Notes: a model not told the origin generated them from the letters alone. Counted from the stretch's first letter, positions 1 through 64,000 are shown. The stretch is DNA of 64,000 bases from an uncultured Bacilli bacterium (GCA_947588765.1 CANPZG010000002.1:9794-73793), one strand, 5' to 3'. A program made the numbers and translations.

Positions 1-1725
1 ATCTTAATAAATGCTAGTGCCAATAATTTTGCTAAGGGTAGTGAAGACTTAAATGGTACAATAAAAGCAACAGCTAATTTAATAGCAAATAATAATACAA
101 ATACAACAGATAAATATTATTATAATGTATATCTAGATGTAATAGAAAATGAATTAGAATATTCCTCATTTACAGACCCAGATAATTTACAAAACAATTT
201 AGTATTTACAAATGAATATGATAAAACCTTAGGAAATAATAGAGATTATAATGGTCTAACAAAAGGGTATGACCCAATACCAGAATTATATTTAACCATA
301 ACAGGACCTAATGATTATGAATATAATATTAGTTTTCCAAAAGCAACATTAAAAGATGATGATGATGATAGTTATGATATAACAGAATTAAGAGAAGGAA
401 TATATCCATTGGTATTAAATAGAGCAATTCAAGTAGAAGCAACAGATAAAGGTACAAAGAAAGAAGATTGGCAAGTAAAAGTGACATTAAAGAATTTAGA
501 TAGTAATCAACAATTAAATACAGGAAAGACATTTAATGCGAAAGTAATAATCCAAGCAGAAAAAATACCAATGAATTTAATGGATGTATGCAAAGCAGGA
601 GATAACTTAGCAGAATGTATCAAAGAATTACATGATAAATCAACATATGGAGCAAGTAATTTAATCTATCATGATGGGGTTGCAGATTATGAAGGAATGC
701 CTAATGTAGAATTAGAAGCAGGAGATAAATCATATAGATATACAGGGTCATATGAAAAAGTAAATAATTATGTATGTTTTGGAGAAAAATGTTCACCAAC
801 ACCAGATGAAGACGGATATGATAATTTATATCGAATAATAGGAACATTTCAAAATGAAGAAGGGGAATATGAAACAAAACTTATCAAAGCAGACTATGCC
901 AATAAAGAATTATTAGGTGCTGGATCACAAACTCCAGGTGATTTAACCCAAGTAAATTCAGAAACAAATGGATCTTATTCTGGTAGTATTTATCAAGCTA
1001 CGAATGCTTCCACAGAAGAAAAAGATGAATATACCCATAGATATAAAGGTTTATTAGAACATGTAGATAGGTATAGATGGCAAAAAAACGAAACAAACGA
1101 TACGTTAGGAAATTGGCCAACATCACTATTAAACAAAATTCATTTAAATAATATTTATTATAATAAAATAGATCCAATATACCAAAGTCTAATAATAAAT
1201 CATGATTGGGTATTGACAAGTGATAAGACAGGATGGGGAGATATAGCATCAGGTGCAAATGCAAAAAAAACATACAGTAATGAACTAGGTGAAAATTCAA
1301 CAAATCAAGAAATAGTTCCCGAAAATATCGGATTAATGTATGTAAGTGATTACTTATATGGAGCAGCATCAAAGAATTGGAGTAAAAAAGCTTTTTTTGG
1401 TGGACATTGGCATTATGATACAAACACAGGCAAATCAGACAAATATGGTAATCCAGTATTAAGTTTTGATGAAGATGAAATATATAGTGATTATAGATCA
1501 ACCACAGATAGTAATTGGATATATATAGGATTATGGGAATGGTTTATGACTCAATGGAAAAATATAAAAAATAATACTTTCTTTATGTATATTGGTGGAC
1601 ATGTTGGTATTGGACAAGTCGGCTCAACCTCAAATGCAGTCCGTCCTACTTTCTATGTAACTAATGAAGCTAAATTTAAAAGTGGAACTGGTACAGCCAG
1701 TGATCCATATATTATTTCACAATAA
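1..1725 (+). CDS. Large secreted/surface protein, 5'-truncated by window edge; paralog of 26896..28821
   Basis: Frame 1 is open from nt 1 (ILINASANNFAKGSEDLNGT...) and aligns with the 26884..28821 product. It shares long near-identical stretches (KVTLKNLDSNQQLNTGKTFNAKVIIQAEKIPMNLMDVC) and the C-terminal VRPTFY...SGTGTxxDPY motif. Confidence 0.8.
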   Translation: MLINASANNFAKGSEDLNGTIKATANLIANNNTNTTDKYYYNVYLDVIENELEYSSFTDPDNLQNNLVFTNEYDKTLGNNRDYNGLTKGYDPIPELYLTITGPNDYEYNISFPKATLKDDDDDSYDITELREGIYPLVLNRAIQVEATDKGTKKEDWQVKVTLKNLDSNQQLNTGKTFNAKVIIQAEKIPMNLMDVCKAGDNLAECIKELHDKSTYGASNLIYHDGVADYEGMPNVELEAGDKSYRYTGSYEKVNNYVCFGEKCSPTPDEDGYDNLYRIIGTFQNEEGEYETKLIKADYANKELLGAGSQTPGDLTQVNSETNGSYSGSIYQATNASTEEKDEYTHRYKGLLEHVDRYRWQKNETNDTLGNWPTSLLNKIHLNNIYYNKIDPIYQSLIINHDWVLTSDKTGWGDIASGANAKKTYSNELGENSTNQEIVPENIGLMYVSDYLYGAASKNWSKKAFFGGHWHYDTNTGKSDKYGNPVLSFDEDEIYSDYRSTTDSNWIYIGLWEWFMTQWKNIKNNTFFMYIGGHVGIGQVGSTSNAVRPTFYVTNEAKFKSGTGTASDPYIISQ

Positions 1726-1744
1726 CAAATATAAATACTCTTAG

Positions 1745-3220
1745 CTCTGGACAGTTTTGAATAAAGCCAGGTGGAAACGGCAATTGCAGCGATAAAAGTA
1801 CGTCCAATTATTAAGAAAAATGATAGCTAAAAATTAAAAAAATGATAAAGAAATGAAAATAAGAGAAAAAGTAGGCAAAAATTCTCATGCGAAAAAAATT
1901 GTCTACTTTTTTAAATTGAATTTTAGATTAAATCATATGTCATATAACTTAAAAGTAAAAGGTAAGCGGATATAATGAAAAGAATTAAAAGCAATATTGA
2001 ATAAAGTTAAACCAGTATTAAATAAAGACATAACTCTTTTTTTAATGCGTTTATCATTAATAATATAAACTTTATGAGTAGTAATATTAACATTGTGATA
2101 GCATTTAGAGTTTTTAGAAAAATCAGTACCCAGAATAGTTAAATAAACAATACAAGTACAAAGAATAGAATACATGTTAGTGAAAGAATGAATAGACATA
2201 TTAGAAATTTTATTAAGATTAAAACCATTAGATTTTTGGTTTTTAAAAACACATTCAATAGAACCAAAACGATAAGAATAATTTAAAACAGCATGATCTA
2301 AATCATTATTTGAAGCAATAATCCAAGGAGTGGAAGTATTTAAAGAATTAGAATAGATGATATTAGATTTAAATCTATTGTCAGTAATAAGGACATCTTT
2401 ATGAACAACAGCATGATATTTCTGATGTTTAAGTTTTTTAGCAAGGAACTTTTTATTATCTTTAAAAACATGAATATTACCTTTTAATCTAACACAATAG
2501 GTATGACCTAAAGAATCAATATGATCTAAAATTAAAGTAGAAGAAAACCAACGATCAGCTAAAAAGATAAGCTCAAAGCCTTTACCATTAAATAAATTAT
2601 GAACAGCATTGATACCATTAATAATGGTATCAATTTTAAAAGCATCAGAATTATTACTACCTTTAAAACAATCAAAATAGATAGGAATACCTTGAGTACC
2701 AATACGCATGGAAAACATAAAAACAGTATAATTATCATGAGAAAACATATGATCAAAAGTAATATGAACTTTATTATTAGAATGTTTAGATTTGTAATTA
2801 TGAATAATAGAAGAAATTAAACTACTGAAGAAAACTTTACCCTGAAACAAATTATTATTCCAAAATCTATTAATGCGTTTAACAACAGAATCAAATTGAG
2901 CCCAGATTAATTCATCTTTTAAAGATTTAGCAATATCAGAAGAAGCACAAGATTCAGAATTAATCATACCAAACATTAAAGAAGGAATAAAATTAAGTTG
3001 AGTTTTTCTAAGATAAGGAATATTAAGGGAAAGAAAATTAGAAAAACCACTTGTAATATCAGACTGGATATTATATAATTTATTCATTAAACAACCTCAC
3101 TTTTTATTTTTTTTGATAATATAATAATAACAAAAAAAGGTTGTTTAATCAAATTAGAGAAAGAAATAGATATAGCTAGTATGTTATATCTATTTTAAAT
3201 TTTACAAAAAACTGTCCGTA
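1745..3220 (-). mobile_element. IS4-superfamily-like insertion sequence (about 1.48 kb)
   Basis: Imperfect terminal inverted repeats CTCTGGACAGTTTT (1745-1758) and AAAACTGTCCGTAG (3207-3220; 12/14 as reverse complement) bracket one DDE transposase ORF. No clear target-site duplication; boundaries are approximate. Confidence 0.65.
1933..3087 (-). CDS. DDE transposase (IS4/IS701-like)
   Basis: 384 aa. Contains LIFLADRWF and a C-terminal YSYRFGSIECVFKNQK block resembling the IS4 Y-x2-R-x3-E-x6-K signature. Lies between the inverted repeats. Confidence 0.75.
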   Translation of the reverse strand: MNKLYNIQSDITSGFSNFLSLNIPYLRKTQLNFIPSLMFGMINSESCASSDIAKSLKDELIWAQFDSVVKRINRFWNNNLFQGKVFFSSLISSIIHNYKSKHSNNKVHITFDHMFSHDNYTVFMFSMRIGTQGIPIYFDCFKGSNNSDAFKIDTIINGINAVHNLFNGKGFELIFLADRWFSSTLILDHIDSLGHTYCVRLKGNIHVFKDNKKFLAKKLKHQKYHAVVHKDVLITDNRFKSNIIYSNSLNTSTPWIIASNNDLDHAVLNYSYRFGSIECVFKNQKSNGFNLNKISNMSIHSFTNMYSILCTCIVYLTILGTDFSKNSKCYHNVNITTHKVYIINDKRIKKRVMSLFNTGLTLFNIAFNSFHYIRLPFTFKLYDI

Positions 3221-3235
3221 GGTAAGAAAAATAGT

Positions 3236-3272
3236 ATAAATAACTTTGCTTAATGTAAAGTTATTTTTTATC
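3236..3272 (+). terminator. Rho-independent terminator-like hairpin just outside the right IS end
   Basis: AAATAACTTT (about 3238-3247) pairs with AAAGTTATTT (about 3258-3267), followed by a T-run. Confidence 0.45.
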
Positions 3273-3352
3273 TAATTAATTAAATAAAAAGTTGAATTTG
3301 AAAATAGTTTTTGCTATACTATTAACCATAATTAAAAGGAGATGGAAGTATA

Positions 3353-3931
3353 ATGAATAAACATACCCAAGAAGAATTAAATAATATTTTATTAGCTAAA
3401 AAATTAAATGATTTTTATTTAGCTATAATTGAAAATCGCGATGTAATACTAACTGATGAAGAATATGCTGAAATGTTAAAAAGAGAAATAGTAACATATG
3501 GCAAATTACCTAAGGGATTAGATATGTTATTAAATCAAGTTAAAACTAATGAAGAATTAAAACAATATGAACCAGATTTAATGAGACTTATATATAGTTT
3601 TTCTCAAATAAGATATTTAGCAATATTAACAATGATCGATGATGACGTTTATAATATTGCTAATGCTAAATATGAAAATTTAAAAAGAAATAAAATAATT
3701 TGTTTTGATAATTTAACTAAATTCTTTAATGATTCTAATGCAAGAGTTAAAATATTTACACCAGAAGATGCTCCACAGTTAACTCAAAATCTAGCTTTAC
3801 TTGATGTTGATGATGCTTCTATTATTCAAAAATATGAAGATGATCATATTAAACAAAAGGAAAGTGAAGATTTAACTACTGAGTTCTTTAGTGAAATATT
3901 AGGTAAAGCAAGAACATTAAAAAAAGATTAA
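3353..3931 (+). CDS. Hypothetical protein (192 aa)
   Basis: Clean ORF with GGAG-type RBS (aaaggagatgg) upstream and a terminator downstream. No motif recognised. Confidence 0.6.
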   Translation: MNKHTQEELNNILLAKKLNDFYLAIIENRDVILTDEEYAEMLKREIVTYGKLPKGLDMLLNQVKTNEELKQYEPDLMRLIYSFSQIRYLAILTMIDDDVYNIANAKYENLKRNKIICFDNLTKFFNDSNARVKIFTPEDAPQLTQNLALLDVDDASIIQKYEDDHIKQKESEDLTTEFFSEILGKARTLKKD

Positions 3932-3938
3932 TATTAAA

Positions 3939-3971
3939 TTGTTAGATATTCAAATCTAACAATTTTTATTT
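3939..3971 (+). terminator. Rho-independent terminator of 3353..3931
   Basis: Stem TTGTTAGA (3939-3946) / TCTAACAA (3955-3962), then TTTTTATTT. Confidence 0.8.
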
Positions 3972-5860
3972 GTGTGCCGTGCATGGCATATATCTAGTTG
4001 GTGAAAGACCAATACACGCATAGGTATCGATGAAGTGTTAGGGAAGCACAAAGCATTAACAGTGATGTTAGGGCTAAAGGAAGTGTGGAACAAAATCGAG
4101 GGCTAACGAACAGAAACTTACTATAAGGCTATATAAACGGATAAGGTTGCTTAACAAACTAAAGTCCAAAAGATACTCGTAACTTTATATAGTAAAGTAA
4201 GTAGCTAATCGAGGAAAGATATATGTCTTACCGCGGGAGGTCTCATAGACATGAAAGTCAGGGAAACGACGAGGAGTACAAGGACAAGTAATGGTCGAAA
4301 AAGGTTTACTATGAGAAGTCAGCCGAGGTCGTAGTACTAGTTAGTTAGGAAGGACTGAATAATTTGTAGTTTTTACTACTGAAATTGGAATAGGTTAAAG
4401 TCAGAATAAATAAAAGGAAGAGTACCAAGCGTAACTTGGGAACGTGCCTCAAAAGATGATTAACCTATGAGCGAAATTAGAAAGGTGGAAACAGATATGG
4501 AACTTTTAGAGAAAGTACTTTCCAAAGACAATCTAAACAATGCCTATAAGCAAGTTTACAAAAACAAAGGAGCAAGTGGCGTCGACGGAGTAACAGTAGA
4601 CGAATTATTTTCTTATATCAAAGAACATAAGGAAGAGATACTTTATCAAATAAGAAATAGAAAATATAAACCACAACCAGTAAGAAGAGTATATATTCCA
4701 AAAGAAAACGGGAAACTTAGGAAACTAGGAATACCAAATGTCATAGATAGGGTATTACAACAAGCAATAGTACAAGTCTTAACCCCAATATATGAAGAAC
4801 AATTTTCTAATAATTCATATGGATTTAGAATAGGAAGAAGTTGTGAACAAGCAGTTATAAGAGCCCTTGAACTATTTAATGATGGATATGATTGGGTAGT
4901 AGATATAGACTTACAATCATTCTTTGATGAAGTAAACCAAGATAAACTAATAGGTATTATAAGAAGAACCATAAAAGATGGAAACCTAGTATCTCTAATA
5001 AGAAAGTTCTTACAAAGTGGAGTAATGGAAAAAGGAGTAATACAAGAAACAAATAAAGGGACACCCCAAGGAGGAAACCTAAGTCCATTACTATCAAACA
5101 TAATGTTAAATGAACTAGATAAAGAATTAGAAGCAAGAGGATTAAACTTTGTAAGATATGCAGATGATTGTCTAATAATGGTAAGAAGTGAAAAAGCAGC
5201 AAATAGAGTAATGGGAAGTATAACAACATTTATAACTAAGAAATTAGGACTAAAAGTAAATGTAGAAAAGAGTAAAGTAGCAAGACCTAATCAAATTAAA
5301 TACTTAGGTTTTGGATTTTACAAGAAAATTAATCAAAGTAAATGGAGACCAAAGCCACATATTAAATCAATGGAAAAATTTAAAACTAAAATACATGATA
5401 TACTTATAAGAAGTAGAAATGTAAAACTAGATACAAGATTAATTAAATTGAAACAAATAATATATGGATGGGTCAACTATTTTAAAATTGCAGACATGAA
5501 AGTATTTCTTAAGGAAATAGATAAATGGATAAGACGAAAACTTAGAGTTATCATATGGAAACAATGGAAAAAGGTAAGGAAAAGATATACTTGCCTCAGA
5601 AAACTCGGCATAGGTCATATAGATGCATATATAACAGCGAATGCTAGAAGAGGATATTATCATGTAGCTCATACCAGAGTGCTAGAAACTGCAATCTCAA
5701 AAGAAAGATTAAATAAAAGAGGTCTAGTAAATTCACTAGACCATTACCTAAAAGTTCATGTTATTACAAATTAAACCGCCGTATACCGAACGGTATGTAC
5801 GGTGGTGTGAGAGGGTATCATATCAATAAGTCAAATTATTGAAAATTTACTCTACTCGAT
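3972..5860 (+). mobile_element. Group II intron, class C (IIC)-like, with intron-encoded RT/maturase
   Basis: 5' GTGTG at 3972. A GC-richer structured region runs 3972-4460. Domain V hairpin at 5775-5806 has a CGC triad. Putative domain VI has a bulged A at about 5854. The 3' boundary is approximate (+/-10 nt). Confidence 0.8.
4467..5774 (+). CDS. Group II intron reverse transcriptase/maturase (no endonuclease domain)
   Basis: 435 aa. RT blocks include GVDG, PKxNGKLRxLGIP, TPQGGxLSPLLSN and YADD, followed by the maturase X domain (YGWVNYF). No HNH/En domain follows. Confidence 0.95.
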   Translation: MSEIRKVETDMELLEKVLSKDNLNNAYKQVYKNKGASGVDGVTVDELFSYIKEHKEEILYQIRNRKYKPQPVRRVYIPKENGKLRKLGIPNVIDRVLQQAIVQVLTPIYEEQFSNNSYGFRIGRSCEQAVIRALELFNDGYDWVVDIDLQSFFDEVNQDKLIGIIRRTIKDGNLVSLIRKFLQSGVMEKGVIQETNKGTPQGGNLSPLLSNIMLNELDKELEARGLNFVRYADDCLIMVRSEKAANRVMGSITTFITKKLGLKVNVEKSKVARPNQIKYLGFGFYKKINQSKWRPKPHIKSMEKFKTKIHDILIRSRNVKLDTRLIKLKQIIYGWVNYFKIADMKVFLKEIDKWIRRKLRVIIWKQWKKVRKRYTCLRKLGIGHIDAYITANARRGYYHVAHTRVLETAISKERLNKRGLVNSLDHYLKVHVITN

Positions 5861-5900
5861 TTATGATTGTGTAAAATTATATTAGAAGAAAGCAATAAAG

Positions 5901-5922
5901 AACCACATTTTGCAATGTGGTT
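5901..5922. terminator. Bidirectional-looking terminator hairpin
   Basis: AACCACATT (5901-5909) / AATGTGGTT (5914-5922), flanked by A/T runs. Overlaps the stop of the minus-strand 70-aa gene. Confidence 0.6.
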
Positions 5923-6134
5923 TATAATTTTTTCTTGATAGCCATTAAAGCTTTTTTATATTCTTCTTCATTTTCTAAATTTGTTAAATATTCTTTATCA
6001 TCTTTAATAGTTATTTTTTGAATAATAATATCTTTTTCTTCATCTTTATTTTGTAAATAAACATATGTAGTTTTATCAATAGTTAATTCTTGCATAATCA
6101 AATATTGTTTATTATTTTTTTCAATATATTTCAT
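5922..6134 (-). CDS. Hypothetical small protein (70 aa)
   Basis: ORF whose start codon shares 1 nt (6134) with the stop of the upstream 6134..6787 gene, which suggests coupling. No motif recognised. Confidence 0.5.
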   Translation of the reverse strand: MKYIEKNNKQYLIMQELTIDKTTYVYLQNKDEEKDIIIQKITIKDDKEYLTNLENEEEYKKALMAIKKKL

Positions 6135-6787
6135 TACTTACGGCCTCCTTTATTATCTAGTTGTTCTAAATAAGCATTAATGTATTTATCCCAATCTTCG
6201 TCAAGACTACTACCTAAACGATATAAAGTAGTATCTCCCCAATTTTGATAATCTTCTATAGATTCAAAACCATAAGTTTTCATATAATCTTTTAAAGTAG
6301 AGTAGCCAAACGTTTTCCACATACTATCAGTTATATTAGTTTGACTTTGCATTATTTTAATTATTTCTTGGAAAACAGTATCCATTTTGGTAGTATCATA
6401 ACCATATTGTAAGAAGTAAGCATAAATCATAGTATGGGCATCTCCAGAAGCATAAGAATTAAAGATATCATTCGCGGCATCTCGATAATTATCACTAGTT
6501 ACATATTCACTTTGGATAATTCGATCCGCTACTGTTTTAATTCTATTTTTATGAAAAGCGATATTATACATTTGGAAGAATACAATTACAATTGGAATTA
6601 TTGCTAAAGTATTATATAAAAAACTTTTAAATTTCGTGTATTTTTGCTTTTTTGTAGCCTCATCAACTTCAATATTTATAGGCTTATATTCAATTGAAGA
6701 TTCCTCAGTACTAGCACCAATACTATCAATAACATCTTTAAATTCATCAGTATAATCAATGAATTTTGCTGTATTCTTTTTATCCAC
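6134..6787 (-). CDS. Hypothetical single-pass membrane protein (217 aa)
   Basis: Central hydrophobic helix LYNTLAIIPIVIVFFQMYNIAF. RBS AGGTGG upstream (reverse complement of ccacct at about 6793). Confidence 0.6.
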   Translation of the reverse strand: MDKKNTAKFIDYTDEFKDVIDSIGASTEESSIEYKPINIEVDEATKKQKYTKFKSFLYNTLAIIPIVIVFFQMYNIAFHKNRIKTVADRIIQSEYVTSDNYRDAANDIFNSYASGDAHTMIYAYFLQYGYDTTKMDTVFQEIIKIMQSQTNITDSMWKTFGYSTLKDYMKTYGFESIEDYQNWGDTTLYRLGSSLDEDWDKYINAYLEQLDNKGGRK

Positions 6788-6951
6788 TTGTAACCACCTC
6801 TTATTTTAATTGTAACAATATCTTATTTTAAAAGCAATTATTTACCAAGATATTTGACAAGAATATGTCAAGAAATTTTTAAAAATTATTATTGCTATTG
6901 TCTTTAGTAAATGTTATAATATTAAAAGAAAAAACGGAAGGGAGGGTTAAA

Positions 6952-7137
6952 ATGACTAAAGTTGTTGTCCAAGGTGGCGATCTTGATGCGGCTATGCGTA
7001 AATTCAAGACTAAATTTGCAAGAAGTGGAGTCCCTTCTGAAGTAAAGAAAAGAAAAAATTATTTAAAACCAAGTATTAAGAGAAGAAACAAAAAAGAAGA
7101 AGGAATCAAAAATTCTCGTAAACATAATCGTGATTAG
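6952..7137 (+). CDS. rpsU: 30S ribosomal protein S21
   Basis: MTKVVVQGGDLDAAMRKFKTKFARSGV...KRRNKKEE is typical of S21. GGAGGG RBS lies before the ATG at 6952; the ORF-track start at 6892 is an upstream extension. Confidence 0.9.
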   Translation: MTKVVVQGGDLDAAMRKFKTKFARSGVPSEVKKRKNYLKPSIKRRNKKEEGIKNSRKHNRD

Positions 7138-7160
7138 AACTAGCAATAGTTCTTTTTTTA
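7136..7160 (+). terminator. rpsU terminator
   Basis: AGAACTA / TAGTTCT stem followed by TTTTTT. Confidence 0.7.
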
Positions 7161-7238
7161 TGCTTTTTATTAATTTATAAATTGCATTATTATTAAGAGT
7201 TTGATATAATTTATTATGATAGGTTGGGTGGATAGTAA

Positions 7239-8312
7239 GTGAGTAGCAATGTTATTACAAAATATAAGCAAAATAAACAAAAAGTTATCTTGGCTTATGC
7301 GAAAATATTAGAGACATTAATTACTTTAGAGGATAATACTTTATGGCAAAAATCCAAAGACTTTAATGAAATAGGTGAAGGAGTAGTTAATAATTTTGTC
7401 GAAAAATATTATTTTGATAATAATATTAATCGTAATAATCCGATTGAATACTTAAATGATAATATTAATGCGGTTTTGATATCAATTATGGATTATTATA
7501 AAGAAAAGAATAAACCAAATATAGTTAAAGAAAAGAAAAATGAAACATTCTTAATATCAGTTATTGTATGTACGGCAAGTTTTATTGATATCGCATCAAA
7601 TGTAGTTGATGGTAACTATATTGAGATGAAAAGTAATTTAAAGAAATTATTGAAACACTTAAGTAAAACGGAATTATTAAAAGTTTATTACAATAATAAG
7701 ATAATCTTAAATAAGTTATTTGCAGAAGTTAAGAAAAACATTAATAATGACAAAAAGTTCTTTAGTTATTTTAAAAATCCTAATTGGCATAATGAATATC
7801 AATTAGTAAGTAAGAATCCAGAATATTACCGAGTTAGATTTATTTATAAAGTTGAAGGCTTAGAAAATTACGAAAGAAAATTAGTTCAAAAATATCAAAA
7901 GAAATATCTAAAAGACTTTTTGAAAGTATGTTATGAGTTATTAGTCGTCTTATTAATGAAAGAATACATTATGAATAAAAAAGTTAATACTTATTTGATA
8001 CCCGTTATCGATGAAGTTAAAAATGATTTAAGTATTTTGGATATTCCATTAATAAGGGATAACATTAGATTATTTGTTCCAATCGAAAAATACGAAGAAT
8101 ACGAAAAAGAAGAACGATTTAAAGTTACTTACTTCTATCATGGCAAAGATATAAAAGTCTTTGATAATAAAAAGGATATTGAAGTCGTAGTTGATAAAGA
8201 GTTTATGACAAATAATAGTGCTAATTTAACAAATATAAAATTAATTGCTGAAGATTTAGGTAAAAATATGAAAGAAGAAGAAATATGCGTAATTAAGGAG
8301 AAAGTTTTATGA
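7239..8312 (+). CDS. Hypothetical protein, first gene of the four-gene McrB-like operon
   Basis: 357 aa, GTG start. Its stop overlaps the next start (ATGA at 8309-8312). No motif recognised. Confidence 0.6.
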   Translation: MSSNVITKYKQNKQKVILAYAKILETLITLEDNTLWQKSKDFNEIGEGVVNNFVEKYYFDNNINRNNPIEYLNDNINAVLISIMDYYKEKNKPNIVKEKKNETFLISVIVCTASFIDIASNVVDGNYIEMKSNLKKLLKHLSKTELLKVYYNNKIILNKLFAEVKKNINNDKKFFSYFKNPNWHNEYQLVSKNPEYYRVRFIYKVEGLENYERKLVQKYQKKYLKDFLKVCYELLVVLLMKEYIMNKKVNTYLIPVIDEVKNDLSILDIPLIRDNIRLFVPIEKYEEYEKEERFKVTYFYHGKDIKVFDNKKDIEVVVDKEFMTNNSANLTNIKLIAEDLGKNMKEEEICVIKEKVL

Positions 8313-9814
8313 ATATTTATGGTGAGTTTTTTACAAGTTTTATGGCGCCATTTTTTGATGGTTTAGTTCATATCTTTAAGTCTTTTTTTGAAGGCTTATA
8401 TCAAATGTTTAATGTATTAACATATATTGATGTAGTTACTAAGTATAAAGATAATTTAACCGGAGTAGGATTAGTTATCTTAATATTTTCAATTATTTTT
8501 CTATTAGCAATGTTTGCTTTCATTATCTTTTGTATTGTTCGCATCATTAGAACATATTTAAGATACAGAAGAAATGTAAGAAAAGAAGATATGTTAATTG
8601 AAGAAATTGAAAATTTAAATAATGATATTCTTAAATTAAGAAAACAAAATTCTAAATTTAGTGAATTAACAAACGATGAAGGTGAAATCGAATATGATGA
8701 AAATGGTAAGCCAGTTAATTCCCTAAAAGAAGGTGAAAGTAGATTCTTTAAATTAACTAGTGTGGATGAAAAATATAAAGATTATAAACCTGTTCCTATT
8801 GAAAATAAATTTACTTTAGCGGAATTTTGTGAATTATTCCGTAATTATTCGGCAAGTAAATTAAAATTATATTATGATCTTGATTTAATTAGATTATTTG
8901 TGGCTGCCTTAGCATCAAATAAATTAATTATTCTTGAAGGTATATCTGGTACTGGTAAAACTTCTTTAGCTTATGCTTTTGGTTCTTTAATTGACAATGA
9001 AACGACTGTGGCTTCTGTTCAACCTTCATGGCGTGACTCTACTGAAATCTTTGGTTATTTCAATGAATTTACCAAAAGATTTAATGAAACGGAAATCTTA
9101 GCTAAAATGTATGAAGCTCAATATACAGATGAAATATATATTACTTTATTAGATGAAATGAATATTTCCCGGGTTGAATATTATTTCGCGGAAATGTTAT
9201 CTGTTCTAGAACTACCAAATAAAAAAGATTGGATCGTAGAACTAGTACCTAATGTTTGGGAACATGACCCAATTAAATTAGATGAAGGTAAATTAAAAGT
9301 ACCAGAAAATATGTGGTATATTGGTACTATTAATAATGATGACTCAACATTTATGATTACCGATAAAGTTTATGATAGAGCAATGCCTATTGCTATTGAT
9401 ACTAAAGCTGAAGCTTTTGATGCTCCAGAAGTTGAACCATTTAAAGTAAGTTATAAATATTTAGATAATTTATTTGCTAAAGCTAGTAAAGAACATGCTG
9501 TAAGTGATGAAACATTAGCTAAAATTAATGAAATGGATCATTATGTTATTGAACATTTCCGTTTGGCATTTGGTAACCGAATTGTTAAACAATTAAAAGA
9601 ATTCGTTCCAGCTTTTGTTGCTTGTGGTGGTGAAGAAATTGTAGCAATCGATTACTTAATCGCTCATAAAATTTTAAGAAAATTTGAACAATTGAATTTA
9701 GCGTATATCAAAGATGAAATAGATGGATTTATTGCTTACTTAGAAAAATTATTTGGCGAAGGTAAAATGCCAGAATGTAAAGCTTATTTATTAAGATTAA
9801 AGAAAACAATCTAA
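8309..9814 (+). CDS. Membrane-anchored McrB-like AAA+ (AAA_5-type) NTPase
   Basis: N-terminal hydrophobic segment GVGLVILIFSIIFLLAMFAFIIFCIV. Walker A is GISGTGKTS. LLDEMNISRVEYYFAEMLSVLE and YIGTINNDDST mirror McrB DEINRANxSKxFGELxxLIE and IIGTMNTADRS. Confidence 0.7.
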   Translation: MNIYGEFFTSFMAPFFDGLVHIFKSFFEGLYQMFNVLTYIDVVTKYKDNLTGVGLVILIFSIIFLLAMFAFIIFCIVRIIRTYLRYRRNVRKEDMLIEEIENLNNDILKLRKQNSKFSELTNDEGEIEYDENGKPVNSLKEGESRFFKLTSVDEKYKDYKPVPIENKFTLAEFCELFRNYSASKLKLYYDLDLIRLFVAALASNKLIILEGISGTGKTSLAYAFGSLIDNETTVASVQPSWRDSTEIFGYFNEFTKRFNETEILAKMYEAQYTDEIYITLLDEMNISRVEYYFAEMLSVLELPNKKDWIVELVPNVWEHDPIKLDEGKLKVPENMWYIGTINNDDSTFMITDKVYDRAMPIAIDTKAEAFDAPEVEPFKVSYKYLDNLFAKASKEHAVSDETLAKINEMDHYVIEHFRLAFGNRIVKQLKEFVPAFVACGGEEIVAIDYLIAHKILRKFEQLNLAYIKDEIDGFIAYLEKLFGEGKMPECKAYLLRLKKTI

Positions 9815-9824
9815 GGAGTAGCTT

Positions 9825-10922
9825 ATGAAAATTGATGAATTTGTAAAAAACATTGAAGAAGAAAAACTACAAGATTTTCTTGATAGTACAAGTTCCCAAA
9901 TAAAAGCTACAACGAAAGTCCATAAAGTTATAACGGATACTTCTTGGATTGAAATGATTGAAAAGTCAATTCCTTATTTGGATAATATTATTCGTAATCC
10001 GCGAAAATTTATCGCCCAAGAAGAAGATATATTACCGATTGAAAAAACAAAATTTGTTACGGAAGAAAGTATTAAGCATTTAGCGCAAAATACAGGATTA
10101 ATTCAAGATGTTGATGAAGATGGTATGGTAATTCCTTTGAAATTACTAAATGTCTATCGGGAAGAAACTGTGGATTTATATGAAAATCGTTTCATCAAAT
10201 CTCTAGTAGATAATTTATATACTTTTGTTTCTGACAAGTTAAAAGGTAAAGTAGAAAAATCTAGTGTTAATACGACAAGTAATGTAACTTATGATGGTAC
10301 GTGTAAAGCTCAAAATAATACCGTTAAAGTAAGTTTAAAATTAGAAAGCGCTAGTAAAGATGAAATTGAAGAAGCTAATGAAAAAGAACAACATTTAGAA
10401 GAAAGAATCGAGCATATTAAAGATGTTATCGCAGCATTTCGAAGTAGTAAATTTATAAAGAATTTACAAGGATGTCAACCAGTACGGAGTCCTATTCGGA
10501 AAACTAATGTAATTTTGAAAGAACAAAACTTTGTCAAGGCTGTAGAATTATGGGAATATTTAGAAAGTAATGCTATAAAGCCAATGAGTGAAGTTACAAA
10601 TGAAGAATATGATTGCAGCGAAGATGTCAAAAAGACATATGATTTTACATTTTTTCTACAAAAAGAAGCATTAAAATTGCATAAAGATTCAAAATATGAT
10701 AAAGTAAAGATGGTAAAGAATATGGATTTAAATATTCTTTTAACCAATCTTATTAATGATAATGCCATGGAAGAACGGGAAGCCAATGCTTTAGTTCGTA
10801 AAAAAATAAGAAGTATTTATGCTGCTAAAAGAAAAGAAGAAATGGCAATTAATAAGTTATTTAGTGATTTTGTTAAAGATTTTGAAGGAAAGAAAAATAA
10901 AGCTATAGAAATATTAAAGTGA
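9825..10922 (+). CDS. DUF2357/McrC-N-terminal-like protein without recognisable nuclease domain
   Basis: 365 aa. Has the LYENRFIK motif and a later ELWEYL segment like the McrC/DUF2357 region. The C-terminus is short and coiled-coil-like, with no PD-(D/E)xK motif seen by eye. Confidence 0.45.
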   Translation: MKIDEFVKNIEEEKLQDFLDSTSSQIKATTKVHKVITDTSWIEMIEKSIPYLDNIIRNPRKFIAQEEDILPIEKTKFVTEESIKHLAQNTGLIQDVDEDGMVIPLKLLNVYREETVDLYENRFIKSLVDNLYTFVSDKLKGKVEKSSVNTTSNVTYDGTCKAQNNTVKVSLKLESASKDEIEEANEKEQHLEERIEHIKDVIAAFRSSKFIKNLQGCQPVRSPIRKTNVILKEQNFVKAVELWEYLESNAIKPMSEVTNEEYDCSEDVKKTYDFTFFLQKEALKLHKDSKYDKVKMVKNMDLNILLTNLINDNAMEEREANALVRKKIRSIYAAKRKEEMAINKLFSDFVKDFEGKKNKAIEILK

Positions 10923-10928
10923 GGGTAG

Positions 10929-12599
10929 ATGGCTATGGAAAAAGGAAAAAAAGAAAATAAAAGGGCCAAAATATTAGATAATCAAGATGTTCTAAATCTA
11001 AAAGAGTTTATGCTTTTACCTACGAGAGAACAAACTAATAAGATTAATGAGATATTAGCAAAATTATATGAAGATACTTTAAGTATAAGTCCTAAATATG
11101 TGGAAAAGGTTTTAAACTTATGTTATGAAGTTAAAGACAAAGATATATATTTACCTTATAACTTAAAAGTAAGTAAAGAAGGTAGTAAAGTAACTTTTGC
11201 TTTTGTAGAAAAAAGATATGGCTGGTTATTTTTACTATTTATCTTAGCCTTCTTATTTGCTGGTATCGCAGCAACTTATGTTGGGGTTCAATATATGAAT
11301 TCGATGAAGTTAAATATTGATATCAATGGTGATGGTATTGCCGATTTAAACATTGATATGCAAGGAAATGGTTATTGTGATATTAACTGTGATACGGATA
11401 ACGATGGTAAACCTGATGAAAATGTTGACTATCAAGGTAATCGAAATTCTTTATTTAATTCCGTAGATCCAACTGGTAAAGTTAATAATCCTGTAAATCA
11501 AGATTTAAATGATGATGGCAAATGTGATCTAAACTGTGATACAGATAATGATGGTTGGCCAGATATCAATTTAGATTTAGATGGTGATGGAAAAGCTGAT
11601 TTAAATGTTGATCGTAATAGTGATGGTATTCCTGATATAAATATTGATAACAATGGTGATGGTAAACCTGATATTAATGTTGATGTCAATGGTGATAGAA
11701 TTTGTGATTACAATTGTATTACAACGGATACAGATAATAAAAGAGAATTAAATGTTGATATTGATGGTAATGGTGCTTGTGATATCAACTGTGATACTAA
11801 TGATGATGGTATTCCAGATAAAAACTTAGATTATGCTGGTAATAAAGAATCAACATTTAATGCCGAAGATGAAAATGGTAATATTACTAATCGGACTAAT
11901 CAAGATCGCAATAATGATGGCAGATGTGATTTAAACTGTGATATTGATAAAGATGGTTGGCCTGATACTAATTTAGATATCAATGGTGATGGAAATCCAG
12001 ATTTAAATCTTGATACCAATAATGATGATTATCCAGACTTAAATATTGATACTGATGGTGATAAAGCTTGTGATTTAAACTGTGATGATGATGGTGATAA
12101 AGTATGTGATAGAGCATGTACAGATATAGTTGTTGAAGGTCACGGTAATGGTGTTATCGTTCAAGATGGTAATGGTGACACGGGAGTTGGAACTCCATCA
12201 ATAATTGTTAAATTTGAATCTAAAAATGAAGTTATAACTGATAATTTATATCCAGATGATCAAGGAAAAGAATATAATACTAAAGTTCCAGATTTAAGAT
12301 TCTCTATTGAAAATCCTAATGATATTCCAATACATTATAGTATGGAATGGATAATTGCAGAAAATACATTCACAACTGATAACTTATGGTATAAAGTTAC
12401 ATCTGATAATGAAGGTTATAATCAAGATTGGATAGCTACTCCAAAAGAAGATGCTTTAATCAATAATGAAATAATTATTCCACCTCATACAATTCAAAAT
12501 TATCAAATATCTTTAACATTACATGGTACTGGTGAAAACCAAAATGAAGACCAAGGTAAGAATTTTGAGGGAAAGGTTAGAATCGATATTATTAGATAA
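10929..12599 (+). CDS. Single-pass membrane protein with thrombospondin-type-3-like DxDxDG/Cys Ca-binding repeats and a C-terminal beta-sandwich-like domain
   Basis: TM helix GWLFLLFILAFLFAGIAATYVGV (aa about 98-120). Aa 129-398 are repeated D-x-N/D-x-D-G and C-D-x-N-C-D units. The start may instead be the second ATG at 10935. Confidence 0.7.
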   Translation: MAMEKGKKENKRAKILDNQDVLNLKEFMLLPTREQTNKINEILAKLYEDTLSISPKYVEKVLNLCYEVKDKDIYLPYNLKVSKEGSKVTFAFVEKRYGWLFLLFILAFLFAGIAATYVGVQYMNSMKLNIDINGDGIADLNIDMQGNGYCDINCDTDNDGKPDENVDYQGNRNSLFNSVDPTGKVNNPVNQDLNDDGKCDLNCDTDNDGWPDINLDLDGDGKADLNVDRNSDGIPDINIDNNGDGKPDINVDVNGDRICDYNCITTDTDNKRELNVDIDGNGACDINCDTNDDGIPDKNLDYAGNKESTFNAEDENGNITNRTNQDRNNDGRCDLNCDIDKDGWPDTNLDINGDGNPDLNLDTNNDDYPDLNIDTDGDKACDLNCDDDGDKVCDRACTDIVVEGHGNGVIVQDGNGDTGVGTPSIIVKFESKNEVITDNLYPDDQGKEYNTKVPDLRFSIENPNDIPIHYSMEWIIAENTFTTDNLWYKVTSDNEGYNQDWIATPKEDALINNEIIIPPHTIQNYQISLTLHGTGENQNEDQGKNFEGKVRIDIIR

Positions 12600-12605
12600 A
12601 AATTA

Positions 12606-12636
12606 AGCCTTGCAATTTGCAAGACTTTTTCTTTTG
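12606..12636. terminator. Terminator-like hairpin between convergent genes
   Basis: CTTGC (12609-12613) / GCAAG (12619-12623) stem followed by TTTTTCTTTT. Confidence 0.45.
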
Positions 12637-12639
12637 TAA

Positions 12640-13416
12640 TTATTTTTTAATCAATTTTAATAAAGTATTTGGAACTTCACATTCATAAGCATTATTTAGT
12701 ATTTGTTCTTTGGTTAATTCATTATTTTTACATAATGTTAAGAATCTTTTGTTGTTTCTATAATTATGGAAAAGTAAATATATAGGAGCAACATATTTCC
12801 TAAATTCGGGATTATGAATATCTTTTAAAATAGTAATTAATCTTGGATAATCAATAAATTCTCCTAAAGTAATAATTTGATTTTCTTCTTTAGTATACTC
12901 ATCATAATTAATACCATATTTCATCTTTTCCGCAATTTTAATATTTTCATCATTATAGCTAAATTCTTTATCAGTATTAAAATAAAAATAAATAATACTT
13001 TCTAATTCAACTTGCTTTATAGTCGTAGGAATATTGTTTAAACAATTAATTAATTCCATTAATCTATTTAATTTATTGATACTAGGATTTAAAACTAATT
13101 TATTTAAAATACCTAATAATCTTATTTTATATGGTTCTTTTATATTTAATATCATTTCTAATACTAAATTATAAGTATCATCTAAAGAATTAGATTTGAT
13201 TAGATTGCGAATAGTAAAAACATAGTAATTTAATTGATTATTAATTAATTTTCTTAAATTTTTATGCATTATTCTATCTTCGGGATTAGTAATATGAAAA
13301 TTACCATAATAAGTTAAGGTAGCATTACCAAATATAACTTTATTATTAGTAAAATCAATAGTTTGATCACGACAACCATCTATTACTTCTTTTAATATTT
13401 TACCACTTACATACAT
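12640..13416 (-). CDS. Hypothetical protein, paralog of 13788..14627
   Basis: Start moved to the ATG at 13416 (AAGGAG RBS 9-10 nt upstream). Shares ITLGEFIxxPRLxT...NP...APIYLL and the N-terminal block with the neighbouring gene. Confidence 0.6.
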   Translation of the reverse strand: MYVSGKILKEVIDGCRDQTIDFTNNKVIFGNATLTYYGNFHITNPEDRIMHKNLRKLINNQLNYYVFTIRNLIKSNSLDDTYNLVLEMILNIKEPYKIRLLGILNKLVLNPSINKLNRLMELINCLNNIPTTIKQVELESIIYFYFNTDKEFSYNDENIKIAEKMKYGINYDEYTKEENQIITLGEFIDYPRLITILKDIHNPEFRKYVAPIYLLFHNYRNNKRFLTLCKNNELTKEQILNNAYECEVPNTLLKLIKK

Positions 13417-13527
13417 AATAAACATCTCCTTAAGCAAAAAGTATTTTACTACATTTTTATGAAGAAAACAATATAAATATCTATACGCAATAGGACAAGT
13501 TAGCATATCCTATAGTAGGTGATATGA

Positions 13528-13791
13528 ATGAATATTAATATAACTGTTATTATTGCTTTAGTTGCTTATATCTTTGGAGCTATTACCAAAGTATTTATAA
13601 CTAAAATACCTAATAAATTTATTCCGTTACAAAATACGATTATTGGTATTATTAGTGCCATAATATGTTGGATAATAAAGTTAGAACCAAATTTTATTAC
13701 CGCTTTAATTGCTTGTATGATGGCAACAATGAGTGCTGGAGGAATAGCTGATTTAACAAAAATAACCAAGTCCGAAGAGGACGTTGGTTAA
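13528..13791 (+). CDS. Small membrane protein, phage holin-like (Listeria A118 / Phage_holin_1-like)
   Basis: 87 aa with 2-3 TM segments. KIPNKFIPLQNTIIGIISAI...MSAGGIADLTKITK with a charged tail resembles A118-type holins (recollection, not searched). Confidence 0.5.
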   Translation: MNINITVIIALVAYIFGAITKVFITKIPNKFIPLQNTIIGIISAIICWIIKLEPNFITALIACMMATMSAGGIADLTKITKSEEDVG

Positions 13792-14627
13792 TGTAAATTT
13801 TTTATATTAAGAGCAAGATGTAGTTCTTTGCTTTTAGCAGTTATTGCCTCTAAATCATCAGAAGTTAAATTTTCTTTTTGACAAGAACTTAAAAAGTTAG
13901 CTGCTTGATTAGGGTCTTTAATTAAAAAATAAATTGGGGCAATAATATTAGTTAAAGGATTATGACTTTTTAAATCAGTAGCAACAGTTTTTAATCTTTG
14001 AGGAGCTATGAATTCTCCAAGTAAAATAATATCTTTAATATCATTAAATGCTTCATCATTTTCATCAATTAAAAAAGCTTTTTTCTTTTCATCTCGTAAA
14101 TTAATACTAGGGTATTCATTAAATTCATAATTTTTTAAAAATAAGTCCATAATTAAGGTAATTTCAATTTGATTTAAATCGTTATTATTAATAAAACATT
14201 TAAGTAATTTAGCATATTGATCTAAAATATCTTTGATGTCTAATTTTAAAGTAATAGAATTATTAATAATATTATAAAATTGTTCGATTAAAATAAAAGT
14301 AAATTTACGATTAGTATTAAGAATTATTTTAATCATTTTGAGAACTATATCAGTTATATAAAAATCTTTATGATTAACATTAATGGTTTTGTCGGCATAA
14401 TTTTGTTTTATCTTTTGGTCTATTAAATGAGCATAATTTAAAATTTGTTTTTCTTCTCTTAAAGATAAAATTTCTAATTGACTTTTATTATCTAAAACTA
14501 AAGCTCCATCGTAAAATAATTGACCTTTAGGGAAAGTTACGCTTTCATCATCAAAATTTGTTATGCGATCGCGATAGAAATTAATCGCTTTATTTTTTAA
14601 TGAGCCACTTAAATATAATTCTTTCAT
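13788..14627 (-). CDS. Hypothetical protein, paralog of 12640..13416
   Basis: 279 aa. Shares the motif ILLGEFIAPQRLKT...NP...APIYFL. Its 3' end overlaps the holin-like gene by 4 nt (convergent). Confidence 0.6.
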   Translation of the reverse strand: MKELYLSGSLKNKAINFYRDRITNFDDESVTFPKGQLFYDGALVLDNKSQLEILSLREEKQILNYAHLIDQKIKQNYADKTINVNHKDFYITDIVLKMIKIILNTNRKFTFILIEQFYNIINNSITLKLDIKDILDQYAKLLKCFINNNDLNQIEITLIMDLFLKNYEFNEYPSINLRDEKKKAFLIDENDEAFNDIKDIILLGEFIAPQRLKTVATDLKSHNPLTNIIAPIYFLIKDPNQAANFLSSCQKENLTSDDLEAITAKSKELHLALNIKNLH

Positions 14628-14677
14628 AGTAAATACCTCCAGAAGTCCATTATAGAAAAATATTTAAATTTGTCAAG

Positions 14678-16582
14678 TTAATTTAACATTAAAGCGACAG
14701 TACTTCCTTCTTTAACATAAGTATTAGCATCAGGACTTTGATATATTACTTTATCGCCCGAACCACTGTATTCTACTTTAAAACCTTTTAATGTTTTCTT
14801 AGCTTCATCGATTGATGTATTTACAACATCTGGTAATAATACATATTTAGTATCAAGCCAAGTGTATTCTCTTGGCATAACATCTTTAGATGGAGCGATA
14901 TCAAAAATATTAATAGCACTGGTTAGAATGTTTTTGGCTATGGGTGCTGAAACCGTTCCTCCATATTGGACGACATTTTTAGCGTTTTGAATGGCCACAT
15001 AAACTACTATTTGAGGATTATCCGCAGGCATAAAACCAATGAAAGATAAAATATATTTGCTGGTAGAGTAAACGCCATTTTCAACAGTTTGAGCGGTACC
15101 AGTTTTGCCACCAATGCGATAATTTTCAATATATGCATTTTTCCCTGTTCCATTAGCAACAACACTCTCTAAAGCAAAACGTACGAGCTTAGAGGTATCT
15201 TCACTAATAACTTGTTTAACTTCTTCTTTATCTATTTGTTTAATAACACTATTAGTTTCACTTTCTAAAAATGCTTTAACCATATGAGGAACATATAAAT
15301 GCCCACCATTAATCGCAGCACTTACAGCTCTAATTTGTTGAATCGGAGTAACACTTATTCCTTGACCAAAGGCTGTGGTAGCAGTTTCAACTGGCCCCAT
15401 ACTTTCCGTTTTAAATAAAATACCGGTAGCCTCGCCATTTAAATCAATTCCCGTTTTTTTACCAAAACCAAATTCATGAATATATTTCATTAGGGTTTCA
15501 GTGCCTAATTTCATGCCAATCGAAACAAAACCGGTGTTACAACTATTTTCCACAACATTAAGATATGTTTGGGTGCCATGGCCGCCATGTTTCCAACAGT
15601 GTAGGGTAGCATCATCAACTTTAATAGCCCCTGTATCGGTGAAAGTATCTTCAAATAAATTAATGGCTTTTTCCTCTAAAGCACTAGTGAGTGATATAAT
15701 TTTGAAAGTACTTCCGGGTTCGAAAGTCATCCAGATAGGTAAGTTTCTATTGATAACGTCCGTATTAGCACTTTTATAATCATTGGAGTTAAAAGTAGGG
15801 CGACTACCCATGGCTAAAACTTCACCAGTGTTTGGATCCATCGCAATAGCAATAGCGCCATCGGCATTATATTTACTCATCGCTTTATCTAATTCATTTT
15901 CAATTGCTTGTTGTAATTCTAAATCAATGGATAATTGTAATGTTATGCCACTAGTAGGAGCTTCGTATATTTCGGATAAAGCTAAGCGGTGACCTTTACC
16001 GTCAGAAAAATACTTGATACTACCATTTTCTCCAGTTAGATATTTATCGTAATAAAGTTCTAGACCCGATAAACCTTGATTATCTATTCCTACATAACCT
16101 AAAACATGGCTAAGTAAATTATCATAAGGATAATATCTTTTTGATTCTTTAACTAAATAAACACCATCATAATTTAAGTTATTTATTTTTTCAGCAGTTT
16201 CATAATCTAATTGTCTTCCTTCGGGATGAACTCTTTCAATTGATGTTTTTTTCGTAATATGTTTATAAATATCTTCATAATCACAATTTAAGATATTAGC
16301 TAAATCACTAGCCACGCGTTTACTATTCACGATTTGGCTTGGGATAACCACTAAAGAAGTGGTCGTAATATTTGTTGCTAAAACTCGACCTTTACGGTCA
16401 ACTATTTTACCCCTATCAGCACTAATGGGAAGTTCCCGGCTCCATAGGGACTCGGCTAGAGTAGATAACTTTTTATATTGAAAAACTTGAATATAAAAAA
16501 CTCTACCAATAGTAATAATTAAACAAATAATAATAACTAAAAAGACATATCTAATTCTTATATGAATATCATTATAAAACAT
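14678..16582 (-). CDS. Class B penicillin-binding protein (PBP2B/SpoVD/FtsI-type) with C-terminal PASTA domain
   Basis: N-terminal TM anchor. Active-site motifs STFK, SCN and KTGT. PASTA-like C-terminus (LPDVVNTSIDEAKKTLKGFKVEYSGSG...). Confidence 0.9.
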   Translation of the reverse strand: MFYNDIHIRIRYVFLVIIICLIITIGRVFYIQVFQYKKLSTLAESLWSRELPISADRGKIVDRKGRVLATNITTTSLVVIPSQIVNSKRVASDLANILNCDYEDIYKHITKKTSIERVHPEGRQLDYETAEKINNLNYDGVYLVKESKRYYPYDNLLSHVLGYVGIDNQGLSGLELYYDKYLTGENGSIKYFSDGKGHRLALSEIYEAPTSGITLQLSIDLELQQAIENELDKAMSKYNADGAIAIAMDPNTGEVLAMGSRPTFNSNDYKSANTDVINRNLPIWMTFEPGSTFKIISLTSALEEKAINLFEDTFTDTGAIKVDDATLHCWKHGGHGTQTYLNVVENSCNTGFVSIGMKLGTETLMKYIHEFGFGKKTGIDLNGEATGILFKTESMGPVETATTAFGQGISVTPIQQIRAVSAAINGGHLYVPHMVKAFLESETNSVIKQIDKEEVKQVISEDTSKLVRFALESVVANGTGKNAYIENYRIGGKTGTAQTVENGVYSTSKYILSFIGFMPADNPQIVVYVAIQNAKNVVQYGGTVSAPIAKNILTSAINIFDIAPSKDVMPREYTWLDTKYVLLPDVVNTSIDEAKKTLKGFKVEYSGSGDKVIYQSPDANTYVKEGSTVALMLN

Positions 16583-16704
16583 ATTATCCCTCTTTTAACT
16601 ATATTAACTTTTAGCTTTTAAATGTCTATTTTTTGTCAAATATTTTATATTTACAAATAATTAAGAAGAAAATATAGTATAATTAATAAAGAAAGAGGTG
16701 CAGT

Positions 16705-17697
16705 ATGTTAATATTGGCTAAAGCAGCTATGGCTCTCATGTTAGGTTTTATTTTATCTATTGCCACAGCTTTAATAGTTATTCCTTTATTTCGTAAACTT
16801 GGTTTAGGCCAAAGTGTAAGTAAATTAATATCCAAAAGACATTTAAAAAAGGAAGGTACGCCAACAATGGGAGGAGTAATATTTATTATTCCGGTGATTC
16901 TTTCTTTAATATTTCTTTATTTTAATAAAAGTATTAATATAAGCTATAATTTAATTATTGTTATATTTGTATTTTGTGCTTATGCCTTTTTAGGATTTAT
17001 TGATGATTATTTAAAAGTAAAGTTAAAAAATAATGATGGATTATCCTTAATAACTAAATTTTTATTACAAATGGTTATTGCTTTAATCTTCTTCTATTTA
17101 TTTATGAAGGGTGGAGGAGATTCAACTTTAAGAATATCTTTCTTACATTTAAGAATTCCATTAGGTTGGACCTTTGGTTTATTTATTTTATTCTTACTTG
17201 TTGGTACCACTAATGCGGTTAATATATCTGATGGATTAGATGGACTAGCAGCCGGATTAAGTGCTATTGCTTTCTTTGCCTACGGTATTATCTCGTGGAA
17301 TACTGGTTGGTTAGAAGGCTATCAAGAAATTGCTATTTTCTGTTTTATACTAATTGGTGCTTTAATTGGTTTTCTGGTCTTCAATTCCCATCCGGCGAAA
17401 ATATTCATGGGTGATTTAGGATCTTTATCTTTAGGTGGAGCTTTAGCCACAATTGCCATTATTACTCGCCATGAATTTTCTCTAGTTATTATTGGAGGCG
17501 TATTCGTTTTAGAAACGTTAAGTAGTTTAATCCAAATAATAGCTATTCGCTATTTCAATAAAAAAGTATTCTTAAAGGCCCCTTTACATCATCATTTTGA
17601 AGAGTTAGGTTGGGCCGAACAAGATATTATAAAATTATTTTGGGTTGTAGGATTTATTCTTGCAATGGCCGCAATTACCTATGGAGTATGGTTATAA
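16705..17697 (+). CDS. mraY: Phospho-N-acetylmuramoyl-pentapeptide transferase
   Basis: Polytopic protein with GTPTMGG, NAVNISDGLDGLA and GDLGSLSLGG motifs. Confidence 0.95.
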   Translation: MLILAKAAMALMLGFILSIATALIVIPLFRKLGLGQSVSKLISKRHLKKEGTPTMGGVIFIIPVILSLIFLYFNKSINISYNLIIVIFVFCAYAFLGFIDDYLKVKLKNNDGLSLITKFLLQMVIALIFFYLFMKGGGDSTLRISFLHLRIPLGWTFGLFILFLLVGTTNAVNISDGLDGLAAGLSAIAFFAYGIISWNTGWLEGYQEIAIFCFILIGALIGFLVFNSHPAKIFMGDLGSLSLGGALATIAIITRHEFSLVIIGGVFVLETLSSLIQIIAIRYFNKKVFLKAPLHHHFEELGWAEQDIIKLFWVVGFILAMAAITYGVWL

Positions 17698-17708
17698 CAC
17701 CATACTTT

Positions 17709-18596
17709 TTAAATAATTTTAAATATATATTTTAATAAATTATCTTTAATAATCTTATCTTCTAATTTATTAATTGAAAATGTTTTACTACCAGCATAAT
17801 TAAGAGATGCTCCACAATGATAAATCTCTTTTTGATCTAATATAATGTATCGATCATGAAAATCATTATTATAAACTATATTTAGATTATTGTATTGTTT
17901 TTGATATTTATTTATATCTATTTCTTTTAATAAACAATTATTTTTACAGATTATAGTTACATTAACTTTTAAATTTCTTATCATATCTAAAACACTTTTA
18001 TCGGCATAGTTATCAATAATAATTATGTTATTATCTGCTTCTTTTAAAATATCAACTATTTTTGAATAAGCATCATAAATTTGCCCATTAAAATAAATTT
18101 CATTATCTTTTTTCTTTTCTTCGAATTTATTAAAGGATTCTTGTAATAATTTAATATCTTCATCATGTTTTATCACTAAATTATTAATATATTTTTGTTG
18201 AATCAATTCATTAGAAATATATTTTCGCATCAAAACAAAGGCACGCATAATGCTAATGCTTACTTTTGCGGCAACCGAAGTTCTTAAAATACTTGCAAGC
18301 ATAGCAACTCCTTGTTCTGTGAAGACATATGGATTTTTTCGAACTCCTCCATATTCTTTTAAACTTGAAGTCCCACTTTGGGACTTCAAGTTTAAAAATT
18401 CTTCATTAGTTAATTGAAAATAAAAATCATTAGGAAATCTATCAATATTCCTTTTTACCGACTGATTAATTGTTTTCGTACCATTTACACATTTATAAAG
18501 TTTTGCTAAATCAGAGTCTAACATTACTTGTTTTCCTCTTACTTCATAAATTATGTTTTCAATTATTCTTTCATCTAATACTTTAATATTATTCAT
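17709..18596 (-). CDS. ORF6N (KilA-N-related) DNA-binding domain protein
   Basis: N-terminal IYEVRGKQVMLDSDLAKLYKCVNGTKTINQSVKRNIDRFPNDFYFQLT is a typical ORF6N domain. The C-terminus has FHDRYIILDQKEIYHCGASLNYAGSKTF. Confidence 0.75.
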   Translation of the reverse strand: MNNIKVLDERIIENIIYEVRGKQVMLDSDLAKLYKCVNGTKTINQSVKRNIDRFPNDFYFQLTNEEFLNLKSQSGTSSLKEYGGVRKNPYVFTEQGVAMLASILRTSVAAKVSISIMRAFVLMRKYISNELIQQKYINNLVIKHDEDIKLLQESFNKFEEKKKDNEIYFNGQIYDAYSKIVDILKEADNNIIIIDNYADKSVLDMIRNLKVNVTIICKNNCLLKEIDINKYQKQYNNLNIVYNNDFHDRYIILDQKEIYHCGASLNYAGSKTFSINKLEDKIIKDNLLKYIFKII

Positions 18597-18772
18597 TTGT
18601 AATTCCCCCCCTATTTACATAACTAGACTATATCAAACAACTGTTCATATGTCAATGATATTTTAATTATTTTTTTGTTCGAAATTTGCGACCAAAAAAT
18701 ATTCACTTTCTTTATCAGTTAATTTAAAACAAATTTTTTCTGAAAATATTTCTATATTTTCTTTGCTAGTAA

Positions 18773-19864
18773 TTATTTAATGCCTTTAGAAATATTTAAA
18801 ATAATGCCAATACTAGCCATACTAACTAGTAAAGATGAGCCACCATAACTAAAGAAAGGAAGGGTTACGCCGGTAACAGGAATAAGGCCAATAACAACTG
18901 CAATATTAAGTAAAGCTTGAATAATTATACCAAAGCCTAGACCAAAAGATAAATACTTAGCAAATAAATTATCCGTTTTTAAACTAATTTTAATGATGCG
19001 ATAGAGAATAAAAGCAAAAAAGGATGTAACAATTAATATGCCAATGAAACCAAATTCTTCCGAGATAATAGAAAAGATAAAATCGGTTTGGGGTTCAGGC
19101 AAATAAAATTGTTTTTGGCGAGATTGAAGAAAACCTTGGCCGAGTAATCCTCCAGGACCAATAGCGTAGAGTGACTGAATAATTTGGTAACCACTACCTA
19201 AAGGATCACTCCACGGATTTAAAAAGGAAATAATTCGCATCATACGATAGGGAGCCATAATAATTAAACCAACAATTCCCATCAAACCGAGTAAACCTAT
19301 TTTAATAAAAAAAGAAAGTTTAACCCCCGAGATAAATATCATGACTACTAAAGTTAGAACAATAACCATAGCTGTACCAAAATCAGGTTCTAGCATTATT
19401 AAGCCAAAGAAGCAAGCAATAACTAAGAGTAAAGGCAAAACTCCTTTTTTAATATCTTTAATAATTCTATTATTACTAGCTAAATATTTTGATACATAAA
19501 TAATTAAACCAACTTTGGCAAATTCACTAGGTTGAATACCTAAACCTCCAATACCAAACCAACTTCTCGAACCATTTCTAATGCTTCCAATTCCTGGGAT
19601 TAAAACAAGAATCAATAAAATTAAACAAATTAATAATATTTTATTAGCGTGTTTTTCATACAAATGATAATCAATCTTACTTAGAAAAAGCATAGCTATA
19701 ACTCCTAGCAAAAAGAAAATACTTTGGGATTTAACAAATTTAAAAGCATCATTATATTTATATACCGCCCAAATACTACTTGCGGAATAAATCATAACTA
19801 TACCAAATATCGCAATAACAATAATAGCTAAAAACAAGTATTTATCGAAATGTTTACCTTTCAT
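18773..19864 (-). CDS. ftsW: SEDS-family peptidoglycan glycosyltransferase (FtsW/RodA)
   Basis: 363 aa polytopic protein. PSEFAK, EPDFGT, PEPQTDFIFS and LPFFSYGGSS motifs. The FtsW versus RodA assignment is uncertain. Confidence 0.85.
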   Translation of the reverse strand: MKGKHFDKYLFLAIIVIAIFGIVMIYSASSIWAVYKYNDAFKFVKSQSIFFLLGVIAMLFLSKIDYHLYEKHANKILLICLILLILVLIPGIGSIRNGSRSWFGIGGLGIQPSEFAKVGLIIYVSKYLASNNRIIKDIKKGVLPLLLVIACFFGLIMLEPDFGTAMVIVLTLVVMIFISGVKLSFFIKIGLLGLMGIVGLIIMAPYRMMRIISFLNPWSDPLGSGYQIIQSLYAIGPGGLLGQGFLQSRQKQFYLPEPQTDFIFSIISEEFGFIGILIVTSFFAFILYRIIKISLKTDNLFAKYLSFGLGFGIIIQALLNIAVVIGLIPVTGVTLPFFSYGGSSLLVSMASIGIILNISKGIK

Positions 19865-19986
19865 AATATCACTAATAAATTTTATTTTTTAATTAAATAA
19901 TTATGAAATATTTGACATAAAATAGTGATTATGTTAATCTAATAGCACAAAGATATTGAACTTAAATTTGGGAAGAAAGGTTATAT

Positions 19987-20607
19987 ATGGATGAACAATT
20001 ATTAAAAATATTAAATGAATTAGAAAAGAAAACTAATCAAAAAGAAAATTTATTAAAAAGCCGTAATAATTTAGAAAATTTTAATTTGGATTTAAATAAA
20101 TCAATTAGAGATTTAGAAAGACAAGTAAGAAAAGAAAAATTGAAATTTTCGAATAAACCAAGTTTAAAATATTATGTGTTAAAAACTTTTGCTATTCTTT
20201 TCTGGGGTATTCTTCTTGGAATAATTTTAAGTTATATTATCCAAGGTTTTATGATTGCTAACTTTTTTTCAATACTATCTAGTTTTATCTTTATGGTTAT
20301 GTTTATTTATGATGGTTTAGCTTATTTTAAAGTTAGTGCTAATCTTGATAAAAAATTTAAAAGTGATAAAGAAGCATCTATAAATGAATATCTAAATAGA
20401 GTTTTAAGTAATATTGAAAATAAAAAAAGACAAATGAATGAAAACGAAAAGGAAATAACTAATATTGATGAAGAAATTGCTGTACTTAATGAGGCAATCC
20501 AAAAGTTAACGAATGAAAAGGATTTAATCGAAACCCCAACTGTTTTAGAACAAACACCTGAAAAACCAATGAAGCGAGTTTTACGAAAGGAACATCACAA
20601 TGACTAA
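19987..20607 (+). CDS. Coiled-coil / TM-hairpin / coiled-coil membrane protein, unknown function
   Basis: 206 aa. Heptad-rich N and C termini flank two hydrophobic helices. Same architecture as 24402..25145 and 34913..35512. Confidence 0.55.
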   Translation: MDEQLLKILNELEKKTNQKENLLKSRNNLENFNLDLNKSIRDLERQVRKEKLKFSNKPSLKYYVLKTFAILFWGILLGIILSYIIQGFMIANFFSILSSFIFMVMFIYDGLAYFKVSANLDKKFKSDKEASINEYLNRVLSNIENKKRQMNENEKEITNIDEEIAVLNEAIQKLTNEKDLIETPTVLEQTPEKPMKRVLRKEHHND

Positions 20608-21790
20608 AAATAAAAAGTATCTTATCATAGGAATAATTACTTTTTTTATTGTTGCATGTTTAATAGCATTATTTATCTATTTTAATAATCGCAATATTCA
20701 AAAAGAAATTAATATTAAATGGAACGATTTAGTTATAAATGCTTATGAAGAAAAACATTTAAGTGATTTAATAAGTGAATCTAATGTTGATTTAAATGAT
20801 GTAGTTCTTGATACTAGTAAACTTGGTAAAAGCGAAATAACTTTTGATTATAAATATCGCAATCATAAATTTACGGATAAAGTAACTTATGAAGTTATTG
20901 ATACGGAAAAACCCCATATTTTTGGTGGTGTTAACAAAACTGTAGAAGTTAACTATGATAAAAATTTATGTGATTTAGTAATTATGATTGATAATTATGA
21001 TAGAAATTTAACTTGTGAGATTGAAGGGGACTATAATTTAAATAAAGTTGGAGTCTATAAAATAAAATTAAATGCAGCTGATGCTTCAGGTAATAAAAAT
21101 AATCATAATTTAACTTTAAATGTTGTTAGTAAAATAAATAATACCCCAAGTAAAAGCCCAAATTTGTTATTTGATGAAGCCAAGGTTAATTATTTAAAAG
21201 ATGGCTATGAAATAGGTATTGATGTTTCTAAATGGCAACAAGATGTAGATTTTAATAAAGTAAAGAATGCTGGAGCCACTTTTGTGATGATGCGTATTGG
21301 TATTCGTTCATCTATCGGTGGGGAAATAAATATGGATTCTTACTTTTTAAGTAATATTAAAAAAGCGAAAGAAGCTGGTTTAAAAGTAGGAGTATATTTA
21401 TATAGTAAAGCAAGTAGTGAAGATGAAGCGATAGAAGAAGCTAAATGGGTTATTAATGCTTTAAATGGGGAAAAGCTAGATTTACCAATTGCTTTTGACT
21501 GGGAAAACTGGAGTAGTTTTAATAGTTTTTATCTAAACTTTCATGATTTAAATAATTTAGCTAAGAGTTTTATTAAAACTGTCAAAGAAAGTGGTTATGA
21601 GGGTATGCTTTATAGCAGTAAATCTTATCTAGAAAACTTTTGGTTTGATGAAGAATTTAAACCAATTTGGTTAGCTCATTATACGAAAGAAACATCTTAT
21701 ACAGATTATACAATGTGGCAATTTTCAAATGTTGGGAAAATTGATGGGATAAATGGCGATGTTGATTTAGATATTTTAAAGATTAGTTAA
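20600..21790 (+). CDS. Membrane-anchored GH25 muramidase (lysozyme)
   Basis: N-terminal TM. C-terminal GIDVSKWQQDVDFNKVKNAGATFVMMRIG...DWE matches the GH25 signature. Confidence 0.85.
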   Translation: MTKNKKYLIIGIITFFIVACLIALFIYFNNRNIQKEINIKWNDLVINAYEEKHLSDLISESNVDLNDVVLDTSKLGKSEITFDYKYRNHKFTDKVTYEVIDTEKPHIFGGVNKTVEVNYDKNLCDLVIMIDNYDRNLTCEIEGDYNLNKVGVYKIKLNAADASGNKNNHNLTLNVVSKINNTPSKSPNLLFDEAKVNYLKDGYEIGIDVSKWQQDVDFNKVKNAGATFVMMRIGIRSSIGGEINMDSYFLSNIKKAKEAGLKVGVYLYSKASSEDEAIEEAKWVINALNGEKLDLPIAFDWENWSSFNSFYLNFHDLNNLAKSFIKTVKESGYEGMLYSSKSYLENFWFDEEFKPIWLAHYTKETSYTDYTMWQFSNVGKIDGINGDVDLDILKIS

Positions 21791-21868
21791 ATTAGCAAAG
21801 AAGGCAAGTTTTTTCTATTATTTTCTAAAAAAGTTTGGTATAATTTTGATATAGGAAGAGGTAATAAT

Positions 21869-22264
21869 ATGGCAATGACAAGAAGTGAATTAAGAGAAAA
21901 GATTATGATTATTTTATACCAAATTGATATTTATCAAGAACAAAAGATTAAATATGATGTGGAAAAAGTAATTAAAGAAAATCTACCGATTGATAATGAA
22001 TTTGTTAAAGATATTGTTTTTGGCGTTATTACCAGTAATGATTCTTTGATTGAAACAGCTAATAAATATATGGTTGATTGGACTATTGATCGTTTAGATA
22101 AAAGTGGCCAAGCAATTTTAAAAATGGCAATTTATGAATTAAATTATACGGATACACCAGAAGTAGTCGTTATTAATGAAGCTGTTGAATTAGCTAAAAA
22201 ATACTGTGATGAAAGTGTAAGAAAAATTATCAATGCTGTTTTAGATAGGATTATTAAAGAATGA
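21869..22264 (+). CDS. nusB: Transcription antitermination factor NusB
   Basis: 131 aa. RSELREKIMIILYQ...AILKMAIYEL...INEAVELAKKY is typical NusB. Confidence 0.9.
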   Translation: MAMTRSELREKIMIILYQIDIYQEQKIKYDVEKVIKENLPIDNEFVKDIVFGVITSNDSLIETANKYMVDWTIDRLDKSGQAILKMAIYELNYTDTPEVVVINEAVELAKKYCDESVRKIINAVLDRIIKE

Positions 22265-23148
22265 ATTTTACGACTTTAGATATTGAAAAAATTATTAAAT
22301 GTGAAAATGCCACTGCTTTAAATTTAAGCCATGGTAATTTTTTTGTTAAACGTGCTGTTGATAATGAGAAAAGAGAAGAGTATGTTTTATCACCTATAGA
22401 ATTAGGGATAAGGGAACTAGCTTATAGTATAATTGCGAAAGACATTGGTCTTGTAGCACCAAATGTTTACTTAGTTAAAAATAATGAAGATATTTTTGTA
22501 GTAACAACTAATTTAAATGATTTAGGTAAATTTAATACTTTAGAGGACTTAGGTTTAAGTAGAGAAGCAAGTTCATCTTTATATGAAATATGGGATTTTT
22601 TAGCTACGAAAAATGGTGAAAAAATAAAAAATGCGCAAGGCGAAATAATGGAAGATTTATTAAAAATATATTTTTTAGATATTTTCTTAAGTTGCTGGGA
22701 TCGCGTAAGTCGTAATATTGGCCTATTAGAAAAAGATAATACTTATCATTTGGTTCCTTTTGATAATGAATATGCTTTTAGTAATTTTATTCATAATATT
22801 TCGAGTGAAATGGAGGGTAGTTCTTGGTTTAATAAAAGAAAAAGTTTAGACCGAATAATGAATAAAAATTATGAAAAATTAAGAAAAGAAGCAATAATTA
22901 CGGATTTAAAAGAATTACTTCGCACATCAAGTAAAGAAACATGGGATATTTTTTATAACTTTTATATGTATTTAACTCCCGAATATATTGAATATACCTT
23001 AACGGAAATTGAAAATAATCATTATCTATATAGTTTAAATGGTAAAGAAAGAATAAAAATACCTGAAAAGGATATTTTTATTCAAAATTATGCGAAAGAT
23101 TATGCTATAATAAAAGAAGCATGGAAAGGACTAAAAAGTGGAAGATAG
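22261..23148 (+). CDS. Hypothetical protein with kinase-like catalytic-loop motif
   Basis: 295 aa. CWDRVSRNIGLL (D-x4-N) followed by PFDNEYAF resembles HipA or PI3/4-kinase-like catalytic and Mg-binding loops. Weak, by eye only. Confidence 0.35.
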   Translation: MNFTTLDIEKIIKCENATALNLSHGNFFVKRAVDNEKREEYVLSPIELGIRELAYSIIAKDIGLVAPNVYLVKNNEDIFVVTTNLNDLGKFNTLEDLGLSREASSSLYEIWDFLATKNGEKIKNAQGEIMEDLLKIYFLDIFLSCWDRVSRNIGLLEKDNTYHLVPFDNEYAFSNFIHNISSEMEGSSWFNKRKSLDRIMNKNYEKLRKEAIITDLKELLRTSSKETWDIFYNFYMYLTPEYIEYTLTEIENNHYLYSLNGKERIKIPEKDIFIQNYAKDYAIIKEAWKGLKSGR

Positions 23149-24409
23149 TAAATATTTAAAAATCAGTGAAATTAATAGCTATATTAAAAGTTTATTAGAC
23201 CATGATGGCTTTTTAAATAAAGTTTATTTAAAGGGAGAAATCAGTAACTTTAAAAATCATACTACGGGTCATTTATATTTTTCCTTAAAAGATGATTCTT
23301 CTCGAATTAATGCTGTCATGTTTTCTCGTGATGCTTTAAATTTAACATTTAAACCTGAAGATGGGATGAATGTTTTAGTAGAAGGTCGCATTAGTGCTTA
23401 TCCGGCTCAAGGTAGCTATCAAGTATATGTTGAAAAAATGGAAGTTGATGGCTTAGGTATTCTTTATATTGAATATGAAAAATTAAAAAAGAGATTGGCA
23501 GCGGAAGGATTATTTAATCCGGAGGCTAAAAAGTCTATTCCCCGGTTCCCTGAAAAGATTGGGGTAGTAACAGCATCAACAGGAGCCGCCGTAAGAGATA
23601 TCATGAGTACTATTAAAAGAAGATATCCTATTTGTGAAGTTATTTTATTTCCTTCTTTAGTCCAAGGCAAAGAGGCTGCACCAAATATTGTAAACCAAAT
23701 TAAAAGAGCTGATGAGTTTGGGGTTGATACCATTATTGTTGGACGCGGTGGTGGTTCTATTGAAGACTTATGGGCTTTTAATGAAGAAATTGTCGCCCGG
23801 GCTATTTATGAATGTAAAACACCTATAATTTCGGCTGTTGGTCATGAAATAGATTGGACTATTGCCGATTTTGTCGCTGACTTACGCGCGCCAACCCCGA
23901 CAGGCGCCGCGGAAATGGCTGTCCCGACAATTTTAGATATTAATAATATTTTAGATAACTTAAAAATTAGGTTAAATAAAAATATTAAAAATATGATTAA
24001 TACTAAATTTATTACTTTAAGAAGTTTAAAAAATAATTTTGTCTTAAAAAATCCACGAGCAATGTATGAAGTAAAAATGCAAAAGTTTTCTTCACTCGTT
24101 GAAAATTTAAGCAATGATTTACAAAAAATATTATTAAAGAAACAAACTGATTTTGAAAAACTAGGGGAATCATATATTTTAAAAAATCCTCTTAGTTTAA
24201 TAGATAATAAAAAAAGTAAATATGATTTATTAGTTAATACTTTAAAATTAGTTAATCCTTTAAATATTTTAGACAAAGGTTATTCTTTAGTTAAAGTAGA
24301 TAATAAGTTAATTAAAAGTAGCAAAGATTTAAAACTTAAAGATGAAATAAATATTAAATTTTCGGAAGGGGAAATAAAAGCAATAGTTAAGGAGATAAAT
24401 AATGGATAA
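23138..24409 (+). CDS. xseA: Exodeoxyribonuclease VII large subunit
   Basis: 423 aa. N-terminal OB fold (VYLKGEISNFKNHTTGHLYFSLKD), GVVTASTGAAVRD and RGGGSIEDLWAFNEE. Confidence 0.95.
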   Translation: MEDSKYLKISEINSYIKSLLDHDGFLNKVYLKGEISNFKNHTTGHLYFSLKDDSSRINAVMFSRDALNLTFKPEDGMNVLVEGRISAYPAQGSYQVYVEKMEVDGLGILYIEYEKLKKRLAAEGLFNPEAKKSIPRFPEKIGVVTASTGAAVRDIMSTIKRRYPICEVILFPSLVQGKEAAPNIVNQIKRADEFGVDTIIVGRGGGSIEDLWAFNEEIVARAIYECKTPIISAVGHEIDWTIADFVADLRAPTPTGAAEMAVPTILDINNILDNLKIRLNKNIKNMINTKFITLRSLKNNFVLKNPRAMYEVKMQKFSSLVENLSNDLQKILLKKQTDFEKLGESYILKNPLSLIDNKKSKYDLLVNTLKLVNPLNILDKGYSLVKVDNKLIKSSKDLKLKDEINIKFSEGEIKAIVKEINNG

Positions 24410-25145
24410 AATACTAAAAGACTTAGAAGAAAAATACAATGTTGTTAAAAGAAAAAGTATGGTACAACTAGAACAAAAAGATTCTTTAGACCAAAAATGG
24501 CAAGAAATAATGGCTAAAATTGATGATAAAGAAGAAGAAATTACTTATGAAGAATTAGGCATAAAACAAAGTAATTATGAAAGTAAAAGAAATTTAAAGC
24601 TAGATGCTAAGAGAAAATTTAAAAAACAAATATTAAAAGATTTAGGAACATTTCTTTTACTTACTGTTATTATTGTAGTAATAACGGCAGTCGTGGGAAT
24701 GGGATTTATTTCTGTATTAAGAGTCTTTGAATTCATTCATAATATTCATTTTTGGGCTTATATAGTTTTACCAATTATTGCAGCTTCTCTTTCTACTTAT
24801 TCTTTAGTTTGTTTAATTCATAGTTCTTATACTTATTATAAAAATGAATTAGCTAATATAGATAAAGATGGAGAAAGAGAACTAACTAGTCCCCATCTAG
24901 AAGAGTTAAATAAAGATTTACAATCTTTAAATAAAGAAAAAAATAATATAATCCGGTTAAAGAAAATTAATCAAGATAATATGGATAAATTAATAATTGA
25001 AAAAAGAAATTTAGAAATATTATATTTAGATTATTTCCATCAAAAAATATTTGCTGAAGAAAGTCTAAATTATTGGTTAAATGAAAATTTTATGGACGAT
25101 AAAATAACTTTAAAAAGAAAATTAAAAGAAGGAGAAGATAAATAA
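24402..25145 (+). CDS. Coiled-coil / TM / coiled-coil membrane protein inserted between xseA and xseB
   Basis: 247 aa. Overlaps the xseA stop by 8 nt, and its stop (TAA, 25143-25145) overlaps the xseB ATG (25145) by 1 nt. Hydrophobic helices at aa about 80-135. Confidence 0.6.
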   Translation: MDKILKDLEEKYNVVKRKSMVQLEQKDSLDQKWQEIMAKIDDKEEEITYEELGIKQSNYESKRNLKLDAKRKFKKQILKDLGTFLLLTVIIVVITAVVGMGFISVLRVFEFIHNIHFWAYIVLPIIAASLSTYSLVCLIHSSYTYYKNELANIDKDGERELTSPHLEELNKDLQSLNKEKNNIIRLKKINQDNMDKLIIEKRNLEILYLDYFHQKIFAEESLNYWLNENFMDDKITLKRKLKEGEDK

Positions 25146-25366
25146 TGGAAAAATCATTTGAAAATGCTTTAAGTGAATTAGAGGCAATAGTTAAAGAATT
25201 AGAAAGTGGTAATGTCGAATTAGATGATGCCATCAATAAATATACGGAAGCTATGCAATTAGTTAAATTTTGTAATGAAAAATTAAATAGTGCGACTAAA
25301 AAAGTTAATGAAATATTAACAATGGATAATGAATTAAAAGAATTTGATGTTGAAAAAGAAAGTTAG
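25145..25366 (+). CDS. xseB: Exodeoxyribonuclease VII small subunit
   Basis: 73 aa. FENALSELEAIVKELESGNVELDDAINKYTEAMQL is typical XseB. Confidence 0.9.
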   Translation: MEKSFENALSELEAIVKELESGNVELDDAINKYTEAMQLVKFCNEKLNSATKKVNEILTMDNELKEFDVEKES

Positions 25367-25373
25367 GTGTCTT

Positions 25374-26783
25374 ATGGAAGTTAAAGAAATAACTAATCGA
25401 GATGTTGATTTTGCGAAATGGTACACGGATGTTTGTAAAAAAGCAGATCTAGTGGATTATTCTTTAGTAAAGGGAAGTATGATTATTCGTCCACTTGGGT
25501 ATGCTATTTGGGAACAAATGCAAAGTGTTTTAGATCAAAAATTTAAAGAAACAGGCCATGAAAATGTGCAAATGCCTATGTTTATTCCTGAATCTTTATT
25601 AAATATTGAAAAAGAACATGTGGAAGGTTTTGCACCAGAAGTAGCTTGGGTTACTTATGGTGGTAAAGAAAAACTAGAAGAAAGAATGTGTGTAAGACCT
25701 ACCAGTGAAACTTTATTCTGTGAACATTTTAAAAAAATAATTCATTCTTATCGGGATTTACCTCTTTTATATAATCAATGGTGTACCATTGTTAGATGGG
25801 AAAAAACAACGAGACCATTTTTAAGAAGTAGAGAAATCCTTTGGCAAGAAGGACATACTATGCACGCAACAAAAGAAGAAGCTAAAGCTGAAACTTTAAG
25901 AATGTTTAATATTTATAAAGACTTTCAAGAAGAATATTTAGCTATGCCAGTTATCACGGGTAAAAAAACCGAAAAAGAAAAATTTGCTGGTGCGGAAGAA
26001 ACATATACTATTGAAGCAATGATGTATGATGGTTATGCTTTACAAAATGGTACTAGTCATTATTTCGGCCAACATTTTGCCAAAACTTTTGGTATTGAAT
26101 TTGTTAATAAAGATAATAAATTAGAAACCCCATATCAAACTAGTTGGGGAGTAACTACTCGTATGATAGGAGGACTTATTATGACTCATGGTGATAACAA
26201 TGGTTTAGTTTTACCTCCTAAAATTGCCCCTTGGAAAGTCATAATTATTCCAATTGGCGATGTTACTGAAAAATTAACAGATATTGAAAAACAACTTAAA
26301 GAAAATAATATTACTTACAAGATTGATAATTCTAATAAAACTCCCGGTTTTAAATTCGCGGAAGCCGAAGTTAAAGGTTATCCAATTCGCCTAGAACTTG
26401 GAGCAAGAGATTTAGAAAATAATGAAGTTACTTTAGTTAGACGTGATACTTTAGAAAAAATAAAAGTTTCATTTGAAGATACTCTTAAAACTATTCAAGA
26501 ATTATTAGTTACAATCCAACAAGATATGTATGATAGAGCTAAGGCAAGAAGAGATTCGATGATTTATGATGTTAATGATTATGAAACTTTAAAAGATTAT
26601 GCTATAAATAAACCTGGATTTATGAAAGTTAATTGGTGTGGTAGTGAAGAATGCGAAAACAAAATAAAAGAAGATACAACTTTAAAAACAAGATGTTTAA
26701 TTGAAAATGAAAAAGTAGATGGTAACTGTATTGTCTGTGGTAAAAAGGCTACTACCAAAGTTTATCTTGGAAAACAATATTAA
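25374..26783 (+). CDS. proS: Prolyl-tRNA synthetase, archaeal/eukaryote-like type
   Basis: DFAKWYTDV..., class II motifs and a C-terminal Zn-type CGSEEC...CIVCG. Start placed at ATG 25374 behind AGGTG; the ORF-track start at 25344 overlaps xseB. Confidence 0.9.
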   Translation: MEVKEITNRDVDFAKWYTDVCKKADLVDYSLVKGSMIIRPLGYAIWEQMQSVLDQKFKETGHENVQMPMFIPESLLNIEKEHVEGFAPEVAWVTYGGKEKLEERMCVRPTSETLFCEHFKKIIHSYRDLPLLYNQWCTIVRWEKTTRPFLRSREILWQEGHTMHATKEEAKAETLRMFNIYKDFQEEYLAMPVITGKKTEKEKFAGAEETYTIEAMMYDGYALQNGTSHYFGQHFAKTFGIEFVNKDNKLETPYQTSWGVTTRMIGGLIMTHGDNNGLVLPPKIAPWKVIIIPIGDVTEKLTDIEKQLKENNITYKIDNSNKTPGFKFAEAEVKGYPIRLELGARDLENNEVTLVRRDTLEKIKVSFEDTLKTIQELLVTIQQDMYDRAKARRDSMIYDVNDYETLKDYAINKPGFMKVNWCGSEECENKIKEDTTLKTRCLIENEKVDGNCIVCGKKATTKVYLGKQY

Positions 26784-26843
26784 GGAACTAGAAATTTTAG
26801 TTCTTTTCTTTTGGTAAACTTTTGTCAAATAAAAACCTCGCTC

Positions 26844-26870
26844 TTGATATATATATATATATAGTATAAT
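26844..26870 (+). promoter_or_regulatory. Candidate sigma-A promoter with (AT)8 tract in spacer
   Basis: TTGATA (26844-26849), a 15-nt spacer made almost entirely of ATATAT..., then TATAAT (26865-26870). Confidence 0.5.
26847..26863. repeat. Dinucleotide microsatellite (AT)8A
   Basis: Direct read: atatatatatatatata at 26847-26863. Confidence 0.95.
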
Positions 26871-26895
26871 GGGCTAAAAAGAGGTGTTTGATAAA

Positions 26896-28821
26896 GTGAA
26901 AGATAGAAAAAAAGAAATAACACTACTAATAATAGGAATATTAACTTTAGTTTCTTTAGTAGTTGGAGCAACATATGCATTCTTTAAAGCCCAAACTGGT
27001 CCAGCTGCCAATTTTAATGTAATTACAACTACGGGCACAACAGATAATCTAACATTTACAACAGTAGGTAATATTTTAATAAATGCAAGTGCCAATAATT
27101 TTGCTAAAGGTAGTGAGGATTTAAATGGTACAATAACAGCAACAGCTAGTTTAATAGCCAATGATAGTACAAATACAACAGAACCATATTATTATAATGT
27201 CTATTTAGAAGTAATGGAAAATGAATTAGAATATTCATCATTCAAAGATCACGATGGAGAATTACCAAATTTAGTGTTTAAAACTAGATATGATAAAACA
27301 TTAGGTAATAATATAGATTATAGAGGAGTAACAAATGGCTATGACCCAATACCTGAATTATATTTAACAATAACTGGTCCTAATGGATATAAATTTGATA
27401 TAGACTTTCCAGTAGCAACATTAAAAAATGAAGATGATAGTTATGATATAACAGAACTAAGAGAAGGGATATATCCTTTAGTATTAAATAAATCAATCCA
27501 AGTAGGGGAACTAGATAATGGAACAAAGAAAGAAGAATGGAAAGTAAAAGTAACATTAAAGAATTTAGACAGTAATCAACAATTAAATACTGGAAAGACA
27601 TTTAATGCTAAGGTAATAATACAAGCCGAAAAAATACCAATGAATTTAATGGATGTATGTAGTGAAGGTGATAACTTAGCAAATTGTATCCAATTATTAC
27701 ATGATAAATCAGAATTTGGAGCAAGTAATTTACTATATCATGATGGCAAAGCTGATTATGAAGGAGAAGAAAACTACACATTAGAAGCCGGAGATAATTC
27801 ATATCGCTATAGCGGTTCATATGAAAAGGTAAATAACTATATATGCTTTGGAACAAAATGTTCAACAGACCCAAAAGAAGAAGGATATAATAATTTATAT
27901 CGAATAATAGGAACATTTGGTAGTGATGGGATAAAGTTAGTCAAAGCCGATTATGCTAATAAAGAATTATTAGGTGAAGGAACACAAAAACCAACTGGTG
28001 ATTTATCTCAAGCAAATCCAGAAACCAATGGTTCACATTATACAGGAAATCCTTATCGAGCAACAACTGGAACTAACGGCGAAAAAGATGCGTATATACA
28101 TCGATATTATCAATATAAAGGAAATCTTACGCAAGTTGACAGATATAGATGGCAAGAAAATGGAAATGATAAAACAGCTGCAAATTGGAATACCTCATTA
28201 TTAAACAATATCCATTTAAATACCAATTATTATAATTCTATAGATTCGACATATCGAAGTTTAATAAAAGGCCATATATGGATATGGGGAAATAATAATG
28301 CAACATATAATAATATAGCTTTAGGAACAAATGCCAAATCAGTATATGATAATGAAATTGGCGCAAATTCAAAAACAAATCAAAAAACAACAGATTCAGA
28401 AAATATAGGATTATTATATGTAAGTGATTACCTATATGGAGCAACACCAAATAATTGGAGTAAACAACCATTTAATAATAAATGGTCATGGAATGATAGT
28501 AATGGAATAACGGATAAATTTGGAAACCCAACAGTAAGTTTTAATGAACACGAAGAAGAAACAGATTATCGATCAGCAACAGATAGTAACTGGCTATATA
28601 TGGGGTTATGGGACTGGTTAATAACTCAAAGACACGATGATACCAATGGAACCGATTCTCCTGTTTATGCATTCCCTTTGGATGCCTCCGGTCGTGTCCG
28701 CTACAACTATGTTGGCACGAACTCGTTTGTGGTTCGTCCTACCTTTTATCTCGATTCTAGCATGACAAAATATAAAAGTGGAACTGGGACAATTAATGAT
28801 CCATACACATTACAAGTTTAA
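26896..28821 (+). CDS. Large secreted/surface protein with SipW-class signal peptide (TasA/camelysin-like N-domain)
   Basis: N-terminus KDRKKEITLLIIGILTLVSLVVGATYAFFKAQTG matches the SipW-cognate signal pattern. Start is GTG 26896 (11 nt after GAGG) or GTG 26884. Paralog of 1..1725. Confidence 0.75.
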   Translation: MKDRKKEITLLIIGILTLVSLVVGATYAFFKAQTGPAANFNVITTTGTTDNLTFTTVGNILINASANNFAKGSEDLNGTITATASLIANDSTNTTEPYYYNVYLEVMENELEYSSFKDHDGELPNLVFKTRYDKTLGNNIDYRGVTNGYDPIPELYLTITGPNGYKFDIDFPVATLKNEDDSYDITELREGIYPLVLNKSIQVGELDNGTKKEEWKVKVTLKNLDSNQQLNTGKTFNAKVIIQAEKIPMNLMDVCSEGDNLANCIQLLHDKSEFGASNLLYHDGKADYEGEENYTLEAGDNSYRYSGSYEKVNNYICFGTKCSTDPKEEGYNNLYRIIGTFGSDGIKLVKADYANKELLGEGTQKPTGDLSQANPETNGSHYTGNPYRATTGTNGEKDAYIHRYYQYKGNLTQVDRYRWQENGNDKTAANWNTSLLNNIHLNTNYYNSIDSTYRSLIKGHIWIWGNNNATYNNIALGTNAKSVYDNEIGANSKTNQKTTDSENIGLLYVSDYLYGATPNNWSKQPFNNKWSWNDSNGITDKFGNPTVSFNEHEEETDYRSATDSNWLYMGLWDWLITQRHDDTNGTDSPVYAFPLDASGRVRYNYVGTNSFVVRPTFYLDSSMTKYKSGTGTINDPYTLQV

Positions 28822-28939
28822 TAAGAAATTAATTAGATGTTATGCTTATGTTCATAGCATCTTTTTAAAAAGAAATACTAAATTTTATTCTTTAGTTTTT
28901 CCTTTTATTTTAGTATAATAAATATAGGTGTTTATAAGT

Positions 28940-29251
28940 ATGGAAAGTAAAAAATTTAAAATGATAGATGAAGGATTTAAATGTATTTTATGTGGTGAAA
29001 TGGTTGAACCTTTAAAGTATAGTGCCAGAGATCATTGTCCCTATTGTTTAACTAGTATCCATATTGATATAAACCCTGGTGATAGATTAAATGAATGTAA
29101 AGGTATTTTAAAACCCATTGATATTGAAAAATATAAAGATACTTTTAAAATAATATATAAATGTGATAAATGTGGTATGATTCATAAAAATATCATGGCT
29201 AGTGATGATGATATGGATATGATAATTAATTTATCGAAAAAGGAGAAGTAA
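28940..29251 (+). CDS. RNHCP-domain zinc-ribbon protein
   Basis: FKCILCGE...ARDHCPYCLTSIHID...CDKCG fits the RNHCP domain pattern. ATG 28940 sits behind AGGTG. Its stop (TAA, 29249-29251) overlaps the polA ATG (29251) by 1 nt. Confidence 0.65.
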   Translation: MESKKFKMIDEGFKCILCGEMVEPLKYSARDHCPYCLTSIHIDINPGDRLNECKGILKPIDIEKYKDTFKIIYKCDKCGMIHKNIMASDDDMDMIINLSKKEK

Positions 29252-31809
29252 TGAAAAAGTTAATTTTAGTTGATGGAAATAATTTAATGTTTCGTTCTTA
29301 TTATGCAACAGCCTATAATGGCAATTTAATGAAAAACTCTAAAGGGTTTCCCACGAATGCATTATATGGTTTTGTATCTATGATTAATAAGATTATGGCT
29401 GAAGAAAAACCAGTTTATATGGCTGTGGCTTTTGACATTGGTAAAAACTTTCGCAAACAAGAATACGACTTTTATAAAGAAGGAAGAATTGCTACTCCAG
29501 AAGAATTAAAAATGCAAATGCCGGTAGCACGCGAAATATTAGATGCGATGAATATTAAGCACTTAGAACTTGCTCCATACGAAGCAGATGATATAATTGG
29601 TACTTTAGTAAAAATGACAGAAAGTGATAAAGATTTTGCCTCAACTATTGTTTCTAGTGATAAAGATTTACTTCAACTTATAAGTGATGAAACGGAAGTA
29701 AAATTACTTAAGCAAGTTGGCTTTATTAGATATAATAAAGAAACTTTTAAAAAAGATTATGGGATTGAACCAATAAGAATAATTGACTTAAAGGCTTTGA
29801 TGGGCGATGCATCAGATAATATTCCAGGAGTTAAAGGAATTGGTGAAAAAACAGCTTTAAAATTATTACAAGAATATGGAACTTTAGAAAATCTATATGA
29901 TAATGTCGATAAAGTAGGAGGCAAACTTCAAGAAAAGTTAGTTAATGATAAAGAAAATGCCTTTATGAGTAAAAAGATAGCTACTATATATCGTGATGTA
30001 CCACTTAATATTAATCTTGAAGATCTACATGTTGGTAAAATAAAAGCAAGGGTGGCTAAATTATTTCAAGAATTAGAGTTTTTCTCTTTACTTAAAACAA
30101 TGATGATACCGATTAAAGATGAAGAAACTGAAGTTGAAGTAAAAGAAATTGACAATATTGATGATATCACTTTAGATGATACAATCTCTTTATATTTAGA
30201 ATTAGATGATAATAATTATCATTTAGCCCATATTTTAGGTTTAGCTATTAAAGATTCTAAAGGAAGCTATTTTATAAGAAATAATATTGTGGAAACATTA
30301 GAAAAGATAAAAAATAAAAATATTATTACTTATGATGCAAAGAAAATAATTTGTAATACGGGAGTAAAAATTAATTGTACTTTTGATGTCATGATAGCAT
30401 CATACCTATGTAATTATATTAATAAAGAAGATATCGCATTTTTAATGCAACAATTTAATTTAAAAATTGACTTTTTCGATTCTTTTATGAAATATACTGA
30501 TCGAGATGAAAAAATAGCTCAATACTTAGGTCAAAAAGTAGACTTTTTATATAATATTAAAGAAACTTTAGAAAATAAATTAAAAGAAAATAATTATTAT
30601 GATTTATTTACCAATATTGAAATGCCTTTACTTTATGTTCTAGCGGATATGGAACAAACGGGAATCAAAGTTGAAAAAGATGTTTTAGAAGAAATGAAAG
30701 TTGAATTGAATGCTCGAATTGAAGAAATAAAAACTGAAATATATAATTACGCTGGGGAAGAGTTTAATATATCTTCACCTCGCCAACTTGGAGAAATATT
30801 ATTTGATAAAATGCATTTAGCTGTAGGTAAAAAGAATAAAACTGGTTATAAAACGGATGCTAAAGTTTTAGAAAAACTAGTTGGGAAACATCCAATTATT
30901 GAAAGTATTTTATTATATCGAAATTTAACTAAAATATATTCTACTTATATTGAGGGCTTGGAAAACTTTATCTTAAAGGATGGTAAAGTTCATACTATTT
31001 ATAAACAAACTTTAACGAGAACTGGTAGACTTTCATCAGTTGATCCTAATTTACAAAATATTCCCGTAAGAGAAGAATTAGGTCGTAAAATAAGAAAAGC
31101 TTTTGTGCCAGTCGGTGATGTCTTTTTAAGTGCTGATTATTCCCAAATAGAATTAAGAATACTAGCTCATATCTCTAATTGTAAACCATTAATTGATGCT
31201 TTTAAAAATGGGGAAGACATTCATACCAAAGTAGCAAGTGATATCTATGGTATACCAGCGAGTGGAGTAACTAAAAATATGCGAAGAACAGCTAAAGCAG
31301 TAATATTTGGGATAGTCTATGGTATAAGTGGGTTTGGCCTTGGGGAAAACTTAAATATTTCACGAAAAGATGCCGATGAATTTATCAAGAAGTATTATGC
31401 TTTTTATCCCGAAGTAAAAGAATATATGGATAGTATTATTTTAAAAACTCATGATTTAGGTTATGTAACAACTTTGTTTGGTCGGAGAAGAGTAATCGAT
31501 GAAATAAATAATACTAATTATATGATTAGATCAATGGGTGAAAGAATGGCTTTAAATACGCCAATTCAAGGCACTAGTGCGGATATTATGAAACTAGCGA
31601 TGATTAATGTTTATAATCGCTTTAAGAAAGAACATATCAAAAGTAAAATTCTTTTACAAGTTCACGATGAAATAATTATTGATTGTAAAAATGAAGAACT
31701 AGATAAAATAAAACAAATAGTTAAAGAAGAAATGGAAAATGTATTTCCTTTGAATGTACCATTAAAAGTAGAAATAGATACTGGTTCTAATTGGTATGAT
31801 ACAAAATAA
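29251..31809 (+). CDS. polA: DNA polymerase I
   Basis: 852 aa. 5'-nuclease N-domain (LILVDGNNLMFRSYYA), then polymerase motifs DYSQIELRILAH, RRTAKAVIFGIVYG and QVHDE. Confidence 0.97.
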   Translation: MKKLILVDGNNLMFRSYYATAYNGNLMKNSKGFPTNALYGFVSMINKIMAEEKPVYMAVAFDIGKNFRKQEYDFYKEGRIATPEELKMQMPVAREILDAMNIKHLELAPYEADDIIGTLVKMTESDKDFASTIVSSDKDLLQLISDETEVKLLKQVGFIRYNKETFKKDYGIEPIRIIDLKALMGDASDNIPGVKGIGEKTALKLLQEYGTLENLYDNVDKVGGKLQEKLVNDKENAFMSKKIATIYRDVPLNINLEDLHVGKIKARVAKLFQELEFFSLLKTMMIPIKDEETEVEVKEIDNIDDITLDDTISLYLELDDNNYHLAHILGLAIKDSKGSYFIRNNIVETLEKIKNKNIITYDAKKIICNTGVKINCTFDVMIASYLCNYINKEDIAFLMQQFNLKIDFFDSFMKYTDRDEKIAQYLGQKVDFLYNIKETLENKLKENNYYDLFTNIEMPLLYVLADMEQTGIKVEKDVLEEMKVELNARIEEIKTEIYNYAGEEFNISSPRQLGEILFDKMHLAVGKKNKTGYKTDAKVLEKLVGKHPIIESILLYRNLTKIYSTYIEGLENFILKDGKVHTIYKQTLTRTGRLSSVDPNLQNIPVREELGRKIRKAFVPVGDVFLSADYSQIELRILAHISNCKPLIDAFKNGEDIHTKVASDIYGIPASGVTKNMRRTAKAVIFGIVYGISGFGLGENLNISRKDADEFIKKYYAFYPEVKEYMDSIILKTHDLGYVTTLFGRRRVIDEINNTNYMIRSMGERMALNTPIQGTSADIMKLAMINVYNRFKKEHIKSKILLQVHDEIIIDCKNEELDKIKQIVKEEMENVFPLNVPLKVEIDTGSNWYDTK

Positions 31810-31831
31810 TTAACAAAATTAAATTATTTAG

Positions 31832-31860
31832 TTGACAAATTGTAAATCTTATGATAAGTT
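31832..31860 (+). promoter_or_regulatory. Promoter of the toxI-toxN locus
   Basis: TTGACA (31832-31837), 17-nt spacer, extended -10 TGATAAGTT (31852-31860). Confidence 0.65.
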
Positions 31861-31885
31861 TATATTGCATATAGAAATATATGCC

Positions 31886-31996
31886 AAAAGCGGTGAATCC
31901 AGCCATTAAGTGGAAACTAAAAAAGCGGTGAATCCAGCCATGAAATTGGAAGCTAAAAAAGCGGTGTACCCGGCCATTAAACTGGGAACTAAAAAA
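31886..31996 (+). ncRNA. toxI: ToxI-like antitoxin RNA: three tandem 35/36-nt repeats
   Basis: GCGGTG starts at 31890, 31925 and 31961 (periods 35 and 36 nt). Each unit ends in ACTAAAAAA. The array lies directly upstream of a ToxN/AbiQ gene, the canonical type III TA layout. Confidence 0.8.
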
Positions 31997-31999
31997 GTA

Positions 32000-32030
32000 G
32001 GATTAGAGAAAACACTCTAATCCTTTAATT
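32000..32030 (+). terminator. Intra-operon terminator between toxI and toxN
   Basis: GGATTAGAG (32000-32008) / CTCTAATCC (32015-32023), followed by TTTAATT. Confidence 0.7.
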
Positions 32031-32049
32031 AAAATAGGGGGAATTAATT

Positions 32050-32556
32050 ATGTTATTTAAATTTTTAATTGTTAATGTTGATAGTAATTATTGTGATTTT
32101 TTAAGAAAGTATGATACTAAAGTACCATATAATAAGGCTAATAAGGAAACTAGACCTTTTATTGGAGTTTTATTTTGGATAGGAGATATTGAATATTTTG
32201 CTCCTTTATCTAGTCCTAAAGCTAAACATATAAAGATGCGTAATACTATTGATTTTGTTAAAATTGATGGTGGTAAATTAGGAGCAATTAATTTTAATAA
32301 TATGATTCCAGTAAAAAAAGGAAACTATAAACTAGTTAATTTGGATGTTCCAAATGCTGATAAATATATTACTATGATAAAGAAACAATTATTATGGTTA
32401 AATAAACATAGACTTCAAATACTTTTTAAAGCTGATAGATTGTATGATTATTATCTAGCGAATCTATTACCAGATAACATTAAAAATCGTTGTTGTAATT
32501 TTAAATTATTAGAAGAAAAGTGTGAAGAATATAATAAAAATATTGTTAATACCTAG
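32050..32556 (+). CDS. toxN: Type III toxin-antitoxin endoribonuclease, ToxN/AbiQ family
   Basis: 168 aa. YCDFLRKYDTKVP, RPFIGVLFWIGDIEYFAPLSSPKAKH, GAINFNNMIPV and CCNFKLLEEK each align with Pectobacterium ToxN blocks (YIEYLKEFDDKVP, AFIGIV..YLAPLTSPK, GLINLKFMIPI, CNFSLLEEK). Confidence 0.9.
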   Translation: MLFKFLIVNVDSNYCDFLRKYDTKVPYNKANKETRPFIGVLFWIGDIEYFAPLSSPKAKHIKMRNTIDFVKIDGGKLGAINFNNMIPVKKGNYKLVNLDVPNADKYITMIKKQLLWLNKHRLQILFKADRLYDYYLANLLPDNIKNRCCNFKLLEEKCEEYNKNIVNT

Positions 32557-32591
32557 TGTATTATATATGCATAAGTAATTATGCTAAAAAA

Positions 32592-32655
32592 GTAGGGATA
32601 CCTAACCGTCAAATAGGAACTAAAAAAGATACTAGAGAGCACACTCTAGTTTTTA
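32592..32655 (+). ncRNA. Orphan ToxI-like single repeat plus hairpin terminator (downstream of toxN, upstream of mutM)
   Basis: The 36-nt GTAGGGATACCTAACCGTCAAATAGGAACTAAAAAA (32592-32627) aligns with the toxI units. It is followed by hairpin ACTAGAG (32631-32637) / CTCTAGT (32644-32650) and TTTT. Confidence 0.55.
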
Positions 32656-32717
32656 GTTGCAAAACTATCTTTTGTTTTAGTAAAAATAATTGTATAATTA
32701 ATAGGGAAGTGATAATA

Positions 32718-33536
32718 ATGCCAGAAATAGCAGAAGTTGAAACAGTAAGAAACACTTTAAAAAGACAAATATTAAATAAGAAAATTAAAAGTGTAAATGT
32801 AAGATATAATAAAATGATTGAAAGTGATATTAATACTTTTGAAAAAGGCTTAATTGGTGATGAATTTATTGATATTAAAAGAAGAGGAAAATGGTTAATT
32901 TTTGAATTACATAATCATTATTTATTATCTCATTTAAGAATGGAAGGTAAGTTTTTCTTAAAAAATAGTGCTGAAGAAATAATTAAACATGAACATGTAA
33001 TTATAACATTTATAGATAATACGGATTTAAGATATCATGATACTAGAAAGTTTGGCAGAATGAATCTAATTAAAAAAGAAGATTTAGAAAATACGGAATG
33101 TATTAAAAAACAAGGTTTAGAACCGGGAGATAAGAATTTAACTAGTAAGTATTTATTAACTAAATTTAAAAATAAAAAGTTACCAATAAAAACTGTATTA
33201 TTAGATCAAACAATTATAAGTGGCTTAGGAAATATCTACGTTAATGAAGTATTATTTTATGCAAAAATTAACCCTTTAAAAGAAGCTGGCAAAATTACAG
33301 ATAAAGAAGCTAATTTAATTGCTGAAGGAGCAAATACTATCATTAAAGAAGCGATAAAAATGGGTGGTACAACAATTAAAAGTTATACTTCATCTTTAGG
33401 GGTAACTGGTCGTTTTCAAAATAAATTAAAGGTTCATAAAAAAGAAGGACAACCTTGTCCTATCTGTAATACACCAATCGAAAATGTTAAAATTAATGGT
33501 CGAAGTACTTATTTTTGCCCTCAATGTCAAAAGTAA
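32718..33536 (+). CDS. mutM: Formamidopyrimidine-DNA glycosylase
   Basis: True start is MPEIAEVETV (catalytic Pro2) at 32718, behind GGGAAG and a TGTATAAT -10 (32691-32698). C-terminal zinc finger CPICNT...YFCPQCQ. The ORF-track start at 32556 is an extension. Confidence 0.93.
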   Translation: MPEIAEVETVRNTLKRQILNKKIKSVNVRYNKMIESDINTFEKGLIGDEFIDIKRRGKWLIFELHNHYLLSHLRMEGKFFLKNSAEEIIKHEHVIITFIDNTDLRYHDTRKFGRMNLIKKEDLENTECIKKQGLEPGDKNLTSKYLLTKFKNKKLPIKTVLLDQTIISGLGNIYVNEVLFYAKINPLKEAGKITDKEANLIAEGANTIIKEAIKMGGTTIKSYTSSLGVTGRFQNKLKVHKKEGQPCPICNTPIENVKINGRSTYFCPQCQK

Positions 33537-34496
33537 TTATTTAAATTCTAAATAATATCGGGCATCAAAGTTATGTTCTTCTAAAACAGTTTCACCTTTG
33601 TCAGCTTCGTGCATTGCTTCAGTATTAACTAAAAAATAAGTATGGAATAAGTAATCTTTAATATTACCATCTTTATCATAACTCACGGGATCATCCCAAG
33701 TTAAATCAATATGAACCCATTCGTTATTATAATAGACTGCATTCCAAATATGTCCGGAATCAGAATAACTAATAGCACTCGCCGGAGTTGCTATTTTATA
33801 ATTGTTGAAACCTAACTTAGTTAAGAATATTGCCATTAAATCAGTATAGCCACTGCATGTTGCATAGCCTTGAAACAATGGCCCATAGGCAGTATAAGAA
33901 GTGTAATCACTTTTATCATTTTCATTTCTTTCAATATCATATCTAACATTATTCGCAATATAATCATGAATAGTTTTTATTTTGTCATAATCATCCATAT
34001 CATCTTTAATTATTTCTTTTAAAATACTATCTGTTTTTTCATTAATTTTTAAGATATCATCTTTTTTATATAAAAATTCCACATTAATTGTAATTTCACC
34101 ACTTTCACTAATAGAAGTATTAACATTCGTAAAACTATTAAATGGATGAACATAATTATTGATATGCGTAAATAACATTTCATCATTACTTATTTTTTCC
34201 ATATCTTTTAGACAATTTTGATATTCATTAGGGCAATAAAAAGTAAATGTGTCCCAACCATTATTAATACTAGCATAAATTATATTTAATAAATCTTGAT
34301 AAGAGTAGGGCACAAAATCTTTACTTCTTTGGATAAACATATAATCATAATCCTTCGTATATTCATTACTTGGTTTCATAACTAAACTAGGATGCTTATT
34401 AATTTCACTTGCTAAAAAATCACTGATGGGATTAAGAAAAAATATAGTTGCTCCAAGAAATACCAAAGAGACAATTAAAAACACAACTTTTTTCAT
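33537..34496 (-). CDS. Transglutaminase-like domain protein with N-terminal signal/anchor
   Basis: ATCSGYTDLMAIFL ... SGHIWNAVYYNNEWVHIDLTWDDP gives the Cys-His-Asp transglutaminase core. Confidence 0.75.
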   Translation of the reverse strand: MKKVVFLIVSLVFLGATIFFLNPISDFLASEINKHPSLVMKPSNEYTKDYDYMFIQRSKDFVPYSYQDLLNIIYASINNGWDTFTFYCPNEYQNCLKDMEKISNDEMLFTHINNYVHPFNSFTNVNTSISESGEITINVEFLYKKDDILKINEKTDSILKEIIKDDMDDYDKIKTIHDYIANNVRYDIERNENDKSDYTSYTAYGPLFQGYATCSGYTDLMAIFLTKLGFNNYKIATPASAISYSDSGHIWNAVYYNNEWVHIDLTWDDPVSYDKDGNIKDYLFHTYFLVNTEAMHEADKGETVLEEHNFDARYYLEFK

Positions 34497-34521
34497 TTAC
34501 TTCACCTATATTAATAATATC

Positions 34522-34559
34522 AAAAAAAAAAGAAGTAAACAATCAAAAATTATTACTTC
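34522..34559 (-). terminator. rpsT terminator
   Basis: On the minus strand, GAAGTAA / TTACTTC stem (34533-34539 / 34553-34559) followed by T10 (A-run 34522-34531 on plus). Confidence 0.6.
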
Positions 34560-34816
34560 ATATTTTTTACTTTTTCTGTCAATCTTGATTTTTGTCTATC
34601 AGCAGTATTCTTTTTTATTAAACCTTTACTAACAGCTTTGTCAGTATATTTTTGAATATCTTTTAATAGGGCTAAAGCCTTATCAGTTTCTCCAGCACTA
34701 ACAGCTTTTTCACAATTTTTAATTAAATTAGCAACACGCATTTTTAACTCATGATTGTTAGCAGTTTTTTTAGCAATAACTTTTACTGCTTTTTTTGAAC
34801 TCTTAATGTTTGGCAT
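34553..34816 (-). CDS. rpsT: 30S ribosomal protein S20
   Basis: MPNIKSSKKAVKV... is typical S20. Start moved to 34816, behind GGAAGGAG. Confidence 0.92.
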   Translation of the reverse strand: MPNIKSSKKAVKVIAKKTANNHELKMRVANLIKNCEKAVSAGETDKALALLKDIQKYTDKAVSKGLIKKNTADRQKSRLTEKVKNMK

Positions 34817-34912
34817 TCTTAGACGCTCCTTCCTCATTACTTAAATAATTTTAACAAATAATTCTTATTTTAGCAAGTAAATATACTATATTTTATTATT
34901 TTTCCTTTAAAT

Positions 34913-35512
34913 TTATTTGTTTTTAGTTAGTTTTAATACTTGAATTACTTCTTCTTCGTGATTTATGGCATCTTCTTTATCAATTACAAAATTATTATTT
35001 AAATCAGCAATTTTGTGATATTCATTTTCTTCTTTTAAAGTAACAATATTTTCTTTAACTTTAGTCATTTTTTGAAATGTTTCATTTATTAATTCATTGA
35101 TTATTTCTTTTTTAGCCAGATACTTTTTTCTAGTTGGAGCACTATTTATAATAGCGTAAAAATATATGAGTAGACATACAAACTCTCCAGTCATTACAAT
35201 AGAGTCAATAATTGTTAGGAAAGTATTTAAAGGAAAAAACTTTAACAATATAATTATTAAAAATAATAATGTTGGAACTATTTTATCAAATGTGACTTTA
35301 GTTTTATAATATTTATTTAGTTCCCTAAGTCTTTCACAATAAAAATGATAGTAATTATCTAAATTTTCTAAATCATTTTCTTGTTCTAGTATTTTACTGG
35401 TAGCAATAATATCTCCTTTACTGGTAATTAATTTCATTTTTTCTTCATCATCAATAACCTCATAATAATTCTTTTTAAATGTTGATAATAGTTTTATATG
35501 CATACTTTTCAC
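34913..35512 (-). CDS. Coiled-coil / TM-hairpin / coiled-coil membrane protein, unknown function
   Basis: 199 aa. Same architecture as 19987..20607 and 24402..25145. Confidence 0.5.
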   Translation of the reverse strand: MKSMHIKLLSTFKKNYYEVIDDEEKMKLITSKGDIIATSKILEQENDLENLDNYYHFYCERLRELNKYYKTKVTFDKIVPTLLFLIIILLKFFPLNTFLTIIDSIVMTGEFVCLLIYFYAIINSAPTRKKYLAKKEIINELINETFQKMTKVKENIVTLKEENEYHKIADLNNNFVIDKEDAINHEEEVIQVLKLTKNK

Positions 35513-35634
35513 CTCTTAAGAATATTTTACATTATATTAATAAAATAATCAATATGAAAAAAATTTGAATATTCTTCCTTAATTCGACAAGTTTTTCACT
35601 TTAAATGTAGTAATATAGATTAAAGGAGAGACTC

Positions 35635-36588
35635 ATGAAAAAAAGATTTAAGAGTAGAAGTAAAGTTAAAATATTTGTTTTAAGATTCCTTAGTTTAGGA
35701 GCAATCCTTTTGTTTTCTTTTTGGTTAGTTTTTAAAGTCTTATATCAAAAAATAGATTTTGATATAAATAATGAGAAATATTTACAGTTTTTAATTAATG
35801 ATGGGATTGGTAGTTATAGTATTGGGGATATTGCTTCCTTAAATAGTACGGAGTTTTTATTAAAGTATTCTTTAGGTATTGATAAAGTAAGTAATTTAGT
35901 ATCTAAAGAAGTGGAAAGTGAGATAAGTGAGCCTGAGGTTGAGGTATCCCCAAAAATAGAACCTACAATTTATTTATATAATTCGCATCAAACGGAAGGC
36001 TATAAAACTAATTTTTTGGAAAGTTTTAATATTAATAATACCGTTTTAATTGCTTCTTATATATTAAAAGAGTATTTAAATGATTTAGGAATAAATACTA
36101 TTGTCGAAGAACAAAAAATAGCTGATATCTTAAATAAAAATAATTGGAAATATGGCTATTCTTATAAAGCTAGTAGATTGCTGATGGAAGAAGCTAAAAA
36201 GAATAATCCGTCTTTAGAAATGTTTATTGATATCCACCGGGATTCTTCAGCCTATAAAAATACGGTCACGGAAATTGAAGGAAAAAAGTATGCTCGAGTT
36301 TTGTTTGTAGTTGGGTTAGAACACACGAATTACGAGGTTAACCTTAATGAGGCAAAAAAAATAAATGAAAAAATAAAAGCTTTCAATGTTTCTTTAAGTC
36401 GAGGGATAATGCAAAAGAAAGGTCCGGGTGTTAATGGCATCTATAATCAAGATTTTGATAAATATACATTTTTGATGGAAATCGGAGGACAATACAATAC
36501 GATTGAAGAAATTAATAATACTTTAAAAGTTTTAGCTAATGTTATTTATGAATATACGACGGAGGAATTTAATGAAAAAACAACCTAA
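35635..36588 (+). CDS. spoIIP: Stage II sporulation protein P
   Basis: IYLYNSHQTEGY, IDIHRDS, RVLFVVGLEH, GIYNQDF and LMEIGGQYNTIEE match the SpoIIP family. Position next to rpsT/lepA as in Bacillus. Confidence 0.85.
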   Translation: MKKRFKSRSKVKIFVLRFLSLGAILLFSFWLVFKVLYQKIDFDINNEKYLQFLINDGIGSYSIGDIASLNSTEFLLKYSLGIDKVSNLVSKEVESEISEPEVEVSPKIEPTIYLYNSHQTEGYKTNFLESFNINNTVLIASYILKEYLNDLGINTIVEEQKIADILNKNNWKYGYSYKASRLLMEEAKKNNPSLEMFIDIHRDSSAYKNTVTEIEGKKYARVLFVVGLEHTNYEVNLNEAKKINEKIKAFNVSLSRGIMQKKGPGVNGIYNQDFDKYTFLMEIGGQYNTIEEINNTLKVLANVIYEYTTEEFNEKTT

Positions 36589-36895
36589 TCGTTTTTTACA
36601 AATATTAGGGTTATTATTTGTGGTCTTTATTGCCTTATTTATTTCGAGTAAAAGTGGTTATTATGAGGCATCGTTGAATGACAAAATAGTTTTAACAGAT
36701 AAACAAATTGAAAAATTCGAACAAGATGTTTTAAATGGCGAAGTCGTTGATGTTAATTCCTATATTCTCGAGGAAAGAAAAGATTATTCTAATAAATTTA
36801 CAAATGCTGGTGATAAATTTAATGAAGTAGTGGAAGGTTTCTTAACAGATGGTTTACAGGGAGCATTTAAGGTTTTAAAAACTTTGTTTTTGTAA
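36572..36895 (+). CDS. Small membrane protein in the YqxA position
   Basis: ATG 36572 sits behind GGAGGA and overlaps the spoIIP 3' end. One TM (ILGLLFVVFIALFI). The YqxA/DUF3679 assignment rests on synteny only. Confidence 0.5.
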   Translation: MKKQPNRFLQILGLLFVVFIALFISSKSGYYEASLNDKIVLTDKQIEKFEQDVLNGEVVDVNSYILEERKDYSNKFTNAGDKFNEVVEGFLTDGLQGAFKVLKTLFL

Positions 36896-36936
36896 AAAGA
36901 GCTAATCTATAGTATAATCTTTATGGGTGGCTTAAT

Positions 36937-38727
36937 ATGAATAAGACAATTAGAAACTTTTCCATTATTGCTCATATTGATCATGGTAAATCAACTTTAG
37001 CGGATCGTATCTTAGAAATTACAAAAGCAGTTGATACGAGAGAAATGAAAGACCAATTGCTTGATAATATGGATTTGGAAAGAGAAAGAGGCATAACTAT
37101 TAAACTAAATGCTGTGCATTTAAATTATGAGTATCAAAATGAAGTCTATACTTTAAATTTAATTGATACTCCCGGACATGTCGATTTTTCTTATGAAGTT
37201 TCGCGTTCTTTAGCAGCTTGTGAAGGCGCCATATTAGTTGTTGATGCAGCCCAAGGAATTGAAGCCCAAACGTTAGCCAATTTATATTTAGCCTTAGAAA
37301 ATGATTTAACCATAATACCAGTTATTAATAAAATTGACTTACCTAATGCTGATGTTGAAAGAGTTAAGAAAGAATTAAAAAATACTTTAGGTTTTAAGGA
37401 AGAAGAAATTATTCTTTGTAGTGCCAAAACTGGTTATGGAGTCGAAGACATCATTAAAGCTGTTATTGAAAGAATTCCGGCTCCTGTTGATAACAAGAAT
37501 GAAAAAACTCGAGCCTTAATTTTTGATAGTTATTTTGATTCCTATCGGGGGGTAATTTTATTAGTCAAAGTAGTTGATGGGGTAATTAAAGTAGGCGATA
37601 CTATTAAGTGTTTAGCTTCCAATAGTGAGTTTTTAGTGGTTGAGTTAGGTGTGCATACTCCGAAGGATAAGAAGTTAGATTCTTTGTCTAGTGGGGAAGT
37701 TGGTTTTATTGCGGCAGCCATTAAAGATATATCCAAAGTAACGGTGGGTGATACCATAACTACGTTAGAACGTTGTACCGATGTTCCCCTTGCTGGCTAT
37801 AAACCCATGAAACCAATGGTATTCTCTGGCTTATTCCCAACCGAACCAAATAGATACGATGAATTAAAAGAAGCCTTGAATAAATTAAAACTTAATGATG
37901 CGGCTTTAACTTTTGAAGGGGAAACATCCGCGGCTTTAGGTTTTGGTTTTCGGGTTGGTTTTCTAGGTTTACTGCATATGGATGTCATAATTACGCGTAT
38001 TGAAAGAGAGTTTGGGATTGATATTATTGCGACAAGTCCTAGTGTTGTTTATGAAGTTACTTTAACGGATGGTAATGTGATTAATATCGATTCCCCTCAT
38101 AAAATGCCTGACCGGGTAAAAATAAAAGATATTAAGGAACCATTTATTTATACCAATATTATTGCTCCGAGTGAATATATTGGCGCCATTATGGAATTAT
38201 GTCAAAATAAAAGAGGCATATATAAATCAGTTGATTATATTGATGAGGAAAGAGTTAATATTCATTATGAAATACCTTTATCTGAAATCGTCTATGATTT
38301 TTATGATAAATTAAAAAGTTTCACCAAAGGTTATGCTTCATTTGATTATGAGATAAGTGAATATTTGAGTAGTGATTTAGTTAAAATGGATATTCTACTC
38401 AATGGGGAAGTAGTTGATGCTTTAAGTGTTATCGTTCATAAAGATTTGGCTTATAGCAAAGGCCGCGCCGTCGTTAGTAAATTAAGAGAGTTAATTCCCC
38501 GGCAAATGTTTCAAATCCCAATTCAAGCAAGTATTGGTTCCAAAGTAATTGCCCGGGAAAATATTAGTGCAATGCGGAAAAATGTCCTAGCTAAATGTTA
38601 TGGTGGAGACGTCAGCCGCAAAAGAAAATTATTAGAAAAACAAAAAGAAGGTAAAAAAAGGATGAAAATGGTTGGTTCAGTTGAAGTACCCCAAGAAGCC
38701 TTTTTAGCAATATTAAGTGAGGAGTAG
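36937..38727 (+). CDS. lepA: Elongation factor 4
   Basis: 596 aa. [24 protein letters not shown] and the conserved LepA C-terminal domain. Confidence 0.97.
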
Positions 38728-38731
38728 AAAA

Positions 38732-39424
38732 ATGGAAAAGAAATTAAATATTAAAGAAATGCAAATGTTTGTAAGAAGAATCAATGGGACCGATGAAGGA
38801 TATGTTAATTTTCTATTGAAAGTAACTTTAACTTTTGGTTTTCGTTATAGTACCGTAAGTAAATTATTTGATATTCCGGAAGAAGAAGTGGGTAGATTCT
38901 TACGTCAAAATTATAATAATCCGGGAGTAACAATGGATGCTAGAAAAGAAATGGAAGCTAAAAGAAATATTATGACTTTAGATAATTTACATAGCTATGG
39001 TAAGAAAAATCAAGAAGCTGCTGAAGCCGAATACTTTGATTTTATTAATGAATTATACCAAGCTTATATGAATAAAGATAGAGCTAAAGTTATTGAACTC
39101 ATTGGATTTATTAACGATATTCCTTTTGTTAAATTTAAACAAAATCATGAAAAAGGAATGCCTTTAAATGTTGATGAAGCCTTAGCATTAATTCGTTACC
39201 AAGTTAAATATTTTATTCCTACAGTTCAATTATGTACTAAAGTTGGCCTAACTAATGCAGAATTTTTAGAAGCTGTAAAATTAGTTAAGGAAAATAATCC
39301 CGTATTATATGAATACTATATAAATTTAATTAAAGAAACAACAAGAGATGAAAAAACTAAAGAACAAGAAGCCAAAAGAAATAGTATTAAAATTAGTGTC
39401 AATGGCACTCGTCGTAAAGGATAA
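38732..39424 (+). CDS. Hypothetical protein (230 aa)
   Basis: ATG 38732 sits behind GAGGAG. Lies between lepA and hemW. No motif recognised. Confidence 0.55.
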   Translation: MEKKLNIKEMQMFVRRINGTDEGYVNFLLKVTLTFGFRYSTVSKLFDIPEEEVGRFLRQNYNNPGVTMDARKEMEAKRNIMTLDNLHSYGKKNQEAAEAEYFDFINELYQAYMNKDRAKVIELIGFINDIPFVKFKQNHEKGMPLNVDEALALIRYQVKYFIPTVQLCTKVGLTNAEFLEAVKLVKENNPVLYEYYINLIKETTRDEKTKEQEAKRNSIKISVNGTRRKG

Positions 39425-39426
39425 TA

Positions 39427-40506
39427 ATGGCTAAATCCGTTTATATTCATATTCCTTTTTGTCGGACAATTTGCGCCTATTGTGATTTTTGCAAATTTAT
39501 ATACAATGAAAAATGGGCTAGTGTCTATCTTGATACTTTAAAAAAGGAAATAACTGATCGGTATTTAGATGATGAAGTAAATACCATTTACATAGGAGGG
39601 GGAACACCTTCCGTTTTGTCTTTGTCGGAAATTAAAAGATTATTAGAAATGACGCAAATATTTAAAAGAAATAATTTACAAGAATTTACTTTTGAATGCA
39701 ATATTGAAGATATAAATGCCGATTTATTAACTTTATTAAAAGAATATGGAGTTAATCGTTTAAGTATTGGTATTGAATCATTTCAAGAAAAGAACTTAGA
39801 GTTTATGCAACGCCATGCGGATTTCAAAGATACGGAAGCCAAAATAAAATTATGTCGCTCTTTAGGTTTTAATAATATAAATTTAGATTTAATCTATGCC
39901 ATACCTAATGAAACATTGAAAGATTTAAAAAAAGATTTAAAACTATTTTTGAAATTAAAACCAGAACATATTAGTACCTATAGCTTAATGATTGAAGATC
40001 ATACAATGTTAAAGTTGAAAAATACGGAACCAATTGATGAAGAACTAGATTATTTAATGTTTTTAGAAATAGAGAAAATGTTAAAAGATTATAATCATTA
40101 TGAAATCAGTAATTTTGCTTTAAAAGGTTATGAATCGAAACATAATTTAACTTATTGGCACAATGAAGAATACTATGGTTTTGGTCTCGGGGCCTCTGGT
40201 TATATTGATGAAGTTAGATACGATAATACTAAAAATTTAAAAAGTTATCTTTTAGGTAATTATGTTGCTAAAGAAGAATTTGTTAAAGGTAAAGATAAAA
40301 TGGATTATGAAGTAATGCTTCATTTACGTTTATTAAAAGGTATTAATCTAAAAGAATTTGAAAAAAAATATAATATTGCTTTTGATAAAGCTTATGATTT
40401 AACCAAAGTTTTAAAAAACAAAGATTTAATTATAAAAGGAGGTAATATTTTCATAAATCCGGACAAAATATATGTAATGAATGAAATTTTATTAAAAATT
40501 TTGTAA
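39427..40506 (+). CDS. hemW: Radical SAM heme chaperone HemW (HemN-like)
   Basis: YIHIPFCRTICAYCDFC (CxxxCxxC), IYIGGGTPS. Position after lepA as in Bacillus. Confidence 0.9.
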   Translation: MAKSVYIHIPFCRTICAYCDFCKFIYNEKWASVYLDTLKKEITDRYLDDEVNTIYIGGGTPSVLSLSEIKRLLEMTQIFKRNNLQEFTFECNIEDINADLLTLLKEYGVNRLSIGIESFQEKNLEFMQRHADFKDTEAKIKLCRSLGFNNINLDLIYAIPNETLKDLKKDLKLFLKLKPEHISTYSLMIEDHTMLKLKNTEPIDEELDYLMFLEIEKMLKDYNHYEISNFALKGYESKHNLTYWHNEEYYGFGLGASGYIDEVRYDNTKNLKSYLLGNYVAKEEFVKGKDKMDYEVMLHLRLLKGINLKEFEKKYNIAFDKAYDLTKVLKNKDLIIKGGNIFINPDKIYVMNEILLKIL

Positions 40507-40519
40507 GGGGAATTGCATA

Positions 40520-40927
40520 ATGTTAAAGGATTTAAAAATATTAAATGGGGAATTAAGTCCTCTTTTTGATATTAATAATGATACTTATACCGTATTTGTA
40601 AATAATGATGTAACACATTTAGAAATAAGTTATAGTGTAAGTGAAAGTAGTAATGTTAATATCTATGGTAATGATAACTTAGTAGTTGGTGAAAATATAG
40701 TTATAATTGATGTTACCAATACTGATGGTGATATTTCCAGCTACAATTTACTGGTAACTAGAGAAGAAGAACAAAGGGTAAGTAATTTCGAAGTAATGGC
40801 TGATGCTATTGAAGTTAAAAAAGAATTACCTACATATGTTGCTCCCGTTATAGCTAGCATTTGCTTTCTACTTATTTTAATATCTTTTGCGATTATTTTT
40901 AAATCTAAAAAACATAAAATAAAATAA
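40520..40927 (+). CDS. Cadherin-like beta-sandwich domain protein with C-terminal TM anchor
   Basis: LKILNGELSPLFDINNDTYTVFV...THLEISY...YNLLV pattern. C-terminal helix VAPVIASICFLLILISFAIIF. Confidence 0.6.
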   Translation: MLKDLKILNGELSPLFDINNDTYTVFVNNDVTHLEISYSVSESSNVNIYGNDNLVVGENIVIIDVTNTDGDISSYNLLVTREEEQRVSNFEVMADAIEVKKELPTYVAPVIASICFLLILISFAIIFKSKKHKIK

Positions 40928-40957
40928 CTTTAGTATAAATTACTAAGGTGATTTTTT

Positions 40958-41560
40958 TTGCAATTAATTATTCATCGTGGTTTCCATGATAAAAAAGAAG
41001 AAGAAAATAAACTGCCCGCTTTTCAAAAAGTCTTTGAGAATAAAAAATATGCTGGTATTGAAACAGATATTAGAGTAACTTTAGATAAAGTGTTTGTTCT
41101 TTATCATAGTCCTCTTTATAAAGGAAAATTAATAAATGAGTGTCTATATAAAGAATTAAAAAAGGATAATATTCCCAAACTAGAGGATTTATTAAAAATA
41201 CCTACATCGAAAATATTATTGTTAGAAATAAAAGACTTTAATCTTAACCTACCTAAATTATTAAAGTTATTAGATAAGTACCAAAGAATTATTTACCTAA
41301 TGAGTTTTAGTAATAAAGTCATTAAAAAATTAAAAGATTTAAAGTGTCAGTATCCAATTGGGGTATTAAATTATGTTTTTAACAGTACCGAAAATTACGA
41401 TTATGATTTTATTTGTCTAATAAGTGATATTTTAACACCATCTATGATTGCAAGTTTTAAAGAGTTAAATATTCAAGTATTTGTCTATGGGATAAGAGGA
41501 AAAGATATGATGAAATATCCTAAATTAACTTATATAGTTGATAATAAATACTTAGATTGA
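40958..41560 (+). CDS. Glycerophosphodiester phosphodiesterase family protein
   Basis: TTG start behind AAGGTGA. IIHRGF...EN...AF...GIETDIRVTLDKVFVLYHS is the GDPD signature. Confidence 0.7.
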   Translation: MQLIIHRGFHDKKEEENKLPAFQKVFENKKYAGIETDIRVTLDKVFVLYHSPLYKGKLINECLYKELKKDNIPKLEDLLKIPTSKILLLEIKDFNLNLPKLLKLLDKYQRIIYLMSFSNKVIKKLKDLKCQYPIGVLNYVFNSTENYDYDFICLISDILTPSMIASFKELNIQVFVYGIRGKDMMKYPKLTYIVDNKYLD

Positions 41561-41632
41561 TTTGACATAGCTAGACAAATAATATTATTAAATATTGAGA
41601 TTTTATTGTATAATTATTATAGGTGAGAAAGA

Positions 41633-42715
41633 ATGAAAATTATTATTTCCGCGGGTGGTACAGGTGGACATATTTATCCAGCTTTAGCCATAATAAAAAA
41701 ATTTCAAGAAAAAGAACCTACTTTAGAGGTTTTATATATAGGTACGCATAATCGAATGGAAAAAGATATTGTTCCAAAGATGGGCATAAAATATGAAGCT
41801 TTAGAAATATATGGTTTTAGTAAAACCAAAATAATGCAAGATATAAAAAATCTTAATTTAATAAAAAAAGCTGAAGCTAAATGTTTAAAGATTATGAAAG
41901 AGTTTCAACCAGATTTAGTTATTGGCGTCGGTGGTTATGTAACTTATCCGGTTATTAAGGCGGCCAAGAAATTAGGCATTAAAACTATTTTACACGAACA
42001 AAATAGTATACCCGGTAAGTCCAATATATGGTTAAGTAAAAATGTGGATTTAGTTTGTATTTCTTTTGAAAGTACTAAAAATTATTTTAATAAAGCTAAA
42101 AAAGTTATTTATTCTGGCAATCCATGTGGAGATGGAGCTTTAAGTATTCCTAAATTAAATAAAGAAACTTTAGGTTTTAAGAAAAATAAAAAATTAATTA
42201 TTGTGGTTGCGGGTTCTTTAGGTAGTAGAACCATTAATGAAAAATTTAAACCTTTCTTAAGTTTAATTGATGATGCTGATTATGAAGTTTTATATATTGC
42301 CGGTAAAAATTTATATGCTGATTTTGTTAAGGATAGTCATTTTTCGAAAAATGTTAAAGTTGTTCCATATATGGATAATTTAAATTCTTTAATGAAAGAT
42401 GCTTATTTAATAATTACAAGAGCTGGGGCATCAACCATTAGTGAAATTTTAGCTTTAAATATTCCAAGTATTTTAATTCCTAGTCCATATGTAGCTAATA
42501 ATCATCAATATTATAATGCCCTAGATTTAGTTAATTTTGGGGTTGCCGAATTAATTGAAGAAAAGAATTTAAAAGCTGATATCCTTCAAATTGCCATCAA
42601 TGAATTAGTTAATAATACTGAAAAATATAATGAAATGGTAGATAAATTAAAGACAATTAAAACTACATCTTCTAGTGAAATTATTTATAATGAAGCAAAG
42701 GAATTATTAAAATGA
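41633..42715 (+). CDS. murG: UDP-N-acetylglucosamine--N-acetylmuramyl-(pentapeptide) pyrophosphoryl-undecaprenol GlcNAc transferase
   Basis: GGTGGHIYPALA, HEQNSIPG and RAGASTISE motifs. Confidence 0.95.
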   Translation: MKIIISAGGTGGHIYPALAIIKKFQEKEPTLEVLYIGTHNRMEKDIVPKMGIKYEALEIYGFSKTKIMQDIKNLNLIKKAEAKCLKIMKEFQPDLVIGVGGYVTYPVIKAAKKLGIKTILHEQNSIPGKSNIWLSKNVDLVCISFESTKNYFNKAKKVIYSGNPCGDGALSIPKLNKETLGFKKNKKLIIVVAGSLGSRTINEKFKPFLSLIDDADYEVLYIAGKNLYADFVKDSHFSKNVKVVPYMDNLNSLMKDAYLIITRAGASTISEILALNIPSILIPSPYVANNHQYYNALDLVNFGVAELIEEKNLKADILQIAINELVNNTEKYNEMVDKLKTIKTTSSSEIIYNEAKELLK

Positions 42716-43593
42716 TTAAGTTAGAAAAGTATGGCGAAGTTTTAACTAATGTTGATTTAAAAAAATATAATACTTATGGTATCGGGGGTATGGCTAAATA
42801 TTTAGTTAAACCTACAAGTGTATCTTCTTTGCAAAATTTAATTAGTGATTTAAAAAAGAACAATATTTCTTATTATTTATTAGGCATGGGTTCTAATGTT
42901 ATCTTGCCAGATAATGATTATGATGGGGTAATTATTCGCTTAGATAATTTAAATAAAATAACTATTAAAGATGAAAAAGTCGAAGTTGAAGGAGGAGTCC
43001 TTTTAACTTATTTTAGTAATTATTTAATTGATAGGGGATATGTTAATTTTGCTTTTTGTAATGGCGTACCCGGAACAGTTGCAAGTGCCGTTATCGGTAA
43101 TGTCGGTTGTTTTAAACATGAAATTTTTGATTATTTAATTAATGTAACTATTATTAATGAAGAAGGTAATATTGAGATAGTAGCCAAAGAAAATATTAGT
43201 TATGGTTACCGATATACGGAATTTAAAAAGCAAAATGTTGTGATTATTGCGGCTACTTTTGTAATAGAAAAAGGGGATAAGCTTTTAGCTCAAAAAGAAG
43301 TTCAAGAAAATAATTTATATCGCCAAGCCCATCAACCATTAGGTACTAAAAATGCGGGTTCTGTTTTTCGTAATCCTATAGGTTACGCTGCTGGGAAATT
43401 AATTGAAGATGCTAAGTTAAAAAAGATGATGGTAGGTGGAGCTATGGTTAGTGAAAAACACGCCAACTTTATAATTAATTATCATAATGCGACAAGTAGT
43501 GATATAATAGAATTAATTACAAAAATAAAAAAAGAAATAAAAAGGATATACGATATTGATTTAGAATTAGAACAGATTATCGTAAAATGGTAA
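42712..43593 (+). CDS. murB: UDP-N-acetylenolpyruvoylglucosamine reductase
   Basis: YNTYGIGGMAKYLVKP, GMGSNVI, NAGSVFRNP and ANFIIN motifs. Confidence 0.93.
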   Translation: MIKLEKYGEVLTNVDLKKYNTYGIGGMAKYLVKPTSVSSLQNLISDLKKNNISYYLLGMGSNVILPDNDYDGVIIRLDNLNKITIKDEKVEVEGGVLLTYFSNYLIDRGYVNFAFCNGVPGTVASAVIGNVGCFKHEIFDYLINVTIINEEGNIEIVAKENISYGYRYTEFKKQNVVIIAATFVIEKGDKLLAQKEVQENNLYRQAHQPLGTKNAGSVFRNPIGYAAGKLIEDAKLKKMMVGGAMVSEKHANFIINYHNATSSDIIELITKIKKEIKRIYDIDLELEQIIVKW

Positions 43594-43597
43594 TAAT

Positions 43598-44371
43598 ATG
43601 AAAAAGAAAGTAAAAAGGAAATTATCCATAAAAGGTCTTTTAGTAGTTATCCTTGGCATTTATTTATTATGTATGGTTGTTTATGTAATTTATAAAATGC
43701 CCGTTAAATTAATTATTGTGAAAGGTAATTCTTTAACTAGCGAAAATGAAATTTTAGAAGCTAGTAATATTAGCAAGGGAACATCTATTTGGTCTTTATT
43801 AGGTAAAAAAAATAAAATAAAAGCTTTAGATTATGTCAATGATGCTAAAATTAGATTTAATCTTTTAGGTAAAGTTACCATTGATATTGATGAAGCCCGT
43901 ATTCTTTATGCTTATGAAGATGAGTATGTTTTAAGTAATGGTAAGAAAATTGTTCCTAAGACTAAAGTTTTGGGTGTACCAACTTTAATTAATTTTTGTC
44001 CGAGTGAAGTTGAAAATAGGTTTATTGATAGACTTAAGACGATTGATTCGGCAGTTTTAAAAATGGTTAGTGAAATAAAATATGATCCTGATATCAGTGG
44101 AGATATAACTTTAGATAGTGAACGCTTCCTTCTTAAAATGAATGATGAAAATAGTGTTTATATCAATATTGTTAATATTCAAAAGCTAAATCGTTATAAA
44201 GAAGTAATTGCTACTTTAAAAGCTGAAGAAAAAGGTGTATTATATTTAGATAGTAATTCTTCAAATACTTATTTTGAAACTTACGACAAGATTTTATCTG
44301 ATAGAGAAGAAAAAGAGAAAGAAGCTGAAACTGATGAATTACCAAACGAAACTGCTGGAGATAGTGAATAA
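43598..44371 (+). CDS. divIB: Cell division protein DivIB/FtsQ
   Basis: N-terminal TM followed by a POTRA-like region. Position after murB. Confidence 0.75.
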   Translation: MKKKVKRKLSIKGLLVVILGIYLLCMVVYVIYKMPVKLIIVKGNSLTSENEILEASNISKGTSIWSLLGKKNKIKALDYVNDAKIRFNLLGKVTIDIDEARILYAYEDEYVLSNGKKIVPKTKVLGVPTLINFCPSEVENRFIDRLKTIDSAVLKMVSEIKYDPDISGDITLDSERFLLKMNDENSVYINIVNIQKLNRYKEVIATLKAEEKGVLYLDSNSSNTYFETYDKILSDREEKEKEAETDELPNETAGDSE

Positions 44372-44927
44372 TTTAGATGGCACTAAGAAGTTACTTTTAC
44401 ATAGTTGCTGTGGTCCTTGTTCGACTACTTGTATTTCTTTTTTAACTAATTATTTTGATATAACGGTTTTGTATTATAATCCTAATATTGAACCAAAGGA
44501 TGAATACGAAAAAAGAAAAAACGAACAATTAAAGTTTTTACATAATTTTGAAGGCAAACATAAAATTGAATTTCTTGATTGTGATTATGATAATGAAGCT
44601 TTTGAGGCCATAGCTAAAGGTTATGAAGAAGAAAAAGAAGGGGGAGCTAGATGTAGTAGGTGTTTTTACTTAAGACTAAAAAAAACAGCAATGCTAGCCA
44701 AAGAAAAAGGTTTTGATTATTTTGGGACAACATTAACTGTTAGTCCTCATAAAAATAGTCAAGTTATAAATACGATTGGAGAAAAAATAAGTAAAGAAGT
44801 GGGAATACCATTTTTATATAGTGATTTTAAAAAACAAGATGGATATAAGAAAAGTATTGAATTAAGTAAAGAATATGACTTATATCGTCAAAATTATTGT
44901 GGGTGTAGTTATGGAAATAAATCTTAA
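44334..44927 (+). CDS. queH: Epoxyqueuosine reductase QueH
   Basis: NYQTKLLEIV...LLLHSCCGPCS, YYNPNIEP, RCSRCFYLRL, TLTVSPHKNS and NYCGC match QueH (DUF208). Start chosen at ATG 44334, overlapping the divIB 3' end. Confidence 0.88.
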   Translation: MNYQTKLLEIVNNLDGTKKLLLHSCCGPCSTTCISFLTNYFDITVLYYNPNIEPKDEYEKRKNEQLKFLHNFEGKHKIEFLDCDYDNEAFEAIAKGYEEEKEGGARCSRCFYLRLKKTAMLAKEKGFDYFGTTLTVSPHKNSQVINTIGEKISKEVGIPFLYSDFKKQDGYKKSIELSKEYDLYRQNYCGCSYGNKS

Positions 44928-45393
44928 AAATATTTTATTATGGCTTAGTTTTATTATTTGGTTTATTTATTGTATTATTAATGCCATTTATATTATTAAA
45001 AGAAACAATACTTTAGAAGTTTCTTATTTTGAATATTTAAAAAAGAATTTTTTGCAAGTATTTAGATTAGATAAATTAATCTTAATCATTGTGTTTTATT
45101 TATATACAAGATTAAAAAATACGACAGTAAATATTTATTTATTTTTGATAATTATGTTATATTTCTTAGTTAATTTATTTTATGAAGAAAAAGTTAATCA
45201 AAAATTTAATTTCAAAAAAGATTGGTTTTCTTTACTTATTATGATTCTAATTTTTTTAATTCCCATCATTTATTATTTATTTAAAATGAATAAAGTTATG
45301 ACAACTTATTTAATGATGTTAGGTATATTTTATTTCGAACAAATACTTTTCCTTATTCCAATATTTTTAAGAAAACTAGTAAAAAAGAAATAA
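44911..45393 (+). CDS. Polytopic membrane protein, unknown function
   Basis: About 160 aa, 4-5 hydrophobic helices. Start uncertain (ATG 44911 or 44875). Confidence 0.5.
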   Translation: MEINLKNILLWLSFIIWFIYCIINAIYIIKRNNTLEVSYFEYLKKNFLQVFRLDKLILIIVFYLYTRLKNTTVNIYLFLIIMLYFLVNLFYEEKVNQKFNFKKDWFSLLIMILIFLIPIIYYLFKMNKVMTTYLMMLGIFYFEQILFLIPIFLRKLVKKK

Positions 45394-45423
45394 ATATAAT
45401 ATAATTAAAGTGGAAGTGAGATT

Positions 45424-45846
45424 ATGAATTGGATTTATTGGTTAATAGTAATTATTATTTTAACAATTGTTGAAGCAAGTACGGTTAATTTGGTATCTAT
45501 TTGGTTTATTGCGAGTGCGATAGTGAGTTTAGTTTTATCTTTTATTTATGATTCTTTATTTTTAGAAATTGGTACCTTTGTTATTGTAGGAATTATCCTA
45601 ATGATTTTAACTAAACCATTATTAGATAAATACGTTAAGAGTAAAAGTGTTAAAACTAATTTAGACCGGGTTATAGGAATGCATGGAATATGCACAGAAG
45701 AAATAAAGAAAAATGTAATTGGGGAAGTAAAAGTTGATGGTAAAAGATGGAGTGCAATAAGCACAGAAAAGATAAATGTTAATGATGAAGTTTTAATTGA
45801 AGCGATAGATGGCGTTAAATTAAAAGTTAGAAAGGAGGGTAAATAA
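45424..45846 (+). CDS. NfeD-family membrane protein
   Basis: Three N-terminal TM helices plus a C-terminal OB-like GEVKVDGKRWSAIS...IDGVKLKV. Precedes an SPFH gene. Confidence 0.8.
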   Translation: MNWIYWLIVIIILTIVEASTVNLVSIWFIASAIVSLVLSFIYDSLFLEIGTFVIVGIILMILTKPLLDKYVKSKSVKTNLDRVIGMHGICTEEIKKNVIGEVKVDGKRWSAISTEKINVNDEVLIEAIDGVKLKVRKEGK

Positions 45847-46736
45847 TGGAAGTATTTATTGTTATTTTGGTAATTGTATTACTCTTAATTATTCCTAATA
45901 TTAAAATTGTACCTCAAGCTAAAAGTTATGTTATTGAAAGATTAGGTTCTTATCATACAACATGGCAAAATGGTTTACATTTTAAATTACCTTTTATAGA
46001 TTCTATATCTAATAAAGTAACTTTAAAGGAAATAGTTAAAGATTTTGATCCTCAACCAGTTATAACGAAAGATAATGTTACAATGCAAATTGATACGGTA
46101 GTATATTATTCTATAACTGATCCAAAATTATATACTTATGGAATTGAATTTCCTGTTAGTGCAATTGAAAATTTAACAGCAACTACTTTAAGAAATATTA
46201 TTGGGGATTTAGAATTAGATCAAACTTTAACTAGTAGAGATATAATTAATACTAAAATGAGAGCAATTCTTGATGAAGCTACAGACCCATGGGGAATTAA
46301 AGTTAATCGTGTCGAAGTAAAAAATATTTTGCCACCGAGAGATATTCAAGAAGCTATGGAAAAACAAATGCGAGCTGAAAGAGAACGAAGAGAAAAAATA
46401 TTACAAGCCGAAGGGGAAAAGAAAAGTAGTATTTTAATTGCTGAAGGTGAAAAAGAAAGTGCGATATTACGTGCTGAAGCTCAAAAAGAAAGTAATATTA
46501 AAATTGCTGAAGGAGAAGCTGAAGCTTTATTAAAATTAAAACAAGCTGAAGCTGATGGTATTAGATTATTAAAAGAAGCTAAAGCTGATGAAGCCGTATT
46601 AAAATTAAAAAGTTATGAAACTTTATCAAAAGTTGCCGATGGCAAATCAACAAAAATAATCGTTCCTGCTGATTTACAAAATGTAGTTACATTTGGAACT
46701 ACTTTAAAAGAATCAATGCAAGAAGAAAAGAAATAA
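45846..46736 (+). CDS. SPFH/Band 7 (stomatin-like) protein
   Basis: IKIVPQAKSYVIERLGSY, PQPVITKDNVTMQIDTVVYY, GIKVNRVEVKNILPP and EAMEKQMRAERERR. Confidence 0.88.
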   Translation: MEVFIVILVIVLLLIIPNIKIVPQAKSYVIERLGSYHTTWQNGLHFKLPFIDSISNKVTLKEIVKDFDPQPVITKDNVTMQIDTVVYYSITDPKLYTYGIEFPVSAIENLTATTLRNIIGDLELDQTLTSRDIINTKMRAILDEATDPWGIKVNRVEVKNILPPRDIQEAMEKQMRAERERREKILQAEGEKKSSILIAEGEKESAILRAEAQKESNIKIAEGEAEALLKLKQAEADGIRLLKEAKADEAVLKLKSYETLSKVADGKSTKIIVPADLQNVVTFGTTLKESMQEEKK

Positions 46737-46808
46737 TTAAAGAATATTTTCTCTTTGATTATTTTTTTGTTAGAAAAACTTTCCTAGTGGATTTAGGAAA
46801 GTGTTCTT

Positions 46809-47648
46809 TTACATTAATTTTTGAACTTGAGCCTCTGATAAGTTGGTTACTTCAACAATTTTATCTATTGGTAAATTAATTTTTAGTAAATTTTTAGCCA
46901 TTTCTATTTGTTTCTTTTTCATACCTTGTTTCATGCCTTTTTCATAACCTTCCAATCTAAATGAATTGGCTAAAAGTTTATTATCTTCTTCATAATCCCA
47001 ATTAAATTTAAAGTTACTATTCATTTTATTCATTGCTTTTTCATAATCCATTATAATATCATCATCCTTTCTTTCTTTTCTTAAAATTTTTAATTCTTCT
47101 TTTTCTAAACATAGCATTAGAACATAAATATATTCATTTACTTTTTCATCTTTAGCATACCATAGTTTCTTTAAATAGTCCATATTTATTTCCACAATTT
47201 GTAAATTATCAATATACTTTTGATTTATATGGCTATCTTGCATAAAATAATCATATCTTTTTATTGTTCCACCATGTCTATAATTTAAATTTATTTGATA
47301 AAATTTCTTTTCATTATTATAAAAAGTGTTATTACCCGTGAACTGATTATAGAAAGTAGTAATATATTTAAAATTTCTTTTTTTAATAATTCTATTGATA
47401 TTACTATTTACTTCGATATTAACATATGCATCAACAGTTTCAACCAAAATATCCATTATCTTAACTCTTTCTTTCGTATTTTTAACTTTATTTTCGGTGG
47501 ATAGGTTATTTATAACTTCTTCTTTTGTGCCTATTATCTCACTTAATAAAGCATTTAAAAATAGATAATTATTACTTAACATAATACTTTTAAATACTTT
47601 ATCATACTTACAAGACAGCCATTTGTCTTCATTTTTTATTGGAACCAT
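46809..47648 (-). CDS. Rpn-family PD-(D/E)XK recombination-promoting nuclease / putative transposase
   Basis: KYDKVFKSIM..., MDILVE...YVNIEVN core and a C-terminal helical repeat (IEMAKNLLKINLPIDKIVEVTNLS). ATG 47648 sits behind GGGAGG. Confidence 0.75.
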   Translation of the reverse strand: MVPIKNEDKWLSCKYDKVFKSIMLSNNYLFLNALLSEIIGTKEEVINNLSTENKVKNTKERVKIMDILVETVDAYVNIEVNSNINRIIKKRNFKYITTFYNQFTGNNTFYNNEKKFYQINLNYRHGGTIKRYDYFMQDSHINQKYIDNLQIVEINMDYLKKLWYAKDEKVNEYIYVLMLCLEKEELKILRKERKDDDIIMDYEKAMNKMNSNFKFNWDYEEDNKLLANSFRLEGYEKGMKQGMKKKQIEMAKNLLKINLPIDKIVEVTNLSEAQVQKLM

Positions 47649-47858
47649 AAAACCTCCCTTCACTTATATATATATCCCCTTACCCCCAGATTTCCTTTTT
47701 TTTAAGATAAATTTTTTAAATTTGTTAAAAAATTTGTCGAAATGTATCTAAATGCCTCAAAAAAAGACAAACTTTGGTGAATGATTTTTCTTGACTTTTA
47801 TTAATAGCTATAACTTATAGTTTTAAAACTAAAGCATATAATTAGTTAGGGTGAAATT

Positions 47859-48104
47859 ATGCATATAAGAGAAAACCTAACTAATTTTTTATATGATAAA
47901 AATTATTTTATAAGTATATATGATAATTATATTTATGTTTATAATTATTTTGATTTATTACTATTAACAGATATAAAAATAGTTTTAAAATTAGAAAAAT
48001 TTAATTTAACTATCAATGGCGAAAATTTATATATTTCCAAACTTTTACCTAAAGAAATACTCATTAAAGGTAAAATAATAAATATAGGTATTGATTATGA
48101 ATAA
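47859..48104 (+). CDS. yqfC: Sporulation protein YqfC (YabP family)
   Basis: 81 aa. Pattern ...KIVLKLEKFNLTINGENLYISKL..EILIKGKI. Followed by yqfD. Confidence 0.75.
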   Translation: MHIRENLTNFLYDKNYFISIYDNYIYVYNYFDLLLLTDIKIVLKLEKFNLTINGENLYISKLLPKEILIKGKIINIGIDYE

Positions 48105-49284
48105 ACATTATATTTGGGTTAAAAGTAAATGTTTAGATTATTATAAATTTGTTAATCGTTTAGCTAAATTAAATTTAAAAATATATAATATTAAATATGT
48201 TAATAAAGAAATTTATTTAAAAATAGAGGAAGATACTTTAGCTAAATTAAATAAATATTTAGTTAGTTATAAATTTAAAGTAGTTAAAGAATTAGGTATT
48301 TATAATTTTAAAAATAGTTTAATCAAATATAAAGAATTATTAATTTGTTTAGTTATTGGCCTTGTTTTATTATTTATTTGTACTAATTTAGTAGTGGAAG
48401 TAAATATTATTCATGAAAATAAAGAAATTAGAGAACTTTTAATGGATGAATTAGAAAGTGTAGGGATTAAAACTTTATCCTTTAAAAAAAGTTATAACGA
48501 ATTACAAAAAATAAAAGAAAATATTTTAGAAAAATATCCGACTAAAATAGATTGGTTAGAGTTTGAAACCGATGGGATGATTTTAAATGTTAAAGTGGAA
48601 GAAAGAATAATTACGGATACGACGAAAGATAATAAAAAATGTAATATTATTGCGAAAAAAGAAGGAACGATATCATCATTGCTAGTATCAAATGGCGAAG
48701 CTTTAGTTCGACCTAATGACCTAGTTAAAAAAGGTGATGTTTTAATAAGTGGGATTGTTACTTACAATAATGAAGAAAAAATGCGGGTATGTGCGAAGGG
48801 GGAAGTTTTTGCTCATACTTGGTATACTATCAAGGTGAGTATTCCCTTTGAATATAATGAATACACTTTAACGGGTAAAAAGAAATATAATCTTATTTGG
48901 TCTAATAAAGGTAATAAGACAAGAATATTTAAAGACCGTTTCTCAAGTTTTGAAAGTAAAGATAAACTTTTACTTAAAGCCTTTGACTATGAATTACTTT
49001 TAGAAACGGAATATGAAAATAATAAACAAACCTTAACATTTACCGAAGAAGAGGCCTTAAATGAAGGAATTAATAAGGGAATAGAAAATCTAAAAACTAA
49101 ATTAGGTGAAAAAGATACCATAATTGATAAAAAAGTTTTGAAAAAAGTAGTAAATGATAGTACAATGGATATAGAAATATTTATAGTAGTAAACGAGCTT
49201 ATTAGTGAAGAACAAATCATAGCAAATGAAGCAGAAAGGATTGATGAAAGTGATATGGGAAACAATCAAAACAACACTGAATGA
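48091..49284 (+). CDS. yqfD: Sporulation protein YqfD
   Basis: 397 aa with one central TM. Size and position match YqfD; overlaps the yqfC 3' end. Confidence 0.75.
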   Translation: MIMNKHYIWVKSKCLDYYKFVNRLAKLNLKIYNIKYVNKEIYLKIEEDTLAKLNKYLVSYKFKVVKELGIYNFKNSLIKYKELLICLVIGLVLLFICTNLVVEVNIIHENKEIRELLMDELESVGIKTLSFKKSYNELQKIKENILEKYPTKIDWLEFETDGMILNVKVEERIITDTTKDNKKCNIIAKKEGTISSLLVSNGEALVRPNDLVKKGDVLISGIVTYNNEEKMRVCAKGEVFAHTWYTIKVSIPFEYNEYTLTGKKKYNLIWSNKGNKTRIFKDRFSSFESKDKLLLKAFDYELLLETEYENNKQTLTFTEEEALNEGINKGIENLKTKLGEKDTIIDKKVLKKVVNDSTMDIEIFIVVNELISEEQIIANEAERIDESDMGNNQNNTE

Positions 49285-49870
49285 TAATTGGCCAGTCTTA
49301 ACAATTTTCTTAGTAACAATGATATCTTTAAGATTCTTTTATTATCGTCATAATCGCGAAAAGATGTATTTATATAAAGAATTATTTAATGTTTTATCTA
49401 TTATTTATATCTTTTTATTATTCCAATTATTAACTAAAGTTGAATTAAATACTTCATCGGGTGTTAATCTAGTTCCTTTCACCGAAATTATAAGATATGA
49501 GTTTGGCAGTAAATTATTTTATTACAATGTTATTGGTAATATTATTTTATTTATGCCTTTTGGTTATTGTATTGCCGATTATGTGAAATCGAAAAATATT
49601 TTTCCAGCTTTAATTATTAGTGCGATTGTAAGTACTACAGTTGAGGTTATTCAATTAAAAATTGGTCGTTCCTTTGATATTGATGATATTATTTTAAATG
49701 TTCTTGGAGGTATCGTCGGTTATTTAGTATATATTGCTTGGGAAGCTATTAAAAGTCACTTACCAAGAATTTTTCGCAGTGATGGCTTATATAACTTTTT
49801 AGCCTTAATAGTTATTGTAATCATTATTTGGTATATTTTAGTTTCTTTGAAAGTGGTGCCTAATCTATGA
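49244..49870 (+). CDS. VanZ-family membrane protein
   Basis: LVPFTEI...NVIGNIILFMPFGY...DIDDIILNVLGG is the VanZ-like pattern. Start uncertain (49226 or 49244). Confidence 0.7.
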   Translation: MKVIWETIKTTLNDNWPVLTIFLVTMISLRFFYYRHNREKMYLYKELFNVLSIIYIFLLFQLLTKVELNTSSGVNLVPFTEIIRYEFGSKLFYYNVIGNIILFMPFGYCIADYVKSKNIFPALIISAIVSTTVEVIQLKIGRSFDIDDIILNVLGGIVGYLVYIAWEAIKSHLPRIFRSDGLYNFLALIVIVIIIWYILVSLKVVPNL

Positions 49871-50313
49871 ATAAGTTTGAAATAATTGATGAATATGGTT
49901 ATAAAGATTATAAATATTTAAATAAAATAATAAAGCGAACTTTAAAAATGGAGAAAGTTAAATCTTCATTCTTTAGTATTGTCTTTATTGACGATGAAAA
50001 AATGCATCAAATGAATTTAGAGTATCGGAAAATTGATCGAACAACGGATGTTTTATCTTTTGCATTTGAAGATAATGAAAAAATGCGTTATAATATTCGC
50101 CAATTGGGAGAAATATATATTTCGATACCCAAAATGAAGGAACAAGCTAAAGAATATGGTCATAGTGAAAAAAGAGAACTTGCCTTTTTAACTGTCCATG
50201 GAATATTACATTTATTAGGTTATGATCATACTTTAGGCGAAAAAGAAGAAAAAGAAATGTTTGCAAAGCAGGAGTTGGTATTAAATGGATTTAAAGAAAC
50301 GAAAAGAAAATAA
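49867..50313 (+). CDS. ybeY: rRNA maturation endoribonuclease YbeY
   Basis: TDVLSF and the HGILHLLGYDH zinc motif. Confidence 0.93.
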   Translation: MNKFEIIDEYGYKDYKYLNKIIKRTLKMEKVKSSFFSIVFIDDEKMHQMNLEYRKIDRTTDVLSFAFEDNEKMRYNIRQLGEIYISIPKMKEQAKEYGHSEKRELAFLTVHGILHLLGYDHTLGEKEEKEMFAKQELVLNGFKETKRK

Positions 50314-50683
50314 GAAATTAGGAATTAAAAGGTTTTTTAATAGTATTAAATATACGATAGATGGCCTAGCTTATGCTTATCAAAATGAACAAAGTTTAAT
50401 TATTCATGGGGTAGGGACAATTTTAATTATTGTTTTAGCCTTAATTTTTCAAGTTACTTTTGTGCAATGGGCCGTTTTAATTATTGCTTCCATTAGTGTT
50501 ATGGCAATTGAACTACTTAATACCGCGATTGAAGCCGTGGTTGATTTAGTAACGGATAAATATCACCCTTTAGCTAAAATTGCTAAAGATTGTGGTTCGG
50601 CTGCCGGGGGCGTAATGGGCGTTATGCAAGCAGTTATTGCTTTAGTTATCTTTATGCCTTATATTATTAATTTATTTAAGTAG
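50285..50683 (+). CDS. dgkA: Diacylglycerol/undecaprenol kinase
   Basis: 132 aa, 3 TM. AYQNEQS, ELLNTAIEAVVD and AKDCGSAA motifs. Confidence 0.9.
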   Translation: MDLKKRKENKKLGIKRFFNSIKYTIDGLAYAYQNEQSLIIHGVGTILIIVLALIFQVTFVQWAVLIIASISVMAIELLNTAIEAVVDLVTDKYHPLAKIAKDCGSAAGGVMGVMQAVIALVIFMPYIINLFK

Positions 50684-50689
50684 GTTAAT

Positions 50690-51580
50690 ATGAGAAGTGG
50701 TTTTGTAAGTATAATTGGTCGACCTAATGTGGGTAAAAGTACCTTAATTAATTCTTTAATTAAAGAAAAAGTAGCGATTACTTCTGATAAAAGCGGGACA
50801 ACGCGTAATATTATTCAAGGCATATATAACGATGATGATTATCAAATTGTTTTAGTGGATACTCCAGGTATTCATAAACCTATGGGTAAATTTGGTAAAG
50901 TTTTAAATAAACAAGCTTTAGCTTTAACTAAAGACGTAGATTTAATTTTATTTATGGTTGATATTGCTTCCGGCATTGGCAAGGGTGATGAATATATCTT
51001 AAATTTACTAAAAAAGGAAAAGGTTCCCGTTATTTTAGTAATGAATAAAATAGATAAATTAAGTAAAGAAAAGATATTGACAGCTATTGATGAATATAAA
51101 GATATTTATCCTTTCGTCGAAATTGTGCCTATTTCTGCCTTACATAGTGATAATACTTCTCATTTAATAGATGTAATTAAAAAATATATGAAGGATGAAG
51201 TCTTGTATTTTCCTAAAGATATGTATACGAGTAGTTCTAAAAATTTTATGATTAGTGAAATCGTGAGAGAAAAATTATTGTCTGTTACCGAAGATGAAGT
51301 TCCTCATAGTATTACTTGTTTTACCACTCTTTTTGACGAAAAAACAAATATCATTAATATAAATGTCGATATTATAGTGGACCGGGATTCCCTAAAAAAG
51401 ATTATCATTGGGAAAAATGGTAGTCGTTTAAAAATAGTAGGAACTTTATCACGCATGGAAATAGAAAAAATGCTTGATAAAAAAGTTTATTTAGAGTTAT
51501 ACGTTAAAACTATCAAAAATTGGAAAGAAAAAGAAAAATATTTAATTGAATTAGGTTTTATTGATAAATTTGAAAAATAA
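50690..51580 (+). CDS. era: GTPase Era
   Basis: GRPNVGKSTL, DTPGIH, NKIDK and a C-terminal KH domain. Confidence 0.96.
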   Translation: MRSGFVSIIGRPNVGKSTLINSLIKEKVAITSDKSGTTRNIIQGIYNDDDYQIVLVDTPGIHKPMGKFGKVLNKQALALTKDVDLILFMVDIASGIGKGDEYILNLLKKEKVPVILVMNKIDKLSKEKILTAIDEYKDIYPFVEIVPISALHSDNTSHLIDVIKKYMKDEVLYFPKDMYTSSSKNFMISEIVREKLLSVTEDEVPHSITCFTTLFDEKTNIININVDIIVDRDSLKKIIIGKNGSRLKIVGTLSRMEIEKMLDKKVYLELYVKTIKNWKEKEKYLIELGFIDKFEK

Positions 51581-51637
51581 TCTTTACTTTGAATAAAAAT
51601 TTAAAATTATTCTCATTATAATTTTAGGTGAGGAAAA

Positions 51638-51724
51638 ATGAAAAAAAATAAATTATGGGAAAATTTTAAAAAATCGGGTAAAGTAGAAGATTATTTAAAA
51701 TATAAACAAAGTAAAGAAGGTTAG
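51638..51724 (+). CDS. yqzL: YqzL-like small protein (28 aa)
   Basis: Not in the ORF track. MKKNKLWENFKKSGKVEDYLKYKQSKEG sits behind AGGTGAGG between era and recO, as B. subtilis yqzL does. Shows the W..F..(S/T)G.(I/V)E.YL pattern. Confidence 0.6.
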   Translation: MKKNKLWENFKKSGKVEDYLKYKQSKEG

Positions 51725-51725
51725 T

Positions 51726-52457
51726 ATGTTAAAAGAAGTTGAAGGTTTTATTTTTAAGGAAACACCCTATGGTGAAACTAGTAAAATAATTAGTGTTTTT
51801 ACCAAAGAATACGGTTTAATTAGCATTATGTGTAAAGGTGCTAAATCCATTAAAAGTAAAGATAGAGCCTTAACTTTAAGATTTACTTATGCAAAATTTA
51901 ATATTTATTACAAAGAAAACAAACTTTCTTTATTTAAAAGTGCAGATATTATTAGACCTTTAAAAAATATTAATAGTGATATCATTTTAATTAGTTATTT
52001 ATCTTATTTAGTAGATTTAACTACCCAAGTATTAAAACAAAGTAATGATGAAACTATTTATGAAGATTTTATTAATACGGTTTTAAAACTTGAAGATGGT
52101 TTAGATCCATTAGTCCTTATGAATATTCTAGAATTAAAATTTTTAGATTATTTAGGGGTAGGTATTAATTTAAATGAATGTATTATTTGTGGTAGTAAAA
52201 CAAATATTGCAACTATTGATGGGGATAAAGGTGGATACATTTGTTTAAATTGTTTAACCGATGAAAGAATAGTTGCTAAAAAAGTAATTCAAATGCTTAG
52301 AATGTATTATTATGTAAATATTAAAAGTATTTCTAAATTAGATATTGATGAAGATACTAAAAATGAAATTAATTTCTTTTTAGATATGTATTATGAAAGA
52401 TATACTGGTCTATATTTAAAAAGTAAAGATTTTTTAAAGAATTTAGCTTCTTTATAA
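51726..52457 (+). CDS. recO: DNA repair protein RecO
   Basis: 243 aa. N-terminal OB (GFIFKETPYGETSKII) and zinc motif CIICGS...CLNC. Confidence 0.9.
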   Translation: MLKEVEGFIFKETPYGETSKIISVFTKEYGLISIMCKGAKSIKSKDRALTLRFTYAKFNIYYKENKLSLFKSADIIRPLKNINSDIILISYLSYLVDLTTQVLKQSNDETIYEDFINTVLKLEDGLDPLVLMNILELKFLDYLGVGINLNECIICGSKTNIATIDGDKGGYICLNCLTDERIVAKKVIQMLRMYYYVNIKSISKLDIDEDTKNEINFFLDMYYERYTGLYLKSKDFLKNLASL

Positions 52458-52522
52458 ATCTTTTTTATTGCAATAAATTTCTTTTTCTTTTATAATAATT
52501 TTTTATAAAGGAAGTGTAATGT

Positions 52523-53653
52523 ATGAATTTAAAAAATATTAATTTATATAAATTAAGAACTCTATTAGAAAAAAATAACAATTATGTTGAACTTAATAAT
52601 TTAGTTACAGAAGTATTAACTGATATTTATGGGAATAATACCAAAATTGATTACAATTTTTTTCATGATTTAAAAATTAGTGATAGTAATATTAAATTTC
52701 TTCTTGATTTAGAACGGCAAAGTAAAAATGATAGTGAGAGATTAAAAGTTAAAAAAATATTTTTAACTTTAGCCATTAGTGGGGCTCAACCTAATGAATT
52801 ATTTGTGAAATATGCTAAAGAAAATTCCCAAGATTTAGAAATTCTTTCAACTTTGTTTGTTCGCGATTTAGTCACTCTAGAGGAAATAAATGAGGCAATA
52901 AATTCTACGGATAGTATTGCTAAAATATGTTTTGAAGTTCTAGAAACTGGTCTTAAAAAATTTGATTTAAATGTTGTAAAGGAAAGAATAATTTATTTAT
53001 TAAAAAATGGAAATGTGACGGCTCAAGATTATAAATATCTTTTTAAGTTTTTAAAAGAAAATGAAGATAAAGATATTGATATTATTGATGAAGTAATAAA
53101 TAAAAAAGAAGCTTATCCATATTTATATAATTATTTCAAATATGTATTTACAATTTATACAGGAAAAATTAATTTTGATGAAAATCTTAAATATATTGAA
53201 CCTACATCTAAAAAAATGGTATATTGTTTAAACGAATATCCAATGTTATATAAACTTTATAATTTATTTGTTTATCAAAGAGAAGATAAAACAATAAAAT
53301 ATTCTTTTAATAAATTTAAATGTAGTGAATATAGAGAAATAGATGATCTAATTCTTTTAATTGAAAAATTAGAAAGAGAAATTTTAACAGGTATAAAAAA
53401 TGGGGTAGTAACTGATGTAGCCTTATTTTTAGAAATATTTAATAATCATAATGATAAAGCAACATTTGATGAAATAAAAACAGAAATTATGAATGCTTGG
53501 ATTAATAATGAAAATATGATAGCTTATGAAAAATATAAATATTTAATATTTAGAGATTATTTAAATTATTATGATAGTTTTACTAAAAAAATAGATGAAA
53601 CTTATGAAGAAGAAATAGAGACTCTAAAAAGAAAAAAGATTAATATTAATTGA
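52523..53653 (+). CDS. Hypothetical protein (376 aa)
   Basis: Clean ORF behind AAGGAAG. No motif recognised. Confidence 0.55.
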   Translation: MNLKNINLYKLRTLLEKNNNYVELNNLVTEVLTDIYGNNTKIDYNFFHDLKISDSNIKFLLDLERQSKNDSERLKVKKIFLTLAISGAQPNELFVKYAKENSQDLEILSTLFVRDLVTLEEINEAINSTDSIAKICFEVLETGLKKFDLNVVKERIIYLLKNGNVTAQDYKYLFKFLKENEDKDIDIIDEVINKKEAYPYLYNYFKYVFTIYTGKINFDENLKYIEPTSKKMVYCLNEYPMLYKLYNLFVYQREDKTIKYSFNKFKCSEYREIDDLILLIEKLEREILTGIKNGVVTDVALFLEIFNNHNDKATFDEIKTEIMNAWINNENMIAYEKYKYLIFRDYLNYYDSFTKKIDETYEEEIETLKRKKININ

Positions 53654-53705
53654 CATATTCTAAAAAAAGGTTATATTATAGATACATAAGAAATTATGTT
53701 AAAAA

Positions 53706-53770
53706 GTGGTGTTTCCCGGCCATATACTAGGGACCTAAAAAAGCTAGAGATTTTCTCTAGTTTTGTTTTG
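53706..53770 (+). ncRNA. Orphan ToxI-like single repeat plus hairpin terminator with its own promoter-like element
   Basis: GTGGTGTTTCCCGGCCATATACTAGGGACCTAAAAAA (53706-53742) aligns with toxI unit 3. Followed by hairpin CTAGAGA (53744-53750) / TCTCTAG (53754-53760) and TTTTGTTTT. TTGACA at 53650-53655 lies upstream. Confidence 0.55.
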
Positions 53771-53827
53771 GTATCTTGCAATAACTTTCAATTTATTTTA
53801 TAATTCTCTTATAAAGAGGTAGTAAAA

Positions 53828-54706
53828 ATGATTATAGGTTCACATGTTAATTTTGGGGTTAATCAATTATTAGGTTCAACAGAACAAGCTTTAAGTTATG
53901 GTGCTAATACTTTTATGTTTTATACGGGAGCACCTCAAAATACAATAAGAAAAGAAATTGATATGAATTTAACTAATGAAGCATTAAATTTAATGATAAA
54001 TAAAGGAATTGATATTAATAAAGTTATTTGTCATGCTCCATATATCATTAATTTAGGTAATAAAGAAAAGCCAGAAGCTTGGGATTTTTCCGTTAATTTT
54101 TTAAAAAGGGAAATAGATCGAATAGAGAAGTTACATGTTAAATATATGGTTTTACATCCCGGCAATTATTTAAAACAAGAAGTTTCCGTGGCTTTAGACA
54201 ATATCGTAGAAGGATTAAATAAGATATTAGAACATAATGATAAAGTTATGATATTACTTGAAACTATGGCCGGCAAAGGAACAGAATGTGGAAGAAGTAT
54301 GGATGAAATAAAATATATTATTGACCATGTAATAAAGAATGATAGTGTTGGTGTTTGTCTTGATACATGCCACTTAAATGATTCTGGAGTTGACATTGCT
54401 AATTTTGATTCCTATCTAGAGGACTTTAATCAAAAAATCGGCATTGAGAAAATAAAATGTGTGCATGTTAATGATAGTAAAAATGAACTTGGTTCTCATA
54501 AAGATCGGCATGAAAATATTGGCCTAGGTACGATTGGTTTTGATAACTTAATGAATGTTATAAATAATGAAAAATTAAAAGATGTTCCTAAAATATTAGA
54601 AACACCTTATGTTGGTGATAAAGCACCATATAAATATGAAATAGCAATGATTAAAAACAATACCTTTAATTCTCATTTAATTGAAGATATAACTAAAGAA
54701 ATCTAG
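53828..54706 (+). CDS. nfo: Endonuclease IV
   Basis: IGSHV, HAPYIINL, VLHPG, LETMAGKG, CLDTCH and HVNDSK motifs. Own promoter: TTGCAA (53776-53781), 17 nt, TATAAT (53799-53804). Confidence 0.95.
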   Translation: MIIGSHVNFGVNQLLGSTEQALSYGANTFMFYTGAPQNTIRKEIDMNLTNEALNLMINKGIDINKVICHAPYIINLGNKEKPEAWDFSVNFLKREIDRIEKLHVKYMVLHPGNYLKQEVSVALDNIVEGLNKILEHNDKVMILLETMAGKGTECGRSMDEIKYIIDHVIKNDSVGVCLDTCHLNDSGVDIANFDSYLEDFNQKIGIEKIKCVHVNDSKNELGSHKDRHENIGLGTIGFDNLMNVINNEKLKDVPKILETPYVGDKAPYKYEIAMIKNNTFNSHLIEDITKEI

Positions 54707-54953
54707 CAAATTTTTGATAATATTCTTGATATACCCGTTTTATCTTTTCAAAATTCTCGGGACTATAATTACTTTTATATCTATTTATATCAAAAACACT
54801 GGGGTTTCCTAAAATATCGCGCCAATTTTTCTTAATAAATAGATAGGTAAAATTTAACTCTTCTTGCGATAAAGTACAATTTTTACTTAAAGCAAAATTA
54901 TTAACATCTTCAATAGTTAATCTATTCATATATTTTTCAATTATACTAAACAT
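54693..54953 (-). CDS. DUF2624 / YqfT-like small protein
   Basis: Start moved to 54953, behind AGGTGG. 86 aa. Convergent with nfo, as yqfT is in Bacillus. Confidence 0.6.
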   Translation of the reverse strand: MFSIIEKYMNRLTIEDVNNFALSKNCTLSQEELNFTYLFIKKNWRDILGNPSVFDINRYKSNYSPENFEKIKRVYQEYYQKFARFL

Positions 54954-55004
54954 AATACCACCTAATATATTGTATGAAATAATAAAAAAAGAAAATACTA
55001 AATA

Positions 55005-56960
55005 ATGATTAAGATGAAAAAAAATAATATTTTTATTTATCAATTAGTCATTATTTTTTTTCTAATTGCGAGTTTGCGATTAGTTTATTTAAATATGGTG
55101 GAAAAACCAACATTTAAAGAAAAATTAATTGCCAAAACGGAAATTATTGTTAATGGTTCTTCAGCTCCTAGAGGAAGAATTATTGATACTACTGGTAAAA
55201 TTATTGTGGATAATAAAGGAATTAATACAATTTATTATAATAAAATAAAAGGAATATCTTTAAAAGAAGAGTTAGATATTGCTTTACGTTTGGCTAGTAT
55301 CATAGATATAAAAAAAGATAATATTGAGGCTTTAAAAAAGTATTGGTTAATATTGCATAATAACGGTAAAAGTTTAATTACGGATGAAGAATATGAACTT
55401 TTAAGGATGCGAAAATTAACTATTGATGAAATAAATCAAAAAATAGATGAAAGAATCCCTTTGGAAGATTTAGAGGATCTAAGTGATATCGAAAAAGAAC
55501 AAGCTAATATATATTATTTAATGAATAATGGTTTTACTTATCAAAAAAAGTTAATTTTAAATAACCCATCAGATGAAGCGATAGCTAAAATTGTCGAAGA
55601 AGAAATACCCGGCATAACTATTGAAGTAAATTGGGAAAGAGAATATTTATATGGTAATGTCATGAGATCTATTTTAGGTAGTATTGGTAGTATTCCGGTT
55701 GAAGAAAAGGATGAATATTTAAAAAATGGTTATGAATTAACGGATATTGTGGGTAGAAGTTATTTAGAAAAAGAATATGAAGATTATCTAAAGGGCGAAA
55801 AAGGCATATACAAAGTAAATAAAGATAATACTTTAACTTTAATTAAAGAACCTAAAAAAGGTAATGATTTAGTTTTAAATATTGATATTGAATTACAAGA
55901 AAAGATAGAAGAAATACTAAAAGATAAAATTTTATTTGGAAAAAAGAATTATGCCAATACGGAATATTATAAAGAAAGTTATGCTTTAGTTAGTAATCCT
56001 TTAACGGGGGATATTTTAGCCATGGCCGGACAAAGATTAAATGATGATGGTTCTTTTTCGGATGTTGCCACCAATAATATTACAAATACTTTTACAATTG
56101 GAAGTGCCGTTAAAGGGGCAACTATTGGGGTGGGTTATAAATATAATTTAATTGAAGCTGGCAAATATATCACGGATGGTTGTGTTAAGTTATATTTTGT
56201 TCCGGCGAAGTGTTCCCATAAAAGATTAGGTAGAATTAATGATTTAGATGCTTTAGCGAAATCTAGCAATTATTTTCAATTTTTAATTGCCATCAATTTA
56301 ACGGGTAATAAATATAAACCAAATATGCAGTTAAATGCGACGGAAGAACATTTTAATATCTACCGTGATATGTTAGCATCATTCGGCCTAGGTGCTAAAA
56401 CTAATATTGATTTACCTAATGAAGTTGAAGGAATTAAAGGTTCTGAAATCGCTGATGATTTACTTCTTAATTTAAGTATTGGTCAGTATGATACTTATAC
56501 CCCAGTTGAAGTCATTCAATATGTTAATAGTGTGGCCAGTGGTAAGAGAATGAATTTAAATGTTATGCAAAAAATTATGGATAACGATGATATTGTTAAA
56601 GAAAGAGATGTTAACGTTTTAAATGAAGTTGATTTAAATAATGAATACTTAGATAGAATTAGATTAGGGATGAATAAAGTATTATTGGAAGGTACTGGTA
56701 AAGGTTATGTACCGGTAGAATTAAAACCCGTGGGTAAAACGGGAACTAGTGAAACTTTTATTGATGCCAATAATGATGGAAAAATGGATGCAGCGACTAT
56801 TACATCCACTTTCGTGGGCTTTTTCCCTAAGGATAATCCCAAATATAGTGTTGTAGTCATAACTCCTAATATATCACATAAAAACGGGGTAAATGATACT
56901 ATGTATTTTGGGGCTAGAAGAATAACTAATGAAATAACTACTTATTTAGCTAATAAATAA
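55005..56960 (+). CDS. Class B penicillin-binding protein (PBP2/MrdA-like)
   Basis: N-terminal TM, then SAVK, SSN and KTGTSE motifs. Confidence 0.88.
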   Translation: MIKMKKNNIFIYQLVIIFFLIASLRLVYLNMVEKPTFKEKLIAKTEIIVNGSSAPRGRIIDTTGKIIVDNKGINTIYYNKIKGISLKEELDIALRLASIIDIKKDNIEALKKYWLILHNNGKSLITDEEYELLRMRKLTIDEINQKIDERIPLEDLEDLSDIEKEQANIYYLMNNGFTYQKKLILNNPSDEAIAKIVEEEIPGITIEVNWEREYLYGNVMRSILGSIGSIPVEEKDEYLKNGYELTDIVGRSYLEKEYEDYLKGEKGIYKVNKDNTLTLIKEPKKGNDLVLNIDIELQEKIEEILKDKILFGKKNYANTEYYKESYALVSNPLTGDILAMAGQRLNDDGSFSDVATNNITNTFTIGSAVKGATIGVGYKYNLIEAGKYITDGCVKLYFVPAKCSHKRLGRINDLDALAKSSNYFQFLIAINLTGNKYKPNMQLNATEEHFNIYRDMLASFGLGAKTNIDLPNEVEGIKGSEIADDLLLNLSIGQYDTYTPVEVIQYVNSVASGKRMNLNVMQKIMDNDDIVKERDVNVLNEVDLNNEYLDRIRLGMNKVLLEGTGKGYVPVELKPVGKTGTSETFIDANNDGKMDAATITSTFVGFFPKDNPKYSVVVITPNISHKNGVNDTMYFGARRITNEITTYLANK

Positions 56961-57071
56961 CTAAAATTACGAAATTATTAATATATTTTAGAAGAATAGT
57001 TACTTTTTTGTTTGAAAAAATAGAAAAGTTTGGTATAATGGTTAAGAAATCAATGCGGAGGAGGGAAATTT

Positions 57072-57236
57072 ATGGCTAAAAAAGAAAATCGTGTTCGTGC
57101 ACAAATGAAATGCCCTAACTGTGGTTTTGAAATACGTCCGACAGAAAAAAATAAGAAAAATACAGCTGATCGTTTAGAACTAAATAAATATTGTCCTAAA
57201 TGTCAAAAAACTGTTACATTTAAAGAAAAGAAATAG
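57072..57236 (+). CDS. rpmG: 50S ribosomal protein L33 (zinc-ribbon form)
   Basis: Not in the ORF track. MAKKENRVRAQMKCPNCGFEIRPTEKNKKNTADRLELNKYCPKCQKTVTFKEKK, behind GGAGGAGGG. Confidence 0.88.
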   Translation: MAKKENRVRAQMKCPNCGFEIRPTEKNKKNTADRLELNKYCPKCQKTVTFKEKK

Positions 57237-57249
57237 AAGGTGAGTTTAG

Positions 57250-57810
57250 ATGGATATCAATATTAATGATATAAAAAATGGAATGACTATCATTATTGAT
57301 GGTAATTTATGTAATATTGTGGAATTTCAACATGTTAAACCTGGTAAAGGTCCAGCTTTTGTTAGAATTAAATTAAAGAATTTAAGAACTGGTTCGATAG
57401 TTGAAAATACTTATAATACGAATATTAAAATAACTAGAGCTCATGTTGATAAAGTAAAAGCTCAATATTTATATAGTCAAGGTACTGATTATGTTTTCAT
57501 GGATTCAAATACTTATGAACAAATTGAAATTCCTACTTCGACATTAGGTAATAGTGTCAACTTTATTAAAGAAGGAATGGAAATTGACATTGATTCTTAT
57601 GAAGGCGAAATAATTGGTATTACTTTACCAGAAAAAGTAGAATATGAAGTTATTGAAACTGAACCAGCAGTAAAAGGTAATACCGCAACTAATGCTACTA
57701 AAGATGCTAAAATTGAAACTGGTTATACTGTTAAAGTTCCTTTATTTATTAATGAAGGTGAAAGAATAGTTATTTCTACTAAAGATGGTAAATATTCAAG
57801 TAGAGCATAA
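57250..57810 (+). CDS. efp: Elongation factor P
   Basis: 186 aa. FQHVKPGKGPAFVRIKLKNLRTG is the typical EF-P loop. Confidence 0.96.
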   Translation: MDININDIKNGMTIIIDGNLCNIVEFQHVKPGKGPAFVRIKLKNLRTGSIVENTYNTNIKITRAHVDKVKAQYLYSQGTDYVFMDSNTYEQIEIPTSTLGNSVNFIKEGMEIDIDSYEGEIIGITLPEKVEYEVIETEPAVKGNTATNATKDAKIETGYTVKVPLFINEGERIVISTKDGKYSSRA

Positions 57811-57991
57811 GTAAACTAAGAATTTTTCTTAGTTTTTTAAGTTGTAAATTGTCATGTATTTGACAATTTATTTTTTTAATATTTACATAAAAATTTTTTA
57901 AAAAAATTAACATTTATTACACAGTTCGACAAATTTTTTAAGATGGATGTGTTATAGTTATCATGTTTCTTTATATGAAGGGGGTGAAAAC

Positions 57992-58834
57992 ATGATAACA
58001 GAAACACTAGTTCCAACTTCTTTAGCTAATGATCTTTTATTTAAGGAAGTATTATCTCATCCTGATAATCGAGATAAATTAATTTATTTTTTATCTGTCT
58101 TAATGGACCTTAGTGAAGATTATCTAAAGAATAATTTCAAGAAAGTATTATACGAAAGTATTCTTTTAAAAACTAAGGTAAAAGATAAAGCGTATCGAGG
58201 CGATGTAGTAATTGAATTAAATAATTTAAAAATAAATTTAGAATGTTATTCAATCTTTGATAAAGCATCATTTATAAAATCATTATCCTATGTGCTTAGA
58301 ATATATTCAACAGGTATGGAAAGAGGAGATAAAGAATATAGTAAGATGGATAAAGTTATAGGAATAAATATAATAGATAATGTAAATTATGACTTTATGG
58401 AAGAAAAGGATTATTCAAAAGTAAAATTAGTATATGAAAAAAAGACAATTACTAACACCATAGAACTTGAATTTTATCGCCTTGACAAAATAAGGAATAA
58501 AACCTATAATGAAAGTGATAAAAAGATGCAATGGTTGAAGTTTATAGGAGCAAAGGACTATGAAGAAAGAAAGACCATAGCCAAGGGGGATGAGAGATTA
58601 ATGGAACTAAATGAATGGGTGGAAGCCTATATAAATGATGAACATACCAAAGAAGTGTATGGAAAATGGGCGGAAGAAATAGCCTTAAATAAAGGGATAA
58701 GAGTTGGAATAAAAGATACTACAAATTCAATAGCTAGAGAAATGATAAGAAATAGTTATTCAAATGAAGAAATTCAAAAAATAACTAAATTATCAATAAA
58801 AGAAATAAATGAACTTAAAGAAGAAATGAAATAA
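57992..58834 (+). CDS. Rpn-family PD-(D/E)XK recombination-promoting nuclease / putative transposase
   Basis: ATG 57992 sits behind GGGGGTG. DLLFKEVLSHPDN..., RGDVVIELNNLKINLECYS core and a C-terminal IAREMIRNSYSNEEIQKITKLSIKEI repeat. Confidence 0.75.
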   Translation: MITETLVPTSLANDLLFKEVLSHPDNRDKLIYFLSVLMDLSEDYLKNNFKKVLYESILLKTKVKDKAYRGDVVIELNNLKINLECYSIFDKASFIKSLSYVLRIYSTGMERGDKEYSKMDKVIGINIIDNVNYDFMEEKDYSKVKLVYEKKTITNTIELEFYRLDKIRNKTYNESDKKMQWLKFIGAKDYEERKTIAKGDERLMELNEWVEAYINDEHTKEVYGKWAEEIALNKGIRVGIKDTTNSIAREMIRNSYSNEEIQKITKLSIKEINELKEEMK

Positions 58835-58975
58835 TAATCATTTCTTTTTCTTTACATAAAAATATATTGTTTACAGTAAAATAAAATTATAAGACATTTT
58901 TATACATTTTCAAAATATTTTAATTTTGAAATTATTCGTTTGACAAAATTAACCAAAAATTTTTTATGAAAATAG

Positions 58976-59005
58976 TTGACTTTTTTTTTTTTTTTTTGAT
59001 AGTAT
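58976..59005 (+). promoter_or_regulatory. Promoter with T17 homopolymer in the -35/-10 spacer
   Basis: TTGACT (58976-58981), T-run 58981-58997 (17 T), extended -10 TGATAGTAT (58997-59005). The spacer is 18 nt. Confidence 0.6.
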
Positions 59006-59036
59006 GGGACTTGGAAAGGAGAGAATAAGAGGAAAT

Positions 59037-60839
59037 ATGAAAAATTTAAAGAAAATTGTATTTGGTTTACTAGCTATGCTAGTAATGGTTACGAGTGTTA
59101 ATGCTGCTGAAGTTAAAGGACCTAACGCAGTTGAATTAAAAAAATGTTTAAAGGGAACCGATGAAGTATGTACTTTAACAGAAGATATTACAGCAACAGG
59201 TTTTGTAAATGTTGAAAGAGATGTTACTATTGATTTAAATACGCATATCTTTACAATTAAAGATGATGTAGATCTTCAAGTTGATGCAGGTGTAACTTTA
59301 AATTTAAAAAATGGTACTTTAGTTCAAGAATCATCTGATTCTTATGCAGTTGAAGTATTTGGTAATATTGTAACTAGTAATTTAAAAATCAATGTTACTG
59401 GCGAATCAACTGATGGTGAAGGAGATACTGCTGCTATTTGGTTAAGAGGTGATGCTACAGATATCGCAACAGCTACAATTAGTGAAGATACAGAAATAAC
59501 AGTACCTCATGGTAATGGGTTAGCTTTCTCTGATCATATTAATGCAACTTTGAATGGAAAATGGGAAACATATTATTCTACAATTTATGCTGATGGTGCA
59601 AATAGTACAAGCAATGTAACAATTAATGGTGGTAATTATATCTCTACTAATGCTAATGCATTAAAGATTATAAAAGGAAATTGGACTATTAACAACGGTG
59701 TATTTACATCTAAAATTGATGATGCTGTTAATATAAGCGCAATCCCTAAAAAAGCAGAAAATTTATCTGTAATAATTAATGATGGTACATTTATTACTAA
59801 TGATTACTATCATAAACCAATTCATTCAGGAGCATTAGATGGATCAGAAGCATTAGAAGGATTTATATATGGTGGAATATATGAAACTCCAAATACTGGA
59901 TTAATAGATAAATATATTGCTGAAGGATATACATATATTACTACTTCTGAAAAAGATGTTACTCCAATAGTACAAAAAGTTGTTAAACCAATAAGTATTA
60001 TTGTTGAAAACGTAAATGATCCTGTTGAAAAATCAGATTTACAAAAGACATATTCTTATGATGCTACAGGAGCAAATACTAAATTAAAACAACTTTACTC
60101 TGGTAATACAATAAACTTAGATGAATTTTTAGGTATTCGTGCTTTAGATAATAAATATTATAAAGATTATACAGCAATAATAACTATAAAAGAAACCGGA
60201 GAAAAATTTTATACTAAGTTATATACAAACTATAATGCAGGGGGAATGTTTGGCTCTTATGTAATAGGACCAGATGATGCAGATAATTCATTTGTATTAC
60301 CTAAAGAAGATGTTACTGTAACAATTGAATTTGTAAAAACAGAAACTTTAAAACCACATACAGTTGAAGTTGCTGCAGATATAATAAATGGTAAAGTTTC
60401 AGTTGGAGGTAAAACTGAAGCTAATGAAGGAGAAATAATAAATATTACTGTAACTCCTAATGAAGGCTATGAAGTAAGTAAGGTTTTCGTAAATGGTGTT
60501 GAAATAACAGCTAACGAAGATGGAACTTATAGTTATGTAATGGGAGTAGAAAATATTGTAGTTTCTGCAGAATTTAAAAAAGTTGAAACACCAGTTCAAC
60601 CTCAAAACCCTACTGGAGATGGTAGTGAAACCGAATCTGGAAAAGGTGATGAAAATAATAATACTGGATCAACTAATGAAAATGAAAAACCAAATCAAAA
60701 TACAACAGAAAATAAACCAGCTGATGAAGTAATTGATAAAAATTCACCAACATTAGATAGTATTGTAAGCATCGTAACCCTTGCAATCTCAAGCTTAGGA
60801 ACAGCTGGATACTCAATTAAGAAATTTATTAGAAAATAA
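59037..60839 (+). CDS. Surface protein 1: signal peptide, beta-helix-like body, InlB-B-repeat-like domain, C-terminal anchor
   Basis: Real start is MKNLKKIVFGLLAMLVMVTSVNA behind AAGAGGA (the ORF-track start at 59004 lies in the promoter/5' UTR). Ends TLDSIVSIVTLAISSLGTAGYSIKKFIRK. Confidence 0.8.
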   Translation: MKNLKKIVFGLLAMLVMVTSVNAAEVKGPNAVELKKCLKGTDEVCTLTEDITATGFVNVERDVTIDLNTHIFTIKDDVDLQVDAGVTLNLKNGTLVQESSDSYAVEVFGNIVTSNLKINVTGESTDGEGDTAAIWLRGDATDIATATISEDTEITVPHGNGLAFSDHINATLNGKWETYYSTIYADGANSTSNVTINGGNYISTNANALKIIKGNWTINNGVFTSKIDDAVNISAIPKKAENLSVIINDGTFITNDYYHKPIHSGALDGSEALEGFIYGGIYETPNTGLIDKYIAEGYTYITTSEKDVTPIVQKVVKPISIIVENVNDPVEKSDLQKTYSYDATGANTKLKQLYSGNTINLDEFLGIRALDNKYYKDYTAIITIKETGEKFYTKLYTNYNAGGMFGSYVIGPDDADNSFVLPKEDVTVTIEFVKTETLKPHTVEVAADIINGKVSVGGKTEANEGEIINITVTPNEGYEVSKVFVNGVEITANEDGTYSYVMGVENIVVSAEFKKVETPVQPQNPTGDGSETESGKGDENNNTGSTNENEKPNQNTTENKPADEVIDKNSPTLDSIVSIVTLAISSLGTAGYSIKKFIRK

Positions 60840-60866
60840 TAAATTTAGAAATTTCCAAATTTCTCG

Positions 60867-60903
60867 AAAACGCTGATATCCCAAATACAGCGTTTTTCTT
60901 TTG
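60867..60903 (+). terminator. Terminator of surface protein gene 1
   Basis: AAAACGCTG (60867-60875) / CAGCGTTTT (60888-60896) followed by a T-run. Identical copy at 63671-63707. Confidence 0.8.
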
Positions 60904-60922
60904 TGTTAAAAAGTTTTTATAT

Positions 60923-60956
60923 AAATGTTGACTTTTTCAACATTTATGCATATACT
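60923..60956 (+). promoter_or_regulatory. XRE-gene promoter overlapped by a perfect 9-bp inverted repeat (candidate operator)
   Basis: AAATGTTGA (60923-60931), 5 nt, TCAACATTT (60937-60945). -35 TTGACT (60928-60933), 17 nt, -10 TATACT (60951-60956). Confidence 0.6.
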
Positions 60957-60989
60957 AATAGTGGAAAAATTATTACTGGAGGTGAGCAA

Positions 60990-61319
60990 ATGAAAGAAGT
61001 AAACTATGAAAAAATTGGTATGAGGTTAAGAAAAGCCAGAGAATACCTTGAGTTAACTCAAGAACAGGTAGCAAATATTTTAAATATTGGTAGAGATGCA
61101 ATTATAAGAATCGAAAAAGGAACACGAAAAGTTAGTGCTGATGAATTAAATAATTTTTCTCGTTTATATAAAATTAGTATGGACGAAATTATGGCAGAAA
61201 AGCCATATATTTCTAATGAACAAGCATATGCAAGGGGATTTAAAAAACTAAGTTTGAAAGATCAAAAAGAAATACTTGATTTGATAAAGTTAAAAAATGA
61301 GTATAGAAAGAATAAATAA
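60990..61319 (+). CDS. XRE-family helix-turn-helix transcriptional regulator
   Basis: IGMRLRKAREYLELTQEQVANILNIGRDAIIRIEKGTRKVSADEL is a canonical HTH_3. ATG 60990 sits behind GGAGGTG. Confidence 0.88.
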   Translation: MKEVNYEKIGMRLRKAREYLELTQEQVANILNIGRDAIIRIEKGTRKVSADELNNFSRLYKISMDEIMAEKPYISNEQAYARGFKKLSLKDQKEILDLIKLKNEYRKNK

Positions 61320-61413
61320 TTCAATTTATGTATAAATAAGTATAAGAAATGGAAAAAATAAATCTATTTCTTTTTGTTTGACAAAAATTGCAAAACTATT
61401 TTTATAAAAATAG

Positions 61414-61443
61414 TTGACTTTTTTTTTTTTTTTTTGATAGTAT
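61414..61443 (+). promoter_or_regulatory. Promoter with T17 homopolymer in the -35/-10 spacer (copy 2)
   Basis: TTGACT (61414-61419), T-run 61419-61435 (17 T), TGATAGTAT (61435-61443). Offset of exactly 2438 nt from copy 1. Confidence 0.6.
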
Positions 61444-61474
61444 GGGACTTGGAAAGGAGAGAATAAGAGGAAAT

Positions 61475-63643
61475 ATGAAAAATTTGAAAAAAATTGTATT
61501 TGGTTTACTAGCTATGCTAGTAATGGTTACGAGTGTTAGTGCTGAAGATTTAACAGCAATGCCTACTCCTGATGAAAATGGAGTTATTAAATTAGAAAGT
61601 AATGTAAATTTAAGTCAAACTTATGTAATTGAATCATATGTAACAATTACTATTGATTTGAATGGTCATACGATTACTGGTCCTACAAGTGGATATGCTA
61701 TTAATAATAAAGGTACATTAACAATTCAAGATACTGCTGAAACAAAAGGATTAATTACTTGTACAACTGAAGAAAATCAAAATTCATGCATTAGAAATGC
61801 TAAAAAATTAGTTGTTGATGGTGCAAAAGTAAATAGTGCAAAATTTGTTGCATTAAAAAATGAATCAACTGGTACAATGACTGTTAGAAATCAATCCGTT
61901 ATTTCTTCAGGGGTAGATAATTCTACAATAAAAGGTAATACTGCAACTATCTTTAATTTAGGTGATTTAACTATTGATAATAGTAAAGTAGAATCAACTG
62001 GTAGTCAAGGTGTAGCAGTAATGAGTTTGGATTATCCTGGACCTGAAGAAGGTGAAGGTAATGCAACAGCTACTATTACAAATAGTACTATAACTGCTAC
62101 AGGTTCTAAGAGTGTTGCCATCAATTCAACTAATGGTGGTGAAATGAAGGTTGAAAACTCTACTGTAGATTCCGTTGCTGCAAGTGGAAATGGAAGTGCA
62201 ATAATTAAAGATTCTACAATTAATGGTAGTGTTGCTGGTCCCGATAAGGATGTTGCTTTAGAAGGCGATATTAAAACTAAATATGTTGCAGTTGTTAAAT
62301 ATGCTAAAGAAAATTCAAAAATAGAATTAACTGCAAATGATAGTATTAATAATGATACAACTGTCGTACCTGAAGGAGTTACTTTAGTTATACCAAAAGG
62401 AATAAGTTTATCATTAGATCATAAAAAAGTATTTGGTTTAATGAAAAATGGAACACTTACAGTTAATGGTACGATTGAAGGTGAACTTGGTGCAGTAGCT
62501 TATAATGAAGAAACTGGTACTTATTATGCAACTTTAGAAAGAGCAATAGAAGATGCCAAGGATGGAGAAACTATTACAGTTTTGAAAGAATCTGAAGAAA
62601 CATATGATTATTTAACTTTAGATGAAAATTTTAAACCTGTTGGTAATAATAATGATGCTATTGAAATATTAGCTAAAAATGTTACTTTAAATCTTAATGG
62701 TCATAAAGTTGATGCAAATATTTTAGTTAATGCAGAAAAATCAATGACTATTGTTGATGAAGCTGGTAGAGGGGAATATAATGGTTCTCTTACAAATAAT
62801 GGTGAATTAACACTTGCTTCTGGATATTTTGCAAAACTTCCAGTAACTGGTGAAAATGCTACAACTAATTTAGTTGGTGGTACATTCCCAGCAAATCAAG
62901 TGTCTGAAGATTTATTACCTGAAGGTAAAGAATTATCTAAAAATACAGATGGTACTGTTTCAATAGTTGATTCAAAAACTAATGAACCAGCAGATACACC
63001 TCAAGATAAGCCTACTGGTGAAGGTGATGGTAATGAAGAAACTGAATCAACAACTGAAGTAAAAGTAGAAGAAACTGAAGGTACTAAAGAAGTAACATTA
63101 TCAACTGAAGCTAATGATGTATTAAGAGATTCTTTAGCTAAAACAGAAGATAAAGAACTACAAGAATTTTTAGCAAATAATAATGTAACTGTACATTTAG
63201 AATCTAATAAAGTTGCTAGAGAAAATGTTGCAAAAGATGTAGTAGCAAAATTTGAAAGTGTTATAAAAGGTGCAACTGTAGCTGAATACTTTGATTTAGA
63301 TATTCTAGTTACAGCAGAAGGACAAGATGTTCATTATCTAAAAGAATTAAGTAAACCAATAACACTAACAGTTGATCTACCAAAATTACCAGAAGTAGCT
63401 AAAGGATATACAAGAACATACTATATCCTAAGAGAACATGATGGTAAAGTAGAAAAACTAGATGCAACATTAACAGAAGATGGTAAATTATCATTTGCCA
63501 CAGATAAATTCTCAAAATATGCAATAGCATATGAAGATGTAAAAAACCCAGGTACATTAGATAGTATTGTAAGTATCGTAACCCTTGCAATATCAAGTTT
63601 AGGTACAGCCGGATACTCAATTAAGAAATTTATTAGAAAATAA
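61475..63643 (+). CDS. Surface protein 2: same signal peptide and anchor as protein 1, different beta-helix-like body
   Basis: MKNLKKIVFGLLAMLVMVTSVSA... The body is rich in N/T/G repeats (NSTITATGS, VENSTVDS). Same C-terminal TLDSIVSIVTLAISSLGTAGYSIKKFIRK. Confidence 0.8.
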   Translation: MKNLKKIVFGLLAMLVMVTSVSAEDLTAMPTPDENGVIKLESNVNLSQTYVIESYVTITIDLNGHTITGPTSGYAINNKGTLTIQDTAETKGLITCTTEENQNSCIRNAKKLVVDGAKVNSAKFVALKNESTGTMTVRNQSVISSGVDNSTIKGNTATIFNLGDLTIDNSKVESTGSQGVAVMSLDYPGPEEGEGNATATITNSTITATGSKSVAINSTNGGEMKVENSTVDSVAASGNGSAIIKDSTINGSVAGPDKDVALEGDIKTKYVAVVKYAKENSKIELTANDSINNDTTVVPEGVTLVIPKGISLSLDHKKVFGLMKNGTLTVNGTIEGELGAVAYNEETGTYYATLERAIEDAKDGETITVLKESEETYDYLTLDENFKPVGNNNDAIEILAKNVTLNLNGHKVDANILVNAEKSMTIVDEAGRGEYNGSLTNNGELTLASGYFAKLPVTGENATTNLVGGTFPANQVSEDLLPEGKELSKNTDGTVSIVDSKTNEPADTPQDKPTGEGDGNEETESTTEVKVEETEGTKEVTLSTEANDVLRDSLAKTEDKELQEFLANNNVTVHLESNKVARENVAKDVVAKFESVIKGATVAEYFDLDILVTAEGQDVHYLKELSKPITLTVDLPKLPEVAKGYTRTYYILREHDGKVEKLDATLTEDGKLSFATDKFSKYAIAYEDVKNPGTLDSIVSIVTLAISSLGTAGYSIKKFIRK

Positions 63644-63670
63644 TAAATTTAGAAATTTCCAAATTTCTCG

Positions 63671-63707
63671 AAAACGCTGATATCCCAAATACAGCGTTTT
63701 TCTTTTG
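63671..63707 (+). terminator. Terminator of surface protein gene 2
   Basis: AAAACGCTG / CAGCGTTTT followed by a T-run; duplicate of 60867-60903. Confidence 0.8.
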
Positions 63708-63796
63708 CTTAAAAATAGTTCTGTTTACAAAATAGAAAAAATATTTAGCAAAAAATTTATTGCTATTTTGTGATTTAATGGTAAAGGAGTAATTAA

Positions 63797-63844
63797 ATTT
63801 ATATAGACATTTATATAGACATTTATATAGACATTTGCTATAAT
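63797..63844 (+). repeat. Three perfect 12-nt tandem repeats (ATTTATATAGAC) plus a degenerate fourth unit carrying the -10
   Basis: Units at 63797-63808, 63809-63820 and 63821-63832. Then ATTTGCTATAAT (63833-63844), which contains the extended -10 TGCTATAAT. Confidence 0.9.
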
Positions 63845-63863
63845 TTATTCAAGAGGGTGAATC

Positions 63864-64000
63864 ATGATAAATGTAATAGAAGATAAAAGAAATGAATTTA
63901 AGGCTAAATTAACTGACGATTTAGAAAAAGAAGTTATTTCATTTTTAAATACTGATGGAGGAAATTTATTTATTGGAATTGATGATAAAGGAAATATCTC
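63864..64000 (+). CDS. AlbA_2 (Schlafen-like) domain putative DNA-binding protein, 3'-truncated by window edge
   Basis: MINVIEDKRNEFKAKLTDDLEKEVISFLNTDGGNLFIGIDDKGNI matches the E.K...L.K.I.AF.N..GG.L.IG(I/V)DD.G pattern. RBS AGAGGGTG. Confidence 0.6.
   Translation, partial: MINVIEDKRNEFKAKLTDDLEKEVISFLNTDGGNLFIGIDDKGNI

Follow-up and report, generated by a model that had tools for sequence, protein, structure and literature searches.

Most of what is understood about phase variation driven by repeats in promoter spacers comes from pathogens, Mycoplasma, Neisseria and Haemophilus among them. Promoter-spacer switches include those of porA (poly-G) and opc (poly-C) in Neisseria meningitidis and of hifA/B (TA repeats) in Haemophilus influenzae. 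Also relevant are Gram-positive sortase-anchored families, such as the streptococcal M-like genes emm, mrp and enn, in which a conserved signal and anchor enclose variable middles; to our knowledge, no M-like gene is controlled by a promoter-spacer homopolymer. In mycoplasmas, vlp, maa2 and vmm are switched by insertions and deletions in the spacer between the -35 and -10 boxes (PMC2268961, PMC10502178). The poly-T run by the -10 box of the Mycoplasma agalactiae vpma genes was found experimentally not to switch; variation there comes from Xer1, a recombinase by which a single promoter is moved (PMC2268961). The mere presence of a tract is therefore no proof.

Here we describe a locus within a 64-kb stretch of DNA (the window) that is likely to be a phase-variable contingency locus of a small multigene family of secreted, C-terminally anchored surface proteins, in a low-G+C, as yet uncultured bacterium of the Bacilli. 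The kind of switch is a known one, found here in a new locus and a new host.

Relation to described systems

Like vlp of M. hyorhinis, maa2 of M. arthritidis and vmm of M. mycoides, the locus is a cluster of paralogous genes for putative surface proteins, each with a promoter of its own. As in vlp, a 5' region and signal peptide that are both highly conserved are combined with a long homopolymer or repeat between the -35 and -10 boxes; the ON state of M. hyorhinis vlp is reportedly A17, equal in length to the T17 tracts found here. The likeness does not extend to the proteins. Vlp are lipoproteins with a lipobox Cys, whereas the two proteins here have a type I (VNA|A) site and no lipobox; Vlp contain size-variable tandem repeats in frame, whereas the two coding regions contain none of that kind (in the gene bodies, Tandem Repeats Finder reported short arrays of 2-3 copies and no others); and searches of both proteins against curated families and NCBIfam gave no homology to Vlp. 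On these three grounds we rejected membership of the Vlp protein family. The description "vlp-like", given in an earlier note on this DNA, thus holds for the mechanism (clustered paralogues, conserved 5' region, promoter homopolymer) and fails for the proteins. Also unlike vlp, the proteins are predicted to be anchored at the C-terminus, and a conserved 3' cassette supplies anchor and terminator. A further difference lies in the host, which encodes penicillin-binding proteins and hence has a cell wall. Uncultured and low in G+C (26.9% across the window), it is placed in the Bacilli, with the rabbit gut the probable origin. Its relatives carry no label beyond "uncultured Bacilli bacterium", and the Erysipelotrichia, raised earlier as a possibility, are unproven as its class.

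In porA, opc and hifA/B, as proposed here, a simple-sequence tract sets the -35/-10 spacing and with it graded or ON/OFF expression of a surface protein. Those systems differ in belonging to Gram-negative pathogens and in being single genes, not a cassette-flanked family; their tracts are also shorter, at about 9-14 nt, as against 15-19 T in one species here and G8 in a relative. With emm, mrp and enn the locus shares tandem paralogues, recombination between conserved ends, and an N-terminal signal and C-terminal motif, hydrophobic helix and basic tail around variable bodies; the motif is NPxT(L/F)D, however, and not LPXTG or NPQTG. As in vpma, a poly-T run directly precedes the -10 box at promoters of variable surface proteins, but where vpma has one mobile promoter, each gene here has its own tract-bearing promoter.

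Two genes with unrelated bodies and shared ends

Gene 1 (59037..60839) and gene 2 (61475..63643), both on the + strand, are predicted to encode secreted proteins of 600 and 722 aa, respectively. Gene 1 comprises a signal peptide, a variable N-terminal body, a Flg_new_2 domain (InlB B-repeat-like, residues 442-516) and a C-terminal anchor; gene 2 has the same signal peptide and anchor around an unrelated body. In a BLASTP comparison the two proteins are alignable only over residues 1-73, where the signal lies (44%), and over their final 33 residues (94%), in keeping with the earlier reading of unrelated bodies with near-identical ends. Its description of the bodies as beta-helix-like found no confirmation: AlphaFold gave a model of poor overall quality (mean pLDDT 54), and comparison with the PDB gave no significant match. 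Within the gene 2 model, a C-terminal domain (about residues 530-690) is modelled confidently and a helix spans residues 695-721. The only match in the curated family search was Flg_new_2 in gene 1, and NCBIfam yielded none for either gene.

The gene 1 signal peptide, MKNLKKIVFGLLAMLVMVTSVNA|A, has a type I cleavage site without a lipobox Cys. Signal peptides end in …VTSVNA|AE or …VTSVSA|ED (gene 2: …VSA|E), and no Cys follows. At the other end, the gene 2 anchor reads …NPGTLDSIV…KKFIRK; the extreme C-terminus is a hydrophobic helix, SIVSIVTLAISSLGTAGYSI, followed by the basic tail KKFIRK, as in sortase-anchored proteins. The anchor motif is NSPTLD or NPGTLD in the window and NPQTGD in P0005 and L012. 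Alignment of the family on the pattern N-P-x-T-x-D shows T and D to be invariant, with N and P kept in 90% of the sequences or more. The NCBIfam LPXTG-anchor models gave no match at E <= 0.1, and canonical NPQTG occurs only in the L012 homologues (P0005 and its upstream neighbour). The NPxT(L/F)D signal may be a variant sorting motif worth defining. The products of genes 1 and 2 would be exposed on the surface.

The anchor codons lie within a direct repeat on the + strand (60738..60911 and 63542..63715; 174 nt, 93% identical, offset 2804), a 33-mer of which occurs exactly twice in the window against an expectation of 0. In copy 1 the anchor codons (…NSPTLDSIVSIVTLAISSLGTAGYSIKKFIRK) and the stop codon are followed by hairpins at 60847-60864 and 60866-60897 and by a T-run; copy 2 likewise holds the anchor, stop codon, two hairpins and T-run. 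The two hairpins followed by the U-run fold at -14.5 kcal/mol (z = -4.5) and form a predicted intrinsic terminator. The 3' cassette of anchor, two hairpins and terminator recognized earlier is therefore borne out, and extended to 174 nt.

Promoter spacers filled by homopolymers

The 5' ends form a second direct repeat on the + strand (58935..59106 and 61373..61544; 172 nt, 93% identical, offset 2438), which in copy 1 contains an upstream TTGACA box, promoter, leader and signal-peptide codons. Just two positions differ between the -35 box and codon 21, and a 26-mer of the repeat occurs exactly twice in the window (0 expected). A consensus scan found TTGACT-18-TAGTAT with TG ahead of the -10 box in both copies, at 58976-59005 and 61414-61443 (+ strand). 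For gene 1, the -35 hexamer TTGACT is at 58976..58981, the T17 tract (the proposed slipped-strand switch) fills the spacer at 58981..58997, and the extended -10 (TG, A, TAGTAT) is at 58997..59005, its hexamer at 59000-59005, giving an 18-nt spacer; the first T of the tract doubles as the final base of the -35 hexamer. The predicted promoter of gene 2 is laid out in the same way (TTGACT 61414-61419, T17 61419-61435, TG-A-TAGTAT 61435-61443). Both the 5' cassette with promoter, leader and signal peptide, here lengthened to 172 nt, and the T17-filled 18-nt spacer between TTGACT and an extended -10 agree with what had been seen before. The two T17 runs are the sole homopolymers longer than 10 nt in the 64-kb window, for which chance predicts about 0.009 runs of 17 nt or more.

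If transcription starts at these promoters, then the tracts offer a simple switch. Each tract-bearing gene would have its own sigma-70-type promoter, with 15-19 T filling the spacer between TTGAC(T) and TG-n-TAGTAT. Slippage of the polymerase on so long a homopolymer would frequently add or remove T's, and the spacing would follow: 16 nt at T15, 17 at T16, 18 at T17 and 20 at T19. Such changes would shift the transcription of each gene among high, low and off (ON/OFF in the extreme), independently of the other genes; switching of this kind within a population would therefore produce mixed surface coats. Homopolymers of about 8 nt or more count as hypermutable, a length reached by both T17 tracts, by the T15-T19 tracts of relatives and by two G8 tracts in L012.

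Tract length differs among assemblies

We compared nine tract-bearing promoter copies, from the window and seven metagenome contigs (L003, L006, L007, L018-L021). The lengths are T15, T16, T17 or T19, as called in comparison contigs that are all low-coverage (3-9x) short-read assemblies, where homopolymer length may be miscalled. Promoter 2 is T17 in the window and in L019, T15 in L003 and T16 in L020; at a second locus the tract is T19 in L018 and T15 in L021. Across 1,137 nt, the sole difference between L003 and the window is two missing T's. Tract length, invariance of which had been named beforehand as grounds for abandoning the switch, thus differs among independent assemblies, and the comparison supports a slipped-strand contingency switch as far as assembled sequence allows. 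Existing read sets should give the tract lengths directly, which makes for an inexpensive test of the hypothesis.

All three assemblies that contain promoter 1 (window, L006, L007) have T17 there, so the most frequent state gives an 18-nt spacer and not the 17-nt optimum. This is a point against the switch. Together with the low coverage of the comparison contigs, the vpma precedent (PMC2268961) and the presence of an XRE regulator gene within the locus, the constancy of promoter 1 suits a different explanation: that the tract is a static element, which makes the spacer A+T-rich, rigid or curved in a promoter that is either constitutive or regulated (perhaps by the XRE protein), and that length differences are neutral drift or assembly noise. 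We regard this as improbable, though the most serious of the alternatives. T15-T19 correspond to spacers of 16-20 nt, a range known to alter sigma-70 promoter strength strongly, and in L003 the tract is the only variable site. Moreover, tract-less paralogous and orthologous promoters (L013, L014, L015, L016, L020 gene 3 and L022) have TTGACA-17-TAATAT or TAAATT in six of six cases, a spacer of exactly 17 nt, which supports the -35/-10 assignment; those of L013, L015, L016 and L020 gene 3 align in register with the tract promoters, and TTGAC is kept in nearly all family promoters, tract-less ones included (L020 has TTTAC). Finally, a related MAG (Lapin-022 bin57, L012) has TTGACA-7 nt-G8-TAGTATTAT ahead of both of two tandem family genes. 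The G8 sits at the spacer position equivalent to the poly-T tract, which argues for selection on mutability and not on A+T content or curvature.

The TTGACA box upstream of both promoters (58941-58946 in copy 1, 61379 in copy 2, + strand) could serve another promoter or an operator. Its conservation between copies would also fit an action at the RNA level, in which transcription starts from this box and U17, now in the leader, tunes translation or read-through by its length, either by base-pairing to the Shine-Dalgarno region, which is purine-rich (GGAAAGGAGAGAAUAAGAGGAAA), or by causing pausing or attenuation. The minimum-free-energy fold does pair the U-run with the purine-rich leader, but no better than shuffled sequence (z = -0.28); the + strand offers the box no -10 partner at 16-18 nt; the U-run, lacking a G+C-rich hairpin in front of it, is not an intrinsic terminator; and the second locus (L018) has the tract without the box. 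We therefore give this explanation little credence. Although metagenome contigs often break at cassettes, it is hardly credible that the twin cassettes and T17 runs are a mis-assembly of one gene family, because both junctions are reproduced by independent assemblies from different samples, L006 covering EF-P, Rpn, promoter 1 and gene 1 at 99.98% identity and L020 covering xre, promoter 2, gene 2 and its 3' cassette at 99.67%.

Exchange of gene bodies between cassettes

Besides the proposed slipped-strand switch, the near-identical 5' and 3' cassettes probably act as homology arms for conversion, deletion or replacement of the variable bodies, forming a second layer of variation. The additional family members and recombinant forms anticipated earlier were found: at least eight further proteins have the same signal and anchor, the bodies of P0002-P0012 are mosaic while their signal and anchor are shared, and a second tandem locus exists. 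In L019, P0004 supplies the body, with the same 5' cassette before it and the same downstream flank (97% identical) after it, and L020 has one extra family gene after gene 2. Strains thus differ in the gene body that lies between cassettes, from which we take cassette-mediated recombination to be real. L020 differs from the window at nine positions, three in the promoter and 5' cassette region, five in the 3' cassette and one in the 2-kb body.

A possible recombination helper lies upstream, in a gene for an Rpn-family PD-(D/E)XK recombination-promoting nuclease or putative transposase (57947..58834, + strand; Pfam PF12784 2.4e-15, NCBIfam TIGR01784 4.4e-16, both above cut-off). The locus showed neither an invertible element nor a site-specific recombinase. 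Between genes 1 and 2 is the XRE-family helix-turn-helix gene (60990..61319, + strand, 109 aa; Pfam HTH_3 1.1e-9), for which a promoter scan gave a promoter-like site, TTGACT-17-TATACT, at 60928-60956 (+ strand).

A more ambitious and decidedly tentative proposal is that coats are diversified in two layers, by spacer homopolymer switches and by cassette-bounded body swapping, possibly Rpn-aided, with an undescribed NPxT(L/F)D sorting signal, in uncultured cell-walled gut Bacilli; sister lineages may then have re-invented the tract nucleotide, one using poly-T and the other poly-G. If true, a contingency system in the style of vlp would exist in a commensal and beyond the wall-less Mollicutes. 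A clear case in uncultured commensal gut Bacilli would show bet-hedging logic shaping the surfaces of ordinary gut residents; what would distinguish it are several genes that we infer to be independently switchable, poly-T versus poly-G lineages, and cassette-mediated body swapping. Such loci also fragment metagenome assemblies: contigs L001, L002, L003 and L019 begin or end within or beside the cassettes.

Repeated cassettes and the promoters that they carry

The twin genes, gene 1 (59037..60839) and gene 2 (61475..63643), are indeed near-identical at their ends, as the earlier note had claimed. The 5' cassettes, comprising promoter, leader and signal peptide (58935-59106 and 61373-61544; 172 nt, offset 2438), and the 3' cassettes, comprising C-terminal anchor and terminator (60738-60911 and 63542-63715; 174 nt, offset 2804), are direct repeats, the members of each pair being 93% identical. 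A diagnostic 26-mer and a diagnostic 33-mer are each present in exactly two copies in the window, where none would be expected. The two hairpins and terminator reported for the 3' cassette were recovered also: the cassette ends with two hairpins and then a U-run (fold -14.5 kcal/mol, z = -4.5).

Both 5' cassettes contain, in order, TTGACT, T17 (58981-58997 and 61419-61435), GA and TAGTAT. A consensus scan places a -35 box, an 18-nt spacer and a -10 box, with TG upstream, around each run, in keeping with the proposal that the T17 lies inside the promoter spacer of both genes. No other homopolymer in the 64-kb window exceeds 10 nt; at 26.9% G+C the number of runs of 17 or more expected by chance is approximately 0.009.

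The tract as a probable switch

Six family promoters from related loci are devoid of a tract (L013, L014, L015, L016, the third gene of L020, and L022), and all six have TTGACA, a 17-nt spacer and then TAATAT or TAAATT. Those four that were taken into a promoter alignment (L013, L015, L016 and the third gene of L020) match up with the TTGAC…TAGTAT of the tract promoters. On this alignment the predicted promoter frame is real, and given that tract-less promoters hold the spacer at exactly 17 nt, the tract fills a spacer that is otherwise fixed.

The length of the tract is not invariant across strains: T15, T16, T17 and T19 were found among the assemblies compared, all comparison contigs being short-read assemblies of 3-9x coverage. 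Promoter 2 has T17 in the window and in L019, T16 in L020 (where the -35 box is TTTACT) and T15 in L003; a second locus of the same family has T19 in one contig (L018) and T15 in another (L021). With these lengths the spacer ranges over 16-20 nt. Over 1,137 nt, two missing T's are the sole difference between L003 and the window. Judged by these assembled sequences, the tract mutates faster than its flanks.

One alternative is that the tract is a static A+T-rich spacer, with length changes that reflect neutral drift. Promoter 1 is uniform, with T17 in three of three assemblies (the window, L006 and L007), which counts as a caution for a switch; moreover, a poly-T beside the vpma -10 box of M. 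agalactiae has been shown to switch nothing (PMC2268961). However, in L012, from a related MAG (Lapin-022 bin57), the promoters of two family genes in tandem (692-719 and 2309-2338) are both composed of TTGACA, 7 nt, G8 and TAGTATTAT. A G8 is very improbable by chance in that genome, and its occurrence at the same promoter position as the T tract argues for selection on mutability over A+T richness. We thus consider a static spacer unlikely. A role at the level of RNA, in which a U17 leader would be transcribed from an upstream TTGACA box, is considerably less probable: the leader folds no better than shuffled sequences (z = -0.28), the box is without a -10 partner, and it is missing from L018. 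Pairing between the U-tract and the Shine-Dalgarno sequence was rejected on the same comparison of the fold with shuffles. That the twin cassettes and T17 runs are an artefact of assembly is scarcely credible, as the junctions are spanned in independent assemblies.

In mycoplasmas, indels in the -35/-10 spacer of vlp, maa2 and vmm are an established switch (PMC2268961, PMC10502178). This precedent, together with the promoter frame, the variation in tract length, the L003 comparison and the G8 of L012, makes slipped-strand phase variation of transcription at the predicted promoters the best explanation, and probably the correct one. What we infer is that transcription starts at these promoters, that spacing alters expression and that populations are heterogeneous.

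In two samples the promoter-2 tract is shortened to T7 and followed by unrelated sequence of higher G+C content, GTACGAAATCGCTACGCGATGGTG…, which features a small hairpin (ATCGC-TAC-GCGAT). The contigs concerned, L001 (2357-2414) and L002 (2350-2407), correspond here to the window from 61411 onward and terminate at the identical base. The picture resembles insertion of a mobile or repeated element into the tract. The foreign sequence has no copy in the window or the other loci, and Rfam searches of L001 and L002 returned nothing that accounts for it.

Recombination between cassettes

The place of gene 2 is taken in L019 by another body (P0004, 682 aa), which lies between the same 5' and the same 3' cassette; that 3' cassette with its downstream flank is 97% identical to window 63543-64000. 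Gene 2 of L020 is 99.67% identical, and the gene behind it is a third member of the family where the window has an AlbA_2-like gene. Nine differences separate L020 from the window. Just one of them falls in the 2-kb body, against three in the region of the promoter and 5' cassette and five in the 3' cassette; gene conversion among the cassettes would be expected to leave such a pattern. Together, the alternative body, the extra gene and the clustered differences lend support, at the level of strains, to the earlier suggestion that bodies are swapped and deleted by way of the cassettes.

The proteins and their anchor

The two proteins align over the region of the signal peptide and over their final 33 residues but nowhere else, which bears out the view that their bodies are unrelated. 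The sole curated domain in the gene 1 protein (600 aa) is Flg_new_2 (InlB B-repeat-like; E = 3.6e-11), and curated domain searches with the gene 2 protein (722 aa) gave no match. Structure prediction for the latter, from an 11-sequence alignment, gave a mean pLDDT of 54 with only the C-terminal domain confident. A Foldseek comparison of this model to the PDB found nothing at E <= 0.001 (best E = 0.03, TM <= 0.2); the beta-helix proteins in the list fall below the best match and are all insignificant. A phmmer search of the PDB gave noise only.

Both proteins begin with MKNLKKIVFGLLAMLVMVTSV(N/S)A, then A or E, a predicted type I signal without a lipobox cysteine. At the other end both have …T-L-D-SIVSIVTLAISSLGTAGYSI-KKFIRK, a hydrophobic helix and basic tail. 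Ahead of the helix stands N-P-x-T-x-D. T and D never vary in the family alignment, and at least 90% of its sequences keep N and P; both L012 homologues have NPQTGD, a canonical sortase-type motif, at this position. On the basis of this conservation and of the L012 motif, the C-terminus looks like a diverged sorting signal, although none of the NCBIfam LPXTG models match it.

The family and its distribution

At least eight further proteins share the signal and anchor, and their bodies are mosaic: the C-terminal modules of gene 1 are common to P0002, P0004 and P0006, and the C-terminal domain of gene 2 to P0003, P0007 and P0008. A second tandem locus was found also: in L018, P0002 stands behind an ABC-transporter operon, and in L021 a P0002-type gene ends in a 3' cassette behind which lies P0007. 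The anticipated additional cassette-type genes thus exist. L018 comes from the same sample as L007, a contig of the first locus, and has equal coverage.

The exact proteins are encoded on an NCBI contig 75 kb in length. Other sightings of the family are restricted to one set of ENA metagenome assemblies, the source of the near-identical contigs, and to related loci on NCBI MAGs named 'uncultured Bacilli bacterium isolate Lapin-0xx'; the name 'Lapin', on our reading, suggests the rabbit gut as habitat. A 22-mer DNA leader was absent from the GTDB species-representative genomes scanned, and neither a tract-containing pattern nor a protein profile found anything in JGI metagenomes. Exact-protein look-ups returned no record of P0001, P0008 or long-start versions of genes 1 and 2.

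Relation to known systems

The earlier label 'vlp-like' is apt for the mode of action, which, as we infer it here, depends on a homopolymer in the -35/-10 spacer, as in the vlp system and the promoter-spacer switches of Neisseria and Haemophilus. It is not apt for membership: unlike the Vlp family, the locus has no lipobox, no in-frame tandem repeats and no homology to Vlp. In having a variable body set between a conserved signal and a conserved anchor, the proteins resemble the families of sortase substrates in Gram-positive bacteria. What is new is not the mechanism, which is already known, but the details: the lineage (one of the Bacilli, uncultured, living in the gut and possessing a cell wall), the protein family, the sister poly-T and poly-G solutions and the apparently diverged NPxT(L/F)D signal.

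Neighbouring genes and other sites

The gene that separates genes 1 and 2 encodes a 109-aa XRE-family HTH protein and has a promoter-like site of its own. Immediately upstream of the variable locus is a gene for an Rpn-family PD-(D/E)XK recombination-promoting nuclease (57947-58834), and none of the window's other 295-aa ORFs is a paralogue of it; farther upstream are genes for EF-P, L33 and a penicillin-binding protein, the last of which implies that the organism has a cell wall. The family gene is likewise downstream of L33/EF-P in L014 and L016, from related MAGs. The stretch from EF-P to the family gene in L014 has no similarity to the Rpn gene, and the ORF there is unannotated. In L007 (~1421-1863, equivalent to window near 55341) an insertion of ~40 nt cuts the penicillin-binding-protein gene into called ORFs of 115 and 535 aa.

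Downstream of gene 2 stands a strong promoter-like site, TAGACA-17-TATAAT with TG, serving the AlbA_2/Schlafen-like regulator gene that starts at 63866. Its -35 box is overlapped by a perfect tandem repeat of 12 nt (ATTTATATAGAC, 63797-63836), present in 3.3 copies in the window and in the same copy number in L019. A group II intron lies within 3941-5774, where Rfam models RF02001 and RF01998 match at 4056-4355; an ORF of 435 aa (4467-5774) stands where the intron-encoded protein is expected and is a candidate for it. The intron starts directly past a terminator-like hairpin and T-run (3941-3972), a location typical of class C introns. Finally, C7 on the + strand (18605-18611; G7 on the - strand) lies in the Shine-Dalgarno region of a minus-strand gene (17709-18596), 8 nt upstream of the ATG; unusual at 27% G+C, it could be another short mutable tract.
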